Shown: positions 1 to 64,000, numbered from the stretch's first letter. The stretch: DNA of 64,000 nucleotides from an uncultured candidate division Zixibacteria bacterium (GCA_963713865.1 OY970208.1:352001-416000), one strand, 5' to 3'. The notes: a model not told the origin generated them from the sequence alone. Translations and numbers: made by a program.

Positions 1-974
1 ACTCCCACCCAGCCTTTAACCACTTTACCTTTACTGATCAGATCAGAGAGAATATTCTTGGCCCGGTTTACAGGTATGGCAAACCCTATCCCTTCTGAGC
101 CCCGGCTGGTAGTGAAAATAAAAGTGTTTATGCCTATTACTTCCCCATCCGCATTTACCAGTGGTCCCCCGCTGTTCCCCGGGTTTATTGCCGCATCCGT
201 CTGAATCATCTTTCTATAGACCCTTTCCTCCCCTGTCCCTCTTTTCATATCCCGGTTCAGAGCACTGATTACCCCTACGGTAACCGTAGGATGAGGATCA
301 TCTAAAAGATAACCAAAGGGATTACCTAAGGCGATGGCCCATTCCCCGATGATCAGACTATCTGAATTTCCTAAGTTTGCATAAGGGAATTTATTACCCT
401 CTATTTTAATCACTGCCAAATCAGAGGTGAAATCCTGTCCCACTAACTTTCCTTTAACCTCTCTTCCGTCCGGCAGAGTAACTTTAAGCTCATCTGCATC
501 CCTGACCACATGCTCGTTTGTCAGGACATAGCCGTCCCCGCTTATTATTACACCTGAACCCAGGGAATAGACCTTCTGTTTATATTCCCTGGGCTGAAAG
601 TACCTGCCCCAGAACTCATCGAAGAACTCATCTCCGAAAGGGGATGAAAATGGCGATTCCCTTATCGTTCTGGTCTGTACTACGCTTATAGATACAACTG
701 CCGGGCCGATCTTTTCTGCGGCACGAACAATGGCATTTCTTCTGGTTTCTGTGACTTCCTCTTGAAAATCAGTGGTCAGTGGTGAGTGCTCAGTGGTGAG
801 TAATTGACCACTGGTCACAGGCAACTGATCACTATTTTTGTCTCGATAGGTATATAATACCGGTTTTATACCTTTTGACCAGAATAATCCTAGACCCGTG
901 CCTATAAAGGCTCCGGCAAGAGCTAACAGAAAAACTATAATATAGACAGTTTTATTGACTCTATCCACAGACAT
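1..974 (-). CDS. HtrA/DegP-like S1C serine protease (3' end runs off the window)
   Basis: Manual translation from ATG 974: MSVDRVNKTVYIIVFLLALAG (TM segment), SLGSGVII, VLTNEHVV, SDLAVIK, IQTDAAINPGNSGGPL. Intact His/Asp/Ser triad. Not in the ORF track. Confidence 0.92.
   Translation of the reverse strand, partial: MSVDRVNKTVYIIVFLLALAGAFIGTGLGLFWSKGIKPVLYTYRDKNSDQLPVTSGQLLTTEHSPLTTDFQEEVTETRRNAIVRAAEKIGPAVVSISVVQTRTIRESPFSSPFGDEFFDEFWGRYFQPREYKQKVYSLGSGVIISGDGYVLTNEHVVRDADELKVTLPDGREVKGKLVGQDFTSDLAVIKIEGNKFPYANLGNSDSLIIGEWAIALGNPFGYLLDDPHPTVTVGVISALNRDMKRGTGEERVYRKMIQTDAAINPGNSGGPLVNADGEVIGINTFIFTTSRGSEGIGFAIPVNRAKNILSDLISKGKVVKGWVG
769..834. repeat. Palindromic heptamer repeat array inside the HtrA coding sequence
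   Basis: TCAGTGG TCAGTGG TGAGTGC TCAGTGG TGAGTAA, then reverse-complement-like units CCACTGG TCACAGG CAACTGA TCACTA. Confidence 0.65.
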
Positions 975-1047
975 AAATTCACCCTTCTACTTAAGTAGGT
1001 TATACAAACAAATTTCTAAAAAGTTCTGACTGTTTTTGTTTTGTTCT

Positions 1048-1200
1048 TTACTTTTTACCTTTTAGGTATTTCTCCGGCTCCTTATCGAACTTCTGCTTGC
1101 AGACAGGTGAACAGAAATAATAGATTATCCCTTTGTATTCGCTTCTGGCAGAAGCTTTTTTCTCGTCTACTTTCATCTGGCAGACCGGGTCTATTGCCAT
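1048..1200 (-). CDS. YHS-domain small metal-binding protein (50 aa)
   Basis: Manual translation MAIDPVCQMKVDEKKASARSEYKGIIYYFCSPVCKQKFDKEPEKYLKGKK. DPVC and YYFCS motifs; AGGAGG RBS upstream. Confidence 0.92.
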   Translation of the reverse strand: MAIDPVCQMKVDEKKASARSEYKGIIYYFCSPVCKQKFDKEPEKYLKGKK

Positions 1201-1216
1201 AAAACCTCCTTGAAAA

Positions 1217-2359
1217 TTATACGAAAGTAAAAGCTCTTCTCAAATCCTCAATCAGATCCTCAATATTTTCTATCCCTACACTCAAACGAACCAGATTATC
1301 TGATATACCCAGCCTTTTCCTTAATTTTAATGGGATGGAGGAATGGGTCATTAAGGCTGGATGGCCAGCTAAAGATTCCACGCCACCTAAACTTTCAGCT
1401 AAGGAAAACAATTTTGAGTTCTTGAAAAATCTTCTAATCCCAGCTAAATTGCCTTTCAACTCAAAAGAGACCATCCCGCCAAAACCACTCATCTGCTTTT
1501 TAGCTAAATTATGCATAGGATGGGATTTTAATCCTGGATAGAAAACCTTTTTCACTTTTTTATGACCGGATAAATATTCTGCCACCTCGACTGCGTTAGC
1601 CTGATGCTCTCTCATCCTAACGGACAAAGTTTTTAAACCCCTTAGAACCAGGAAGCAGTCAAAAGGTCCAGGGATACCTCCAACTGCATTCTGGCAGAAC
1701 TTCATCCTTTCATAATATTCAGGATTGGAGGTAACCATTGCACCCCCAACTAAATCGCTATGCCCACTTAAATATTTGGTACTGCTGTGCACCACAATAT
1801 CTGCTCCCCAGAAAAGCGGTTTTTGAAAGTAAGGGGTGGCAAAAGTATTGTCCACTGCTAAGATCAGATTATATTTATTGGCAAGCTTGGAAATCTTTTT
1901 TAGATCGATTATCTTTAAGAGAGGATTAGTCGGGGTTTCAACCCAGACCATCTTTGTATTTTTTTTCAGCCCCTTTAAAAGATTTTGAGGATTGGTCAAA
2001 TCAACATAGGAAAATTCAAGAGCATAATCTTTATAAACTTTCTCAAATAATCTGTAAGTCCCGCCATACAGGTCATCGCAGACTATGATATGGTCTTTTG
2101 CTTTCAATAAATTCATAACGGTTGAAATAGCCGCCATCCCGGAGGAAAATGCCAGGCCAAATTTTGCCTCTTCCAGAGAAGCCAGGCATATCTCCAAGGC
2201 GGTTCTGGTAGGATTTGAGGTGCGGGAATATTCATAACCCTTATGCTTCCCTATACCCCTTTGAACATAGGTCGAGGTCTGATAGATCGGCACGATCACT
2301 GCACCTGTGGCTTTATCCGGCTCCTGTCCTGTATGAATAGCTTTAGTTTCGAATTTCAT
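1217..2359 (-). CDS. Cystathionine gamma-lyase/synthase (PLP trans-sulfuration family)
   Basis: YEYSRTSNPT, FSSGMAA, ETPTNP, DNTF, HSSTKYLSGHSD (PLP lysine), AESLGGVES, RLSVGIE. Confidence 0.93.
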   Translation of the reverse strand: MKFETKAIHTGQEPDKATGAVIVPIYQTSTYVQRGIGKHKGYEYSRTSNPTRTALEICLASLEEAKFGLAFSSGMAAISTVMNLLKAKDHIIVCDDLYGGTYRLFEKVYKDYALEFSYVDLTNPQNLLKGLKKNTKMVWVETPTNPLLKIIDLKKISKLANKYNLILAVDNTFATPYFQKPLFWGADIVVHSSTKYLSGHSDLVGGAMVTSNPEYYERMKFCQNAVGGIPGPFDCFLVLRGLKTLSVRMREHQANAVEVAEYLSGHKKVKKVFYPGLKSHPMHNLAKKQMSGFGGMVSFELKGNLAGIRRFFKNSKLFSLAESLGGVESLAGHPALMTHSSIPLKLRKRLGISDNLVRLSVGIENIEDLIEDLRRAFTFV

Positions 2360-2416
2360 ATTATTGATTATTATTATTCCCCCTTTTTAAAAAATCAAAT
2401 ATTTATTATTTCAGAT

Positions 2417-3391
2417 TTAATCCAAGAATCCGTTATCCTTCATCCATTTATCTGAGTAGATTTTGCTCAGATAACGGGTGCCTGAGTCTGGCAGGATGAC
2501 TACGATGATTTTATCTTTACCTGCTTCTTTAGCTAAATCCACTGCCACTTTTGCGGCTGAGCCGCTTGAGCCACCCGCAAAAAGACCTTCCTCTTTGGTC
2601 AGTCTTCGAGCCATTAAAAATGATTCCTTATCGTTCACCTGATAGATATCGTCTATGATGGAGAAATCAACGTTCTCCACTAACATATCCTCCCCAATCC
2701 CTTCCACCTTATAGACCTTGGGCTCGATGAGTTTTTTATACTTGAAATAATCGTGATAAACCGAGCCGACTGGGTCAACTGCTATGATTTTTAAATCCGG
2801 CTTTTTCTCTTTTAGAAATTTGCCTGCCCCGGACATAGTCCCGCCGGTTCCAATACCTGCCACGAAATAATCTATCCTCCCTTCAGTCTGTTCCCAGATC
2901 TCCGGTCCGGTGGTATAATAATGAGATTCTGTATTTTTTAGATTATGATATTGATTCAGGTAAAAGGAATTCGGAGTTTCCCGGGCAATCCTTTTCGCAG
3001 TCTCGTAATAGCTTAAAGGTGACTCCGGAGGAACGTCCGTAGGAGTTACAATCACTTCAGCCCCAAAAGCTCTCAACAGGTCGATCTTCTCCTGGCTCAT
3101 TTTATCCGGAATGGTAAAGATGGCTTTATACCCTTTAATCGCAGAAATAATAGCCACCCCCACCCCCGTATTCCCTGAGGTATTTTCCACGATGGTTCCA
3201 CCCGGCTTCAATAGCCCTTTTTTTTCGGCATCTTCTATAATATAAAGAGCCATTCGGTCCTTGACACTTCCACCGGGATTCATAAACTCAACCTTAGCTA
3301 AAATCGTAGCTGAGTTTTCGTTTACGATTTTCCCTAGTTTAACTAACGGAGTATTTCCTATAGCTCTTGATATATCAGGAATAATCTTCAT
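2417..3391 (-). CDS. Cystathionine beta-synthase / cysteine synthase family PLP enzyme
   Basis: IGNTPLV, KVEFMNPGGSVKDR, TSGNTG, GIGTGGT, VEGIGED, PDSGTRYLSK; adjacent to the gamma-lyase gene. Confidence 0.92.
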   Translation of the reverse strand: MKIIPDISRAIGNTPLVKLGKIVNENSATILAKVEFMNPGGSVKDRMALYIIEDAEKKGLLKPGGTIVENTSGNTGVGVAIISAIKGYKAIFTIPDKMSQEKIDLLRAFGAEVIVTPTDVPPESPLSYYETAKRIARETPNSFYLNQYHNLKNTESHYYTTGPEIWEQTEGRIDYFVAGIGTGGTMSGAGKFLKEKKPDLKIIAVDPVGSVYHDYFKYKKLIEPKVYKVEGIGEDMLVENVDFSIIDDIYQVNDKESFLMARRLTKEEGLFAGGSSGSAAKVAVDLAKEAGKDKIIVVILPDSGTRYLSKIYSDKWMKDNGFLD

Positions 3392-3409
3392 TTATGAAGT
3401 TAGAATCTT

Positions 3410-4444
3410 TTAGATGGAACGGTTGGGACATCTCCTGAAGACCGGCATGTTCTTGGAGCTTTCCACAATTACCTGTTTTTCTATTTTTTGACCATTTCGC
3501 AACAGGAGGAGTTTAACTTTGGAGCCAATAGGAGATGTTGAGATCATCTTCCTGAACTCTAAATCATTTCTTACCTTTTTACCCTCACACTCTACAATAC
3601 GATCTCCCACTTTTAGCCCTTCCTTAAGAGCAGGTCCATCCTTAAATACCTCAGTCACCAGAACCCCTGGCCCACCTTTGGAGAAAGTTTCTTTCCCCCT
3701 GGCACACCTTTTTTCGGTGAAAATACCTATCCAGCCCCTTTTCACCTCTCCATTTTTTTCAAGGATCTTCCCCACTATCCCACAGGTAGAGGCTGGCAGT
3801 ATAAGGATTATACTCTCTTTCCCCTCTAATCTCCCTTCTGCCAGACCAATAAGTTCTCCTTCTGAGTTGAAAATTGGTGTTCCGCTTTGATAAGCCGAAA
3901 AAGGTGCGGATAAGACCAGAAGTTCCTGATCGTACGGGTCAACCCCTCCTATCCAGGAGGAACCAACAGTTCCCAGCGCTATTTGCAGCCCCTTGGAATA
4001 ATTAGTGTTTCCTATTATCAGACCTAAGGTTCCATTTCTGATCTTCTCTTTTTTAGCTAACTGGACTGGCTTCAGGTTTCCCTTTTTGACCTGTATAAGA
4101 CTTACATTTGTTTCAAAATCGCAATAGATATTGGCGATCTCAGAATCAACTATACTTTTACCATCCTGCAGTCTGATCTTAAGCTCGTCCGAATTCTGCA
4201 AAAGGTTTTCCGTAGTGAGGATAAAATTTTTCTCCAGGACAACCCCTGAACCGATCTTTTTTTCGCCATTCGTCAGATTAGTAGCTGAGATCGAGACCAC
4301 TGAAGGTCCTACTTTTTCCATTACCTTATAGATCTCGGACTGGATTTTGTCTAACGGATTTTCTTTGCCGCATCCGCTAAAAAAAAGCAGGATAAATATT
4401 ATCCCGCCTATTTTAATTGCAGGTGAGTTTAAAAAAAGCCTCAT
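3410..4444 (-). CDS. HtrA-like trypsin + PDZ lipoprotein with degenerate catalytic triad
   Basis: Lipobox FSGC, PSVVSISA, GSGVV, GEVKRGWIG and a C-terminal PDZ domain (GLKVGDRI). The catalytic His and Asp positions read TENLL and TNVSLI. Confidence 0.8.
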   Translation of the reverse strand: MRLFLNSPAIKIGGIIFILLFFSGCGKENPLDKIQSEIYKVMEKVGPSVVSISATNLTNGEKKIGSGVVLEKNFILTTENLLQNSDELKIRLQDGKSIVDSEIANIYCDFETNVSLIQVKKGNLKPVQLAKKEKIRNGTLGLIIGNTNYSKGLQIALGTVGSSWIGGVDPYDQELLVLSAPFSAYQSGTPIFNSEGELIGLAEGRLEGKESIILILPASTCGIVGKILEKNGEVKRGWIGIFTEKRCARGKETFSKGGPGVLVTEVFKDGPALKEGLKVGDRIVECEGKKVRNDLEFRKMISTSPIGSKVKLLLLRNGQKIEKQVIVESSKNMPVFRRCPNRSI

Positions 4445-4477
4445 ATTAAATCCAATGCAATATGTTTCTGTGTTACC

Positions 4478-4957
4478 TTACTTCTGGCTGACAGTATAGA
4501 TGGTCATAAAACCATCATCGCTGGCAGAGAGAAGCTGACCCTCATAAACTATTAGGTTATTAACTAGATTCCTGGAGGAATATCCTTCTGATTTTGATAG
4601 AGACGAGAAACCAAAGGCGGCAAACATCAAAAGCAAAAGAGAAAAAACATAAGCCGGAATCGGTCCTAAGAGAGGGGTTTGTAATAAGGAGAAAAGAAAG
4701 TCCAGTTTCTCACGGAAATAGTTTCTCAATTCCAGGAGCGGAGGATAAGAGCTCAGCTTTAAGCTGAACTTTTCCCAGTAGTTCTCCGGCGGTTTAAAAA
4801 TCAGAGTCTTTTGTAACAAACCCAGAGTAGCTTTATAATCCTCGAACTCCTTGGCACACTCTGGGCAGTTTTTTAAATGTTCGTGCAGAAATCTTTTTTG
4901 AACTTCACTTAGATCTGAATAATCTAAGAAAAAATCTTTAGCTTTTTTACATTTCAT
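4478..4957 (-). CDS. Zinc-finger (zf-HC2) transmembrane anti-sigma factor
   Basis: MKC...HEHLKNCPEC (HxxxCxxC) and a TM helix; overlaps the stop of the ECF sigma gene. Confidence 0.85.
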   Translation of the reverse strand: MKCKKAKDFFLDYSDLSEVQKRFLHEHLKNCPECAKEFEDYKATLGLLQKTLIFKPPENYWEKFSLKLSSYPPLLELRNYFREKLDFLFSLLQTPLLGPIPAYVFSLLLLMFAAFGFSSLSKSEGYSSRNLVNNLIVYEGQLLSASDDGFMTIYTVSQK

Positions 4958-5600
4958 ATTTGATCCCTGCTTTCTCCAAGATATTAGGGTGATGTTTTAT
5001 CAGCTCATCCCTGAGCTTGGCTCTTGCCCGGTGTAGATACCATCTCACCGTAGCTTGAGGCATCCCGGTTATTTGAGCCACCTCCTTTATATCCAAACCT
5101 TCTATATCTCTTAACACAAAAACCGACCTCTGCTTGGGGTTCAAACCATTAAGGGCATCATTAATTGCCAGGCGAACCAGCCCTCTCTGGTATACTTTTT
5201 CGACATCATTCTTTTTTTCCTTTAGTTGCCCGATTATATTATCCAGTACCTCGAATTTATGTTTGCGAAATTTCCTTATAAAATCGATGGAGGCGTTAAT
5301 GGTTATGCGATAAAGCCAGGTAGAGAGTTTCTTAGAAGTATCGAATCTATTCAGATTTTGATAGATCTTCACAAAAACCATTTGAGAAATATCTTTAGCA
5401 TCCTCATAATCTCCGATCATGCGATAAGCTATGCCCGCCACCTGAGCTTTATATTTTTGCACTATCTTCTGAAAAGCTTCCTGATCTCCTTGCTGAGCTT
5501 TCTTGATAATATCCAAAAGTTCCTGTTCTTCCTTAGCTCCAGCTAAGCTTTTCTCTCCATCTCTGGCTAGTTTTTCATCCTTTAAATTTTCAAAGGACAT
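4947..5600 (-). CDS. ECF RNA polymerase sigma factor (RpoE-like)
   Basis: GDQEAF, DAKDISQMVF, STWLYRITIN (region 2); QRSVFVLRDIEGLDIKEVA, TVRWYLHRAR (region 4). Confidence 0.93.
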   Translation of the reverse strand: MSFENLKDEKLARDGEKSLAGAKEEQELLDIIKKAQQGDQEAFQKIVQKYKAQVAGIAYRMIGDYEDAKDISQMVFVKIYQNLNRFDTSKKLSTWLYRITINASIDFIRKFRKHKFEVLDNIIGQLKEKKNDVEKVYQRGLVRLAINDALNGLNPKQRSVFVLRDIEGLDIKEVAQITGMPQATVRWYLHRARAKLRDELIKHHPNILEKAGIKYEM

Positions 5601-5669
5601 ATATGCTTCCTATTATAAAATACGATTTCATTTAAATTGACGTTTGGTAACTAATACCGTTTATAAAAT

Positions 5670-6113
5670 CTATTTTGGGAAAATCCTCATTCCCTTTCTC
5701 TCAAAAAGAGATGAAGTTATTCCCATATTTCTCTTTTGTTCGTCCTCTTTGTGGACCTTAAGGCTCTTATCCGTTAATCCAAGACCACAGGAAGGGCTCC
5801 CCTCCTTTAACCAGGCAGAACTGATCTTAAACCTTTTAGCAATTCGAAAAGATAAATTAGCACCTCTGGAGAAGAATTGGCTCAAATCCTCACCGGAGAC
5901 AGAAACAACTTTTTTTCTACCAGAACTGTATTCTATCATAGCTGTTTTTCGTGGAGTAGATAAACCACTTAACTGCTCCGGACAAAGAGGTATAACCTCT
6001 CCCTTCTTCACCATTTGAAAAATCTTTTTATCCAGCTTAGCTTCTCCATTATATCTACATCTGACCCCAGCCAGACAGGCTGAAACAACAAATTTCAAAA
6101 CAGTCATACCCAA
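5670..6113 (-). CDS. DUF523 / 2-thiouracil desulfurase family protein
   Basis: VSACLAGVRCRYNG, CPEQLSGLSTPR, LKEGSPSCG; the start may be ATG 6107. Confidence 0.85.
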   Translation of the reverse strand: MGMTVLKFVVSACLAGVRCRYNGEAKLDKKIFQMVKKGEVIPLCPEQLSGLSTPRKTAMIEYSSGRKKVVSVSGEDLSQFFSRGANLSFRIAKRFKISSAWLKEGSPSCGLGLTDKSLKVHKEDEQKRNMGITSSLFERKGMRIFPK

Positions 6114-6170
6114 TCCAGACTAAAAAAGCCTTTCAGGAAAGGAAGTCCACAGGATTTAAAAAAAAGAATC

Positions 6171-7055
6171 TTAATATCTTCCACCCCAGAGATATGATTG
6201 TGGATTTACCGCCCGCCCTTTTAGATGAACTTCATAGTGCAGGTGAGGACCAGTCGAATACCCGGTATTCCCCACTCTTCCTATTATCTCGCCTCGTTCA
6301 ACTTCTTCTCGACTTTGGACCAGGATAACAGAAAGATGTCCATAGAAGGTTTCATACCCATTTCCATGGTCTATAGTTACAAGTTTTCCCAATCCTTTTT
6401 GCCAGCCAACAAAACTTACTTTCCCCCTGGCTGGAGCTATAATCGGGGTTCCAACATCTGCTACTATATCCAACCCCTGATGTAACCCGATCTCACCTGT
6501 AAATGGGTCTGGCACAACTCCAAATCCCCGGCTGATATATCCATCAACCGGATAGATTGAGGGGGTATGCTCCAAGAGCTCTTTTTTCTGGTTAAGATTT
6601 TCATAAATATATTCAAACCCTTCTTTTTCATCCCTGATTTTATCGATTAACCTATCAATATCCCTTACTTTATTCTCTGCATAAAGAACAGTATTATCTA
6701 AGATAATCTGATCTCTCTCGGCAAAGTCGCTGACTCTCGATGGCTTAGGGCTAAAAAAACTCCTGATATTCTGCTCCATATAACCTAATTCATTAATTTC
6801 CGTGCCTAATTTACCCAAGAAGAATTCGAGATCCAGAAGCTTGCCAGCTAAAATCTTGTTTTCAGACTCCAGTTTAATTGCCTTAACCTGATCAACCCTC
6901 TGTCCAAAATAACCTAAGAAGCTGAAGCCGATCGAACCAATTAAAAGGAAGAGGCTAAAGCCTAAAAAATAGACCAACCCTTTGGATAAAGACTCTGTTA
7001 GGAGTCCAATAGTAACTTTTAGTTCAGAATATAAAAAATTTAAAGGCTTTCTCAT
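6171..7055 (-). CDS. M23 family metallopeptidase
   Basis: TM helix plus coiled coil, then TPSIYPV, HQGLDI (HxxxD) and STGPHLHYEV (HxH). Confidence 0.92.
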   Translation of the reverse strand: MRKPLNFLYSELKVTIGLLTESLSKGLVYFLGFSLFLLIGSIGFSFLGYFGQRVDQVKAIKLESENKILAGKLLDLEFFLGKLGTEINELGYMEQNIRSFFSPKPSRVSDFAERDQIILDNTVLYAENKVRDIDRLIDKIRDEKEGFEYIYENLNQKKELLEHTPSIYPVDGYISRGFGVVPDPFTGEIGLHQGLDIVADVGTPIIAPARGKVSFVGWQKGLGKLVTIDHGNGYETFYGHLSVILVQSREEVERGEIIGRVGNTGYSTGPHLHYEVHLKGRAVNPQSYLWGGRY

Positions 7056-7691
7056 CTTTAGAAAACTTTTGGGATTAACTTATATATTAAAAGGGGAATT
7101 GTCAAGTTTTATTTTATCAGAATATATTCCCTTTTCAGAATTTTATTAACCACGCGGATAAATTTGTCTGAGCTTAATGCTTGAAGGGTATATATATGCC
7201 AGCAGGTTTTCTCTGGTAATTTGGGGCTGATTTTTTTCTTCTTATTATTCACTTATTTTCTCCTTTAAGCCCAACCCGTCTAAATTTACTTAAAGTATAG
7301 AGCAATCTTTATGCCCAAGCAAGAGGGCTTTGCCCAGGAACTTTTGCCTCCTAATTCTATAACTTTCAGTGAATTAAAGGAAAGAGGGTTTTAAAGAGAT
7401 AATCAGGTGGATTTTTCCAAAAAAAAGTATTGTCTGAAGACAATATCTTATTGTTTTATTCCTACAATTGAATCTGGATTAAAAGAGCTGCGGGAGTATG
7501 ATAAGTCAAGCCCTTATAATTTCTTTCCACATAAAAAAACAGGGACCGGAGCAGAACCCCTGCCTGAAACCGATAGTTAATTTACAAGGCGGACCTAATC
7601 ATCCGATATAGTATTTATGTTAAAACTTTTTTATTTGTAATTCAAACAGGGTTTTACTATCTTTTCTGAAACCTGTATTCTTTCTTAACGT

Positions 7692-8279
7692 ATGATAAAA
7701 AAGAAGGCATTGGTAGTACGGGATGACCAGACTTTGATCAAGGAAGCTTTAGAGGGGAATCAGAAAGCTTTCAAGCTCCTGATGGAAAGGCACAAAAATG
7801 CGGTTCAGCACATAATATTAAAGCTGGTTCACAACTATGATGAATCCCTGGACTTGGTTCAGGAGACTTTTGTAAAAGCCTTTGGCTCCTTGGCAACTTA
7901 TAAAACAAAATATCGCTTTACCACCTGGCTCTACCGGATTGCGGCTAATTGTTCCATCGATCATCTGCGCCGGAAAAAAATCGAAGCTTTCTCACTGGAC
8001 CAGCCCTTGGAAACTGATAAAGGTAAATTAGAAATAGAAATACCAGACCGGACTTTTGATCCGGAAAAAGATTTAACCTTAAAGCAACAGGAACTTTCAG
8101 TTGAAGAAGCCATCGCCTCACTGCCCGGGAAATATAAAGAGGTTATCTTGTTGAGACACAAAGAGGACAAATCGTATGAGGAAATCTCAGCGATTTTACA
8201 TCTGTCCACAGGTACGATTAAAGCTCGAATCTTCAGAGCCAGAGTCTTATTAAAGAAAAAACTCAAACATATGAGATAG
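7692..8279 (+). CDS. ECF sigma factor (SigW-like)
   Basis: DLVQETFVKAF, FTTWLYRIAAN, SYEEIS, GTIKARIFRAR. Confidence 0.93.
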   Translation: MIKKKALVVRDDQTLIKEALEGNQKAFKLLMERHKNAVQHIILKLVHNYDESLDLVQETFVKAFGSLATYKTKYRFTTWLYRIAANCSIDHLRRKKIEAFSLDQPLETDKGKLEIEIPDRTFDPEKDLTLKQQELSVEEAIASLPGKYKEVILLRHKEDKSYEEISAILHLSTGTIKARIFRARVLLKKKLKHMR

Positions 8280-8286
8280 TGAAAAT

Positions 8287-9363
8287 ATGAAAACAAAACT
8301 AATACTTTTCTGGCTTTTGATCTCAGGGGTTTTATGCTCTTTTTACCCTGATTTTCTTGAGGCTAAAGAGTTTAGCTTCCCTTTGCAAAAAGAATTCGTC
8401 CTGGAACAACCCCTGACCCTGGAAGTCGAAGATCCCAGAGGCGAGATCGTCCTCGAATCACATAACCAGAATAAAATCGTAATTCAAGCATCCAAAATAG
8501 TAGAAGCTAAGAATTCCAGGGAAGCAGAGGAGATTGCTCACAAGATTCAAATGGATATTGAAAAAACTGGCGCTTTGGTTCGGATAAAAACCAAATATCA
8601 AAAAACTGAAAGGGGAAATTTCTGGGAAAGGCTCTTCACCGTGAATAGATCAGTGGAAGGATATGTCAGTTATCGCATCCTTGTACCCAAAAATATCCGG
8701 GAAGCAGACCTTTCAGTTACCAGTGGAGAGATAAGGGTTTTCTACCTTAATGGCAAGTTGAGTTTGTCCTCTACTTCCGGGGATATAGAGGCTACTGGAA
8801 TAGAAGGAGAGTTTTCTTCCTCATCTACCAGTGGAAATATCCAGCTTAAGGACGTAAGTGGCAAAATCAGCCTGGAAGGGACCAGCTCAGATATTGAGGT
8901 AAAAAATCTAAAGGGAGAACTCGGCATAAATTGCACCAGCGGTTCTGTGGTCATTGAAGAGCTTCAGGGTTCTCTTAACTGTTCACAAACCTCAGGCGAT
9001 TTAGAAGTTAAAGGACTGAGCGGAGATATAAGTGCAACCTCTACTTCGGGAAACCTGTGGATTGAGCAAAATCAGGGCAGTTTGGACCTGAATACCACCA
9101 GCGGGGATATCGAAGCTAAAACCCAGATATTATCTGCAAAGAATTACTATCTGGAAACTACGAGTGGGGATATCGATCTCTATATTTCCAGGGGAGCCCA
9201 GGCTAACCTTAAAATCGAGACTACCAGTGGAGAAATCAATATGGATATCCCTATGGTCTTGAAAAATGCAACCCGGAATTCCCTTTCCGGAATCTTAGGC
9301 TCAGGAGGGGGAAAGATAGAAGTTCAAACGGTCAGTGGTGATATAAACATAGAGGAGTATTAA
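8287..9363 (+). CDS. DUF4097 family beta-strand repeat secreted protein
   Basis: Signal peptide and many TSGDI/TSGEI repeats. Confidence 0.85.
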   Translation: MKTKLILFWLLISGVLCSFYPDFLEAKEFSFPLQKEFVLEQPLTLEVEDPRGEIVLESHNQNKIVIQASKIVEAKNSREAEEIAHKIQMDIEKTGALVRIKTKYQKTERGNFWERLFTVNRSVEGYVSYRILVPKNIREADLSVTSGEIRVFYLNGKLSLSSTSGDIEATGIEGEFSSSSTSGNIQLKDVSGKISLEGTSSDIEVKNLKGELGINCTSGSVVIEELQGSLNCSQTSGDLEVKGLSGDISATSTSGNLWIEQNQGSLDLNTTSGDIEAKTQILSAKNYYLETTSGDIDLYISRGAQANLKIETTSGEINMDIPMVLKNATRNSLSGILGSGGGKIEVQTVSGDINIEEY

Positions 9364-9365
9364 AA

Positions 9366-10561
9366 ATGAAAAGAATCAAAAACCTATCAGCCCTTTTAAT
9401 TTTATTTTTATTTCTATTCCTTTATACGAATTTATGGGGTGCAGAACCAAAAAAGACAACTCCAGATACCACTGGTCAGAAAATCACCCAGATAAAAATA
9501 GGCGATGAAGGAATTACCATTAAGACCCAGGAAGGAAAAGAAGTTAAGGAGAAACCAGGAGAAATAATCCTGGGAAAAGAGGGGATAAAAATAATAACTT
9601 CTGACAATAAAGAAACCACCTCTGCTCAGATAAAGATTGAACTGCCTAAACATACTACCGTTGTGGAGCTAAATGGAGGTGATATTGTAAAATTCGGGAA
9701 AGATATTACTATAGACGAAGGTGAAAAAGTTACAGGAGACGTTGTGGCTATCGGCGGAAGTGTACGGGTAAATGGATTAGTTGAAGGGGATGTGGTTTCA
9801 ATCGGTGGTAACATATTCGTCTCTTCCACTGGCATAATAGAGAAAAATGCCACCAGTGTGGGGGGGGATGTGAGAGAGATCCTGGCTCGACTATCAAAGG
9901 TGAAAGCGTAGGACTTGGTTTTCTTCCAGGAAAGCTTTTAGGGTTTCATACTGGCTCTCATTTCTTATGGGGTGTAGGTTTTATTTTCTCGCTTTTTAAA
10001 ATTTTATTCCTCTTTTTCTTAGGGATATTGGTTTTAGCTCTAGCCCCGAAAAACGTCCAAAAGGTAAAGGATAAAATCACCAAGAATCCCTGGCAGTCTG
10101 CACTGATAGGTTTTTTAGGTGAGATCCTGATCCTGCCAGCATTCATCCTTTTGATCATTACTATAATCGGGATACCGGTAGCTATCCTTGGATTACCTTT
10201 AGCTATCCTTTTAGCAATGTTACTCGGTTATACCAGTGTGTCTCTGATAGTGGGTGAGAAACTTAGACAGAACACTAATATAAAACCTCAGACTCAGATG
10301 ATGACTCTTATTTTAGGGATCTTGACATTAGAGTTTGTCCTCCTATTTGCCAGGTTCTTAAGGATCTTTTGGGGATTTTTCTCACCTTTCTCTCTTATTT
10401 TTGCGATAATCGGGTTTTTGATCACTTATGTGGCTTTTACAATTGGCTTTGGTGGAGCGATTCTAACCCTTTTAGGCACCCGACCAAAGGATAAACCGGT
10501 CCTGGCTACCCCTGCGCCGGCTCCTGATCCTGCTCCTCCTCAATCTCAAACCACAAATTAA
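9366..10561 (+). CDS. Polymer-forming-cytoskeletal (bactofilin-like) repeat membrane protein, split by one frameshift near 9860-9880
   Basis: ORF 9366-9911 has GDVVAIGG repeats. The other frame continues DPGSTIKGESVGLG... into the multi-TM ORF 10028-10561 (ITIIGIP). Same architecture as 49685-50830. Confidence 0.75.
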
Positions 10562-10685
10562 TTACCTAAAACTTCTAAATTCCTCTTGCTTTTTTACCGA
10601 TATTTGAGTATAATCTACAATGAGGGGATTGCACTTTATATATTTACTTAATATATTTACTTATCAAAACACATAGAGGATAACT

Positions 10686-13600
10686 ATGCAGGGAAAAAGA
10701 AAAAACATGGGATTTGTATTGCTAATAATTTTCTATGCACTCATTCTCCTGAATATTCAGGGTAACGCTTTGGCTCAGTCTTGGCTTAATCCTGAATGGA
10801 ACTACCGGATGAGACTTACGATTAACAATCGGAGCAATTTACTTGGCCTGACAGATTATCAGGTCAAGGTTCGGCTGAACCACGCCAATTTTGATTTCAC
10901 CAAGGCAAAGCCTAAAGGCGAAGATATAAGGTTTGCCGCAAGCGATGGAACTACTTTGATAAACCACTGGATAGAATACTGGAACAATATGGCTGAATCT
11001 GCATTGGTTTGGATAAAGGTCCCAAGTGTATCTGCTTCAGATTCTGCTGTAATTTATTTCTACTACGGAAATCTGAATGCCAACAACTTCAGTAACGGAA
11101 AGGGGACCTTTGAATTTTTCGACGATTTCGAATCAAATTATTTAGCGGAAAGCGGATGGGGTATCAAAGCGCCTTTGCCTTTAGTTAAAGCGGATAATGC
11201 AACTGCAGTCTACAACAACCTGCTATATGTTTTTGGAGGGTATGACAGAGACCCGAATTGTGTTAAATATTATCTGGATGAGACCTTTGCCTATAATCCT
11301 GCAACTGATACCTGGACACAACTTAAGGATATGCCTACCGCTCGCTGGGGGCCAGTAGCAGTTGAATCCAATGGCTTAATTCATGTTTTTGCAGGAGAAG
11401 CTACTTCTGGTCTTACCGGCATACACGAAATCTATGATCCGGCTACCGACACCTGGAGAAGCTCTGCTCTGAAAAACCCCTTATCTATCCCGCAATATGG
11501 GGCAAGTGGAACTGTACACCCGGATATCATATATTTTCCAGAGGGAAAAGATGGGTACAAATATTGGATGGTATATACTCCTACTCCTCCACAATCAAGA
11601 GAAAATCCAAGCATTGTCAGGAGCCACGACGGGATAACCTGGACAGATGCCGATATCACAAATCCCGTAATTCCTTTAGGTACCTCAGGTGCCTGGAACG
11701 ACTTGGAGAATCCGGATCCTGATTTTGTTTATGTAGCAGAATATGACAAATGGTTTATGGTCTGGAATGGAGGAAATGCAGCCACTAATAGCAGGAAGAT
11801 AGCGCTGGCTTATTCTTCAGATGGTAAGAATTGGACCGAGTACAATGGAGCACCTGTTAACGGAAATACTAGCCCGGTAATACTATCTGGAGATGACGAT
11901 TTTGGCCAATCCTGGGAGAGGTCCACTGGCGGGGTTTCTGCCACAAGCTGTCCGACTTTATTCTATGAAAACGGTACATTCTACCTTTACTATGTGGAGG
12001 AAGCGAGCGGCAATAACAGGGGTAGGGCTGGATTCGCTACCTTTACCTGGAATAATGTCACAAACAGCATTGAAAACTTAGTGCGTAATGCGGGGAATCC
12101 CACTATTATCCTGCCACAAGACAGTTATTTCAAATCAGGATGCGGGCACCTGGATCTCTCCAAAAACCCAAAAAATAACCTTTACTATATGTATGTGGTG
12201 AGAGAACTGGTGAGCTCTACCTCTTACGAACTGGCTCTTTTAACCTCCCCGGATAGAATATCCTGGACAAATCGAGGCACAGTTCTGCAGAGAGGGGCAT
12301 CCGGCCAGTGGGATGATACCTATATCTACCGTTCGTCTCCAGTGGTTACCAGTACCGGTAACATATATTACTTAAACAACAAGATTAGACTTTATTACAG
12401 CGCTTTTAGGGGAGGGGATCCCAGAATAGGGATTGCAGACATCCCGGAAACAGGTCCACCTGAAAAATTCCAGGGTAATGGTCCAGCAGATTTGCCCGCT
12501 GGATTGGCAGACCAGGGTGTCATGGGGATAAAGTATGGTAACAAGATTCATCTATTCTTAAAGCAATACCACTATGAATACGACCCTGCTACTGACACTT
12601 ATACTGCAAAAGCAAATGTTCCTACACCCAGGAGCTGGGGAACCTGTGCCCTGGTAAACGGCTTGATCTATGTAATAGGTGGTTATTCTTATGGCTCTCC
12701 CAGTGGTGCTACAAATGTAAACGAGGTCTATGATCCAGTCACTGATACCTGGACAACCAGAGCGCCTATGCCGGTAAAGAAGTATGGAACTCTCAGAGAA
12801 AACCCGGTTATAGATGGTAAAATCTATGTGACTCACGGGCGGGATGGAAGCTTTTTTCTCAATAATAATTATGTTTATGACCCATCTACTAATACCTGGT
12901 CAAAGAAATCTTCAGGTATAAATCCGAGAGATGGAGTTGGCTGTGGAGTGATAAATGACAAATTATACGTGGTTGGCGGAAGAGACATTTTTTCCTGTGC
13001 CGTAGGGAGAAACTATGTGGAGGGATATGATCCAGCCAATGATAAGGGTGAAGTATGGGTCCTCTCAGATATTAGTGCAATTAAAAGAGATACTCTGGCA
13101 AAATATGAACAAGCTTACGGTTTCCTTTTTAATAAGTCTCTCTCCGGAGATGGTATATCTGCACAGCATTATCACAATTTCACCACCTGTGCTGTGGATG
13201 TTTATTGGAATATCACGGATTATTGGGGATTGGCTAACTCCCAGCCGGAAGGGGCAATAGCGTTGACTGATAACGCGAGTGATGGATCGCTGAGTTACTT
13301 CAATAACAACGGTAGACCAGAGTTTAGCTGGTACAGAAGCTCATATGGATTTTTACAGACTGGTACTTGGAATACATGGTATCCTGTGACGATCATTTGG
13401 AATGGTTCAAATAGTAAGGTAATAATTAATGGGACAGAATATCCTGTATCAGCCTCAAACACAAATTCTAACAGAGTATTTCTTCGGGTAAATAAGATTA
13501 CCCGGGAGTATTTCGACCTGGTCAGAGTACGTAAATACTCATCACCAGAGCCCGGTGTAGCCTTTGGCTCAGCTGAGTCTTCTAATCATCCACCAATCCT

Positions 13601-15260
13601 AACTCTCCGGGATACCTCCTTTTTCCTGTGTAAGCCAGAAACTACCTGCTTTAGTCTAATGACAACAGATCCGGATTCTCCTGAGGTCTTGACTCTTGAA
13701 AAGATTTTTGGCTCAGGCAATTTTACTCCCTTAACAGGACCTCCTCCCCTGAACGTCACTCACTGTTTCCTCCCGGAACCTAAAGATTCAACCTATCTTT
13801 TCGTCTTCAGGGTGACAGATTCAAAAGGAGCTTTTGTCCAGGATAGTTCTTTTGTCCATATTCATATAGATCAAAGCCCGATTTTAGCCCTTCCCAATGA
13901 TATTGACACCCTGTTTTGCAATCTGGGTGATTCCATCTATGTATCTATAAGAGGGGAAGACCCGGATACAGGCGACACTCTCAATTTAGAAAAAATCTTT
14001 TCAAAAGGAGTGCTTTTACCTTCTAACCCTGCTTTGGGGAGAGCACCTCTATTAGGACATTTCCTGTGGAAACCTGATTATTCAGATACTTCAGGTAACC
14101 CGCATCGGATTATCTTTAAACTCAAGGACCTTTGTGGAAAAGAGGTTCAGGATACATTACTTATAAGAGTCAAATTCAACCATCTACCAGTTCTTACTCT
14201 GCCTGCAGATACAATCTACAATTTGTGTAAGGCAGATACTATCTGTTTTGACCATATCTCCGCCATAGATTCAGACTCAAAAGATTCAGTCTTTATTCAG
14301 AAACTATCAGGCCCAGGAGGATATAATCCAGGCACAGGCATTTGCTGTTTCTTGCCTTCGTCAAAAGATTCTATTTACACCTTCATCTTTAAAGCCCAAG
14401 ACCTCTGTGGAGCCTCAACTTTGGACACCTTTAACTTGACCGTACATTTGAATCGAACCCCGACTCTATCCCTTCCATCTGACACCTCTTACAAGCTATG
14501 TGCTCCAGGCGATTCTATCTTCTTTGAAGTTTCCAGCTCTGATCCAGGTAATTCTCTGAGTTTAACTAAACTTTCTATTGAGGGAGAGTTAAGACCAACT
14601 GATCCTGTTCTGGACCAAGATTCAGTCAAAGTGATTTTCGTCTGGAAACCAGATTATCCTGATACTCTCTCTAACCCTCATCTTTTGATTTTTGAGGTAA
14701 GAGATAATTGTGGAGCTTCCCGCACCGATACAATCCACGTCAGGATTGAATTTAACCATCTGCCAGTCTTAGTTTCTCAGGGCAGTAGTTACCACCTGTG
14801 TGATGATAGCACCATCTGTTTCAATAATCTGATCGGTAGTGATTCAGACCCGGATGATTCTTTAAGCTTGGAGCTTGTCTCAGGTCCTAATTGCCTCTTT
14901 TTAACTACAGTGCTAAGTCCAACTTTAATCACTGGTTTTACCTGTTTCCAGACCTCAGGCACTGATACAGTCTATCCATTTATCTTTGAGCTTGAGGACA
15001 GATGCGGAACAAAAGATGTAGATACAGTCTATATAACTGTTTCCCCACCAGCTAATCTTTTAAGAGGAGATCCGAATGGAGATATAGCTGTAACCGTCTC
15101 AGATGTGATTTATATCATTAACTATCTCTTTAAAAGTGGGCCACCCCCAGTCAACTGTCCAAAATCTGGAGACGTTAACTGTGACTCCAAGATAACTGTA
15201 AGTGATGTAGTTTATCTGATAGGTTATCTTTTCAAAGGAGGACCACCACCCTGTCCCTAA
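10686..15260 (+). CDS. Large secreted multidomain protein: DUF2341 + Kelch repeats + glycoside-hydrolase-like beta-propeller + Cys-containing Ig-like repeats + C-terminal dockerin-like domain
   Basis: Signal peptide; GEDIRF and VWIKVP (DUF2341); YVFGG, YVIGG and YDPxTDTW (Kelch); HPDII and ENPSI (propeller); GDPNGD...VSDVVYLIGYLFKGGPPP. Confidence 0.85.
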   Translation: MQGKRKNMGFVLLIIFYALILLNIQGNALAQSWLNPEWNYRMRLTINNRSNLLGLTDYQVKVRLNHANFDFTKAKPKGEDIRFAASDGTTLINHWIEYWNNMAESALVWIKVPSVSASDSAVIYFYYGNLNANNFSNGKGTFEFFDDFESNYLAESGWGIKAPLPLVKADNATAVYNNLLYVFGGYDRDPNCVKYYLDETFAYNPATDTWTQLKDMPTARWGPVAVESNGLIHVFAGEATSGLTGIHEIYDPATDTWRSSALKNPLSIPQYGASGTVHPDIIYFPEGKDGYKYWMVYTPTPPQSRENPSIVRSHDGITWTDADITNPVIPLGTSGAWNDLENPDPDFVYVAEYDKWFMVWNGGNAATNSRKIALAYSSDGKNWTEYNGAPVNGNTSPVILSGDDDFGQSWERSTGGVSATSCPTLFYENGTFYLYYVEEASGNNRGRAGFATFTWNNVTNSIENLVRNAGNPTIILPQDSYFKSGCGHLDLSKNPKNNLYYMYVVRELVSSTSYELALLTSPDRISWTNRGTVLQRGASGQWDDTYIYRSSPVVTSTGNIYYLNNKIRLYYSAFRGGDPRIGIADIPETGPPEKFQGNGPADLPAGLADQGVMGIKYGNKIHLFLKQYHYEYDPATDTYTAKANVPTPRSWGTCALVNGLIYVIGGYSYGSPSGATNVNEVYDPVTDTWTTRAPMPVKKYGTLRENPVIDGKIYVTHGRDGSFFLNNNYVYDPSTNTWSKKSSGINPRDGVGCGVINDKLYVVGGRDIFSCAVGRNYVEGYDPANDKGEVWVLSDISAIKRDTLAKYEQAYGFLFNKSLSGDGISAQHYHNFTTCAVDVYWNITDYWGLANSQPEGAIALTDNASDGSLSYFNNNGRPEFSWYRSSYGFLQTGTWNTWYPVTIIWNGSNSKVIINGTEYPVSASNTNSNRVFLRVNKITREYFDLVRVRKYSSPEPGVAFGSAESSNHPPILTLRDTSFFLCKPETTCFSLMTTDPDSPEVLTLEKIFGSGNFTPLTGPPPLNVTHCFLPEPKDSTYLFVFRVTDSKGAFVQDSSFVHIHIDQSPILALPNDIDTLFCNLGDSIYVSIRGEDPDTGDTLNLEKIFSKGVLLPSNPALGRAPLLGHFLWKPDYSDTSGNPHRIIFKLKDLCGKEVQDTLLIRVKFNHLPVLTLPADTIYNLCKADTICFDHISAIDSDSKDSVFIQKLSGPGGYNPGTGICCFLPSSKDSIYTFIFKAQDLCGASTLDTFNLTVHLNRTPTLSLPSDTSYKLCAPGDSIFFEVSSSDPGNSLSLTKLSIEGELRPTDPVLDQDSVKVIFVWKPDYPDTLSNPHLLIFEVRDNCGASRTDTIHVRIEFNHLPVLVSQGSSYHLCDDSTICFNNLIGSDSDPDDSLSLELVSGPNCLFLTTVLSPTLITGFTCFQTSGTDTVYPFIFELEDRCGTKDVDTVYITVSPPANLLRGDPNGDIAVTVSDVIYIINYLFKSGPPPVNCPKSGDVNCDSKITVSDVVYLIGYLFKGGPPPCP

Positions 15261-15314
15261 CACCAGTTCAAAGGTTCAAAAGTTAAATAGTTCAAAGATA
15301 AAAACTAAAAAAGT

Positions 15315-15342
15315 AACGCCCGACCTAAAATCGGGCGTTTTT
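15315..15342 (+). terminator. Rho-independent terminator
   Basis: AACGCCCGA-cctaaaa-TCGGGCGTT followed by a T run. Confidence 0.75.
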
Positions 15343-15733
15343 ATAAGACCGTAGCGTCCGACCTATTTGGGTTTTACACCTGGACAGGGATAAGCCCTGT
15401 CCCTTCGATCTTCATCCAGTTTTTTTAGTTTTTTTAAGGCAGAAGAATCTTGTGCAGGTCAGATAGAAATTGCTGAGAAAAAATTCAAAATCTCAAAACA
15501 GAAATCAGCCCCGAACGCTATTTCGATGCCTCTTTCTTCATTTCACCTCCGGTGAAATTAAATTTAGAGGTTTTAGATGCCCATTAATTTGATAATTTCT
15601 AAACTGTAATTTATCTTGTAAAAAGATCTTGTCAAGCGAAAAATGTATGTGTTAATTTACATAACCCAAGAAAGACTTATTTCCCCCCTTTTCAATCTGT
15701 TAATTATAATTAAATAAGAATTTAAAATTTTTC

Positions 15734-15766
15734 TTGACACTATTTTTCAATAAACATATATTGAAA
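15734..15766 (+). promoter_or_regulatory. Sigma70-type promoter with an overlapping inverted-repeat operator candidate
   Basis: TTGACA (15734)-N17-TATATT (15757). The inverted repeat TTTCAATA-N6-TATTGAAA (15745-15766) overlaps the -10 box. Confidence 0.65.
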
Positions 15767-15967
15767 CTAATTAATTTGAAAACCAAACTGGCTGTCCTTT
15801 CTGGAATTCTTTTAGGGATGAAAGGAGCTCCAATCCGATATTTCGCTTCATAAAAAGTCAGCGTATCTATCAGGAATAGATTTTTTTAATCAGTTTACCC
15901 TTTATAAACAAAGAGGGTATGGATAAGTTGGAAAATGTAAATGAAATCTTAATAAAAAAGGAGTAAA

Positions 15968-16549
15968 ATGGAAGAAAAATCAGGTTTTTTAAAAACTCAG
16001 ATCTGGTCAATAGTTCTTATCGTAATAATCATAGTAATGGGAGTTGAGATTCTCCTTTTAGTCCAGGAGAATAGAAAACTCCGTAATATACTTTCTCTAT
16101 CCAAAGGTCCTTTTAAAATCCTCAACCCGGAGGAAAAAGTCCCTCCCCTTATCGGAATCAACCAGAGAGATGAAGAGGTCAAAATAGATTATCCTTCCTC
16201 AAAAAAAACTGTCCTTTTCTGGTTTTCTCCTGCCTGTCCCTCCTGCGAGGAAAACCTGGCATTTTGGAAAGAGCTTTATCAGAGACATAACTCTGAAAAT
16301 TTGAGATTTATCGGAGTTACTCAGGCTGAAAAGAGTAAGGTTGAGGAGTTTACAAAGAGATTTCAGTTGGAATTTCCCGTTTTGATAATCTCTAATCTTT
16401 CACTCGTTGACCAATATAAGGTAGAGGTGATTCCCCAGACAATGCTCATCGATACCAACGGCATTGTTCAGAAAGTCTGGCCCGGACCTCTTTCAGAAAA
16501 TTACAAAAAGGAGATAGAGGAGATGCTTTCCTCATCTCCAAAACCATAG
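15968..16549 (+). CDS. Membrane-anchored thioredoxin-fold (TlpA/ResA/redoxin-like) thiol-disulfide oxidoreductase
   Basis: N-terminal TM helix, WFSPACPSC active site, cis-Pro loop VIPQT, GIVQKVWPG. Confidence 0.88.
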   Translation: MEEKSGFLKTQIWSIVLIVIIIVMGVEILLLVQENRKLRNILSLSKGPFKILNPEEKVPPLIGINQRDEEVKIDYPSSKKTVLFWFSPACPSCEENLAFWKELYQRHNSENLRFIGVTQAEKSKVEEFTKRFQLEFPVLIISNLSLVDQYKVEVIPQTMLIDTNGIVQKVWPGPLSENYKKEIEEMLSSSPKP

Positions 16550-16565
16550 AAAGGAGGTGAAATAA

Positions 16566-16721
16566 ATGAAACTATTAAGAAAAATCAGAGTCGTAGTCTT
16601 GGTCTTGGCTTTAGCTGTAGTCCTCTGGGGCTCATTTTATATGACTGCTTATGCCAAGAGATGCCTTTTAATGTGTGTATTCGACCCGGTTTATGAATGT
16701 AAGGTTATATGCTACAAATAA
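16566..16721 (+). CDS. Small secreted Cys-rich peptide 1 (51 aa precursor)
   Basis: Manual translation MKLLRKIRVVVLVLALAVVLWGSFYMTAYA-KRCLLMCVFDPVYECKVICYK. RBS AAAGGAGGTG; paralogous to the next two genes; below the ORF-track length cutoff. Confidence 0.85.
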   Translation: MKLLRKIRVVVLVLALAVVLWGSFYMTAYAKRCLLMCVFDPVYECKVICYK

Positions 16722-16831
16722 GTCTAAATGATTCGTAAAAGGACCGGGCCTTTCGACTTAGAACAGATTCGTTCAGGATTCTGAAGAGAAGTTAAGGCTC
16801 TAAACTATACATTAGAAAGGAGGTGAAATAG

Positions 16832-17038
16832 ATGAAACTTTTCAGAAATCTTAGAGCTTTTGCGCTCCTCTTTGCAGTGCTGGTTTTGGTCTTAGGATTC
16901 ACTGTGCTTCAGGCTCCTAATACTGCCAATGCTCGTCCCCTATGCTGTTATAGGGTCTGCAGTCTTGTTCCACCATATCTTTGCTGGGATGTGTGCAAAC
17001 CCTGTCCTACACTTCCCCCAATTCCTCCAGGTCCGTAA
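16832..17038 (+). CDS. Small secreted Cys-rich peptide 2 (68 aa precursor)
   Basis: Signal peptide ending ANA; predicted mature RPLCCYRVCSLVPPYLCWDVCKPCPTLPPIPPGP; RBS AAAGGAGGTG. Confidence 0.88.
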   Translation: MKLFRNLRAFALLFAVLVLVLGFTVLQAPNTANARPLCCYRVCSLVPPYLCWDVCKPCPTLPPIPPGP

Positions 17039-17077
17039 GACCCGTAAATGACTAACTGGTCTGAGGAGCAATGTCTT

Positions 17078-17103
17078 TGGGCGAGCAAGAAATTGCTCGC
17101 CCA
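17078..17103 (+). terminator. Stem-loop downstream of peptide 2 (terminator or mRNA-stabilising hairpin)
   Basis: TGGGCGAGCAA-GAAA-TTGCTCGCCCA, a perfect 11-bp stem with no T tract. Confidence 0.6.
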
Positions 17104-17173
17104 GTACAAATTTGGAAAGTAAAGTTAAGACCTGAACTCAACTTTTAAAACTTAAGAAAGGAGGTGATATTAG

Positions 17174-17362
17174 ATGAAACTTTTCAGAAATCTTAGAGCT
17201 TTTGTGCTCCTCTTTGCCATATTGGCCTTAATAACAGGATTTACTGTGCTTAATCTTCCTAAAACTGCTGATGCCTCCGGCGCATGCTGTTATTGGGTCT
17301 GCACCATTGAGGGACCTCCAGTTTGCTGGCACGTATGTCGTCCCTGCCCTAAACTGCCGTAA
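17174..17362 (+). CDS. Small secreted Cys-rich peptide 3 (62 aa precursor)
   Basis: Signal peptide ending ADA; predicted mature SGACCYWVCTIEGPPVCWHVCRPCPKLP; RBS AAAGGAGGTG. Confidence 0.88.
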   Translation: MKLFRNLRAFVLLFAILALITGFTVLNLPKTADASGACCYWVCTIEGPPVCWHVCRPCPKLP

Positions 17363-17391
17363 ATTTACCAACAAGTATGAGGAGCTAATTC

Positions 17392-17428
17392 GAGCGAGTA
17401 AAATAAATTGCTCGCCCTATCATTTTTT
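17392..17428 (+). terminator. Stem-loop downstream of peptide 3, homologous to 17078-17103
   Basis: GAGCGAGTAA-aataaa-TTGCTCGCCC followed by tatcaTTTTTT. Confidence 0.55.
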
Positions 17429-17768
17429 GTCGGGCATATAAGCCGACGCTTCATCTAAATTGTCACTGTGAGAAGTCCGTAGGACGACAAGGCAATCTTT
17501 ATATACTTGAGTTCGCTTTGCGACCCTGAAAGGATCGCACTACGTTTTACCCTTTCCTTTTCAAGGAGAGGGTCAGCGTGAGGTCATGGTAACGAAGAGG
17601 CAAGATATTTGTTCCGCCAGTATTATAAGGAAGTTTTTGGGGAGTACATTGGCCGTATCAATTAAGCATTATCATGAACGATGCCCTCCCTGTAAAGATT
17701 TAATCTTTCCTCCATTTTCCCCTTGCTAATTTTAATAAAATCCCTTTCTTTTACTTCAAGCATAGGGA

Positions 17769-18278
17769 GTGAGAATGGTCTTAAAAAAACTCACCTTTAT
17801 CTTATTTTCAGTTGCAATTTTTCTTTTCTTAGCTTGCGGAAAAGGAGCAGATAAGAAAAATCCGGATTTGCCCTTTGACTTTACACTTCCGGATCTGAAT
17901 GGCAAAATACATTCCTTAAAAGAATTCAAGGGGAAAATAGTTCTTTTGAATTTCTGGGCTACCTGGTGTCCTTCCTGTAAGGAAGATATTGCGGAACTGC
18001 TTTTTATCTATAGACAGTATAAAGATTCAGGACTGGAGGTGGTTGGGATCTCTTTGGATAAAAAAGGATTAGGGGTGGTAGATTCATTTGTTAAAGAGTT
18101 GAATATACCTTATACCATCCTTTTAGGTGATGAAACTGTGGTGAAAAGTTATGGAGGTTTCAAAGGAGTACCCACAACATTCCTTTTGGATAAGGAGGGG
18201 AGAATAGTTAAAAGATACTCCGGACAGATCAATCCGGAAACTCTTAGATCAGATCTGAAAGTATGGCTTGGAAAATAA
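17769..18278 (+). CDS. TlpA-family disulfide reductase lipoprotein
   Basis: Lipobox FLAC, DFTLPDLNG, LNFWATWCPSC, GVPTTFLLD; likely start ATG 17775. Confidence 0.92.
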   Translation: MRMVLKKLTFILFSVAIFLFLACGKGADKKNPDLPFDFTLPDLNGKIHSLKEFKGKIVLLNFWATWCPSCKEDIAELLFIYRQYKDSGLEVVGISLDKKGLGVVDSFVKELNIPYTILLGDETVVKSYGGFKGVPTTFLLDKEGRIVKRYSGQINPETLRSDLKVWLGK

Positions 18279-18293
18279 TGAAAGGAGCTTGTT

Positions 18294-19469
18294 TTGAAAA
18301 ATAAAAAGAGTTTGGCCACTCTGGCTGTAGACTTGGGGGAGGAGAGGTTTTCCTTAGGGGCTTTAGCTGAGCCGATATTCCAGAGTTCCACCTTCGCTTT
18401 CAAGAACTCGGCCGAGTTAAAAAGATATCTTAAGGGTGAAAAAGGGCTATATTTCTATACCCGCTATGCTAATCCCACCATCGAGTTTGCAGAGAAGAAG
18501 ATGGCGGTCCTGGAAGGCGGCCAGTCAGCTTTAGCCACCTCCTCCGGTATGTCCGCAATCACTACTGCCCTTTTAACCTTAGTCTCTTCAGGACAGGAGA
18601 TCATCAGCACTTCTCCGCTTTATGGTGGAACTTATCATCTTTTCCAGGACCTTTTCCCCAGACTGGGAATAAAAGTCCATTTCGTGGATGCAGAGTCTAT
18701 AGAAAAGGCTGAAGATTATGTTAATTACAAAACTAAGGTACTTTTCATAGAGACTCCAACTAATCCTAATTTGAAAATAGTGAACATCAAAGAAGGAGTA
18801 AAGATCGCAAAGAAGTTCGGGTTGACCTTCGTGGCGGATAACACCTTTGCTACTCCTTTAAACCAAAAACCCTTGGAAATGGGGGTGGATGTGGTGGTTC
18901 ACAGCGCAACAAAATATCTGGCCGGCCACAGTGACCTTATCGCTGGAGTGATCATCGGAAAGAAAGATTTTATCACCAGGACAATTACAGTGATGAAGCT
19001 TTTGGGCGGATGTTTAGACCCTTTGGGAGCATTTTTATTCTTAAGGGGATTGAAGACTTTATCGGTAAGAGTTGAAAAACAAAATCAGAATGCTTTAAAG
19101 ATCGCTCAGTATTTCTCAAAACATCCCCGGGTCAGAAAAGTCTATTATCCGGGCTTAAAAAATCATAGCCAGTATAATTTAGCCAAATCCCAGATGAAAG
19201 GGTTTGGAGGAATGGTTACCTTTGAACTTAAGGATTTGAATTCAGCCATAAAGCTTCTGGATAATCTAAAGGTGTTCAAAAATGCAGTCAGCCTGGGCGG
19301 GGTGGAGTCCTTAGCCTCTATACCGGTTTTGTCTTCCCATTACGGGCTGGACGAAACAATGCTTAAAAAATCCGGGGTAACTAAAGGGATGCTGCGTTTA
19401 TCCTGCGGAATCGAGGATACAGAAGATCTTATATATGACCTGGACCAAGCCCTTAAAAAAGTAAGATGA
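18294..19469 (+). CDS. PLP trans-sulfuration enzyme (methionine gamma-lyase / cystathionine gamma-synthase-like)
   Basis: YTRYANPT, SSGMSAI, ETPTNP, HSATKYLAGHSD, AVSLGGVES. Confidence 0.9.
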   Translation: MKNKKSLATLAVDLGEERFSLGALAEPIFQSSTFAFKNSAELKRYLKGEKGLYFYTRYANPTIEFAEKKMAVLEGGQSALATSSGMSAITTALLTLVSSGQEIISTSPLYGGTYHLFQDLFPRLGIKVHFVDAESIEKAEDYVNYKTKVLFIETPTNPNLKIVNIKEGVKIAKKFGLTFVADNTFATPLNQKPLEMGVDVVVHSATKYLAGHSDLIAGVIIGKKDFITRTITVMKLLGGCLDPLGAFLFLRGLKTLSVRVEKQNQNALKIAQYFSKHPRVRKVYYPGLKNHSQYNLAKSQMKGFGGMVTFELKDLNSAIKLLDNLKVFKNAVSLGGVESLASIPVLSSHYGLDETMLKKSGVTKGMLRLSCGIEDTEDLIYDLDQALKKVR

Positions 19470-19474
19470 AAGTC

Positions 19475-19523
19475 ATAGGGGCAATTTCCAGATGGATCCA
19501 TACTGGACATAAATTGCCCCTAC
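19475..19523. repeat. GTAG-family REP-like palindrome
   Basis: ATAGGGGCAATTT...AAATTGCCCCTAC with an inner hairpin. Confidence 0.6.
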
Positions 19524-19622
19524 CACTAAATATAGAGGAGGTCATTAGATCTCCCTTATCTTAATATTATGGAAGGCTAAAATCTTTAGGTTAAAAGCTA
19601 ATAGCTATTTTCAGGAGATTTT

Positions 19623-20747
19623 ATGGCAAAGAAAATATATTTCATCGATTCCCGGGTGGAAAAATTCGATTACAAATATAGCCTCCAGGGAAGGCTGGAA
19701 AAAGCTTTAGAAAGGATTGACCTTACAAAATATTTCTTCAGGGATGAACTGGTTCCCCTCAAAATGCATTTAGGAAATAGGGGAGGACACAATACCATCC
19801 GGCCTAATTTTGTCAGACTGGTAGCAGAGCAGATGAAGAAAGCCGGAGCCAAGCCTTTTGTTACTGATTCCTCCAGGGTGAAACCCTACGAATATTTGGA
19901 AGTGGCAAATGAAATGGGGTATAACCCGCTTTCCCTTGGATGCCCGGTTATAATTGCAGATGGAATATTCGGTTTCGATTCGGTTATGGTTAAAGCTGGA
20001 AAGATTTTGAAAGAGCTAACCATTCCCTCGGCTATCTATGATGCAAAATCTATGATGGTCTTATCCCATATCAAAGGACACATAGATTCCTCCTTAGCTG
20101 GAGCCATAAAAAATTTAGCCATGGGATGCGTTTCCCCTCAGCCTCGTAAGTGTACCTGGAAAGAGGGAGGTAGAGGAAAGATGCATTTTCAAATGACCGA
20201 GATAATGAGTTGGAATGAGAAGCTCTGTACCTATTGTTACATCTGCGCAAACAACTGCCCGGTAGGAGCGATTACAGTTAGAAAGGATTTTTTTGAAGTG
20301 GATAAGGAAAAGTGCTGGAGATGTGGAAGATGTGTCAAGGTCTGCCCGGAAAAAGCCTTATCTGTGCCTTCTTCGCATGAAAATTTCTCAGCCGCCTTAG
20401 CTGAGTCTGCTAAGGCAGTATTAGATACTTTTGAACCAGGCAAAGTTTTATATATCAACTTTATTTTAGATGTTCAGCCAGAATGCGATTGTATGGCAAT
20501 CTCAGATAACCCCTTGATTCAGGACCAGGGGATTTTGCTTGGAGATGATATCGTAGCCATTGAGACTGCGACTATGGATATAATTGAAAATGCCATCCCC
20601 TTACCCCAATCCAAAGCTGAAGGGATAGAATTGAAAAAAGGGGAAGATATCTTTAGCGCCCTGCACAAGAAAGATGCCCGGACACAGATAAAGGAAGCAA
20701 AGAATTTGGGATTAGGGGAAAGCGAGTATTATTTAGAAAAAATATAA
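19623..20747 (+). CDS. DUF362-domain 4Fe-4S protein
   Basis: PLKMHLG, SHIKGH, GAIKNLAMGC, two CxxCxxCxxxCP motifs, QPECDC. Confidence 0.88.
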   Translation: MAKKIYFIDSRVEKFDYKYSLQGRLEKALERIDLTKYFFRDELVPLKMHLGNRGGHNTIRPNFVRLVAEQMKKAGAKPFVTDSSRVKPYEYLEVANEMGYNPLSLGCPVIIADGIFGFDSVMVKAGKILKELTIPSAIYDAKSMMVLSHIKGHIDSSLAGAIKNLAMGCVSPQPRKCTWKEGGRGKMHFQMTEIMSWNEKLCTYCYICANNCPVGAITVRKDFFEVDKEKCWRCGRCVKVCPEKALSVPSSHENFSAALAESAKAVLDTFEPGKVLYINFILDVQPECDCMAISDNPLIQDQGILLGDDIVAIETATMDIIENAIPLPQSKAEGIELKKGEDIFSALHKKDARTQIKEAKNLGLGESEYYLEKI

Positions 20748-20840
20748 AAAAAGCTGGTAGCAGGTAGCTCGTAGCCTGTAGCCAGTGGCAAAAAACAGAA
20801 GCCCTACCTTGCCCTCAAGGTGGGGTAATTTAGTGAAAAA

Positions 20841-21776
20841 TTGCCAAAACAATATAAAAACTATCTGATCTTACTCCTGGCAGTTACCTCCGTTTCCTGG
20901 GCCTCTATTTTCATCAAGCTCTCAGATGCACCATCCTTGATAATTGCCTTTTACCGGATGGGCTTGGCTTCCTTATTCCTTCTCCCTTTTTTCATCAAAA
21001 AAGGATTGACAGATTATAAGGTTTTAACCGGAAAGGAGATTCTACTCTGTTTTCTTTCCGGTATTTTCCTGGGATTCCATTTTGTAACCTGGATCTCTTC
21101 TTTGGCTTACACCTCAGTCTCTAGTTCAGTGGTAATTGTAGCTACTCAGCCGATATTTGTGGCTTTACTCACCCCTTTGATCCTAAAGGAGAAAATCGAT
21201 CTGTGGGTATTTATAGCAATTTTAATTGCCCTGACCGGGATTTTCATCATTGCAGGTGGAGATGTAAAAATCGTAGGGGAAAACCTTAAAGGTGATATTC
21301 TATCTTTGATCGGTGCAATTATGGCTGCATTATATCTGACTTTGGGAAGAAGTATCCGGAAAAAATTGAACCTTCTTCCATATATTTTTCTGGTCTATTC
21401 TATCTCTACTGTGGTAATATTCATTTTCTGCTTATTTTCTGGAGTTAATTTCTCTCCAGTTACCTGGAAGAACCTTATCCTTTTTATCCTTTTGGCTCTG
21501 ATACCCACCCTTATCGGTCATACCCTCTATAATTACATCCTGAAATATGTCAAAGCCCATCTAGTAGGGATGACTATTTTGGGTGAGCCTTTAGGGGCAA
21601 CCCTCCTGGCTTTTCTGATCCTCAAAGAGATACCCGCCATCACTGTTTATCTTGGCGGGATTTTAATCTTCATCGGCATCTGGATAGCCGTTCTGGAGGG
21701 AAAGAGCTTTAGGTTAGCTGCAGCGTCCGGGTTTATCCTTGACGTTTTTTGTCTTATCGTAGTGCGACCCTTTTAG
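20841..21776 (+). CDS. DMT/EamA family transporter
   Basis: About 10 TM helices; IAFYRM, GFHFVTWISSL, QPIFV, GHTLYN, GEPLGA. Confidence 0.88.
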   Translation: MPKQYKNYLILLLAVTSVSWASIFIKLSDAPSLIIAFYRMGLASLFLLPFFIKKGLTDYKVLTGKEILLCFLSGIFLGFHFVTWISSLAYTSVSSSVVIVATQPIFVALLTPLILKEKIDLWVFIAILIALTGIFIIAGGDVKIVGENLKGDILSLIGAIMAALYLTLGRSIRKKLNLLPYIFLVYSISTVVIFIFCLFSGVNFSPVTWKNLILFILLALIPTLIGHTLYNYILKYVKAHLVGMTILGEPLGATLLAFLILKEIPAITVYLGGILIFIGIWIAVLEGKSFRLAAASGFILDVFCLIVVRPF

Positions 21777-21830
21777 GGTCGCCAAGAATCGTAGGGGCAC
21801 GTTGTCCTGCCATCGGCGGGATGCCCCTAC
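21759..21830. repeat. Two GTAG-family REP-like palindromes
   Basis: GTAGTGCGACCCTTTTAGGGTCGC and GTAGGGGCA...ATGCCCCTAC. Confidence 0.6.
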
Positions 21831-21878
21831 TTTTTTCACACCAAATAGTCTATTAAATCCTCACGTATTATAATTAAA

Positions 21879-21895
21879 TTGAGACTAAATCTCAA
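21879..21895 (+). promoter_or_regulatory. Fur-box-like palindrome upstream of fur-feoA
   Basis: TTGAGACTAAATCTCAA resembles the 7-1-7 consensus TGAGAATnATTCTCA. It lies just downstream of TATAAT (21869-21874) and 10 nt before the fur ATG at 21906. Confidence 0.7.
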
Positions 21896-21905
21896 ATATA
21901 AATTT

Positions 21906-22331
21906 ATGAAAAAAGAAACTGAAATATTTACAAAATACCTGAAGACCAAAAAACTCAGCTTTACTAAGGAAAGGAAGTTTATCCTGGCTCAGGTTTTTGC
22001 TACAGATGGTCATCTGGAAGCAGATGAGATCTTTATGCAACTTAGAAAGGCAAAAAAGGATGTTTCCCGGGCTACGGTTTATCGGACTCTGGGGCTTCTG
22101 GTCGACTCTGGCCTGGTCAGGAAAGTCTATCTGGGAGAAGACCATATCCATTACGAGCACACCTTCGGGCATACTCATCACGACCATCTGGTATGCATAA
22201 AATGCGGCAAAGTGATTGAATTCTCGGATAAAAAAATTGAAAGACTTCAGGCAAAGATCTGCCAGAAAAGCCGGTTTCAAGAGATAAGCCATACCGTGCA
22301 GATTTTTGGTTATTGTAAAGATTGTAGATAG
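21906..22331 (+). CDS. fur: Fur family transcriptional repressor
   Basis: HLEADEI, SRATVYRTL, HTHHDHLVCIKCG, GYCKDC; start taken as ATG 21906. Confidence 0.93.
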   Translation: MKKETEIFTKYLKTKKLSFTKERKFILAQVFATDGHLEADEIFMQLRKAKKDVSRATVYRTLGLLVDSGLVRKVYLGEDHIHYEHTFGHTHHDHLVCIKCGKVIEFSDKKIERLQAKICQKSRFQEISHTVQIFGYCKDCR

Positions 22332-22363
22332 TTTAAAAAAACCTTTACCTCAGAGAATACAAA

Positions 22364-22600
22364 ATGGGAAAAATCGATTTAACCCAACTGAAAGAGGGAG
22401 AAAGTGGCTTAGTGACGGAGGTTCAAGGAGGATACGGTTTAAATCGCCGTCTCGAATCTTTAGGAATAAGAGTGGGGAAAAAGGTTACCAAGGTAAGTTC
22501 CCAGCTCATGCGGGGTCCCGTTACCCTCAGGGTAGACAATTCTCAGGTCGCCATCGGTTTTGGAATGGCGATGAAGATCCTCGTGGAACTGGAAAAATGA
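22364..22600 (+). CDS. feoA: Ferrous iron transport protein A
   Basis: RRLESLGIRVG, GPVTLRV, VAIGFGMAMKILV. Confidence 0.92.
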   Translation: MGKIDLTQLKEGESGLVTEVQGGYGLNRRLESLGIRVGKKVTKVSSQLMRGPVTLRVDNSQVAIGFGMAMKILVELEK

Positions 22601-22654
22601 GGGATTATTATCTATGTTTTAGATGAGATTGTTATTCTGAGGAGGTGGCAAATT

Positions 22655-22855
22655 ATGACAAAAAGAAAATTTCGATGTTCTGAATGTGAACATACCTGGG
22701 AGATTGCTTATGGTGCCCCAAGACCATCTTTTTGTCCTCAGTGCAGAAGCGCAAACCTTCATCGGGTAGAAGAAAATAGAGGCTATGCTCGTAGAGACAG
22801 CAAAGGAAGAGGTCGTGACGGTTTAAGTGGACCTCCAGTGAAAAGGGAGATATAA
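22655..22855 (+). CDS. Small zinc-ribbon protein
   Basis: CSECEHTWE...CPQC; GGAGG RBS. Confidence 0.7.
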
Positions 22856-22857
22856 AA

Positions 22858-23700
22858 ATGCAAACCGATCATAATAGAAAAACGAATACGACAATAAAAC
22901 TGGATAATGTTAAACATAAAATTGTGGTAATGAGTGGAAAGGGTGGTGTCGGTAAAAGTACCGTGGCTGTGAATCTATCGATCGCCTTTTCAATGCGTGG
23001 CGTTGAGGTTGGCCTTATAGACTGCGATATCCACGGACCGAGTGTCCCGAAAATGCTTGGCATTGAGGGTGAGCGCCTGCTCGGCTCTGAGGAGGGGAGT
23101 ATACAGCCCGTGATTCTCCCGCCGCATCTGAAGGTGATGTCTATGGGGTTTTTGTTGTCGGATAGGGACTCACCGGTAATCTGGAGAGGACCGCTTAAGA
23201 TGACTGCTATACGTCAGTTTCTGGAGGATGTGCGCTGGGGAGATCTTGAGTATTTGATAATTGATTTACCACCAGGTACCGGTGACGAACCGCTAAGCGT
23301 AGCCCAGCTTCTGCCCCAAATTGACGGCGCAGTCATTGTGACTACCCCGCAAGATGTGGCGTTAGTCAGCGTAAGAAAATCAATTAATTTCGCTAGAAAA
23401 TTAAACATGCCAGTGATTGGGCTGATCGAGAATATGAGTGGGTTCGTATGTCCGCACTGTGGAAAATCTACACCTATATTTAAAACGGGTGGCGGAAAGA
23501 AAGCGTGTAACGACCTTGGTGTGCCATTTTTGGGCTGTATCCCGATTGATACTAAAATAGTCGAATGCGGAGACAGTGGCAAACCTTTTGTGTTAGAGCA
23601 TGGGGATGCGCCCTCCGCAAAAGCGTTCAAGCAAATCGTTGATAGGATTGAGGAGTACCTAAACTTGAAGGAAAAACAAAAAAGAAAAGAGAATGTATGA
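22858..23700 (+). CDS. mrp: Mrp/NBP35 (ApbC) Fe-S cluster carrier ATPase
   Basis: [43 protein letters not shown]. Confidence 0.93.
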
Positions 23701-23891
23701 AGATTCCAGAAGAAGATAAACCAGGCATGGGGTCTGAAGGGTTTTGTGTTTGCCCTAAATGCGGAGTGAAAATACCACATAGGGCAGGCATACCGTGTAG
23801 AGAAGAAAAATGTCCCACCTGCGGGATTAAAATGGTAAGAGAAGGTTCTTATCATCATCAACTGATTGAAGAAAACAAGAAAAAGAAATGA
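23697..23891 (+). CDS. Small Cys-rich metal-binding protein
   Basis: GFCVCPKCG...[16 protein letters not shown]; homologous to the C-terminus of 26119-26349. Confidence 0.8.
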
Positions 23892-23895
23892 GGTA

Positions 23896-24288
23896 ATGGT
23901 ATTGAAACACTCCCACTGCTATGTTTGTGACCTGAATAACCCGGTAGGTTTGCGGGTTGCGTTCCACCTGGAGGATAGGAAAGCCGTGGGCCGATTTATC
24001 CCCCAGCCGGAACATCAAAGTTTTGAGGACGTAACCCATGGCGGTGTTTTGAGCGCTTTGTTGGATGCGGCAATGAATCGCATCCTGCTTTTCCATTCCG
24101 TAAAGGCGAAAACAGCAAGGCTGAAAGTTCGCTTTAAAAACGAAGCAAAGATTGGGGAGCCTCTCACCGTGATAGGTGAAGTTGTCCGGGTTAAAAAATT
24201 GTACGCCGTAACGAGAGGGGAAGTGAAAGACTCGCAGAACAACACTATTGCCCAGGGAGAAGCAATCTTTATCGTGCAGCGGGAATAG
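23896..24288 (+). CDS. PaaI/hotdog-fold thioesterase
   Basis: CYVCDLNNPVGL and THGGVLSALLD; start taken as ATG 23896. Confidence 0.85.
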   Translation: MVLKHSHCYVCDLNNPVGLRVAFHLEDRKAVGRFIPQPEHQSFEDVTHGGVLSALLDAAMNRILLFHSVKAKTARLKVRFKNEAKIGEPLTVIGEVVRVKKLYAVTRGEVKDSQNNTIAQGEAIFIVQRE

Positions 24289-24376
24289 AGAGAGGCACAT
24301 CGGTTTATCAAAGGTGAAAATGAGAAGTGTTATGACTACCAACTAATTGAAGAAAAAAAGAAAGGTGGTGATTAAA

Positions 24377-24682
24377 ATGCCAGGTTTTGATGGAACAGGA
24401 CCTTTGGGATTAGGACCGATGACTGGACGTGGAATGGGATATTGTGTGATGCCCCTTCCCCAGCCCGGAAGAGGCAGGATCCAGTATGGCTTTGCTGGGA
24501 TAAGTGGGATGAAGGTGCCTATTACTTCACCCTATGCATTGGGGAGTCCCTATTTAAGTGGATTATCTTCCTATGTGCCTTTTCGGAGACCTTGGTTCAG
24601 GAGAGGGGTTGGTTGGGGTAGGGGACGGTTTAGATCTGGACGCGGCAGAATTTGTGGACGCTCGCCATTCGGTTGGTGGTAA
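24377..24682 (+). CDS. DUF5320 family Gly/Arg-rich protein
   Basis: MPGFDGTGPLGLGPMTGRGMGYC. Confidence 0.8.
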   Translation: MPGFDGTGPLGLGPMTGRGMGYCVMPLPQPGRGRIQYGFAGISGMKVPITSPYALGSPYLSGLSSYVPFRRPWFRRGVGWGRGRFRSGRGRICGRSPFGWW

Positions 24683-24824
24683 AAGTTGAGATTAATGGTA
24701 AGACTTCGGCGTTCGCACTGATGTTTGAGGAATAAGGAAGCTTAGAATTGTCAAAGGAAATTGAAAAAAGAATGGGAAATGAAAAGTGAAAAGAAAAACC
24801 AAAAGATCTAAGGAGGTGATTGAC

Positions 24825-25190
24825 ATGCCAGGTGGAGATAGAACAGGACCTTTGGGATTAGGTCCAATGACAGGTCGGAGGGCTGGCTTATGCGCTGGTT
24901 ATCCGGTGCCTGGGTATTTGAATCGCGTTTCTGACATAGGTTGGTTTGGAGTAGGCAGAGGTGGTTTTCCTCGGGGTGGTGGCAGGGGTCGCACCTTTGG
25001 TGGAGGTCGAGGACGGTGGTGGAGAAGTGGATTTTATGGGTATCCACCGTATGCACCAGCCTATCCTCAACCTACGGCTGAGGAGGAGAAGGAAATGCTT
25101 CAGGAGGAGCTCAGGAATCTGGAAGAAGAGAGCAAAGAAATCAGGAGCCGTCTGACAGAGCTGGAAAAGGAGGAGCCGAAGAAGAAGTAA
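24825..25190 (+). CDS. DUF5320 family protein with C-terminal coiled coil
   Basis: MPGGDRTGPLGLGPMTGRRAGLCAG...EKEMLQEELRNLEEE; RBS AGGAGGTG. Confidence 0.85.
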   Translation: MPGGDRTGPLGLGPMTGRRAGLCAGYPVPGYLNRVSDIGWFGVGRGGFPRGGGRGRTFGGGRGRWWRSGFYGYPPYAPAYPQPTAEEEKEMLQEELRNLEEESKEIRSRLTELEKEEPKKK

Positions 25191-25254
25191 GAAAAAAGGG
25201 AGGGAGAAAAACCTACTTTCCCCCTCCCTCATAAAATCAAAGAAAGGAGATATT

Positions 25255-25635
25255 GTGAAAGTTGCCATAACATCTCAAGGAGATAGCTTGGATGCCCAGG
25301 TTGACTTACGTTTTGGGCGATGTCCCTATTTCATAATCGTCGATCTGAAAGAGAAAAAAATTGAGGCTGTTCCCAATCCAGCTTCAGATGCTACAGGAGG
25401 TGCTGGCCCCCAAGCCGCCCAAACCATTGCTGATAAGGATGTAGAGACGGTAATAACCGGGAATGTGGGACCCAATGCTTTTAAGACGCTGAAAGCCGCG
25501 AATATAAAGATATTTCAGGGTGCTTTTGGAACCGTCAAGGAGACCTTGACTAAATACGAACTTGGGGAATTGGAGGAACTGTCAAATTCCTCTGTGCAGG
25601 GTCATTTTGGGTTAAGACAAGGCGAGGGAAAATAG
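25255..25635 (+). CDS. NifB/NifX family Mo-Fe cluster-binding domain protein
   Basis: MKVAITS, RFGRCPYF, GGAGPQAAQ, ITGNVGPNA. Confidence 0.88.
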   Translation: MKVAITSQGDSLDAQVDLRFGRCPYFIIVDLKEKKIEAVPNPASDATGGAGPQAAQTIADKDVETVITGNVGPNAFKTLKAANIKIFQGAFGTVKETLTKYELGELEELSNSSVQGHFGLRQGEGK

Positions 25636-25652
25636 AATAAGGAGCAAAAAAT

Positions 25653-26048
25653 ATGAAAATAGCAATTTCGACAGATGGTGAATATGTATCTCCTCATTTT
25701 GGACGCTGTCCTTGCTTCACTATCGTGGAAATGGAAGAAGGGAAAGTATTAAGCCAGGAAATAATTAACAATCCCGGACACGCACCTGCGTTTCTGCCCC
25801 AGTTTCTATCTGAGAAGGGAGTTAGCTGTATAATAGCAGGTGGCATGGGCGGACGTGCAGAGGGACTTTTTTCCGAACAGGGTATCGAAACCATAGTTGG
25901 AGTAAGCGGTCGAATAGACAATGTAATAGAGAAACTCGTCAAGGGGACGCTCAAAGGTGGAGAGAGTTTATGCAAGCCTGGATCAGGCAGAGGTTATGGA
26001 GTTGAAAAAAACAAATGTGATCATCCAGAACATCCCCATAATCATTGA
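25653..26048 (+). CDS. NifB/NifX family protein
   Basis: MKIAIS, HFGRCPCF, NPGH, IAGGMG, His-rich tail. Confidence 0.88.
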   Translation: MKIAISTDGEYVSPHFGRCPCFTIVEMEEGKVLSQEIINNPGHAPAFLPQFLSEKGVSCIIAGGMGGRAEGLFSEQGIETIVGVSGRIDNVIEKLVKGTLKGGESLCKPGSGRGYGVEKNKCDHPEHPHNH

Positions 26049-26118
26049 TCTTGAAACAAGGTGAACCATCTGGTGTTAGTTGAGGATTGAGTTAAAGTTT
26101 AAGAAAGGAGGAAAAAAG

Positions 26119-26349
26119 ATGCCGAGAGGTGATGGAACAGGGCCAACAGGACAAGGTCCGGGAACTGGAAGAGGTATGGGAATGGGACGGGGTCAAGGGA
26201 GAGGGCGTATGGGAGGTAATCGTCCCGGAGCAGGTTTGGGTGGCAGTTGTATGTGCCCTTCCTGCGGAGCCAAAACCCCACATCAAGCAGGAGTTCCCTG
26301 CTACCAGCTTACCTGCCCCAAGTGCGGTGCGAAAATGACGAGGCAATAA
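26119..26349 (+). CDS. DUF5320-like protein with Cys-rich C-terminus
   Basis: MPRGDGTGP...CMCPSCG...HQAGVPCYQLTCPKCG. Confidence 0.82.
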   Translation: MPRGDGTGPTGQGPGTGRGMGMGRGQGRGRMGGNRPGAGLGGSCMCPSCGAKTPHQAGVPCYQLTCPKCGAKMTRQ

Positions 26350-26361
26350 AAAGGAAGAGCG

Positions 26362-26559
26362 ATGCCTATCTATGCTTACAAGTGTAAGGACTGTGGCGCC
26401 CAGTTTGAGCTTTTAGTGGGCGTCACATCGGATTCTAACGAAATAAAATGTGAAAAGTGTGGCAGCAAGAATCTTGAGAGGTTATTATCAACCTTCGGAC
26501 TGGGGAGTAGTTCGTCGAGCAGCTCTGCCTGCACCACCTTTACTTGACCGAGCAAATAA
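26362..26559 (+). CDS. FmdB-family zinc-ribbon protein, probable selenoprotein (UGA 26545-26547 read as Sec; ends at 26547 otherwise)
   Basis: MPIYAYKCKDCG...CEKCGS...SACTTFT-UGA-PSK-UAA, with a SECIS-like hairpin immediately downstream. Confidence 0.75.
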
Positions 26560-26580
26560 TTGGGACTGGTCTAATCCCAA
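26560..26580 (+). promoter_or_regulatory. Candidate bacterial SECIS element
   Basis: TTGGGA-CTGGTCTAA-TCCCAA hairpin starting 12 nt after the in-frame UGA, with a G-containing apical GGTCT. Confidence 0.6.
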
Positions 26581-26592
26581 GAAGAGGCGAAG

Positions 26593-26838
26593 ATGCCAAT
26601 TTATGAGTATGAGTGTGAAGGGTGTGGGAAGGTAGTTGAGGTATTTCAAAAGGGATTTAAGCCTGATGAGCCTATCGTTTGTCCTAACTGCGGTTCGGAC
26701 AGGCTCAAAAAGCTCCTTTCCGCACCTGCAACAGTCATAATGGGCGACTCTTCTCCTAAAGGAACTACTTGTTGCGGACGGGAGGAAAGATGTGATACTC
26801 CTCCCTGCTCCTCTGATGGAATCTGTAGAAGAGATTAG
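26593..26838 (+). CDS. FmdB-family zinc-ribbon protein
   Basis: MPIYEYECEGCG...CPNCGS with a Cys-rich tail TTCCG...C..PPC...IC. Confidence 0.88.
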   Translation: MPIYEYECEGCGKVVEVFQKGFKPDEPIVCPNCGSDRLKKLLSAPATVIMGDSSPKGTTCCGREERCDTPPCSSDGICRRD

Positions 26839-26925
26839 GTTGTAAGTTTTAGGAAGCAAAAATGCAGTATCTCGTTAAAGGTTTTTTTCTAAACGATAAT
26901 ATTCTTAAATCTATTTTCTAGAAAC

Positions 26926-27654
26926 ATGCTGAAGCAGATAAAGTCCATAACCATCTATGTCATCTATGATAATAATCCATATGATTCCTATCTTAAGCCG
27001 GAATGGGGATTGTCATGTTTTATTCAAGGAACGGAAAAGACAATCCTCTTTGACACTAGTGGGAATGGGGCGACCTTGCTCTCCAATATGGAAAAACTAA
27101 AAATGAAGCCTGAACAGGTAGATTTAATCTTTCTTTCCCATATACATAGTGATCACACCGGAGGTCTTCAGGAATTTCTAAAGAAAAATAACAAGGTGAA
27201 AGTTTTCCTACCACAATCATTTCCTTTCAGATACAAAAAAGATATAAAAAATTCTGGCGCTCAATATATCGAGGTCAAAGAACCAATTGAGATTTGCAAG
27301 AATGTCTTCTCTACAGGCGAACTTGGAATTTCGATCAAAGAGCAGTCGCTTTTCATTAAGACGGAGAAGGGGTTAGTGGTTATCACTGGTTGCGCACATC
27401 CAGGGATAGTTGAAATCATTAAAAAGGCAAAAAAGCTCCTAAATGATGATCTCTATTTGATTCTGGGTGGATTTCATCTGCTGAACAGCTCAGAGGAAAA
27501 GATAAAAATAATTGTGCTCGAGTTTAAAAAGTTGGGAGTTAAAAAAGTTGCTCCCTGCCATTGTAGTGGAGAGCTTTGCCAGAAGATCTTTGATGATGAA
27601 TATAAACAAGATTTCATAAAATTAAGCGCAGGTGGAAAGGTAGAGGTAGAATGA
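26926..27654 (+). CDS. MBL-fold metallo-hydrolase
   Basis: EWGLS, LFDT, SHIHSDHTGG, TGCAHPG, GGFHL, PCHCSG. Confidence 0.9.
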   Translation: MLKQIKSITIYVIYDNNPYDSYLKPEWGLSCFIQGTEKTILFDTSGNGATLLSNMEKLKMKPEQVDLIFLSHIHSDHTGGLQEFLKKNNKVKVFLPQSFPFRYKKDIKNSGAQYIEVKEPIEICKNVFSTGELGISIKEQSLFIKTEKGLVVITGCAHPGIVEIIKKAKKLLNDDLYLILGGFHLLNSSEEKIKIIVLEFKKLGVKKVAPCHCSGELCQKIFDDEYKQDFIKLSAGGKVEVE

Positions 27655-28499
27655 TCATCTCGGTCGCCAGCGGAAAAGGAGGAACAGGGAAGACAATTAT
27701 TTCTACAAGTCTTGCTCTTCTTTTATCTGAGGATAAAGCACTTAAGGTTCAATTTCTGGATTGTGATGTAGAGGAACCAAACGCCCATATCTTCTTGAAA
27801 CCTCAAATTGACAATATTCAGCCGGTGAGTATACCTATCCCTCAGGTTGATAAGACAAAATGCAACTTCTGTGGTGAATGTTCAAAAGTTTGCTATTATC
27901 ATGCCATAATTGTAGCAAATGGAGAGGTTTTACTTTTCCCTGAGATCTGTCATGGATGTGGGGGGTGTACCCTTTTTTGCCCAGAGAATGCAATTATTGA
28001 GGTGAAAAGGAAAATAGGGGTAATAGAGGAGGGAGAAGCCGGAGATATTAGATTTATTCGTGGCTGTCTTAATATTGGTGAACCCATGGCTACCCCTTTG
28101 ATCAGGGATATTAAAAAGAGAATTAATTCTGATAGGGTTGCCATTATCGATGTCCCACCTGGAACCTCCTGTCCGGTGATTGAGGCAGTTCATGGAAGTG
28201 ATTTCTGTATACTGGTAACCGAGCCAACTCCTTTTGGTTTGAATGATCTTAGGTTAGCAGTACAGGTGATGAGGAAACTGGGCATAAAACACGGAGTAAT
28301 AATCAACCGGGCTGATATAGGTGATAGTAAAGTAAAAGAATACTGTCAAAAAGAGTCTATCCCGGTTATGGCAGAGATTCCATTTGACCGGAATGTTTCT
28401 GTTCTCTATTCCTCAGGTATTCCTATGCTGATTGAAGGGGAAAAGTATAGAAAGATCTTTGGTCAACTGTGGCAATCGATTAAAGAGGGAAAGGTGTAG
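27651..28499 (+). CDS. MinD/ParA-like P-loop ATPase with 4Fe-4S ferredoxin insert
   Basis: ASGKGGTGKT, DCDVEEPN, CNFCGEC, CHGCGGC, PPGTSCPV, TEPTPFG. Confidence 0.9.
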   Translation: MIISVASGKGGTGKTIISTSLALLLSEDKALKVQFLDCDVEEPNAHIFLKPQIDNIQPVSIPIPQVDKTKCNFCGECSKVCYYHAIIVANGEVLLFPEICHGCGGCTLFCPENAIIEVKRKIGVIEEGEAGDIRFIRGCLNIGEPMATPLIRDIKKRINSDRVAIIDVPPGTSCPVIEAVHGSDFCILVTEPTPFGLNDLRLAVQVMRKLGIKHGVIINRADIGDSKVKEYCQKESIPVMAEIPFDRNVSVLYSSGIPMLIEGEKYRKIFGQLWQSIKEGKV

Positions 28500-29393
28500 A
28501 TGAAACAGTTGACAGTCGTAAGTGGGAAAGGAGGAACTGGGAAAACGGTCATCACAGCTGCATTTGTTGCCCTAGCCGAGAGAAAGGTTATGGCAGACTG
28601 TGATGTAGATGCAGCGGATCTATACCTTCTGCTCCATCCAAGGATAAAAGAAACCCACGAATTTAAAGGGGGAAGGAAAGCAATATTAAATATAGATTTA
28701 TGCACAAACTGTGGTAAATGTGTTGAGGTGTGTCGATTCGGTGCCATAAGGGAGAATGAAAAGCAAAACCCAGAAAGAGAAAATCAAATAACAATTGATC
28801 CCATTTCCTGTGAAGGATGTGGTGTTTGCGCCCTGATCTGCCCGGTTCAAGCTATTCAACTCCAAGAGAACCTTTCTGGAGAATGGTACATTTCGGATAC
28901 AAAATATGGGCCTATGGTTCATGCTAAGCTGGGAATAGCGGAGGAGAATTCTGGAAAACTTGTTAACTTGGTGAGACAAAATGCCAGATTAATTGCTCAG
29001 AGAGATAACTTAGATTTGGTAATCGTGGATGGTCCCCCTGGTATTGGCTGTCCGGTTATAGCTTCTGTAACAGGAGTTGACCTGGTGGTGGTGGTTACTG
29101 AGCCTACCCTATCAGCTATGTCCGACTTAGAAAGGGTGTTAAGTTTAGCCCGCCATTTTAAAATTGTCTCTGTGGTTTTAATCAATAAATATGATATAAA
29201 TTTAGAAAACACCGAGAAAATCACAAAATTCTGCCAAAGAGAAAAGATTGAAATCGCGGGGAAAATCCCTTTTGACAACGCTTTTACCCGAGCTATGGTT
29301 GAAGGTAAAATCATCCTTGAATATACGGATTCCAATTTGGTAAAAGAAATAAAAGAAATTTGGCAGAATATTTACGCAAGGATTGAAATATGA
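28500..29393 (+). CDS. MinD/ParA-like P-loop ATPase with 4Fe-4S insert (partner paralog)
   Basis: SGKGGTGKT, DCDVDAADL, CTNCGKC, CEGCGVC, ENSGKLV, GPPGIGCPV. Confidence 0.9.
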   Translation: MKQLTVVSGKGGTGKTVITAAFVALAERKVMADCDVDAADLYLLLHPRIKETHEFKGGRKAILNIDLCTNCGKCVEVCRFGAIRENEKQNPERENQITIDPISCEGCGVCALICPVQAIQLQENLSGEWYISDTKYGPMVHAKLGIAEENSGKLVNLVRQNARLIAQRDNLDLVIVDGPPGIGCPVIASVTGVDLVVVVTEPTLSAMSDLERVLSLARHFKIVSVVLINKYDINLENTEKITKFCQREKIEIAGKIPFDNAFTRAMVEGKIILEYTDSNLVKEIKEIWQNIYARIEI

Positions 29394-30337
29394 GAAAGAT
29401 GATCTACGGTCCTGTTCCATCCAGGAGACTCGGAATTTCCTTAGGTGTAGATATTATTCCTTTTAAAACCTGCAGTTATGACTGCATATACTGTCAGCTG
29501 GGAAGAACTACTGATCAAACTTTAGAAAGGAGGTCATATGTAACAATCTCTTCCTTAATAAATCAACTAAAGGAAGTGCTCGAGCTAAATGAGGACATCA
29601 ATTATATAACCTTTTCCGGATCAGGCGAGCCAACTCTAAACCAGGATATTGGAGAGATGATAAGAAAGGTAAAGGAGCTCACCCATATTCCAGTGGCAGT
29701 CCTTACAAACGGCTCCTTACTCTGGGATGAAAGGGTAAGGAAAGATTTGAGTAACGCCGATCTGGTCGTGCCTTCATTGGATGCTGTTTCAGAGGAGGTG
29801 TTTCATAGGGTTAATCGACCGGCAAGTGGCTTAAGTATCGAAAAGATATTAGGTGGACTCGAAAGCTTTACCCAGAACTTCAAAGGTAAGATCTACTTAG
29901 AGGTCATGCTCGTAAATGGGATAAATGATTCTGAAGAGGAAATAACGAAGATCAATCAATTTCTCAGATGTTTGAGAGCCGATAAGGTTGCACTCAATAC
30001 GGTGGTCAGGCCACCAGGTGAGCCAGGCGCAAGGGCTTTGAATAATCAGGAATTGGTCAGGATCAAAAGTCTTTTTGATCCTGAAACTAAAGTCGAGTTG
30101 ATTCCAGATTTTAGAAAAGAATCAAGTAGACCTTATCATAGAGACCTGGAGAAGGCTATAGTTGAACTTCTGAGAAGAAGACCAGCACGAAGGGAGGAGA
30201 TGGCATCTTCTTTAGGGGTGCATCTAAACGAGATTGTGAAGTCTCTCCAGATTTTGGAAGAAAAGAAAATAATTAGAAGGTCGCAAACCAAAGATAAATA
30301 CGGGGATTATTTTGTTACCGCTAAATGGAAGGAATGA
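29390..30337 (+). CDS. Radical SAM protein
   Basis: YGPVPSRRLG, CSYDCIYC (CxxxCxxC), SGSGEPTL, LTNGSLL. Confidence 0.9.
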   Translation: MRKMIYGPVPSRRLGISLGVDIIPFKTCSYDCIYCQLGRTTDQTLERRSYVTISSLINQLKEVLELNEDINYITFSGSGEPTLNQDIGEMIRKVKELTHIPVAVLTNGSLLWDERVRKDLSNADLVVPSLDAVSEEVFHRVNRPASGLSIEKILGGLESFTQNFKGKIYLEVMLVNGINDSEEEITKINQFLRCLRADKVALNTVVRPPGEPGARALNNQELVRIKSLFDPETKVELIPDFRKESSRPYHRDLEKAIVELLRRRPARREEMASSLGVHLNEIVKSLQILEEKKIIRRSQTKDKYGDYFVTAKWKE

Positions 30338-30654
30338 TGGAAACTTATTTGGATTGCGTCCCTTGCATAATTGAACAAACAATTAAAGCCGCCAGAGATT
30401 TGACCCAAGACTTGTCAAAGCAGGAAATCTTAGTGCAGAATGTGTTGAAAACCTTAAGCAACATCTCTTACAACCAGTCTCCACCTTATCTGGGCAAAGA
30501 GGTGCATCTGGTGATCGCCAAAGGACACAGAAATTATGAAACCCTGAATGACATCGAAGGAAAAAAACTTTATTTCTTGCTCATGGTGAAATGTGAGACC
30601 ATAGCCAGAGATTTTGGCTGCGCGGTCGGTGAATTCGTGGTAAAGAGAACATAG
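30334..30654 (+). pseudogene. Internally deleted DUF89/ARMT1-like phosphatase
   Basis: The N-terminus (TYLDCVPC...SPP) joins in frame directly to the C-terminal motifs (VIAKGHRNYETL, FLLMVKC..IARD.G..VG). The central domain is absent. Confidence 0.7.
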
Positions 30655-30831
30655 AATGTCTTGAACTTGAAGCCGGATGTACATCCGCGTGGGAAAAAGT
30701 AGCACTTGATTTTAGTTGAAATGTTGTTATTTTGTTGGTGTAGTGGGGATAACTAACCCCTATTTGCACAAGGCTGAGGATAGAAATATCCGCGATTAGC
30801 TATGAAAATGATAAAGGAAAGGAGGAGAATT

Positions 30832-31887
30832 ATGCGGAAGGTTTTGTTGATTCTGATAGTTAGTGTTGCTGTAATGGTACTGACAAGCGTGATCTATTTA
30901 CTTAATGCTCAACAAATTAGTGAGAAGGAGTGTTTCTTTTTGTCCAGCTTGCATTATACCGCCAATGGAATGGGTTACTGGTATGATAAGGCCAATGGTG
31001 GCCTGGAAACTATCACCGGTGTCCCTTACTCCGAACTGGTTTGCAAGGACTGTCATGTTTCCTCCTGTGACGCCTGCCATAAAAAGGAGACGGGTGACAA
31101 ATTTTCATATTCAACTCAAATGGCAAAAAATCAGGAAATCTGCCTAAAATGTCACGGAAGAGAAGCCGCTATTTTGAAAATCGATAAGGCAGAAAATAAC
31201 CTTGACCCTCATTTTGACAAGGGTATGCAATGCTTGGATTGCCATACTGCAAAAGAGATGCATGGAGATGGGATCGAATACATCTCAATGAAGCAAAAAG
31301 GTGCCATGGATGTAAAATGTTCAACCTGTCATGAGCCACTCTCTGCAAGCAAATCCCACACAGTTCACGGAGATAAATTGGATTGTAAAGCTTGTCATGT
31401 GCGCCAGGTGGTAAGTTGTACCAGCTGTCATTTTGAGACTTTGGTGAAAGAGAAAAAACGAGTCGCCATCCCTGTTTCTGGCTGGACTTTTCTAATGAAC
31501 TATGATGGAAAGGTCACCTCAGCCAATATGCAGTCTTTTGTGGTGCCAGGGGATAAGACTTTTCTCATGTTTGCTCCTCAGTTCAGCCATTCGGTTTTGA
31601 AAGATGGAAGAAAATGCGAGGAATGCCATGCGCTCAAGACTCTCAAACAAGTTGAAGAAGGTAAAGTGAAGTTGATGTGGTTTAAAGATGGAAAAGTCGA
31701 AAACCTGAAGGGCGTTATCCCGGTAGCAGATGGAATCCAATGGATGCTGATATATGAGAATTATAAAGATGGACAGTGGATACCCATCGAAAACCCATCT
31801 GTACCTGAACTCCACTACTCCGCTTTTGGGGAACCACTTTCGAAAGAACAATTGAAAAAGATGGCTCTACCGATGAGTAAAAAATGA
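30832..31887 (+). CDS. Multiheme (8 CxxCH) cytochrome c
   Basis: CKDCH, CDACH, CLKCH, CLDCH, CSTCH, CKACH, CTSCH, CEECH; N-terminal signal/TM segment; start taken as ATG 30832 after GGAGGAG. Confidence 0.9.
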   Translation: MRKVLLILIVSVAVMVLTSVIYLLNAQQISEKECFFLSSLHYTANGMGYWYDKANGGLETITGVPYSELVCKDCHVSSCDACHKKETGDKFSYSTQMAKNQEICLKCHGREAAILKIDKAENNLDPHFDKGMQCLDCHTAKEMHGDGIEYISMKQKGAMDVKCSTCHEPLSASKSHTVHGDKLDCKACHVRQVVSCTSCHFETLVKEKKRVAIPVSGWTFLMNYDGKVTSANMQSFVVPGDKTFLMFAPQFSHSVLKDGRKCEECHALKTLKQVEEGKVKLMWFKDGKVENLKGVIPVADGIQWMLIYENYKDGQWIPIENPSVPELHYSAFGEPLSKEQLKKMALPMSKK

Positions 31888-31901
31888 AAGGTGATGCAAA
31901 A

Positions 31902-32081
31902 ATGGAGATTGATAAACGATCCATGGGTCCTGGGGGATTTTGTGTTTGCCCAAAATGGTGCGAAAAATTTCTGCACCAACCAGTAATTACTTGCAGGAAA
32001 GAAAAGTATCCAAAGTGTTGAAGTAAGATGATTAGAGAGGGATCTTGCTATTATTACTTGATTGAAGAAAAGATAAAATAA
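31902..32081 (+). pseudogene. Decayed paralog of the Cys-rich protein at 23697-23891
   Basis: MEIDKRSMGPGGFCVCPKWCEK...CRKEKYPKC*SKMIREGS...LIEEKIK. Two Cys are lost and there is an internal TGA at 32019, where the paralog has Gly. Confidence 0.75.
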
Positions 32082-32096
32082 AAGAAAAGGAAAAAT

Positions 32097-32393
32097 ATGC
32101 TTTCTCACATACCGATAAATCTTGGGAAGATAAAAAAACAAAGCCTAGACGAACAAATACTTAGGGTGGGCATAATTGCTGAATTAGACGCCATAAATCT
32201 CTATCAACAGTTAGCAGATATGACTGAGAACAGAGATATTAAGCAGGTCCTCTTGGACATAGCCAAAGAAGAAAAGACCCATGTGGGTGAATTCCAGGCG
32301 TTTTTGCTGAAACAAGATGGGCAGCAAAAGAAGGAATTGGAACGAGGAAAAGAAGAGGTCGAAGAGCTAACTAAAGAAAGGAGGTCAACATAA
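32097..32393 (+). CDS. Short ferritin-like protein (rubrerythrin / encapsulated-ferritin type)
   Basis: ILRVGIIAELDAINLY...LLDIAKEEKTHVGEF (ExxH). Confidence 0.85.
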   Translation: MLSHIPINLGKIKKQSLDEQILRVGIIAELDAINLYQQLADMTENRDIKQVLLDIAKEEKTHVGEFQAFLLKQDGQQKKELERGKEEVEELTKERRST

Positions 32394-32528
32394 CATAACT
32401 TAAAGATGTTTATGTTAAACCTGCACACGGGTCATTTGTACCCGCAGCGGGTTCTGCTATCCCGACCGTGGGGATAGCACCATCATGGCGGTTAACAAAA
32501 TGTCAATACGTGATTGTAAGGAGTTGAA

Positions 32529-32975
32529 ATGGATTCAAAGACGAAGATTGGAATAGTTGTCTGCGATCGCTATCGCCGCTGTGCGGGCGGGAAGTGCCTC
32601 AGAGCGATGAGAAACAGGGAAGGGGCTTTCAGCATATACGCAGACAAAGATGTGGAGTTGGTTGGTTTTACGACTTGCGATGGCTGTCCTGGTGGCAACA
32701 TAGAATATGCAGGCGAAGAGATGGTGAAGAATGGCGCAGAGGTTATTCATTTAGCTACCGGCATGGTCGTGGGTTATCCTCCCTGTCCCTATATCGCTAC
32801 ATTCAGAGCCTTTCTTGAAAAACGCTATGGGGTCAAGGTCGTTGTAGGCACACACCCTATACCGAGAAAGTATCTTGATATGCACACTTATCTTGGGACT
32901 TGGGAGAACTCCATTTGGAAGTCACTCATCGCTCCGACCATGGCTGATGAAATGACCCGTGCAAGTTACGATTAA
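32529..32975 (+). CDS. CGGC-domain protein
   Basis: CDRYRRCAGGKC, GFTTCDGCPG, IHLATG, PPCP, VVGTH. Confidence 0.85.
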   Translation: MDSKTKIGIVVCDRYRRCAGGKCLRAMRNREGAFSIYADKDVELVGFTTCDGCPGGNIEYAGEEMVKNGAEVIHLATGMVVGYPPCPYIATFRAFLEKRYGVKVVVGTHPIPRKYLDMHTYLGTWENSIWKSLIAPTMADEMTRASYD

Positions 32976-32988
32976 GAAAAGCCACTCA

Positions 32989-33087
32989 TTGGATATAGCA
33001 AAAGAAGGAAAGATCAATGTGGGGGGATTCCAAGCGCTCTTGCTGGAACAGAATGAAGAACAAAAAAGAGAGTTAGAAGAAGGTTGA
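32989..33087 (+). pseudogene. Remnant second copy of the 3' half of the ferritin-like gene
   Basis: LDIAKEGKINVGGFQALLLEQNEEQKRELEEG* aligns with LDIAKEEKTHVGEFQAFLLKQDGQQKKELERG. It has no start codon and the metal ligands are lost. Confidence 0.7.
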
Positions 33088-33147
33088 AAAGGAGGAGTTG
33101 GAAAAAAGGATAAAAGAATTAGAGGATCAATTTAAATTAAAGGAAAG

Positions 33148-33543
33148 ATGATCATGAAAATAGCCATCGCATCAGATGATGAAAGAACTATATCTTCCCA
33201 TTTTGGGCAGACAAGGGGATTTGTGGTTTTTGAAGTGGAAGGTAAGGAAGTGAAAAGTCGAGAATACCGCCCTAACACTTTCACCGGACATGCTAGAGGG
33301 TTGGAGGGCGCTGGTCACGAGATTGACCGACACGGACCAATTCTTTCTGCTCTTTCGGACTGTAAAACGGTGATTTCACATGGCATGGGCAGAAGGATTT
33401 ACGATGATTTGAAAAGAGCGGGAATTGAAGCTTTTGTTACGGATGAGACGGAAGTCCAGAAAGCCCTTGATTTATACATTAACGGTACGCTGGTTGACCG
33501 ACCTGAACGGGGTTGTTCACATAAGCACGAGCTAAGTGAATAA
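33148..33543 (+). CDS. NifB/NifX family protein (third paralog)
   Basis: MKIAIAS, HFGQTRGF, ISHGMGRR. Confidence 0.85.
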   Translation: MIMKIAIASDDERTISSHFGQTRGFVVFEVEGKEVKSREYRPNTFTGHARGLEGAGHEIDRHGPILSALSDCKTVISHGMGRRIYDDLKRAGIEAFVTDETEVQKALDLYINGTLVDRPERGCSHKHELSE

Positions 33544-33552
33544 TGACGGCAC

Positions 33553-33637
33553 TTTCATCTGATAGTATGTTTGCGGTTCGCTAACGCCCACCCAAATTGC
33601 TTCGCAACTTCGCAAACACGCAGAACGTTATATGAAA
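33553..33637 (+). mobile_element. attC-like integron recombination site (degenerate R'')
   Basis: TTTCATCTGAT-AGTATGTTTGCG...CGCAAACACGC-AGAAC-GTTATATGAAA, an imperfect palindrome ending in GTTATAT. Confidence 0.6.
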
Positions 33638-33686
33638 TTCCGTACCCCGTAAAAAAATAACTAAAAGAATTTTAATAAAATAAGGT

Positions 33687-33980
33687 ATGACAATGAAGGG
33701 TGCTATTAAATCAGAATTTAAAGTAGCTTTCTCGAAAAAAGCACAGCCAATATGGTTTAGAATCACAAAGTGGGCAGTGTTTATTGGCGTTGCTTGTTTA
33801 TTATATAGAACCAAGTTGTTTTTGATATGGGTGATTGGGGTACCTATTATAGGTGTGACAGTGCACTTTATATATAGATGGAAAACCAAAGGTTGGACGA
33901 AGTCTTGGAGAGGATGGAATAGCAAAACTGGAGAATGGAAACCCATAATATGGGGTTCTGATAGAAAAAGGACTAATTAA
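33687..33980 (+). CDS. Hypothetical small membrane protein (gene-cassette-like)
   Basis: 97 aa with two TM segments and a Trp-rich tail (YRWKTKGWTKSWRGW); bracketed by attC-like sites. Confidence 0.7.
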   Translation: MTMKGAIKSEFKVAFSKKAQPIWFRITKWAVFIGVACLLYRTKLFLIWVIGVPIIGVTVHFIYRWKTKGWTKSWRGWNSKTGEWKPIIWGSDRKRTN

Positions 33981-34028
33981 TTGCGAGGTTCGGAATTCTG
34001 CGGTTGCTTCGCAACCTTGCCCTTCGGG

Positions 34029-34114
34029 TCATATAACAGCTAATAAAAGGCTTCGCTATGCTTTATCCAAATTGCTTTCGGCGACTTCTTTTATCCACAA
34101 GACATTGTGCGAAA
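34029..34114 (+). mobile_element. attC-like site
   Basis: TCATATAAC is the exact reverse complement of GTTATATGA at 33627. Arms ATAAAAG...CTTTTAT, shared core CCAAATTGCT, degenerate R' ATTGTGC. Confidence 0.6.
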
Positions 34115-34148
34115 TTGTTTTTGATAAATCAATTAGGAGGATACAAAA

Positions 34149-35120
34149 ACGAGTGAAGATATAGTAATCCGGACATCGGATTTAACCAAATCCTACGGTG
34201 AGATTCTTGCCGCTGATCATATCAACTTTGAGATTGAGAAAGGCGAGATTTTCGGATTTCTTGGTCCAAATGGTGCGGGGAAAACCACGACTATAAGGAT
34301 GCTTACCGGTCTTTCCAAACCCACAGATGGAAAAGCATCTGTTTTAGGTTTCGACGTCGACACAGAAATCGTAGAGGCAAAGAAGCATATCGGGGTCGTC
34401 CCAGAAATCTCGAACCTCTATGATGAATTGTCCGCTCTTGACAACCTGTTCTTCATGGCACAACTCTACGGTGTTCCACGAACTCAGCGCAGAAAAAGAG
34501 CAGATGAATTGCTTAAAATCTTCGGGCTTTATGAGAGGAAAGACAGCCATTTTCGCACATTCTCCCGTGGCATGAAGCGGGCTTTGACAATTGCCGCAGC
34601 TTTGATTCACAACCCTGAGATTCTCTTTTTGGATGAGCCTACGGTCGGCTTAGATGTGGTGGCTGCCCGCTCTTTGCGCAATCTGATCGGCAACCTTCAC
34701 CAGCAGGGAATAACCGTCTTCCTCACGACTCACTATTTAGAGGAAGCGGACCTTTTATGTGACCGCATTGCCATTCTGGTTAAGGGACGAATAGTAAAAA
34801 TCGATACGCCTGAAGTTCTGAAAGCTGTTGCCAAGGAAGAATCAGTAATCGAGGTCTCCTTTAATGGGAAGGTATCTGAGTTGATTGAAGACCTATCCAA
34901 TAGACTCCCCGAAGTAAAAATTGTAGCAGTAGATAACAATAAGGCGCGAATTTACGGCGGTATTTCCAACAAGATATATGACTGCGTGTTTATCCTTGCT
35001 AAGGACAAAAATATGGAAATACAATTGATAAACAGTATTAAACCAAGTCTTGAGGATGCATTTCTTAAGATTACGGGATTAAGTCCTATGGTTATGGCAA
35101 TCGAGAAGGGGGGAAAGTAA
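34149..35120 (+). CDS. ABC transporter ATP-binding protein (DrrA/CcmA-like); apparent start codon is ACG
   Basis: The frame is open for 50 codons upstream of the ORF-track start and includes Walker A GPNGAGKTT. AGGAGG-N8-ACG at 34149; FSRGMKR, FLDEPT, TTHYLEEA. Confidence 0.85.
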   Translation, partial: TSEDIVIRTSDLTKSYGEILAADHINFEIEKGEIFGFLGPNGAGKTTTIRMLTGLSKPTDGKASVLGFDVDTEIVEAKKHIGVVPEISNLYDELSALDNLFFMAQLYGVPRTQRRKRADELLKIFGLYERKDSHFRTFSRGMKRALTIAAALIHNPEILFLDEPTVGLDVVAARSLRNLIGNLHQQGITVFLTTHYLEEADLLCDRIAILVKGRIVKIDTPEVLKAVAKEESVIEVSFNGKVSELIEDLSNRLPEVKIVAVDNNKARIYGGISNKIYDCVFILAKDKNMEIQLINSIKPSLEDAFLKITGLSPMVMAIEKGGK

Positions 35121-35121
35121 A

Positions 35122-35850
35122 ATGTGGCGTGATAACTTGCGGTGCATTTATTATATCGCCTTAAAAGATATGAGGACATATTACCTTAAGCCCCCCTCAG
35201 TTAGTTGGGGGATTGTTTTCCCTGTTGCCTGGATTTTGGCCTTCTATCTGAGAAATCCACGCAGTTTTGAAGAATTAGTTCCTGGTCTTATTGCGATGAC
35301 CATCCTGTTCAGCACTACCGCAGCGGAAGCGGTAGTTATCAATTTTGAGCTTCGGCTCGGCTCTCTGGAAAGGTTACTCTTAGCCCCGGTTAGTTTACCC
35401 GCAGTGCTTCTGGGGAAGGTGCTGGGAGGAGCGATTTTCGGGCTTATGATGACAACGGTAATGACCATCGGGTCAGTGCTTATTATAGGACTCCATCTTA
35501 ATCTGCTTTACCTTGTCTTGATCATCATCCCCTCTCTTCTGGTCTTCTCATCCCTCGGTGCCCTTTTATGTGTTTTGGTAAAAGAGGTGTTCGAAGCTCA
35601 AACCCTGCTCAATTTACCGCGATTCTTAATGATATTCCTGAGTGGCGTCGTCTATCCTGTCTCAGCTATGCCTGTGGTATTACAATATCTCGCTTATGTA
35701 TTGCCACTCACCTACACTGTTAGAGGACTGCGTGACTCTTTTTCAGTCAGTTCGGGCATAACAGTTTTTACAGATACTTTAGTGCTTACGGTATTTTTCC
35801 TCCTCTTTATTTTTCCAGCAATAAAGTTGCTTCGCAAAAAATTTCAATAA
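35122..35850 (+). CDS. ABC-2 type permease
   Basis: Six TM helices; VPGLIAM, GSLERLLLAP, FLSGVVYP, PLTY. Confidence 0.88.
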   Translation: MWRDNLRCIYYIALKDMRTYYLKPPSVSWGIVFPVAWILAFYLRNPRSFEELVPGLIAMTILFSTTAAEAVVINFELRLGSLERLLLAPVSLPAVLLGKVLGGAIFGLMMTTVMTIGSVLIIGLHLNLLYLVLIIIPSLLVFSSLGALLCVLVKEVFEAQTLLNLPRFLMIFLSGVVYPVSAMPVVLQYLAYVLPLTYTVRGLRDSFSVSSGITVFTDTLVLTVFFLLFIFPAIKLLRKKFQ

Positions 35851-35866
35851 GCAGGAGAGAAAGCCC

Positions 35867-36496
35867 ATGCCAAAAATTGAGTCATTTGAGAGGTATGCGA
35901 ATAAATATGAAGACTGGTTTGAGAATAACAAATTTGCTTATGAATCGGAACTTCAGGCCATAAAGGAACAATTGCCTGAGAATGGAGAAGGTATTGAAAT
36001 TGGCGTAGGCAGTGGTCGATTTGCAGCACCGTTGGGTATTAAAGTCGGGGTTGAGCCATCAGGTAAGATGAGGGAGATTGCTCGAAAGAGGGGGATTGAG
36101 GTTATCGATGGTGTAGCTGAAGAACTTCCTTTTGATGCTTTGAAGTTTGATTTTGCATTAATGGTTACTCTGATCTGCTTTTTAGACAACATAGAAGCTG
36201 CGTTTAAGGAGGCATATCGAATATTGAAGCCGGGTGGATATTTGATAATTGGATTGATAAATAAAAACAGTCTAGTTGGAAAACTGTATCAACAGCATAA
36301 AAAGAATAATGTGTTTTATAAAATTGCTACTTTTTATTCAGTGGATGAAGTCCTTTGTTACTTGAAAAAAGTCGGCTTCAAAGATTTTAATCTTACTCAA
36401 ACAATTTTCCATGATTTAGAAGAAATAAAAGATGTCGAGCCACCAAAAGAGGGTTATGGTGAAGGTTCGTTCGTGGTGGTCAAGGCAACGAAATAA
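35867..36496 (+). CDS. Class I SAM-dependent methyltransferase
   Basis: EIGVGSGRF, GVEPS, AEELPF, RILKPGG. Confidence 0.9.
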   Translation: MPKIESFERYANKYEDWFENNKFAYESELQAIKEQLPENGEGIEIGVGSGRFAAPLGIKVGVEPSGKMREIARKRGIEVIDGVAEELPFDALKFDFALMVTLICFLDNIEAAFKEAYRILKPGGYLIIGLINKNSLVGKLYQQHKKNNVFYKIATFYSVDEVLCYLKKVGFKDFNLTQTIFHDLEEIKDVEPPKEGYGEGSFVVVKATK

Positions 36497-36512
36497 TATA
36501 TCAAAGTGCGGA

Positions 36513-36615
36513 GCCTTAAAGCGTGTTTGCGGTTCGCGGAGTTTATCCCCCTGAAAGCGGGGCTTACCCAAATTCTTTCTGCACTTTGCAGACTCGCAAG
36601 ATGTTAAATAAAATT
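36513..36615 (+). mobile_element. attC-like site immediately upstream of feoB
   Basis: GCGTGTTTGCGGTTCGC...ACCCAAATT...TGCAGACTCGC-AAGAT-GTTAAAT, homologous to 33553-33637. Confidence 0.55.
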
Positions 36616-36635
36616 ACCGAGGTTTGAACTTAAAG

Positions 36636-38360
36636 ATGAAAAAAATCCTTTTGATGGGTAACCCCAATGTGGGCAAAAGCGTGGTCTTCTCCCGGCTCAC
36701 CGGAATCAATGTAATTACCTCCAACTATCCGGGCACGACTGTGGAGTTTACTAAAGGACACATCAAATTGGGAAATGAGGTCATAGAAATCATAGATGTG
36801 CCCGGAACTTACACCCTTGAACCCAGCTCTTCGGCTGAAGAGGTGGCATTAAAGATTTTGAATCGGTCAGTGGAGGATAAGGACTGTATAGTGATAGATA
36901 TAGTTGATGCGACCAATTTAGAGCGGAATTTGAATCTTACCCTCCAACTGCTAAAAAAGGATATTCCGGTAATTGTTGCCCTAAATATATGGGATGAGGC
37001 AGGACACATCGGCGTTTCCATTGACGTAGAAAAACTACAGGAAATTCTTGGGGTCCCGGTTGTCCCAACCGTAGCCATAACCGGCGAAGGAATAAAGAAA
37101 CTGGTGGAGACATTACCTGTGGCTAAGAAAGGGGATTACCAATTTGAAAATGCTGAGAGATGGCACGAAATCGGTAGAATTGTGGAGAGAGTTCAGATTG
37201 TAAAACACCGGCATCATACATTCTTAGAGCGGATGGGGGATTTTACGGTAAGACCCTTTTCCGGAATCCCCACCGCAATTATTATTTTACTTCTGACATT
37301 TAAAATAGTGAGGTCTATTGGGGAAGGATTGATAAATCATCTTTTAGATCCTCTTTTTAAAAATCTTTACCTTCCGCTGATAACCAGCGCCATTGACAAC
37401 CTACTGCCAATCCAATTTTTTCATGATTTACTTTTAGGAACAACCCCGGATCCGCTGGGCTCATTTGGAGTCTTATCTGCAGGGGTCTATATCCCTTTTG
37501 TGGTGGTGTTGCCATATCTTTTCTCCTTCTACCTGGTTCTGAGTTTCTTAGAGGACCTGGGTTATCTGCCCCGGCTGGCAGTGCTTCTGGATAATCTTTT
37601 CCATCGTTTGGGCCTGCATGGTTATTCCTCGATTCCGGTAATCCTGGGACTTGGCTGTAAAGTTCCGGCTATACTCTCCACCAGAATCTTAGAGACCAGA
37701 AGGGAAAAGCTCATCGCCATTGCACTGATAATGATGAGCGCTCCCTGTTTGCCCCAGACCGCGATGATCTTAAGCATAATGGCCCCCTTTGGAAGCAGTT
37801 ATCTTTTTTTGATCTTCGGACTGCTTCTCCTGGTCTCCATTATCACCAGTATCATTTTAAACAAATTGCTCAAGGGTGAGACCCCGGAATTGCTCTGCGA
37901 GATTCCGCCATATCGCATCCCCAAGCTCTCTCTTCTAATGAGAAAGGTCTGGCTTCGCCTGAGTTCATTTGTTAAGGAAGCTGTCCCTCTTATTGTCCTG
38001 GGGATATTGTTCATTGCAATTTTAGATTTATCAGGTGCGATCGGATTTGCCAGCAAGATTCTGGGTGCGCCTATCTTGTATATATTGGGCCTTCCTCCGG
38101 AAACTGTCCTGGTGATGATAAGCGGATTTCTCCGCAAGGATGTCTCCATTGCTTTACTTACCCCTTTTAATCTGTCGCCTCAACAGCTTATTATCGCCTG
38201 CATATTTTTAGTCCTCTACCTCCCCTGCATTGCCACCTTTTTCGTTATGGTTAAGGAATTAGGCTTAAAAGATGGCGTGAAGCTGATAGCGATCTTGTTT
38301 TTCTCCGGTCTTTTAGTGGGTGGGATTCTTAATCTTTTCTTTAAAACCTTCGGAGCCTGA
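36636..38360 (+). CDS. feoB: Ferrous iron transporter B
   Basis: GNPNVGKS, NYPGTTVE, DVPGTY, DATNLERNL, LEDLGYLPR, GLGCKVP, YLPC; start taken as ATG 36636. Confidence 0.95.
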   Translation: MKKILLMGNPNVGKSVVFSRLTGINVITSNYPGTTVEFTKGHIKLGNEVIEIIDVPGTYTLEPSSSAEEVALKILNRSVEDKDCIVIDIVDATNLERNLNLTLQLLKKDIPVIVALNIWDEAGHIGVSIDVEKLQEILGVPVVPTVAITGEGIKKLVETLPVAKKGDYQFENAERWHEIGRIVERVQIVKHRHHTFLERMGDFTVRPFSGIPTAIIILLLTFKIVRSIGEGLINHLLDPLFKNLYLPLITSAIDNLLPIQFFHDLLLGTTPDPLGSFGVLSAGVYIPFVVVLPYLFSFYLVLSFLEDLGYLPRLAVLLDNLFHRLGLHGYSSIPVILGLGCKVPAILSTRILETRREKLIAIALIMMSAPCLPQTAMILSIMAPFGSSYLFLIFGLLLLVSIITSIILNKLLKGETPELLCEIPPYRIPKLSLLMRKVWLRLSSFVKEAVPLIVLGILFIAILDLSGAIGFASKILGAPILYILGLPPETVLVMISGFLRKDVSIALLTPFNLSPQQLIIACIFLVLYLPCIATFFVMVKELGLKDGVKLIAILFFSGLLVGGILNLFFKTFGA

Positions 38361-38474
38361 GCGGTTAGCCAAGATTCCAGTCTGAGCCTTTTATTCTGAT
38401 ACCAATCGCAAGCTGAAGTCCGGGAAACGGAGACTACGTTTGGTGTAACCAGTGCAGGATTTGCAGCGACTCAA

Positions 38475-39713
38475 CTACTTATCCCTGAGTTTAGTTGAGA
38501 TGAAAATCCCACCAAAAGAGACGAGAAGCGTTAGGATATATAAGAATCTAAAAGAGGTGAGCTGTATTATTATTCCACCTACCGCAGATAAAAATATTGA
38601 GGGAGCAGTAAAGGTATGCAGAAATCCAACGTAAATAGGTCTTTCTGCCTCAGGTGAAATTTCCAGAAGATAGTTCATATAACCAATGCTCAAGCCAGAA
38701 GTTATTGTCCCCAAGAAGAAAAATATGGAGGAGTAAAGGAATATCGGAAGATAGAAAAAGTGATAGGCGAGAAGTATTAATGGAGGGAAAGAAGATATAA
38801 TTGCAGTTATCAGTAAGACCTCTTTATTCTTTCCCCGATTACTCAGATAACCCCAGAAAATATTAGATAACACAAATCCAACCATTTGAGAGGTTAAAAA
38901 TATTCCTACTGTCTGGGGTGGGATTTTCAAAAATCTCTCGGCATAGATCACATAAAAGGGCAACCCTAAAACATAAGCCCCGATTATTAACTGTACAATG
39001 TAGAACAGCCTGAACTCCCGGTCATGTTTGAAGATCTTCAGTCCCTGATACAGATTTTCTCTCAAGCTTCTTTTGGTTTTGATTTCAGTCAGGGGAGGCT
39101 CCTTCACCCAGGAAAAGCTGATCAAACCTAGTAAAATGAAAAAAAAGGCTAAGGCAAAGATTATCCCGAAATTAATCGGGAATTGATAATTCCCTAAGAT
39201 TTTTTCTACCAGAATACCCGCCAGTACAGCCAATGTTCCACCAAAGAACATCCTCATTCCAAAAAAACTACCTCTTTTATTGAAAGGAATGGTCTTTCCC
39301 ACGATATCCATAAAGGCAACTCCTGAAATACCCCCGGAAAGTGAGTATACCGCGAAGAATAAAAAGAAAAAGATTAAAAGGAGCTGAGGATTTCTCTCCC
39401 CTAAAAAGAAAACTGATAGAACTAAAAGGAAAAAAGAGATAATCCGGATATAGGCAGTTTTGATATAAAGTGGAAGCTGGTTTTTCTGATAGAGGGTCAT
39501 TCCCGCCACAAAAAGCTGGGGGGAAAGCCAGCCAATGGTTTCCAGTGTGGAGGAAAGACCAATCAGTATATTGGAATCGGTAAGCTGACTGATAAATAAT
39601 GGAAGTATGGTTGACCCGCTGATAAAAGCAAGGACCAGGTTAAAGAAAACCCCATTTATAACCCCTAAGCTGAAGTTCCGTTTGAAATATCTTTCCTGCA
39701 GACCAGATTCCAT
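38475..39713 (-). CDS. MFS transporter
   Basis: About 12 TM helices; DIVGKTIP..KRG, WGYLSNRG, EISPEAERPIY. Confidence 0.85.
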   Translation of the reverse strand: MESGLQERYFKRNFSLGVINGVFFNLVLAFISGSTILPLFISQLTDSNILIGLSSTLETIGWLSPQLFVAGMTLYQKNQLPLYIKTAYIRIISFFLLVLSVFFLGERNPQLLLIFFFLFFAVYSLSGGISGVAFMDIVGKTIPFNKRGSFFGMRMFFGGTLAVLAGILVEKILGNYQFPINFGIIFALAFFFILLGLISFSWVKEPPLTEIKTKRSLRENLYQGLKIFKHDREFRLFYIVQLIIGAYVLGLPFYVIYAERFLKIPPQTVGIFLTSQMVGFVLSNIFWGYLSNRGKNKEVLLITAIISSFPPLILLAYHFFYLPIFLYSSIFFFLGTITSGLSIGYMNYLLEISPEAERPIYVGFLHTFTAPSIFLSAVGGIIIQLTSFRFLYILTLLVSFGGIFISTKLRDK

Positions 39714-39982
39714 AGGGTGAAATGATATATTTGAGAATCTTTATTGTCAAGGATTAGCTTGATTGAATGACAGATTATAAATTGAAGATGAAAGGTGAAG
39801 AACTCATAGCGCTCGACCTTTGTGTCGTTCGTTTATTTTTTGTCAATTGTAGTTTTGGGTCTTGTGCCCAGCTAATTCCCTCTCCCCTATTGGGAGAGGT
39901 GGTATATTAGATAACAAACTTTAAATTTGACTTTGATTTTTAAGCTACTATATTAGCTGCAAAAGGAAAGGGAAGGAAAAAT

Positions 39983-40786
39983 ATGTCGATATTCGAAGAC
40001 CTGGCAATTGGACAATATCAACCCGTGGACTCTGCAATCCACAGGTTGGATCCCAGAATTAAATTATTTTTAGTTCTGATAATGGTCTTATTCGTTGCGG
40101 TAACGGTGAATTTTATACTATATATGGTTTGGTTGGCTTTTATTTCAGGATTATTCTTTATCTCTAAAATCCCTCCCTCCTCTATTTTGAAAAGCTTAAA
40201 GTCTTTCATTTTCTTTTTCATCTTTATCTTTTTGCTCCAGGTCTTCTTATCCTCGGAGAGTTTTGGAACTTATTTTTACTTTGGCTATTTCCAGATCGGA
40301 TTTGAGGGAATAGTCAATGGATTTATCTACACCTTGAGACTTCTCCTCTTTATTCTTGGAGCAACTTTTTTAAGCCTGACCACCTCTCCGATGGAGATCT
40401 TAGATGGGATTCTAAAATTTTTTGGTCCGTTGAAAAAATTGAAATTGCCGGTGGAGGAGTTCTCTTTAATGAGCCTTATCTCCATTAGATTTATCCCCCT
40501 CCTTTTGGATGAGGGCATAAACTTGAAAAAAGCCCAGATGGCACGGGGTGCAGATTTCGAAGGTGGTCTTGTCCAGAGGATCAAAAAAGCTTTCCCCCTG
40601 CTTATACCTTTGTTTATCTCTTCCTTCCGTAAGGCAGATGATTTAGCCCTGGCTTTAGAGGCACGGGGTTTTCAAAGCGGGGAAAAACGAAGCTCTTTCA
40701 ACCGGTTAAAATTTAAAAAGGAAGATTTCCTCTTTGCTGGTTTAATAATCCTTTTTTCTTTTCTGTCTTTAATAATTATTATTTAA
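39983..40786 (+). CDS. ecfT: ECF transporter transmembrane component T
   Basis: HRLDPRIK, IRFIP, AQMARG, ALEARG. Confidence 0.9.
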   Translation: MSIFEDLAIGQYQPVDSAIHRLDPRIKLFLVLIMVLFVAVTVNFILYMVWLAFISGLFFISKIPPSSILKSLKSFIFFFIFIFLLQVFLSSESFGTYFYFGYFQIGFEGIVNGFIYTLRLLLFILGATFLSLTTSPMEILDGILKFFGPLKKLKLPVEEFSLMSLISIRFIPLLLDEGINLKKAQMARGADFEGGLVQRIKKAFPLLIPLFISSFRKADDLALALEARGFQSGEKRSSFNRLKFKKEDFLFAGLIILFSFLSLIIII

Positions 40787-40787
40787 T

Positions 40788-41522
40788 TTGATGACCAGAA
40801 ATCTCAAGCTGAAAATAGAATATGACGGCACAGATTTTTCCGGCTGGCAGAGACAGCTGGATTTGAGAACGGTGCAGGGAGCAATAGAGGATCAGCTTAA
40901 AAAAATTACTCAGGAAGCGATTACCCTTACCGGTTCAGGCAGAACCGATGTCGGGGTGCATGCTTTGGAGCAGGTGGCAAATTTCAAGACTGAATCTAAA
41001 CTGGGTTTAGATTCAATTTTTAAAGGCCTGAATTCCCTATTGCCAGAGGATATTTTAATAAAAGATATTGAGGAGATGAATTTAGATTTTAACTCCAGAT
41101 ACAAAGCTAAAAGCCGGGTATATAGATACAAAATCTATTTGGGTAAAAACGTTTTCTTGAGAAGATATGCCTGGGAGGTTTCGTATCCATTGGACCTGGA
41201 GAAAATTAATTCGGCCACTCAGATAACTTTAGGGGAGCACGATTTCACCTCCTTCTGCGTCTCAGAGTCTGCCAAAGAGGATAATCGCTGCTATATTATA
41301 AAAGCTTTCTGGGAAAAAGATGAAAATAAACTGGAGTTTGAGATAGAAGCAGACCGGTTCCTGCATACCATGGTCAGGAGTTTAGTGGGAACTTTAATCG
41401 ATTTAGGCAGGGGATATTTCAGTCTGGATGATTTCAAAGAGATCCTTAATGCCAGAGACCATAAAAAAGCGGGCTTGACTGCACCAGCTAAAGGGTTATA
41501 TTTAGTCAAAGTCAACTACTAA
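40788..41522 (+). CDS. truA: tRNA pseudouridine(38-40) synthase
   Basis: [39 protein letters not shown]. Confidence 0.95.
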
Positions 41523-41533
41523 AAGGAGCGTTT

Positions 41534-42181
41534 ATGAAGATATTTTTGGATACGGCGAACTTCGAGGAGATAAAGGAGGCGGCATCCTGGGGGATTTTAG
41601 ATGGAGTTACCACCAATCCAACTTTGCTTTCCAAGGAGAAGGAAGATTATAAGACACTTCTTAAGAAAATCTGTGAAGTGGTGGATGGTCCTATCAGTGC
41701 GGAGGTGGTAAGTTTAGACCCGGAGGGGATGGTAAAAGAGGCTGAAGAGCTGGTCAAAATAGGAAGAAATATTGTGATAAAAGTCCCTATCTCCAGGGAT
41801 GGATTGAAAGCCATAAGAATGCTTTCAGACAAGGGGATAAAGACCAACTGCACTTTGATATTTGCACCCATCCAGGCGCTTTTGGCTGCCAAAGCAGGAG
41901 CATCTTTTGTCAGCCCTTTTGTTGGAAGATTGGATGATGCCAGTCATATAGGGATGGAGCTGGTCGGGCAGATTGTTAAAATCTTCGATAACTATGTGGT
42001 TGAGACTGAAATCATAGTTGCCAGTATCCGCAATCCGCTTCACGTGGTCGACGCTGCTCTTATGGGCGCGGATATTTCCACAATGCCTTTTAAGATTCTT
42101 CAGCAACTAGTAAAGCATCCTTTAACTGACGTGGGGATTAAGAATTTCTTAGCCGACTGGGAAAAAGTTAAGAAAGGATAA
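41534..42181 (+). CDS. tal: Transaldolase (fsa/talC/mipB family)
   Basis: FLDTA, GVTTNPT, SAEV, VIKVP, VSPFVGR, ASIR. The Glu in SAEV and the Phe in PFVGR favour transaldolase over FSA. Confidence 0.9.
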
Positions 42182-42184
42182 AAA

Positions 42185-43483
42185 ATGATAGAAAGATATA
42201 CTCTGCCGCAGATGCAAGAGCTGTGGTCTGATGAGAACAAGTTCAGAAAATGGATAGAGATCGAAATCTTAGCCTGCGAGGCACAGGCGAAATTAGGAAA
42301 TATACCTAAAAATGTTATTCCGCGTATCCGGAAGAAGGCTGATTTCAATGTAGAAAAAATCAACCAGATCGAACAAAAGGTCAAGCACGACGTGATTGCC
42401 TTTTTGACCAATCTGGCGGAATATGTGGGAGAGGATTCAAAATATATTCACCTGGGAATGACCTCTTACGATGTGGTTGATACTGCGCTTTCCCTAATCT
42501 TAAAAGAGGCAGGAAATATTATCCTTAAAGATTTAGAAGGGTTAAGGAAGGTAGTCAGGAAAAAAGCTTTTCAATATAAAAAAACTCCTATGATCGGCAG
42601 GACTCACGGGGTTCAGGCTGAACCGATAAGTCTGGGTTTGAAATTCGCTTTATGGTATGCGGAGATCGAAAGGGATATAGAGAGACTGAAAAAAGCTATC
42701 AAGACTGTCTCAGTAGGGAAACTCTCCGGTGCAGTTGGTAATTTCGCTCATCTTTCCCCTAAGATTGAGGAATATGTCTGCAAAAAAGCAGGACTCGCTC
42801 CAGCTTCGGTTTCCACCCAGATATTACAGCGGGACAGACACGCAGAATTTGTAACCACAATGGCTCTAATTGCCGGGACAATTGAGAAATTCGCCACCGA
42901 GATAAGAAATCTCCAGCGAACTGAGATTTTAGAATTGGAAGAAGGATTTACCAAAGGACAAAAAGGCTCCTCCGCTATGCCGCACAAAAGAAACCCCTTT
43001 ATGTGCGAAAGGCTCACTGGAATGGCAAGAGTGGTCAGAGGAGATGCCTTAGCCGCTCTGGAAAATATGAATTTATGGCATGAAAGGGATATTACCAATT
43101 CTGCTGTGGAAAGGGTAATTCTGCCTGATTCCACCAGTTTGGTGGATTATATACTTGTGAATTTTACGCGGATTATGGAAAATCTGACCGTCTATACTGA
43201 AAATATGTTAAAGAATATAGACAAGACCAAAGGCTTGGTCTTCTCCCAGAGAGTCTTGACCAAACTAACCCAGAAAACCAAAACCAGAGAAGAAGCTTAC
43301 GCCTTAGTCCAGGAAAATGCAATGAAAGCCTGGAATTCAGGTGAGAGTTTTAAAGAATTAGTCCTACAGGACCAGAGGATAAAAAAATACCTGAGCCAGA
43401 AAGAGATTTTAGACTGCTTTGATTTAAAATATTATCTGAGGAATGTGGATTATATTTTCAAGAGGGTATTTAAGAGGAAGTAA
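42185..43483 (+). CDS. purB: Adenylosuccinate lyase
   Basis: MIERY, HDV, GRTHG, GSSAMPHKRNP, WHERD. Confidence 0.96.
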   Translation: MIERYTLPQMQELWSDENKFRKWIEIEILACEAQAKLGNIPKNVIPRIRKKADFNVEKINQIEQKVKHDVIAFLTNLAEYVGEDSKYIHLGMTSYDVVDTALSLILKEAGNIILKDLEGLRKVVRKKAFQYKKTPMIGRTHGVQAEPISLGLKFALWYAEIERDIERLKKAIKTVSVGKLSGAVGNFAHLSPKIEEYVCKKAGLAPASVSTQILQRDRHAEFVTTMALIAGTIEKFATEIRNLQRTEILELEEGFTKGQKGSSAMPHKRNPFMCERLTGMARVVRGDALAALENMNLWHERDITNSAVERVILPDSTSLVDYILVNFTRIMENLTVYTENMLKNIDKTKGLVFSQRVLTKLTQKTKTREEAYALVQENAMKAWNSGESFKELVLQDQRIKKYLSQKEILDCFDLKYYLRNVDYIFKRVFKRK

Positions 43484-43486
43484 TCG

Positions 43487-46142
43487 ATGGAAAAAGAGAT
43501 AATGAAGAAACTAAAAGTGCTGGTTAATCTAGATGTAGATAAATACGTTCGGCGATCTGGTGAAAAAGTAGAGGAAAACGTTAAGATAAAACTGACCCTG
43601 CCCCTCCTTAGGCTTCTAGGCTATGATGATCAGAAAGATATGGATTTTGAGCATCACATAAGAAATAAAAGAGCGGACATAGCTCTGTTGTTTGAGGGAA
43701 AGCCCAAGTTAATAATCGAAACTAAAGACTTAGATGAGGATTTAGATAATCATATCGACCAGGCCTTAGATTACGCCTTTAAAAAAGGAGTGGATTGGGT
43801 AGTTTTAACCAATGGAGTTGAGATCAGGCTTTATAAATCGTTCATCACTGGTATATCACCTGTAGACAGAAAAATATTCTCTACCCATCTGAAGGAATTA
43901 GCCCAGAACATTCAAAAGTTTACAAGAAAGAATTTCCAAAGAGAATTTAAAAACCGCTCAGAAGATTATCCAAGAAGCTGAAGAGGTCAGGGAAAATATT
44001 ACTGCAAAAATCTTAGTAAAGGATTTAGCCGAGTGCAAGAAAAGATTGTTCCTTGACCTTTTTGACCAGTTTAAAGTTAGATATAAAACAGATGTAGAGT
44101 TTAAAAAGATTATAGATAACTGGGCAGATAGAGTTTCTATGAATTTAGATGATCCGAAACTTATAGATAAGCTTTGTATTGAGGGTGCTTATACCTTGAT
44201 TAATCGAGTTCTATTCTTGAGAATCTGTGAAGATAAAGGACATATAAAACCTAAGTTAACAAAAGATTCATTAAAGAAATGGAGGGAGATGGTGGAAAGG
44301 CCAAGCCGGATATTGGGTCTGGCCTTCTCAGAGATAGCAGATAGATTTGAAGGGCTTTATAAATCTCCTCTTTTCGATGATATAAAATTTGAAGATATTA
44401 AATGGAGTGATGATGTAGTAAACTTCATCCTGAATACCTTAGGTGAGCACGATTTTGGCAAAGTTACCAAAGATATCTTGGGACGGGCTTATGAACAACA
44501 TATAACCAAAGAAGAAAGAAAGGAATTAGGTCAATTTTACACACCTGATTTTGTTGTTGATTACATCCTGGACAGAATAGTGCTTTCGCCAGACAAAAAA
44601 ATCCTTGACCCGGCTTGTGGCTCTGGTGGGTTTTTGATGAAGTCTTATGATAGATTGAGAGACCTTTATAGAAAAGAGGATTGGGCTGAGGATAAAATTC
44701 ATAATGAGATTCTAAACAAAAATCTTTATGGGATAGATATTAATCCTTTTGCTACTCAACTTACAGTGATGAATCTGTTCTTAAAAGATTTAGACCATCC
44801 TACCAGTAACATACATATAGCTGAAGGTGATTCCTTAGAAAGATTAGAGAATTCTTTAGACTTGGATTATTTCCATAAAGAAAGCCCACTAAATAAAATT
44901 ACGAAATCAGATAAGAAGTTTTCGCATAACAAGATACTAAAAGAAATGCCCTTTGATGTGATTATTGGCAATCCCCCCTATATAAGTTTTGGAGTTAGAG
45001 GTTCAAGAGATACAGCTCAAAGGAAAAAAGCCTTATTAGAACGACTGAGGGAGAAGTATCCAAACTCGGCTGAATATAAAATCAGTTTATATGCGGTTTT
45101 TATGCAAAGAGGAATCGAGCTATTGAAACCAGGCGGAAAGTTTGGTTTCATTGTGCCGGATAGCTTTTTGTTGGGCAGGTATTTTTCTAAATTAAGACAG
45201 TATATTTTAAACAACTGTGCTATTGAAGAAATAACCTTGTTTAAGAAGGACTTCTGGAAGTATGGTGTCGTTGGAAGACCAGTGATTATCATACTTAGAA
45301 AAGAATTGGATGAAAAGAAGAGGAAAGAGAATAAATTAACTGCTCGGCTTTATTCTACTCAGTATGACATCCAGAAAATAAGTTTCAAATCTTATTCTTA
45401 TGAACAAAACTATTTTGAAAACACATTACATAATCGTTTTAGGCTGTTTTTTGATAAAGAGTCAAAAGTATTTGTAGAAAAGTTGGAGAGAAAAAGTAGA
45501 ATTCTGGGTGGAGAAAAAGGAATTGTCTCTATCCATACAGGTATTAGATCAAAAATAGGACAGAAAAAAATTGTTGGAGAAGCAAAAAAAGGTGTAAATT
45601 GGAAAAGAGGATTGATTTCCGGAGGACAAATTAATAGATACTCATTAAAATATGAAGGACATTTTATCAACATTGAACCTGAACTATTGTGGTCTGGTGG
45701 TTGGGACCCTGAAATTATTCAAAACAAGAAACTACTGCTTAGAAAAACTGGGGACAGCTTAATTACTACTTATGATGACAAAGGTTATTATCATCTTGAT
45801 AACCTTCATTCTATAGTCCTAAAGGATAGAGACTGCAACTTAAAATATATTTTGTCAGTTTTAAACTCCAACCTAATGAATAAATATTACAAATTCATAA
45901 GTTTAGAATCAGGACGGGTTATGGCTCAGACCGATATTGAGACGATTGAACAATTGCCAATTAGGCCAGCATCTAAAGAAAAACAAAAAGAGATTGCAAG
46001 ACTGGTGGATAAAATCCTTTTATTAAATGAACAGCTAAATAAGACAAAATCGGCCAAAGAATCTCAACAGCTTAAATCCCAGATTGAAGAGATAGATCAA
46101 CAAATTGAAGAAAAAATAAAGAAAATCTATGAAGTTGATTAA
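43487..46142 (+). CDS. Type IIG-like fused restriction endonuclease / N6-adenine methyltransferase, frameshifted near 43900
   Basis: HsdR_N-like nuclease ADIA...IETK; then GQFYTP, DPACGSG, GIDIN, IGNPPY and a TaqI-C-like specificity region. The second frame is open from about 43902. Confidence 0.85.
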
Positions 46143-46178
46143 ATATCAATTTAATAAATTCTTTATTAAGGAATTAGT

Positions 46179-46823
46179 ATGACCAAGGACGGTTTAGGCA
46201 TTATAGTTATCAGTTTAATTTTAACCATCTTTCTCTTTTTGCTCTCGGTTTTAACCAGAAGCAAAATCATCTCAGGAATTACTGTTCTTTTTTTAGCAAT
46301 TACTCTTTTTATTGTTTTTTTCTTTCGAGACCCGGAAAGGAAGATTGCTCAGGAAGAAAATATAATATTTGCCCCTGCGGATGGAAAAATTTTTGAGCTT
46401 CTCCCTTTTTCTGAGAACAGTTTCATAAACTCCCCTGGCACCAAAGTCTCTATTTTTTTATCTCTTTGGGATGTGCATATAAACAGAAATCCGATAAGCG
46501 GGATAGTAAAATATTCAAAATATACTCCCGGCAGGTTCAATCCTGCCTATAAAGAAAAAGCGTCAGCCGAGAATGAAAGTAATGAGCTCGGTTTAGAGAA
46601 TGAGAAGATTAAATTAGTCTTGAAACAGATTGCTGGGACTATTGCCCGCAGGATAGTCTGCCGAATAAAAGAAGGGGATAAAATTATAGCTGGAGAAAGA
46701 TTCGGGATGATAAAGTTCGGCTCAAGGGTTGAGCTTTTTCTCCCGCAGAAGGCTAAGATTTTAGTGAAGTTAGGTCAGAAGGTTAAGGCAGGTGAAACTG
46801 TAATCGGTACGTATGAAGTGTAA
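46179..46823 (+). CDS. psd: Phosphatidylserine decarboxylase
   Basis: FFRDPER, APADGK, SIFLS..DVH, QIAG..ARRI, KFGSRV self-cleavage site. Confidence 0.94.
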   Translation: MTKDGLGIIVISLILTIFLFLLSVLTRSKIISGITVLFLAITLFIVFFFRDPERKIAQEENIIFAPADGKIFELLPFSENSFINSPGTKVSIFLSLWDVHINRNPISGIVKYSKYTPGRFNPAYKEKASAENESNELGLENEKIKLVLKQIAGTIARRIVCRIKEGDKIIAGERFGMIKFGSRVELFLPQKAKILVKLGQKVKAGETVIGTYEV

Positions 46824-46853
46824 AGCTTCAGGAAAAATGGAAAAATCCAGAAC

Positions 46854-46949
46854 TGTCATTCTGAGGAAGTCCCCTCCGGGGACGACCGAAGAATCTCTTT
46901 GATTCTTAGGAAGATTCTTCGTTCGCCTACGGCGAGACTCAGAATGACA
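46854..46949. mobile_element. MITE-like palindromic element
   Basis: Terminal inverted repeat TGTCATTCTGAG...CTCAGAATGACA and inner inverted repeat CGAAGAATCT/AGATTCTTCG; sits between psd and pssA. Confidence 0.7.
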
Positions 46950-47050
46950 CTTTGTTAGTTCTGGTTATAAATAACGCGTAAAGGCGGAGTTAAACTCCAC
47001 CCCTACGTGAGCAAAAATACCCAATGAATTGGGCAACTATATAAAATTAT

Positions 47051-47776
47051 ATGAGAAATTTTAAAGGAATCTTTCCAGGGGTTTTCACCGTGGGCAATAT
47101 GCTCTGCGGGTTTATCTCCATCCTGCAGAGCTTCGAAGGTGAGGCCATCCATGCGGCCTGGCTTATAATCTTAGCCGGTTTTTTCGATGCCCTGGATGGC
47201 AAGATCGCCCGTATTTCCAGGAGCGCTTCCCGCTTCGGCATAGAGCTGGACTCCTTTGCAGATTTCGTCTCCTTTGGCATAGCTCCTGCAGTCATCTTCT
47301 ATTCTTTCAGACTCTATGTCCTGGGAACCTGGGGTTGGCTTCTCGGTTTTTTGTTCATTATCTGCGGGGCTTTCAGATTAGCACGATTTAACATAGAAGC
47401 AAGACTTGAGGAAAAACCATATTTTACCGGACTCCCCATTCCAGCTGCGGCTGTTACCCTTTGTGGTTATACCCTTTTTTCCTATGAATTGTGGGGGGAG
47501 CTTTTATATCCTGAGGTTTTAATCACTTTAATTATAGTTTTTTCCGCATTAATGGTCTCGGGTATAGAATATGAGACCCTGCCAAGATTTTCCTTGAATT
47601 CTAAAAAGAATTTGATTAAACTGATTTATATACTGGTAGCTCTGATTGCCGTGCTGTTAAAACCCAGACTGGCTATCTTCCCCTTGGGGATGATTTATGT
47701 TCTTTCCGGAATTGCGAGGGAGGTTTACCAGTTAGTGCACATGGAACCAAAAAACGAAAAACTCGTAGATAAATAA
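47051..47776 (+). CDS. pssA: CDP-diacylglycerol-serine O-phosphatidyltransferase
   Basis: DALDGKIAR, FGIELDSFADFVSFG, RLARFN, FTGLPIP. Confidence 0.93.
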   Translation: MRNFKGIFPGVFTVGNMLCGFISILQSFEGEAIHAAWLIILAGFFDALDGKIARISRSASRFGIELDSFADFVSFGIAPAVIFYSFRLYVLGTWGWLLGFLFIICGAFRLARFNIEARLEEKPYFTGLPIPAAAVTLCGYTLFSYELWGELLYPEVLITLIIVFSALMVSGIEYETLPRFSLNSKKNLIKLIYILVALIAVLLKPRLAIFPLGMIYVLSGIAREVYQLVHMEPKNEKLVDK

Positions 47777-48069
47777 TGAAGGTTCCTCCTAAAAAAGAGA
47801 AAGGTATGGAAAAAAAAGAAAAATCAGGTAAGGCCATAGTTTATGTCAGGCTAAAAGAAGGGGTCTTGGATCCTCAAGGCACCACCATCAAAAGGGCTCT
47901 GGAGGATATGGGGTATAAGGGGATCGAAGAGGTAAGGAGCGGTAAGTTTTTCGAGATAATTTTTCATTCCACAACCAAAAAAGAAGGTTTGAAACTGGTA
48001 AATAATATCTCCGATAAGCTTTTAGCCAACCCGGTGATCGAGGATTTCAAGGTGGAGATTTTAAAATGA
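47776..48069 (+). CDS. purS: FGAM synthase subunit PurS
   Basis: [19 protein letters not shown]. Confidence 0.92.
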
Positions 48070-48767
48070 AATTCGGTGTGATCATCTTTCCCGGCTCCAA
48101 CTGCGACTACGATGCTTACCAGATGGTAAAATCGGTGATAAAAGAGAATGTTGAGTTTCTCTGGCATCAGGAAAAAGACCTCAAGAATTTCGACTGCGTG
48201 ATCTTGCCTGGTGGATTTTCTTATGGGGATTATCTGCGCACTGGTGCCATTGCCCGGTTTGCTCCCATTATGAAGGAGGTCTATAACTTTGCAGAAAAAG
48301 GCGGGCTGGTCATAGGTATCTGCAATGGCTTTCAAATCCTTTTAGAGGCAAACCTTCTACCCGGAGCTATGTTGAGAAACTCCTCTTTGAGATTTGTCTG
48401 CAAATATGTCTATCTCCGGACAGAAGAAACAGATACTCCATTTACCAATGCCTGCCAGAAATCCCAGGTCTTGAAGATCCCTGTAGCTCATACCGATGGG
48501 AATTATTATATATCCGATGAAGGGCTTAAAAAACTGAAAGATAATAACCAGATAGTCTTCCGGTATTGCAATCCACAAGGAAAATTTGACCCGGCTTATA
48601 ATCCCAATGGTGCTTTGGACAACATTGCCGGCATCTGCAACTTTAAAAGGAATGTGCTGGGGATGATGCCTCACCCGGAAAGAAGTGGTGAAAATATCCT
48701 GGGGTCTGAAGACGGAAGATATATCTTCGAATCGGTAGTCAATTTTATCAAAGGGAAAGCAAATTGA
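48066..48767 (+). CDS. purQ: FGAM synthase subunit PurQ
   Basis: [32 protein letters not shown]. Confidence 0.96.
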
Positions 48768-49030
48768 AGAAGGCAGAGATAGTCTCGATAGTAATCGCCC
48801 TGGTTTTAGCTGCAGTTATCGGTGGTTTGATCGGCGATTTAATCGGATCTTTCATCCCTGAGGGTGCGGTCAGAACCCTTTTCAAAGGGAGCGTAGATAT
48901 AGGTTTTAAAACCATATCTTTTGATTTCTATTCTATCTCCTTCACCATAGGATTGATGGTGAAGATCAATTTCGTATCGATCCTGATGGTAATTTTAGTA
49001 ATCGTTTATTTCAGATGGTGGTATTTGTGA
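48764..49030 (+). CDS. DUF4321-like small membrane protein
   Basis: 88 aa; TM segment, IGGLIG, FTIGL..KIN, second TM segment. Confidence 0.7.
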
Positions 49031-49074
49031 TAATAGGTATCAGGTTGTAGGTAATAGGTTATAGGAAAAAAGAA

Positions 49075-49521
49075 ATGGGAATCTTTTCAGAAAAAGACAT
49101 AAAAAAGATTGAAACCTGTCTTGAGCCAGAAAGTCTCGGTCAGGAAAAAGACCATTATCGATTGAAAATTGTCAACCGCAAAGAGAAAAGAAGCGTTATC
49201 TTAGAGCTTTATCCAGAGATAACTTTGGGAAAGACCAAAGGTCCTTTAGTTGTAGTTTATACTTCTAATTGTCATTTACAATTGCACAATGTCTCCGGAT
49301 ACGTGATCAGCGAGGAATTAGGAGAAGTTACTTTTGTGGGAGAGGATGTGGGAAAAGTCTCCGGCCTGGTGGTAGAGAAAGAAGCTGGCTGTGCTTTCTA
49401 TGCCAATGTTAAAAGAGAGCTTATCTCCGGCGATTTTACTAAATTAGGTGTAGAGGTAATGCTCTCTGGAGTAGCGCTTTCTTTAGCAGAGGAGATTTTA
49501 GAGAAGAAGAAAGGTAACTGA
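49075..49521 (+). CDS. Hypothetical protein
   Basis: 148-aa ORF in operon orientation with no recognised motif. Confidence 0.7.
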   Translation: MGIFSEKDIKKIETCLEPESLGQEKDHYRLKIVNRKEKRSVILELYPEITLGKTKGPLVVVYTSNCHLQLHNVSGYVISEELGEVTFVGEDVGKVSGLVVEKEAGCAFYANVKRELISGDFTKLGVEVMLSGVALSLAEEILEKKKGN

Positions 49522-49644
49522 AACTTTAACCCTGCATTGGTGGAACAGACATCCTGTCTGTTCATCGGTAGCGTCCTTAATCTGTGAGGACGTTTTTACG
49601 TTGCCTCAGGAGAAGTAACGTTACAATAGCTAATAACATATAAT

Positions 49645-49671
49645 AAAAAAGCCCCCTACGGGGGCTTTTTT
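49645..49671. terminator. Bidirectional rho-independent terminator
   Basis: AAAAAAGCCCCC-TAC-GGGGGCTTTTTT between convergent genes. Confidence 0.85.
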
Positions 49672-49684
49672 ACTGGGGTATAGA

Positions 49685-50830
49685 TCAGGTAGCTGTAGGA
49701 GGAGGGGCAAGATACTTCTTAATCTGAAAGACAGACCCAAAACCAACGAAAAGAGCCAAAAGATATACTATCCAGTGAATATAAGGAATCAGAAACAGTA
49801 TATAGAGGATAACCAGTCCAACAATTAATGACCAGGCAGGAGCTGGAAGTCCATCGGTCTTGAAGAGTTTTAAAACTTTTTCACCCAGGGCGAACCCTAC
49901 GAAAATTTTGGCTATATAGACCAGAATCAGATAGGCGAAGATAACTATTATCGATATAGGTATGCCAATAATCGTAAAAAGCAATATTAGAGCCGCAACC
50001 GGAATACAGATCACAAAGACAAATCCTAATCCTAAATTTTTGAGGAAATCTTTGAATACCGCTTCTTTAACTGCTTTAAACTCTTTTTTAGCCACGAGAA
50101 GCATAAGCAACCCAGTCGCAATCGAGGCACACAATAATAAAAATTTGATTACAAGCTTACCCCCGGTTAACCCTCCCCCTTTTATCTTCTTGGGAATAAC
50201 TTTAGTCCACTTGGTCTCTCCGGTTATCTGAGCACCCTTCTCGATTTTGGCTTCTTTTTTGCTTTTATAAAAAAGGTTCCCGTTTATCTTCGCATCCGGC
50301 ATTATGGAAATCTCATCTGCTTGTATATTAACGTCACCATCTATAACTCCGGAGATAACCACAGAGCCTACGCTTCCCTTTACTCCTTTGCCTACCTTGC
50401 CGGAGATCTTTAACTCACCGCAGAAGGCGATGACATCTCCACCGATCTCAGAGTTATCTTTAAGATTAATGCTGGCGGCAAACCCTAAAAAATTTCTTTT
50501 GAGCTTGCCATCTAAGCTGATATTCTGGGCACCCCCGCGAAAGCTACCCCCCACCTCTCCGGAGATATCCAGGTCACGTGCAACTGCCATCAGGTTTCCG
50601 CCAATCACCCCTTTACTGGTCAAAGTCTGACTGCCGGAGACAAAGTCCCCCTCCACCTTACCTGAAAATTTGATATTATTCCCGGCAACAAAATAGTCAT
50701 CCTGAATCAGGGTTGACTCCGGGATGACTATGTTCTCACCACCTTTGAGTACTGTAGCTTGGATTAATTGGGGTAAGAAAGCTAAAGTGCAAAATATAAA
50801 AAGAATCAGAAACTTAAATAATTTAATCAT
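49685..50830 (-). CDS. Polymer-forming-cytoskeletal (bactofilin-like) repeat membrane protein
   Basis: Signal peptide, G-x-V/I-x-G-D/N repeats, C-terminal multi-TM region with FTIIGIP. Confidence 0.8.
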   Translation of the reverse strand: MIKLFKFLILFIFCTLAFLPQLIQATVLKGGENIVIPESTLIQDDYFVAGNNIKFSGKVEGDFVSGSQTLTSKGVIGGNLMAVARDLDISGEVGGSFRGGAQNISLDGKLKRNFLGFAASINLKDNSEIGGDVIAFCGELKISGKVGKGVKGSVGSVVISGVIDGDVNIQADEISIMPDAKINGNLFYKSKKEAKIEKGAQITGETKWTKVIPKKIKGGGLTGGKLVIKFLLLCASIATGLLMLLVAKKEFKAVKEAVFKDFLKNLGLGFVFVICIPVAALILLFTIIGIPISIIVIFAYLILVYIAKIFVGFALGEKVLKLFKTDGLPAPAWSLIVGLVILYILFLIPYIHWIVYLLALFVGFGSVFQIKKYLAPPPTAT

Positions 50831-51126
50831 ACTTCCTCCTTTTTGTCTTCTATTTAACTTTACGAGTAAAAATTTCCTTTGGTTTCAAATAAATTTTTAT
50901 TAATATATATACTTAAGTTTTGAGGTCAATGTTTTTTGGGATTGCCTTGAAAATAAATGTCTTTGCAAAAACTTTGGAGTGCCCCCCTTTTGGCGGGGTG
51001 AAAAATGAATTCTCTTTTAAAATCCGCCCAGGGAAAGATAAAGCTGAAGTCTTCACCAGGATCCTGTGGGCAAGACCTTGACGGTTTTACACTCCATTAA
51101 TTTCTCTTATATGAGGAGATTCTTAG

Positions 51127-51640
51127 ATGGAAGAACAAAGAAAAGATAAGCCCGAAATATGTTTTTCAGAATATCCCAAAAGAATTATCCTGGGCAGGCT
51201 GCTTCTTCTGTTAGTCATCTTTGGCTCAGGGATTTATATCTTCTATCAGCTTAGAGCTGAATTATCCTATATCTATATTTTTTACAGTTTCTTAGCTATA
51301 AGTTTAGTCCTCCCTTTGTCCCGTTGCATCTTCTGTTCTTATCATGGTAAATATTGTAATACCGGCTGGGGTAAAGTTGCAGGTTACCTTTTTCCTAAAA
51401 GGAATGAAGATAAATTCAGCTCAGGATACGATTATATGCTTTTTATTTATCCTGTTCTGGTTTTTTCCTTTATTAGGCACATTAGTTCAACTGGTTAGAT
51501 TAAGAAATCTTTTCTGGTTAATTTTTTCAGGAGCATATATTTTTGTGTTGTTTTTAGAGAAGGTTTATTTGAAAAACTCTGCCTGTAGGTTCTGCTTTCA
51601 GAAAATGATTTGCCCAGGTGTCCCTTTTAATTCTAAATAG
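51127..51640 (+). CDS. Hypothetical Cys-containing membrane protein, frameshifted near 51435-51460
   Basis: ORF 51127 (CIFCSYHGKYC) continues in another frame as FWFFPLLG...CRFCFQKMICP. Confidence 0.6.
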
Positions 51641-51660
51641 ACAAACTAAAGGTTGGAAAT

Positions 51661-53337
51661 ATGAACCTGCTGTTGATTACTCTTTTTGCCGGGCTAATCC
51701 TCTTAGGGGCTTATTTTCTCTATGGAAGGTTCTTAGAGAAAAAGCTAAGCTTAGATAATAATAACCCGGTTCCCTCTCAGACGATGTATGATGGAGTGGA
51801 TTATATCCCTACGCGTAAGACACTTCTTTTGGGTCAGCATTTCTCAGCTATTGCTGCGGCTGGTCCCATTGTAGGACCTATCCTAGCTGGTCTTCTATTC
51901 GGCTGGGTGCCAGCTCTACTTTGGATCCTGGTAGGCTCAATCTTTATAGGTGGAGTGCACGATTTAACCGCCCTGGTAGCTTCAGTAAGACATAAAGCCA
52001 GGTCTATTGCTGAAGTGGTTAAGGAACATATGAGTAGAAGAGCTTATTTACTTTTTCTTCTGTTCATCTGGTTTTCCCTGGTATATGTGATAGTAGCTTT
52101 CACCGATATTACTGCCAGTGCTTTTACCCAGAAAACCTATGGGGCTGGCGTCGCCTCCTCCTCTTTTCTTTATCTTTCTTTAGCTTTCCTTATGGGGTTG
52201 GTTCTTTACAAGCTAAAGTTCCCTTTATGGCTTTCCACTCTTATCTTTTTACCTCTGGTAATCTTCGCTATCTGGTATGGACAGAAAATACCTATTACCC
52301 TGCCCTCATTTTTAGGACTGGAACCACTTAAAACCTGGGACCTTATTCTCCTTTTATACTGCTTTACCGCCTCGATCATCCCTTTGTGGCTGCTGCTTCA
52401 GCCACGTGGATATTTAGGAGGGCTTTTTCTGTATGGAACGCTTTTAGCCGGGATAATGGGGATACTTTTTGGAGGATTCAAGATCAATTACCCTCCGTTC
52501 ATAGGATTTAAGAGCATGGATGTAATTCCAATTTTCCCGGTACTTTTCATCACCGTAGCCTGTGGAGCCTGTTCCGGTTTTCATGCTATTGTAAGTTCAG
52601 GCACATCCTCTAAACAGCTCAAAAAAGAAAAAGATGCTAAATTGATCGGTTATGGAGGGATGCTCTTAGAAGGTTTAGTAGCAGTTATTGCCTTAGCTAC
52701 TTTGATGATGCTTACCAGGTTCGGAGCTTTATCCAAAGCAAAGCCGGATGAAATTTATGCCAATGGGATCAGCAATTTCTTATCGATTTTCAATATCAAT
52801 CGTGATTTCGCTATGAGCTTTGGACTTTTAGCTTTTGCCACCTTTATCTATGATACCTTAGACGTTTGTACCAGATTGGGTAGATATGTATTCCAGGAGC
52901 TAACTGACTGGAGAGGTAAATTCTCTAAAGCTGGTCCAACTCTCATAACTCTTTTAATTCCGGCTTTTTCAGTTATGGTGCAGGTAAAGGACTCATCTGG
53001 CAACCTGTTGCCAGCCTGGAGGATTTTCTGGTCCCTTTTTGGAACCAGCAATCAGCTTTTGGCAGCTTTAACTCTTTTAGGAGTAACAGTCTGGCTAAAG
53101 GAGACCAGGAAAGCCTGGTATTACACAGTTATACCTATGGCTTTTATGCTAATTATGACTTTATGGTCACTTATTTTGATGATTTTACCATGGTTAGGAA
53201 AGCTTTTTTCTGGCAACTTTATCATAGAAGTTATCCCTTTATGTGCTTTAGTCCTTTTAACCTTAGCTATACTCCTCTTAACTGAAGCCTTAAGGAGCCT
53301 GTTTTTTAAAAAATCTAATCTCAGAACAAATATTTGA
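51661..53337 (+). CDS. cstA: Carbon starvation protein A family transporter
   Basis: DGVDYIP, GQHFSAIAAAGPIVGP, GGVHD, LLQPRGYL, ACGACSGFH, FGTSNQL. Confidence 0.93.
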   Translation: MNLLLITLFAGLILLGAYFLYGRFLEKKLSLDNNNPVPSQTMYDGVDYIPTRKTLLLGQHFSAIAAAGPIVGPILAGLLFGWVPALLWILVGSIFIGGVHDLTALVASVRHKARSIAEVVKEHMSRRAYLLFLLFIWFSLVYVIVAFTDITASAFTQKTYGAGVASSSFLYLSLAFLMGLVLYKLKFPLWLSTLIFLPLVIFAIWYGQKIPITLPSFLGLEPLKTWDLILLLYCFTASIIPLWLLLQPRGYLGGLFLYGTLLAGIMGILFGGFKINYPPFIGFKSMDVIPIFPVLFITVACGACSGFHAIVSSGTSSKQLKKEKDAKLIGYGGMLLEGLVAVIALATLMMLTRFGALSKAKPDEIYANGISNFLSIFNINRDFAMSFGLLAFATFIYDTLDVCTRLGRYVFQELTDWRGKFSKAGPTLITLLIPAFSVMVQVKDSSGNLLPAWRIFWSLFGTSNQLLAALTLLGVTVWLKETRKAWYYTVIPMAFMLIMTLWSLILMILPWLGKLFSGNFIIEVIPLCALVLLTLAILLLTEALRSLFFKKSNLRTNI

Positions 53338-53370
53338 TTTCGACTTTCTGCCGATAAAAAAAGTAAGCTT

Positions 53371-54999
53371 TTGAATTTGGCTGGTTCAATTCTCAAGACT
53401 CAAATTCGAGCTAAAAAGGCTTTTATGAATAATTATCCTCTGCAGAGAAATGGCTGGGAGAATTATTTAGGGGTAAATAACCTTTTCTTTTTTGCCAGAA
53501 GCCTGCTTTTTTTAGGGCTTTGTATCTGGCTTGCTTTTGCCCCGACTCCTCTGACTTCTCCTTATTTTGGATGGGTACTTCTTGCTATCTTCCTTTTACA
53601 GCTTTTTGGACTATACATTTACGTTTCCAGGTTCAAACCCAAATCAACTCATTTTTATAGCTTCACCTCCATTTTTGACCTGGTTTTCATAACCTTCCTG
53701 GTTTTATCTACCGGTGGGGTTAAAAGCGATTTCTATCTTCTTTATTATCTTTCTATCTCCCTCGGGGCTTATCAATTGGGTTTTAGCTCAGGACTTTTCC
53801 TGGCGTTTTTAGCCAACCTCTTATATCTCATAACTAATACCCCCCACCTGAATGAAATTTTCTTAGGGGACCTGTTGATTCGGCTATCTTTCCTCTGGGT
53901 TTTTGCCGCAGGAATTGGTAAACTTTCTATATTCTTGAAAGACTCAGAGGCAAGGCTTATGCAGGTATTCGATACTTTAAACCTGAGGACCTCAGAACTG
54001 GAAAAATCCCAGCTGCAGATCGAGACTGTTTATGAGGCTAGCCGTTCTTTAGGTGAGATCTACAGATTTGAACAGGTGATTGATGAGGTCTTAGAGATAG
54101 CTCAAAGGATATTAAAGTATCCGCACTTCACGATTCTGCTTCTGGATAAACAGAAAGAGGATCTTCTTCTGAAAGGGAAAATAGAGTCCGGTCGCAAGTT
54201 TCAATATACAGATCCTCCAGAGATCTCCTTAAGTGGTATAGCGGGCTCAGCTTTAAAAGAAGGTAAAGGGGTAAGGATCTATGAAGTCAAAGATGATCCC
54301 CGGTATATACCCGGTTTAGAAGGAGCCCATTCAGAGATGGCAGTCCCGATGATCTCTCAGGGTAAAACCATCGGGGTTTTGAACGCTGAGTCCAGAAAGG
54401 TTGGAGCATTTTCAGAGCAGGACCAGAAGATTTTCTCCATATTAGCCAGTTCAGCTGCTATGGCTTTAGAGAATGCCAGCCTCCATCAGAAGATGGAGGA
54501 ACTAACTGTTATCGATGAGCTTACCGGGATCTATAATTATCGCTATTTCGTACAGAAACTCGCTAATGAGCTTAAAAGAGCCAGAAGGTATCATCAGAAC
54601 CTTTCCCTGTTGATGATCGATATCGACTGGTTTAAAAGATATAATGACAACTATGGGCATCTTTTTGGCAACCTGATTTTAAGTGATTTAGCCAAGGTAA
54701 TCAAAAGCTGTATCCGTGATACTGATGTTCTGATCCGTTATGGAGGTGAGGAGTTTGTGGTGATACTCCCCCAAACTGAAAAAGAAGATGCGCGGAACAT
54801 CGGGGAGAGAATACGCTCTAAGGTCGAACAGGCCCAATTCGAGGAGAAGGAAAAAAAAATCAAGGTTAGCTTGACTGTGAGTTTAGGGGTTGCCACCTTT
54901 CCGGAGAATGGAACTGAACCAGAGGAGCTGGTTAGAAGTGTGGACCAGGCTTTATATTTAGCTAAAGGTAAAGGTAAGAACTTAATCTGCTCTCTATAA
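53371..54999 (+). CDS. Membrane GAF-GGDEF diguanylate cyclase
   Basis: N-terminal TM helices, GAF (SEMAVPM, GVLNAES), DELTG, DIDWFK.YND.YGH, RYGGEEF; the start may be ATG 53425. Confidence 0.9.
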   Translation: MNLAGSILKTQIRAKKAFMNNYPLQRNGWENYLGVNNLFFFARSLLFLGLCIWLAFAPTPLTSPYFGWVLLAIFLLQLFGLYIYVSRFKPKSTHFYSFTSIFDLVFITFLVLSTGGVKSDFYLLYYLSISLGAYQLGFSSGLFLAFLANLLYLITNTPHLNEIFLGDLLIRLSFLWVFAAGIGKLSIFLKDSEARLMQVFDTLNLRTSELEKSQLQIETVYEASRSLGEIYRFEQVIDEVLEIAQRILKYPHFTILLLDKQKEDLLLKGKIESGRKFQYTDPPEISLSGIAGSALKEGKGVRIYEVKDDPRYIPGLEGAHSEMAVPMISQGKTIGVLNAESRKVGAFSEQDQKIFSILASSAAMALENASLHQKMEELTVIDELTGIYNYRYFVQKLANELKRARRYHQNLSLLMIDIDWFKRYNDNYGHLFGNLILSDLAKVIKSCIRDTDVLIRYGGEEFVVILPQTEKEDARNIGERIRSKVEQAQFEEKEKKIKVSLTVSLGVATFPENGTEPEELVRSVDQALYLAKGKGKNLICSL

Positions 55000-55007
55000 G
55001 GAAAAAA

Positions 55008-55987
55008 GTGGATAAATTGAGGCTTGGTCAAATCTTTTGTTTGGGATATCAAGGGGTGGAACCCTCAGTTGAGTTTATAAACTTAGTCCAGAAGTATAAC
55101 CTGGGGGGGGTAATCCTTTTCTCTCGAAATCTAAACACGAAAGAAAAAATTAAAGAGAAGATTGAACTACTGCAAAGAAGATCTAAAATTCCACTCTTTG
55201 TAATGATAGATCAGGAAGGGGGTAGAATAAATCGCATTACGGATAATTTCCCTCTTTTCCCGGCTAATAAATTTTACGGAGAAAGTAAAGATAAAAATGG
55301 GGTGCATAAAGCTTACAGTCAAACTGCTAAGGAATTAAAGAGATTGGGCATTAATGTAAATTTAGCCCCAGTTGTGGATGTACTTACCAACCCTTCTAAT
55401 TCAGTAATAGGGGATAGGTCATTTGGATCCGATCCAGAATTGGTAGCAGAATTTTCTAAGATTGCTATTGAAGCTATCAGAGAAGAAGGGGTTTTAGCTT
55501 GTGCTAAACATTTTCCCGGAATAGGGATCTCTCAGAAGACCCTCATCAAATTCTGCCTTACAATTCAAATCCAAAACAGAGGTTTGATACGATAGATTTC
55601 CTCCCTTTTATAACAGCTATATCCTGTGAAGTAGATTTCATAATGAGCACACATCTATTCGCAACTGAGTTGGACCCGATCTTTCCAGCTTCCCTTTCAA
55701 AAAAAATCTGTTCAGAAATTTTAAGAGAAGAGCTAAATTTTAAGGGGGTTTTGCTCAGCGATGATATGCAAATGAAAGCCATAAGGGAGAACTATCCCTT
55801 AGAAGAAGCCTGCCTTTTAGCCTTTGAAGCCGGGAACGATATGATTTTACTAGCGGAAAATTTAGAGGAACAGACAAAGGTGATAGAACACTTTGAAAAA
55901 AAGTTAAAAGATAAAGAATTAAACCTACCTCGATATTCCGAGGTAATAAACAGGATCTTAGCTTTAAAAGAAAAAAGATTGAAATAG
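55008..55987 (+). CDS. nagZ: Beta-N-acetylhexosaminidase (GH3), frameshifted near 55523-55526
   Basis: GGVILFSRN, DQEGG, NLAPVVD, KHFPG. Adding one G restores GDLSEDPH and joins it to ORF 55643 (PASLS, SDDMQM, AGND). Confidence 0.85.
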
Positions 55988-55995
55988 AGGCTTAA

Positions 55996-57201
55996 TTGAA
56001 CCTGAAAAGACTTATGGATAAGAGGAAAATGAAAGTAATCGGACTTATGTCCGGCACCTCAGCCAATGGAATAGATGCCTGTCTGATTGAAATCGAAAAG
56101 AAGGCAGCCGGTCTCGGTAATTCAAACCCGGAGCTTAAAATTAAACAGCTCGGTTTCAGAACCTTTAGATTTCCAAATTCTTTGCAAAGGAAAATCATAA
56201 CCGTATCCAGCCCTGGTTATCAGGATGTCGACGAGACCATCAGGCTGGATTTTCTTTTAGGAGAATATTTTACAAATGCCGCTATAAAAATGGCTGAAAC
56301 TTGTGATCTAAAATTAAAAGATATAGACCTCATCGGCTCACACGGTCAAACCGTAAGACACCTTCCCTCTTTTAAGAAAATGGGTAACTATCTGGTTAGA
56401 GGAACTCTTCAAATAGGGGAACCTATGGTGATCTCAACCCGGACCGGGATTGTTACCGTAGCTGATTTCAGGAGAAAAGATATTGCCCTGGGTGGAGAAG
56501 GAGCCCCCCTTACTCCTTTAGCCCATTTTTATCTTTTCCATAAAGAAAATAAAGCTCAGGGAGTTTTAAACCTAGGTGGAATCTCTAACCTCACTTTTCT
56601 ACCCAGAGGTAAAGGTGGGAAAAAAGTTTGGGGTATGGATGTTGGTCCGGGGAATATGCTCATAGACAGTCTGATGAGAAGATATTTTAACAAGAATTTT
56701 GATAAGGATGGTAACATTGCATTTAAGGGTAAAATCGTCAATCCCATCCTGAAAAAACAGCTGGAGAGAATTAATTTGCTTCTGAAGAGAAGGAAAAGTT
56801 TGGGAAGGGAGGATTTCGACAAGAAATTCACAGAAGATTTTGTCCGGAAAGCTGAAAGATATTCTACCAAACCTGAGGATCTTATAGCCACAGCCAGTGA
56901 GCTTACCGTAAGATCGATCTATCAAAATTATCTGAAGTTTTTCAAGAAAAAAGCTAAAATAGAGGAGCTGATCCTCTGCGGGGGTGGAGCTTTAAACCGA
57001 TATTTGTTCTTAAGGCTTGAAGAGCTTTTCTATCCGGTTAAGGTTTACTTATCAGATGATCTGGGATACAACCCTCTAACAGTTGAACCGATCTCTTTTG
57101 CCATCTTTGCCTTTCTTACCTTATCACAATTACAGGGAGATGTTCCAGAATTAGCCAGAGCCGGAAAAACCATAATCTCAGGGAAAATATGCTTGCCTTA
57201 A
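55996..57201 (+). CDS. anmK: Anhydro-N-acetylmuramic acid kinase
   Basis: IGLMSGTS, GSHGQT, DFRRKD, GGEGAPL, NLGGISN, GPGN, CGGG. Confidence 0.93.
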   Translation: MNLKRLMDKRKMKVIGLMSGTSANGIDACLIEIEKKAAGLGNSNPELKIKQLGFRTFRFPNSLQRKIITVSSPGYQDVDETIRLDFLLGEYFTNAAIKMAETCDLKLKDIDLIGSHGQTVRHLPSFKKMGNYLVRGTLQIGEPMVISTRTGIVTVADFRRKDIALGGEGAPLTPLAHFYLFHKENKAQGVLNLGGISNLTFLPRGKGGKKVWGMDVGPGNMLIDSLMRRYFNKNFDKDGNIAFKGKIVNPILKKQLERINLLLKRRKSLGREDFDKKFTEDFVRKAERYSTKPEDLIATASELTVRSIYQNYLKFFKKKAKIEELILCGGGALNRYLFLRLEELFYPVKVYLSDDLGYNPLTVEPISFAIFAFLTLSQLQGDVPELARAGKTIISGKICLP

Positions 57202-58478
57202 CGCTACTAAGAATAAGAACTTTTGGGATTAAGCTCGGTTTAATCCTTATTTCCATTTTCATATATAACTGTGCCCAGATACCTCTTTACCGGGAGGAGC
57301 CCTATTATCGCCGACTCAAAATCCCGAGCGTTAAGGTGAAGCTTTTAGAAACTAAAGAAAACCTGGAGGTAGCACCTGCTGGCTCATTTGTTATCCGTTG
57401 TTATAATCAAAAAAATGAAGGTAAAAACTCTGAGTATTTTTCCTCTGCTCAGATCTGGATCAAAGTAAAAGCCGAAGGGATAACCTTGGGGGCAAAAGGG
57501 CAAAAGGAATTAGAAAGTAAACTGCAGAGAATAATTTTTGAACCAAGGGGTGATAAGCAGTGGTTCTATCTAAATGGTAATAGATACAGAGGATTATTGG
57601 AGATTAATTATTCACCAGAAGATAGTTCCGCTTTAGCTTTGAATTTAGTTTTTGTGGAAGACTATTTAAAGGGAGTCCTTCCAGGGGAAATAGGAAAGTG
57701 GGGAGAAAAAGAGCTTGAAGCTTTAAAGGCTCAGGCAATAGCCGCTAGAACCTATGCTCTTTATTCTTCCGGCAACTATAAAGAAAAAGGGTATGACTTA
57801 GAGTCGACTGTAGCAGATCAGGTTTATCTGGGAGTAGATTCTGAGAACATACTGTCTAATCTGGCAATTCAAAAGACTAAAGGGATGATCTTAATTTATA
57901 ACGGGAAACCGATCAAAGCACATTATCATGCCAATTGTGGTGGCTGGACCGAAAGGATAGAGGAGGTCTGGAACAAATCACCAGAGCCTTATCTTAATTC
58001 GTATGGAGACAATAGCTTCTGTTCCTGGGCAAAGAATGCAACCTGGGAGGAAAGCTGGTCGAGGGAAGAATTAGAAGAGATTGTAAATACTTATATTACG
58101 CCTTATCAGGAATTACCCCAGGGAGGTATCGGTAAAATTTTAGACTTGAAAGTATTAGAGATATTTCCTTCGGGCAGGGTTTCATTTTTAGAGTTAAGAA
58201 CCGATAAATATATTATCAAGCTGGAGAAGGATAATATCAGATGGGTTTTGAGGAGAAAAAATCCACCTCATCCTATTCTTCCCAGTACTTTTTTCGATAT
58301 ATATCTTCAGAGAGACACATCTGACCAACTGGAAAAAATTGTTTTCCAAGGTTCTGGAAATGGTCATGGTGTGGGTATGTGCCAGACCGGAGCTATAGGA
58401 AGAGCTCGGGCTGGTCAGAGCTACCGGGCAATTCTTTCTCATTATTATCGGGGGGCAAAAATAGTTAAGCTTTACTAA
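57189..58478 (+). CDS. SpoIID/LytB-domain lytic transglycosylase
   Basis: EDYLKGVLPGE, EALKAQAIAARTYA, DQVY, GHGVGMCQ.GA, ILSHYY. Confidence 0.92.
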   Translation: MLALTLLRIRTFGIKLGLILISIFIYNCAQIPLYREEPYYRRLKIPSVKVKLLETKENLEVAPAGSFVIRCYNQKNEGKNSEYFSSAQIWIKVKAEGITLGAKGQKELESKLQRIIFEPRGDKQWFYLNGNRYRGLLEINYSPEDSSALALNLVFVEDYLKGVLPGEIGKWGEKELEALKAQAIAARTYALYSSGNYKEKGYDLESTVADQVYLGVDSENILSNLAIQKTKGMILIYNGKPIKAHYHANCGGWTERIEEVWNKSPEPYLNSYGDNSFCSWAKNATWEESWSREELEEIVNTYITPYQELPQGGIGKILDLKVLEIFPSGRVSFLELRTDKYIIKLEKDNIRWVLRRKNPPHPILPSTFFDIYLQRDTSDQLEKIVFQGSGNGHGVGMCQTGAIGRARAGQSYRAILSHYYRGAKIVKLY

Positions 58479-58685
58479 CACTCTTCTTTTTTAAAAAAAC
58501 TAAAAAAAATACTTGACAACCAAGCTTGCCTTTCTTTAAATTCTTAAAACTTTAGATGTTAGAACGTGATTATATAAAAAGGGAATTTTAACTTAACGGA
58601 AGGAGGGGGTGATACCCGACCGAAAAATAAGTTTTTAAACCGGGGCAAGTTTCAGATCGAAAACTTTTAAACAGGAGGTAAGAAA

Positions 58686-60212
58686 GTGAAAAAACTAACT
58701 TGGCTACTCGGAGTAACTGTGTTAGTTCTTACATTGAGCGTTGTTTCATACCCCATCGAGATGAAGGGTATGGTTGGATTGGGGGCTCACGGTGGATTGT
58801 GGAAACCGGTCCTGACTGACCATTCAGACTTTTGGACAGTGGGGTTTGACGGCGGCGCTACTTTGAAGTACGGTATTCTGAAAAACTTAGCCATTGGTGT
58901 GACCGGAACTTACTTAATTACTTGGGAGGCAAAGCTGGACACAGAATCCAAGCTGAGCGATGGAGCGAAATTCACTTTCTCTAAGGCAGATAATGCAGCG
59001 AAGAATCAGCATATGATAATTGAGGCAGCTGCCTATTACTATTTTCTGCCGGATAAGAAATTCACTCCTTACATTTTCGGAGGCGGTGGTATAGACATCT
59101 GGAAGTGGAAAGACTATAATGGAGATCCAGTGTATTTTAAACCGGAAACTTCAGGTCTGGCAGATTCGGTTGAGATAAAAGACCAGGAGATCACGGCTTT
59201 AGCAGGAGCAGGTATTGAATATTATCCTACACCGCAAGTGGGCATTAATATCGGCGCCAAATTCCATTACCTGACCCATCTTCTGACAAGTTTTAAAAAT
59301 GACAAGAAAATCGTGGGAACGGGTGTCAATCAGTTAGACCTTCCCAAAGGGATTGTAGAGGCTTTTGTAGGGATAAATTACTATCTGGGGAAACCAAAGG
59401 ATACAGATAAGGATGGAGTACCAGAGAAGACCGATCAGTGTCCTGATACTCCCTTAGGATGCCTGGTAGATGCCAATGGTTGTCCACTGGATGCGGATAA
59501 CGATGGGATCTGCGATGGCTTAGACAAATGCCCGGGGACTCCCAAAGGGTGTAAGGTAGATGCCACTGGCTGTCCCACGGATGCAGATGCTGATGGTGTT
59601 TGCGATGGCTTGGATAAGTGTCCAGATACTCCCAAAGGGATAAAAGTAGATGCAATGGGCTGTCCGTTGGATGCAGATGCAGATGGTGTACCTGATTATA
59701 AAGACAAGTGTGCTGACACTCCCAAAGCCTGCAAGGTAGATGAAAATGGTTGCCCCGTTGATTCAGATAAGGATGGTGTTTGTAATGGAATGGATAAATG
59801 TCCCGATACTCCGGCCGGCAAAAAAGTTGATGCTACCGGCTGTCCTATCTCTGAGTTTATACCTGAGCCGGAGAAACCAGTGGTTCTGCACGGTGTCAAC
59901 TTTGAGTTCAATAAATCTTTACTGACTACCGGATCTAAGACCATCTTAGACCAGGTAGCATCTAGTTTGATAGATCGGCCGGATGTTAAGGTGGAAATCG
60001 GTGGACACACTGACTCCAAAGGATCAGATGCATACAACCTTAAGCTCTCTAATGCACGAGCCGATGCAGTGAAGCAATACTTGCTCAGTAAGGGAGTCAA
60101 AGCTGACAACCTGACAGCTAAGGGTTACGGGGAAACCCAACCCATCGCGGACAACAAAACCGATGAGGGCCGTGCTGAAAACCGAAGAGTAGAGCTGAAG
60201 CGGATTCAGTAA
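58686..60212 (+). CDS. OmpA-family outer membrane protein with beta-barrel, thrombospondin type-3 repeats and OmpA C-terminal domain
   Basis: Signal peptide, repeated DxDxDGVxDxxDKCPxTP, GHTD, NLKLS..RA, NRRVE. Confidence 0.92.
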   Translation: MKKLTWLLGVTVLVLTLSVVSYPIEMKGMVGLGAHGGLWKPVLTDHSDFWTVGFDGGATLKYGILKNLAIGVTGTYLITWEAKLDTESKLSDGAKFTFSKADNAAKNQHMIIEAAAYYYFLPDKKFTPYIFGGGGIDIWKWKDYNGDPVYFKPETSGLADSVEIKDQEITALAGAGIEYYPTPQVGINIGAKFHYLTHLLTSFKNDKKIVGTGVNQLDLPKGIVEAFVGINYYLGKPKDTDKDGVPEKTDQCPDTPLGCLVDANGCPLDADNDGICDGLDKCPGTPKGCKVDATGCPTDADADGVCDGLDKCPDTPKGIKVDAMGCPLDADADGVPDYKDKCADTPKACKVDENGCPVDSDKDGVCNGMDKCPDTPAGKKVDATGCPISEFIPEPEKPVVLHGVNFEFNKSLLTTGSKTILDQVASSLIDRPDVKVEIGGHTDSKGSDAYNLKLSNARADAVKQYLLSKGVKADNLTAKGYGETQPIADNKTDEGRAENRRVELKRIQ

Positions 60213-60269
60213 GACCGCAGAATCATAGAACAGAGATCATCCAGAAGTGTGGTCTATGTGGAGAGAGGA

Positions 60270-60302
60270 GAAGGGCATCCAGTAGATGCCCTTCCTTTTT
60301 TC
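60270..60302 (+). terminator. Rho-independent terminator
   Basis: GAAGGGCATC-cagta-GATGCCCTTC followed by a T run. Confidence 0.8.
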
Positions 60303-60454
60303 TATAACTTTTTCTCTTTGGATTTTTCACAGAAAAAAGCGAGTTCTTTTTAAAATGAATTTCTGCATAATTGATGAAGGGGGTGATACCCAAAAGAAAA
60401 ATTATTTTAAATTTTAGCAATTATAAACTTAAAACTTTAACAGGAGGTAAGAAG

Positions 60455-61966
60455 GTGAAAAAACTTACCTGGCTATTCGGGGTAACAGTGTTAGTTCTTG
60501 CGCTGAGCGTTGCATCATACCCTATGGAGATGAAAGGTATGGTTGGATTGGGGGCGCATGGGGGTCTGTGGAAACCGGTCTTGACCGATCACTCTGATTT
60601 ATGGATTGTAGGACCCCAAGGCGGGGTTACTCTTAAATATGGTATTCTGAAGAACTTAGCCATTGGTGTAACTGGTACCTATGCTTATACCTGGCAGGCA
60701 AAGCTGGAAGGAAGTAAAATAGAAGATGGAGCTGGGTTTACCTTCTCCAAAGCCGATAGTGCTATGACCTTTGAGAATATAATGATCGATGTAGCTGCCT
60801 ATTACTATTTTATGCCCGAGAAGAAATACACCCCCTATGTCTTTGGAGGTGGTGGAATCTCTATATGGAAATGGAAAAACTTTAAAGGTGAACCTCTGAC
60901 TTTCCCAACTAAAAATTATGCCACTGATTCTACTACCTTTGAGATAAAAGATCAGGAGATAACTGCTTTAGTGGGTGTAGGTGTTGAGTGGTATCCCATA
61001 GAGAATCTGGGTATAAATATCGGTGGTAAGTTCCATTATTTAACCCGTCTTCTGACTAGTTTTACAGATAATAAAGATATGGTTGGTACAGAAGCTGGTG
61101 AATTAGACCTACCCAGAGGGATTCCAGAAGCTTTTGTGGGGATAAATTACTATTTTGGAAAACCAAAGGATACAGATAAGGATGGAGTGCCAGATAAAAT
61201 TGACCAGTGTCCGGACACACCTTTGGGCTGTTTGGTGGATGCCAACGGTTGTCCCACCGATGCGGATAACGATGGGATTTGCGATGGTTTGGATAAATGC
61301 CCGGATACTCCCAAAGGTTGTAAGGTGGATGCAACTGGATGCCCGACAGATGCGGATGCCGACGGTGTTTGCGATGGATTGGATAAGTGTGCTGATACTC
61401 CCAAAGGGGTAAAGGTAGATGCCACAGGTTGTCCGCTGGATGCAGATGAAGATGGAATACCCGATTTCAAGGATAAGTGCCCGGATACTCCTAAGGGATG
61501 TAAGGTGGATGAAACTGGTTGTCTCACAGATTCAGATAAAGATGGTGTTTGTGATGGTTTGGATAAATGCCCGGATACCCCGGCTGGAATAGAGGTTGAT
61601 GCTACTGGTTGTCCAAAGGTAAAACCAATTGAGCAGAAGATAACTCTGCATATAGTTTATAAGCCAGGAAGCGCAGAGATCGATGAGGCTAACAAAGCAA
61701 TTTTAGATGATCTGGCTTCCAGGCTTGCGACTTATAAGGATGTAAAGATCGAGGTGGGTGGTTATACCGATAATACTGGAACCGCAACTGCCAATAAGAA
61801 GCTTTCACAGAAGAGAGCAGATAAGGTTACTGATTATCTCATCTCCAAGGGAATAGAGAAAGATAGAATAACCTCGGTGGGTTACGGTGCAACTAATTTC
61901 ATAGCAGACAATGGAACCGAAGAAGGAAGACAGCAGAACCGCAGAGTGGAAATCATCCAGAAGTAG
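60455..61966 (+). CDS. OmpA-family/TSP3 protein, tandem paralog
   Basis: GTG start at 60455 after AGGAGG; N-terminus nearly identical to 58686; GYTD, NRRVE. Confidence 0.92.
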   Translation: MKKLTWLFGVTVLVLALSVASYPMEMKGMVGLGAHGGLWKPVLTDHSDLWIVGPQGGVTLKYGILKNLAIGVTGTYAYTWQAKLEGSKIEDGAGFTFSKADSAMTFENIMIDVAAYYYFMPEKKYTPYVFGGGGISIWKWKNFKGEPLTFPTKNYATDSTTFEIKDQEITALVGVGVEWYPIENLGINIGGKFHYLTRLLTSFTDNKDMVGTEAGELDLPRGIPEAFVGINYYFGKPKDTDKDGVPDKIDQCPDTPLGCLVDANGCPTDADNDGICDGLDKCPDTPKGCKVDATGCPTDADADGVCDGLDKCADTPKGVKVDATGCPLDADEDGIPDFKDKCPDTPKGCKVDETGCLTDSDKDGVCDGLDKCPDTPAGIEVDATGCPKVKPIEQKITLHIVYKPGSAEIDEANKAILDDLASRLATYKDVKIEVGGYTDNTGTATANKKLSQKRADKVTDYLISKGIEKDRITSVGYGATNFIADNGTEEGRQQNRRVEIIQK

Positions 61967-61990
61967 TTATCTTTCTTCTAAATGATTTAT

Positions 61991-62017
61991 GTAGGGGCGG
62001 GGTAATCCCGCCCCTAC
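61991..62017. repeat. GTAG-family REP palindrome overlapping the mazG stop codon
   Basis: GTAGGGGCGGG-GTAAT-CCCGCCCCTAC. Confidence 0.75.
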
Positions 62018-62823
62018 TTTTTTTTATACTTTTTCCCGAATTTGAATCCTGTGGACTTGGATTTTTCCCATAGAAAATCGAGCTCTTTTAAGCTGGTTTC
62101 CTTAAGAGACTTTTTGCTTCTGGACAGTTCTTCCTCAATAAAATTAAATCTCTTCATAAATTTTTTTACAGTCCTTCTTAAGGCAAGCTCAGGATTTATC
62201 TTAAGGTGTCGGGATAAATTTACCAGGGTGAAGAAGATGTCACCTAATTCTTCTTCGATTTTCTTCTTGTTTTTAGAGCGGTAAGCTTTTTTGAACTCAT
62301 TCAATTCCTCATTTAACTTAGGCAAAATATCTACACTTCTCTGCCAGTCAAAACCATACCTCCCCACTTTTTCCCCAACCCGGTAAGCTTTTAGTAAAGC
62401 AGGGAAAATCTCAGGTATCCCGGATAAGACCGATTTGTTTTCTGTTGTGGCAAGTTTTATATGTTCCCAGTTTTTTATCACCTGGTCAGGAGATAGCTTT
62501 TTCTTTTTTTTGAAAACGTGCGGATGCCTTTGAATAAGCTTAGTTCTCAGATTATTAATCACCTCAAAGATATCAAACCTTTTTTGCTCTCTGGCTATTT
62601 CCGAGTGAAAGATAATCTGCAAAAGTAAATCTCCCAATTCTTCTTTGAATTTGAGATCATCCTTTTTCTCCGCTGAGTCCAGGACCTCATAAGCTTCTTC
62701 TAACAGATAAGGGAGAAGAGAGCTATGGGTCTGAGCCCTGTCCCAGGGACATCCTTTTTTTGAGCGGAGAAGGCTCATCAGGTTGACTAACTGGTTGAAA
62801 CTTTCGGAATCTTTTTTCTTCAC
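62014..62823 (-). CDS. mazG: Nucleoside triphosphate pyrophosphohydrolase
   Basis: GCPWD, EEAYEV, EELGDLLLQ, RHPHVF, GFDW, second EELGD. Confidence 0.95.
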   Translation of the reverse strand: MKKKDSESFNQLVNLMSLLRSKKGCPWDRAQTHSSLLPYLLEEAYEVLDSAEKKDDLKFKEELGDLLLQIIFHSEIAREQKRFDIFEVINNLRTKLIQRHPHVFKKKKKLSPDQVIKNWEHIKLATTENKSVLSGIPEIFPALLKAYRVGEKVGRYGFDWQRSVDILPKLNEELNEFKKAYRSKNKKKIEEELGDIFFTLVNLSRHLKINPELALRRTVKKFMKRFNFIEEELSRSKKSLKETSLKELDFLWEKSKSTGFKFGKKYKKK

Positions 62824-62921
62824 AGGTTTGCCTTTCGAATAATTTTCATATTGTAATTCAAATTACATTCCTAGATAATAAAATAAAAACAGGTGCTGAA
62901 ATCTATAAGTTTTTTACGAAG

Positions 62922-63065
62922 GTAGGGGTTAGATTTATCAAACCCAAAATTGTGACGGGTTTGATGAATCAAGCCCTTATAGGTTAGTCTGTAGTCTGTA
63001 GGGGCAGACCCCCGTGTCTGCCCCGATGATTTTAGATGTAGGGGTTCAAAATATTGAACCCCTAC
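62922..63065. repeat. Cluster of GTAG-family REP-like palindromes
   Basis: GTAGGGGTTAGATTTATCAAACCC, GGGTTTGATGAATCAAGCCC, GTAGGGGCAGAC...GTCTGCCCC and GTAGGGGTTCAA-AATA-TTGAACCCCTAC. Confidence 0.75.
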
Positions 63066-63143
63066 AATTTAGATACTCCAAGATATTTAGGACAGTATCC
63101 CGTCTAGAGAGCAAAGCAAGATTACCAATTAGATTACAAAAAA

Positions 63144-64000
63144 TTAAGTCCGGAAAAGAACCTGCTCTTTTTCAAAAAGCCAGCGGGTGATTAAAATCGC
63201 CAGACCAGCATATAAAGCAGTGCTTAAGAAGATAAGCCCGATATACCCCCAATTATAGGTCCCCAAAAGAATCTGCTTCAAAGCCAAGCTGATATTGATA
63301 ATCGGTATAAATGCCATCCCCACTGATAATTCCAGCCCTGGTAAAAAGGAAGCCATAGCTGGCATTATTATAATTATGAGCAAAGGGGAAATGTAACTCT
63401 GAGCTTCTTTATAAGATTTAGCGAAAATGGATAAGGAAAGCAAAATCGAGCTTGCCAGACAACAATAGGGAATTATAAGTAAGAACAGAACCAAAATGGA
63501 AAGAGGACTGACGAATAAAATTGCCTCTTTACCTATCTCTCCTGCCTCCTTGAATTTTGCAAAACTTGTTCCAGCACTTATGACCATACTGACTGTAGAA
63601 ACAATAGCGGTGACTAAAGAGGCCGTGAAAACAGCTAAGAACTTACCTGAGGAAATCTCACCTCGAGAAGCTGGTGAAACTAAAAGGGTCTCCAGTGTTC
63701 CTCTTTCCTTCTCACCGGCAGTCAAATCAATTGCCGGATACATCGCCCCGGTCAAAGCCATAATCATAATCATATAGGGTAAAAACATCGATAAGAAAAA
63801 CCCTCCCATTTTCTCTTTGGAAGCCAGATTTTCCATTTTGATTTTTACCGGGTGAAGCAGTGATCTATCAACATTTCGATCTTTTAACCTTTCGGTAACC
63901 ACGCTGTCCTGAAAAACTTTTAAAATATTGCCCAACTTATCTGAAGCCATATCCGATTGGATCTCAGCCTTGTCAAAGTAGATTTTAACCTGAGCCGAGT
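63144..64000 (-). CDS. NatB-like ABC permease (5' end beyond the window)
   Basis: AIDLTAGEKERGTLETLLVSP, GKF, AKSYKEAQ; frame open to the window end. Confidence 0.88.
   Translation of the reverse strand, partial: SAQVKIYFDKAEIQSDMASDKLGNILKVFQDSVVTERLKDRNVDRSLLHPVKIKMENLASKEKMGGFFLSMFLPYMIMIMALTGAMYPAIDLTAGEKERGTLETLLVSPASRGEISSGKFLAVFTASLVTAIVSTVSMVISAGTSFAKFKEAGEIGKEAILFVSPLSILVLFLLIIPYCCLASSILLSLSIFAKSYKEAQSYISPLLIIIIMPAMASFLPGLELSVGMAFIPIINISLALKQILLGTYNWGYIGLIFLSTALYAGLAILITRWLFEKEQVLFRT

Follow-up and report, generated by a model that had tools for sequence, protein, structure and literature searches.

A membrane-anchored redoxin and small cysteine-rich peptides form an unannotated two-part module that recurs across the uncultured phylum Zixibacteria

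Tachyplesin, polyphemusin, arenicin, gomesin and the theta-defensins are strongly cationic beta-hairpins with laddered disulfides, and sublancin is accompanied by the accessory thiol-disulfide oxidoreductases BdbA/BdbB. PedC is likewise described as the accessory thiol-disulfide oxidoreductase of pediocin, a Gram-positive disulfide bacteriocin (PMC4919988, available text). Bacteroides are described as being devoid of general disulfide machinery, and the bacteroidetocin loci found in them include a thiol oxidoreductase of their own, without which the toxin is not fully active; the leader of the peptide is of the double-glycine type and 15 aa long, a C39-peptidase ABC transporter is encoded together with a five-transmembrane protein, and the mature products have 42 aa, 4 Cys and a charge of +2 (PMC6671954, in the available part of that report). 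In the MauD/MauE pair, the thioredoxin-fold CxxC protein is devoted to one small exported polypeptide with very many Cys, methylamine dehydrogenase's small subunit, and MauE is reported to be able to replace DsbB in E. coli (preprint 10.64898/2026.03.05.709764, available text). The combination of a Cys peptide with a dedicated thiol oxidoreductase is already known from bacteroidetocins and MauD/MauE, and the term "new system", used in an earlier note on the DNA studied here, was an overstatement (PMC6671954, same available part); what is new here is a minimal, Sec-dependent version.

As far as the available text on class IIf bacteroidetocins allows comparison, the Zixibacteria module shares with them an FCB-group host having an outer membrane and no general disulfide machinery, as well as the arrangement of a small ribosomal Cys peptide beside its own thiol oxidoreductase, with neither a RiPP enzyme nor an obvious immunity gene. 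On the contrary, the Zixibacteria leaders are of Sec type, ending in A-x-A and showing no GG site, the C39 ABC transporter and the five-transmembrane protein were not found in 34 Zixibacteria loci, and the cores, of 17-45 aa with 4-9 Cys, follow a hairpin framework. Likeness to MauD/MauE lies in the dedicated thioredoxin-fold protein, in a CXC-motif MauE encoded in the same genome and in a weak match of the redoxin to the MauD model; here, however, MauE is unlinked to the module and the substrate would be a free hairpin peptide instead of an enzyme subunit. Gram-positive disulfide bacteriocins, too, provide a small disulfide-bonded peptide with a redox helper of its own, but their hosts have no outer membrane and they mostly rely on double-glycine leaders with ABC export and on immunity genes.

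The window, namely the whole 64-kb stretch of DNA analysed, contains the following features of the module and its surroundings:

15734..15762, + strand: promoter-like site, TTGACA/17-nt spacer/TATATT, ~200 nt 5' of the redoxin gene (consensus match only)
15968..16549, + strand: redoxin, a membrane-anchored thioredoxin-fold thiol-disulfide oxidoreductase of 193 aa (ORF and Pfam)
16566..16721, + strand: peptide gene 1 (class A), 51 aa (ORF and RBS)
16832..17038, + strand: peptide gene 2 (class B), 68 aa (ORF and RBS)
17077..17104, + strand: stem-loop of 12 bp between peptide genes 2 and 3, not followed by a T-run
17174..17362, + strand: peptide gene 3 (class B'), 62 aa (ORF and RBS)
17394..17425, + strand: terminator-like stem-loop then T-run, at the 3' end of the module (terminator scan)
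17769..18278, + strand: second TlpA/ResA-like redoxin, a lipoprotein with WCPSC (Pfam AhpC-TSA, 89 bits; context only)

In the ORF listing, the three tiny ORFs have exactly the coordinates and translations quoted in the earlier note. Peptide gene 1 encodes a 30-aa signal-like leader ending in AYA and a 21-aa core with 4 Cys; peptide gene 2, for which eight close database relatives were found, a 34-aa leader ending in ANA, followed by a core of 34 aa that has 6 Cys and a Pro-rich tail; and peptide gene 3 a leader ending in ADA and a 28-aa core with 6 Cys. All three carry the C-x3-C-x7-C-x3-C spacing and the leader endings that had been reported, and their computed net charges (+2, +2 and +1) agree with the earlier estimate of about +1 to +2. 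The leader-region DNA of peptide genes 2 and 3 is 81% identical over 104 nt, and in 8 of the 13 related loci from the same order the redoxin is immediately followed by the class A orthologue. Each peptide gene is preceded, as previously described, by the RBS context AGAAAGGAGGTGA(A/T)AT, which occurs three times in the window, only before these genes, and did not appear in any of 100 shuffles. The promoter-like site was the best consensus match of the scan (11/12 positions). The 87-nt stretch holding the stem-loop between peptide genes 2 and 3 folds with -28.1 kcal/mol (z = -4.3; none of 200 shuffles as stable), and the 3' arm of this stem-loop is repeated after peptide gene 3 (repeat family D3); stabilisation of the mRNA or attenuation are possible roles of this hairpin. 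At the end of the module, the terminator scan places an 8-pair stem at 17394-17415 with a T-rich tail after it (see also the folding results).

The genes farther downstream were considered as parts of the system and rejected, since the second redoxin, a Cys/Met PLP enzyme, a DUF362-ferredoxin, an EamA protein and Fur are kept only in the window's own family; the second redoxin, for instance, is found downstream in 5 of the 13 related loci (L024, L025, L026, L027 and L034), all of that family. Fur-family regulators lie near the module in two contexts, at 21879-22331 of the window and in L029, and cytochrome c genes lie upstream of it in L031 and L032, each of these neighbours being confined to one lineage.

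The two-part module, redoxin plus peptides, recurs across the phylum, and the link between its parts is strong. The peptide family was detected in 58 of 285 phylum genomes (30 of 130 genera) and the redoxin subfamily in 47 of the 285, all of them included in the former 58; in each of them (47/47) a peptide gene has the redoxin directly upstream on its own strand. A reading of the two coordinate tables gives 48 of 49 redoxin matches abutting a peptide match. Of 61 close genomes, 14 have strong matches to the peptides (E < 1e-10) and precisely these 14 have redoxin orthologues (E <= 1e-20), and the redoxin (63-82% identical) is directly upstream on the same strand in all 13 related loci of the order. 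In the homologues, a search for which had been proposed in the earlier note, the Cys framework and the redoxin link are both kept. Modules hold from one to six peptide genes, with arrays of up to six distinct classes, and one genome carries two tandem redoxin-peptide pairs (L058). A peptide gene having no member of the redoxin subfamily, either adjacent or elsewhere (E <= 1e-25), was found in G080, G089, G151, G235, G239 and G242.

Flanking ORFs of 90 aa or more from 34 loci were clustered by all-against-all BLAST, instead of by Pfam, and the redoxin was present in 30 loci while the next commonest family reached 5. Since no family other than the redoxin is common to more than 5 of the 34 loci, this clustering revealed no conserved RiPP enzyme, exporter, C39 peptidase, outer-membrane route or immunity gene, in agreement with the earlier proposal that no RiPP tailoring enzyme is needed; nor was a metal transporter or metalloenzyme found conserved beside the module in these loci. 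A radical SAM/SPASM RiPP of the SCIFF/ranthipeptide or sactipeptide kind was also rejected, as no precursor model matched and radical SAM genes occur near the module in only 1 of the 34 loci (L030), on the opposite strand.

The upstream gene had been described as a membrane-anchored CPSC thioredoxin-fold protein, and its hydrophobic N-terminal segment, its CPSC motif and its Pfam scores, all above cut-off (AhpC-TSA PF00578, 50.3 versus 26 bits; Redoxin PF08534, 49.8 versus 26.6; Thioredoxin_8 PF13905, 37.2 versus 27), support this description. The protein has an N-terminal transmembrane helix, in which the polar residues E27 and N35 are invariant, CPSC as its active site (residues 90-93) and P156 in a cis-Pro loop; C90, C93 and P156 are invariant in 24 aligned redoxins and match the StoA/ResA active site and the Pro of its I/L-P-T loop. 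Its nearest solved structures are StoA (3erw, E 1.3e-13) and ResA (1st9). Nonetheless, it was not accepted as an equivalog of either, the scores against the NCBIfam models being far under their cut-offs (ResA NF002854, 60.2 versus 170 bits; StoA NF041202, 57.8 versus 210), and the same applies to MauD (TIGR02661, 23.2 bits, E 3.9e-5, cut-off 188.6). With ResA/StoA/TlpA proteins the redoxin shares fold, N-terminal anchor, CxxC, cis-Pro loop and Pfam families, but it is not found beside cytochrome c maturation or sporulation genes and is always accompanied by peptide genes. The CxxC is CPSC or CPAC in the window's order and CSVC, CSAC, CDAC, CESC, CGAC and others elsewhere in the phylum, one locus (L056) having a redoxin without it; because this dipeptide varies so across the phylum, the redox potential is unreadable from it.

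As judged from their sequences, the three small peptide genes are real and not chance ORFs, since they have relatives across the phylum and a low within-class dN/dS (pooled, 0.08 in the core versus 0.21 in the leader, dS being close to saturation). These values, together with leaders that diverge across the phylum, led us to discard a conotoxin-like scheme of a hypervariable core behind a conserved leader, the core being the more constrained part. The family amounts to ~34 clusters at 50% identity among 1.84 billion representative proteins. Predicted mature net charges range from -5 to +3 across the family, mostly near 0, and the cores are rich in Trp and Tyr; the predicted mature peptides are near-neutral, hydrophobic and aromatic, and inside each class they are under purifying selection. 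Cysteine makes up about one fifth to one third of the core, in CC, C-x-C and C-x3-C motifs accompanied by Met and Trp. The even Cys counts claimed for the peptides hold for the three cores of the window (4, 6 and 6) but not for the family, in which 21 of 92 scored sequences have 5, 7 or 9. The extra Cys of such peptides is nearly always in a C-W-C motif, two residues past the C-side loop Cys, and when it is left out the count is even in every class. An odd count implies at least one free thiol in those peptides, or metal binding.

No Pfam or NCBIfam family covers the peptides, the matches at E <= 1 being only chance ones below cut-off; a match to an already characterised family had been named in the earlier note as contrary to its reading. 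Foldseek against the PDB with the model of peptide 2 returned nothing (best E 6.7), as expected for a 20-residue hairpin plus a helix; the best feature score in the ESM Atlas was 0.81, under the lead threshold; and tblastn against phage and plasmid collections gave no matches. Literature searches returned no Zixibacteria paper on cysteine-rich products, none relevant by title or abstract for Zixibacteria and disulfide, and none on small disulfide-rich peptides co-localised with oxidoreductases, a wider search yielding only reviews and papers on animal or plant peptides.

The leaders are hydrophobic and 30-36 aa long, with an n-region net charge of +2 to +5 and an uncharged stretch of 15-28 residues. 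According to a home-made heuristic rule, 92 of 94 sequences have a small -3/-1 site immediately ahead of the first Cys of the core, with A (76), G (11) or S (5) at -1 in these 92 leaders; it often has a Pro about six residues before and is kept although the leaders diverge widely. They look like Sec/SPase I signals, and the genome contains two signal peptidase I genes. It also has six Omp85-family matches and, thus, the organism has an outer membrane. Given this outer membrane, "exported to the periplasm" describes the peptides better than the earlier term "secreted"; the mature forms probably stay periplasmic unless released by some further route.

AF2 models predict a signal helix followed by an antiparallel beta-hairpin with Cys as cross-strand partners, the fold anticipated in the earlier note. 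In peptide 1, a helix over 2-28 precedes strands 32-39 and 43-50 (pLDDT ~80), while in peptide 2 the helix covers 2-27 and the strands 37-43 (pLDDT 93) and 51-57 (pLDDT 85). The predicted strand register pairs C37/C45 and C33/C49 in peptide 1, and C43/C51 and C39/C55 in peptide 2. Likeness in architecture to animal beta-hairpin peptides is sustained by the predicted antiparallel hairpin with its matching cross-strand Cys and, for theta-defensin ladders, by the C-x-C-x-C runs of the Cys-richest Zixibacteria members; it does not extend to charge or to biosynthesis, and probably not to sequence.

Models of the complex between the redoxin and peptide 2 scored 0.62, 0.62 and 0.60, with 0.05 for the best control; in the calibration of the method, the mark was reached by 58 out of 80 complexes of solved structure and by 2 out of 110 mismatched pairs. 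The runs share at least 85% of their contacts, with a partner pLDDT of 70. The modelled interface comprises redoxin residues 85, 87, 89-93 (CPSC), 152-156 (cis-Pro loop) and 172-174, and peptide residues 40-46, 49, 51 and 54, in such a way that the loop-proximal Cys of peptide 2 is set against the CPSC/cis-Pro groove. The high score may partly reflect solved substrate complexes of thioredoxin-fold proteins with Cys peptides.

The window's own genome (94% complete, one contig) has no VKOR, DsbB, DSBA or Thioredoxin_4 match. It encodes MauE (L072:1480-1938, 85.7 bits, in an ORF with C-G-C-F, a CXC motif) as well as two CcdA. Since 271 of the 285 phylum genomes have MauE, its co-distribution with the module, to which it is not linked, is uninformative and was discarded as evidence. 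Even and odd Cys counts are 111:138 for predicted exported proteins and 534:650 for cytoplasmic ones, that is, no even-Cys bias in the exported proteome, in a test that counts as weak because it lacks a positive control and uses crude gene and signal calls.

None of the outcomes listed in the earlier note as contrary to its reading was observed, and that reading is supported. Taken together, we consider it fairly probable that the redoxin installs or proof-reads cross-strand disulfides in Sec-exported hairpin peptides. The oxidising or isomerising direction is favoured because, with no DsbA, DsbB or VKOR and no even-Cys bias, a disulfide-dependent peptide would need its own catalyst. "Oxidatively folded" is, even so, to be worded conditionally, since the nearest solved relatives of the redoxin are reductases. 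The first gene would provide a TlpA/ResA/StoA-type redoxin with its N-terminal helix in the inner membrane and its CxxC domain in the periplasm, and the one to six downstream genes would provide mini-proteins with a Sec-type signal peptide, presumably exported by Sec, with signal peptidase I then cleaving at the small-x-small site that they keep. The 17-45-residue core would then adopt the modelled beta-hairpin, with Cys facing across strands, and the anchored redoxin may bind its N-terminal strand along the cis-Pro groove, as in the complex model. C90 could attack, or donate to, the loop-proximal Cys (C43 of peptide 2), so that a ladder of two to four cross-strand disulfides would be installed or proof-read. 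MauE, through its CXC motif, is a possible electron sink, and the two CcdA are also present. As for the role of the peptides, the patchy distribution of the module and its expansion into arrays make us prefer a stable binder or effector to a housekeeping factor; it might, for instance, inhibit envelope enzymes, foreign or own, or act like a bacteriocin. More tentatively, the peptides might be a bacterial family of ladder-disulfide beta-hairpins, tachyplesin- or theta-defensin-like, made with Sec and one private TlpA-like oxidase/isomerase fed by MauE, the array members, free-thiol C-W-C forms included, being distinct effectors or inhibitors for different envelope targets.

It is rather unlikely, though worth weighing first among the alternatives, that the peptides act reduced, as periplasmic thiolate binders (of copper or another soft metal or metalloid, or as sulfane sulfur carriers) or as a redox buffer, with a CcdA-fed redoxin keeping their Cys reduced. 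TlpA reduces Sco and CoxB before copper insertion, and the reductase nature of StoA and ResA, the two CcdA genes, the Cys-dense cores with their CC, C-x-C and C-x3-C motifs, Met and Trp, the odd Cys counts, the Fur near the module in the window and L029 and the upstream cytochrome c in L031 and L032 would all fit such a function. Such a function is disfavoured because (i) a periplasm without DsbA, DsbB and VKOR has less need of a private reductase, (ii) the in-register Cys pairs of a confidently predicted hairpin suggest the geometry of a disulfide ladder and not of a metal cluster, (iii) the count is even in every class once the extra C-W-C Cys is removed, and (iv) neither a metal transporter nor a metalloenzyme recurs as a neighbour of the module in the 34 loci, the Fur and cytochrome neighbours being each of one lineage only. 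Metallothionein-like binders form metal-thiolate clusters and have few aromatic residues; the Zixibacteria cores have a high Cys content but are rich in Trp and Tyr.

That the peptides are instead released bacteriocin-like antimicrobials, a Sec-dependent cousin of the bacteroidetocins for which the redoxin is merely a folding helper, we regard as improbable. The patchy occurrence of the module and its arrays of distinct classes would suit such agents, and bacteroidetocin loci likewise combine a Cys peptide with a thiol oxidoreductase and, in the available text, show no obvious immunity gene (PMC6671954). On the contrary, the 34 loci contain no conserved exporter, C39 peptidase or outer-membrane route by which peptides could pass the outer membrane present, net charge is mostly near 0, cores are strongly conserved within classes across genera, as their dN/dS indicates, and phage and plasmid collections gave no matches. 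Finally, an uncleaved hydrophobic segment would make the products micro-proteins that span the membrane once and join the redoxin through their Cys-rich ectodomain, perhaps as a subunit for regulation or electron relay. This would agree with an uncharged stretch that is long for a signal peptide, with the single helix at 2-27 in the model and with the helix-helix membrane contacts suggested by the invariant E27 and N35, but it is very improbable in view of the small-x-small site kept despite leader divergence and of the two signal peptidase I genes.

If the favoured reading, in which the redoxin oxidises or isomerises the peptides, is true, the module shows a bacterium without DsbA/DsbB giving one substrate family private disulfide chemistry, offers a natural candidate client for the newly proposed MauE pathway and would be a compact, minimal and portable two-gene kit for disulfide-laddered hairpin peptides; if the reducing or metal reading is true, the peptides are a new kind of periplasmic thiolate peptide. 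Either way, genes of 51-68 codons would escape standard gene callers and biosynthetic-cluster tools, the peptide family and its matching redoxin subfamily are now defined, with a near-perfect co-occurrence across an uncultured phylum, and the peptides are short enough for direct synthesis and testing. A weak hint that peptide gene 3 is expressed comes from contigs of two metatranscriptome runs that span it, out of four sequencing runs whose contigs cover at most a 0.23 share of the stretch, its RNA-uncovered parts being uninformative.

The Bowman-Birk/SFTI inhibitor loop consists of nine residues closed by a disulfide, with Thr after the first Cys and Pro-Pro at fixed positions. Most 6-Cys members of the Zixibacteria family contain C-T-x-x-P-P-x-x-C, in which loop length and Thr are as in this motif and the Pro-Pro pair appears to sit one position earlier.

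The earlier note had read three tiny genes, placed directly downstream of a gene for a membrane-anchored thioredoxin-fold protein (the redoxin, with CPSC at residues 90-93), as encoding leader-bearing, Cys-rich peptides. The ORF listing of the window gives the following layout:

15968-16549, + strand, redoxin ORF, 193 aa
16566-16721, + strand, peptide gene 1, 51 aa
16832-17038, + strand, peptide gene 2, 68 aa
17174-17362, + strand, peptide gene 3, 62 aa

Translations quoted in that note for the three small ORFs are exactly those obtained here, and the shared 16-nt context that it described before every small gene, AGAAAGGAGGTGA(A/T)AT, was recovered three times in the window, nowhere else in it, and in none of 100 shuffles of it. 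Leader-region DNA of peptide genes 2 and 3 is 81% identical over 104 nt. Scans located a promoter-like site with a good consensus match ~200 nt 5' of the redoxin gene and a terminator-like stem with a T-run 3' of peptide gene 3, while folding against shuffles indicated a 12-bp stem-loop 3' of peptide gene 2 (z = -4.3). Considering gene order, shared context, promoter-like site and stem-loops, the redoxin gene and the three peptide genes constitute a single operon-like unit, within a genome of 2.72 Mb assembled as a single contig with 40% G+C. RNA contigs of two metatranscriptome runs cover peptide gene 3, DNA carry-over being possible; the first (170 nt) shows 4 differences and the second (206 nt) 8 differences over the 202 nt matching the window. 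Metatranscriptome contigs, which cannot show transcript ends, also cover parts of the sequence at the start of the redoxin gene and downstream of peptide gene 1.

The pairing of both gene types was then evaluated across genomes. In the set formed by the window's own genome plus 60 relatives, 14 genomes gave strong peptide matches; these 14, and no others, also have redoxin orthologues at E <= 1e-20. All 13 related loci present the redoxin directly upstream, on the same strand, followed by one to six peptide genes (37 in the 14 loci, window included), with redoxins 63-82% identical to that of the window and carrying CPSC or CPAC. When using a broader profile, the peptide family was detected in 58 of 285 genomes of the phylum Zixibacteria, these including 46 of the 198 high-quality genomes and representing 30 of the 130 genera. 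The redoxin-subfamily profile matched 47 of the 285 genomes at E <= 1e-25, all of them among those 58. When the coordinate tables are compared, a peptide match with shared contig and strand begins shortly downstream of 48 of the 49 redoxin matches; the lone unpaired match is an additional copy in one genome (G002), close to where its match range ends.

Twenty distant loci were additionally fetched for inspection. An intact CxxC redoxin, 29-38% identical to that of the window, lies directly upstream in 15 of them, and the remaining five comprise one redoxin without CxxC, one broken redoxin, one contig-end cut and two loci without redoxin; four further peptide-only loci were confirmed beyond these 20. 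Eleven peptide-bearing genomes have no recognisable intact redoxin: one holds a peptide fragment only, one a broken redoxin, three are contig-end cases (G241 inspected, G150 and G188 judged from match coordinates alone) and six are true exceptions. One genome (G197, L058:4083-6039) carries two tandem redoxin-peptide pairs, the second peptide being devoid of one framework Cys. The redoxin orthologue without CxxC (L056:4234-5028) precedes an intact gene for a 6-Cys peptide; either it is degenerate or it functions with no dithiol.

When all flanking ORFs of 90 aa or longer from 34 loci were clustered without preselection, the redoxin was retrieved in 30 loci, and no exporter proved to be conserved beside the module; the next commonest family appeared in 5 loci, all close kin of the window. 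Since no flank family beyond the redoxin exceeds 5/34 loci, the conserved unit is a two-part one, redoxin and peptides. As a gene module, it has solid support. The block 3' of the module (17769-22331, +), kept solely within the genome family to which the window belongs, encodes a second redoxin (a TlpA-like lipoprotein with WCPSC), a Cys/Met-metabolism PLP enzyme, a DUF362-ferredoxin protein with two 4Fe-4S motifs, an EamA-type transporter and a Fur-family regulator; it was rejected as part of the conserved unit, being lineage-specific context, and may be a cysteine- or redox-related operon.

Regarding the peptides, Pfam and NCBIfam hold no family for them, and no paper describing them was found in the literature searched. 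A word-indexed search returned eight close relatives of 65-72 aa, and an HMM search of 1.84 billion representative proteins reached no more than 34 clusters at E <= 1e-3, and three of those are plainly unrelated proteins, long or repetitive. The family, although small, is real. Leaders begin with a net positive charge and contain a run of 15-28 uncharged residues. A home-made heuristic places small residues at -3 and -1, no more than eight residues from the first core Cys, in 92 of the 94 sequences scored, residue -1 being Ala in 76. They are highly similar inside the window's order and diverged across the phylum, the core framework being retained. The 4-Cys core class, which includes peptide 1, is usually encoded by the first gene after the redoxin, peptides 2 and 3 fall among several 6-Cys classes, and 7-, 8- and 9-Cys classes occur in larger arrays (4 Cys in 10 sequences, 5 in 1, 6 in 58, 7 in 13, 8 in 3 and 9 in 7). 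Three Cys columns are invariant in every peptide alignment, and some distant members show a four-residue loop instead of one of seven. In odd counts the extra Cys is nearly always in C-W-C, two residues past the C-side loop Cys; upon discounting it, every class becomes even in our reading of the alignments. Within-class dN/dS values of 0.08 for the core and 0.21 for the leader, rough because dS is near saturation, indicate that both are under purifying selection within classes, the core more so.

The redoxin exceeds the Pfam cut-offs of AhpC-TSA, Redoxin and Thioredoxin_8 and stays far below the NCBIfam ones of the ResA, StoA and MauD models, its nearest solved structures being Bacillus subtilis StoA (E 1.3e-13) and then ResA. 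Judged from its sequence, it belongs to the TlpA-like thioredoxin-fold superfamily without being ResA, StoA or MauD. Alignment of 24 subfamily members, otherwise only 30-80% identical, reveals as invariant C90 and C93 of the CxxC active site, P156 of the cis-Pro loop, W100 and W171, as well as the polar E27 and N35 in the membrane anchor/next helix. Within residues 13-51 (window 15968-16120), E27, L31, N35 and L38 are invariant in all 24. That these four persist despite the overall divergence suggests a specific membrane partner.

AlphaFold2 models built with family alignments predict one helix and two strands in each case: helix 2-27, strands 37-43 and 51-57 for peptide 2 (block pLDDT 93 and 85); helix 2-28, strands 32-39 and 43-50 for peptide 1 (pLDDT ~80). 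On these predicted strands, peptide 2 would have C43/C51 and C39/C55 as in-register cross-strand partners, and peptide 1 would have C37/C45 and C33/C49. Modelling of the redoxin periplasmic domain with mature peptide 2 yielded scores of 0.62, 0.62 and 0.60 (best control 0.05), with a partner pLDDT of 70 and at least 85% of contacts agreeing between runs. In the tool's calibration, 58 of the 80 solved complexes reach the mark, as do 2 of the 110 mismatched pairs; these counts are approximate here because our own alignments were used. On the redoxin side, the modelled interface involves CPSC, the cis-Pro loop and positions 172-174, and on the peptide side residues 40-46, 49, 51 and 54, with the invariant C43 of the peptide against C90 and the cis-Pro loop. 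Thioredoxin-fold enzymes canonically hold a substrate strand in this manner. The high score may be partly due to resemblance to solved thioredoxin-substrate complexes.

On balance, we lean towards disulfide formation or isomerisation as the chemistry of the redoxin. Searched in the own genome only (94% complete), VKOR, DsbB, DSBA and Thioredoxin_4 gave no match. This genome encodes five Redoxin-fold genes above cut-off, with one weak match below, and a MauE homologue (85.7 bits) whose ORF contains C-G-C-F. A 2026 preprint describes MauE of a Calditrichota and a Thermodesulfobacteriota species as replacing DsbB in Escherichia coli, using a CXC site, often with Gly as X and with Phe as the next residue, and probably acting via a thioredoxin-fold partner such as MauD (10.64898/2026.03.05.709764). 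Given this reported replacement and the CXC-type MauE of the own genome, an oxidising route is plausible. MauE is present in 271/285 phylum genomes and its distribution does not track the module. Outside the window, L072:958-1938 of the own genome contains the MauE gene (152 aa) directly after ORFs for a membrane-anchored rhodanese-like protein (171 aa) and a 243-aa exported protein.

The main rival reading, in which the peptides act reduced through a thiolate-based function, appears rather unlikely. Further evidence bears on the direction of electron flow in general. The two CcdA-type proteins of the own genome are not proof of a reducing role, and DsbE-like proteins of Mycobacterium tuberculosis are reported to help oxidative folding (PMC3853704). 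Predicted exported proteins show no even-Cys bias (111 even vs 138 odd, with 534 vs 650 for cytoplasmic ones) in what is a crude test without positive control. Bacteroides are described as lacking general disulfide machinery, with bacteroidetocin loci encoding their own thiol oxidoreductase, the deletion of which attenuates toxin activity (PMC6671954).

As a system, the module resembles the bacteroidetocin, PedC and MauD arrangements, where a small, Cys-rich exported polypeptide has a thiol-disulfide enzyme of its own. It differs from them in that its peptides bear a predicted Sec-type leader and a hairpin Cys framework, and no transporter, peptidase or other partner is conserved with them. 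We rate the kind of module as already known and its Sec-leader, partner-free hairpin variant as new. As the own genome holds six Omp85-family matches and two signal peptidase I genes, Sec export would take the peptides to the periplasm. Their patchy distribution and expanded arrays suggest an accessory role, possibly competitive or protective, while the near-neutral charge (-5 to +3 for predicted mature peptides) and the strong conservation are evidence against a role as classical cationic antimicrobials. Bowman-Birk/SFTI-type protease inhibitors have a reactive loop with Thr and Pro-Pro; the commonest loop here, Cys-Thr-x-x-Pro-Pro-x-x-Cys, resembles it in length, Thr and Pro-Pro, with the prolines one position earlier, and is a lead only.

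Some features were confined to single lineages, namely a secreted trypsin-like peptidase gene after the peptide array of one locus (L032:7198-8040) and a second, unrelated Fur-family regulator gene facing the module in another (L029:6535-6921). Two MAGs placed in the window's genus (L001 and L002) bear different public phylum labels, 'uncultured Ignavibacteria bacterium' and 'Candidatus Zixiibacteriota'. Just 5' of the module, the window encodes a signal-bearing protein of 1524 aa (10686-15260, +). Kelch/propeller-like and Ig-like segments recur in it, its C-terminus has a dockerin-like motif that is duplicated and rich in Asp/Asn, and partial relatives of the protein flank the module in three other loci (L028, L031 and L065).
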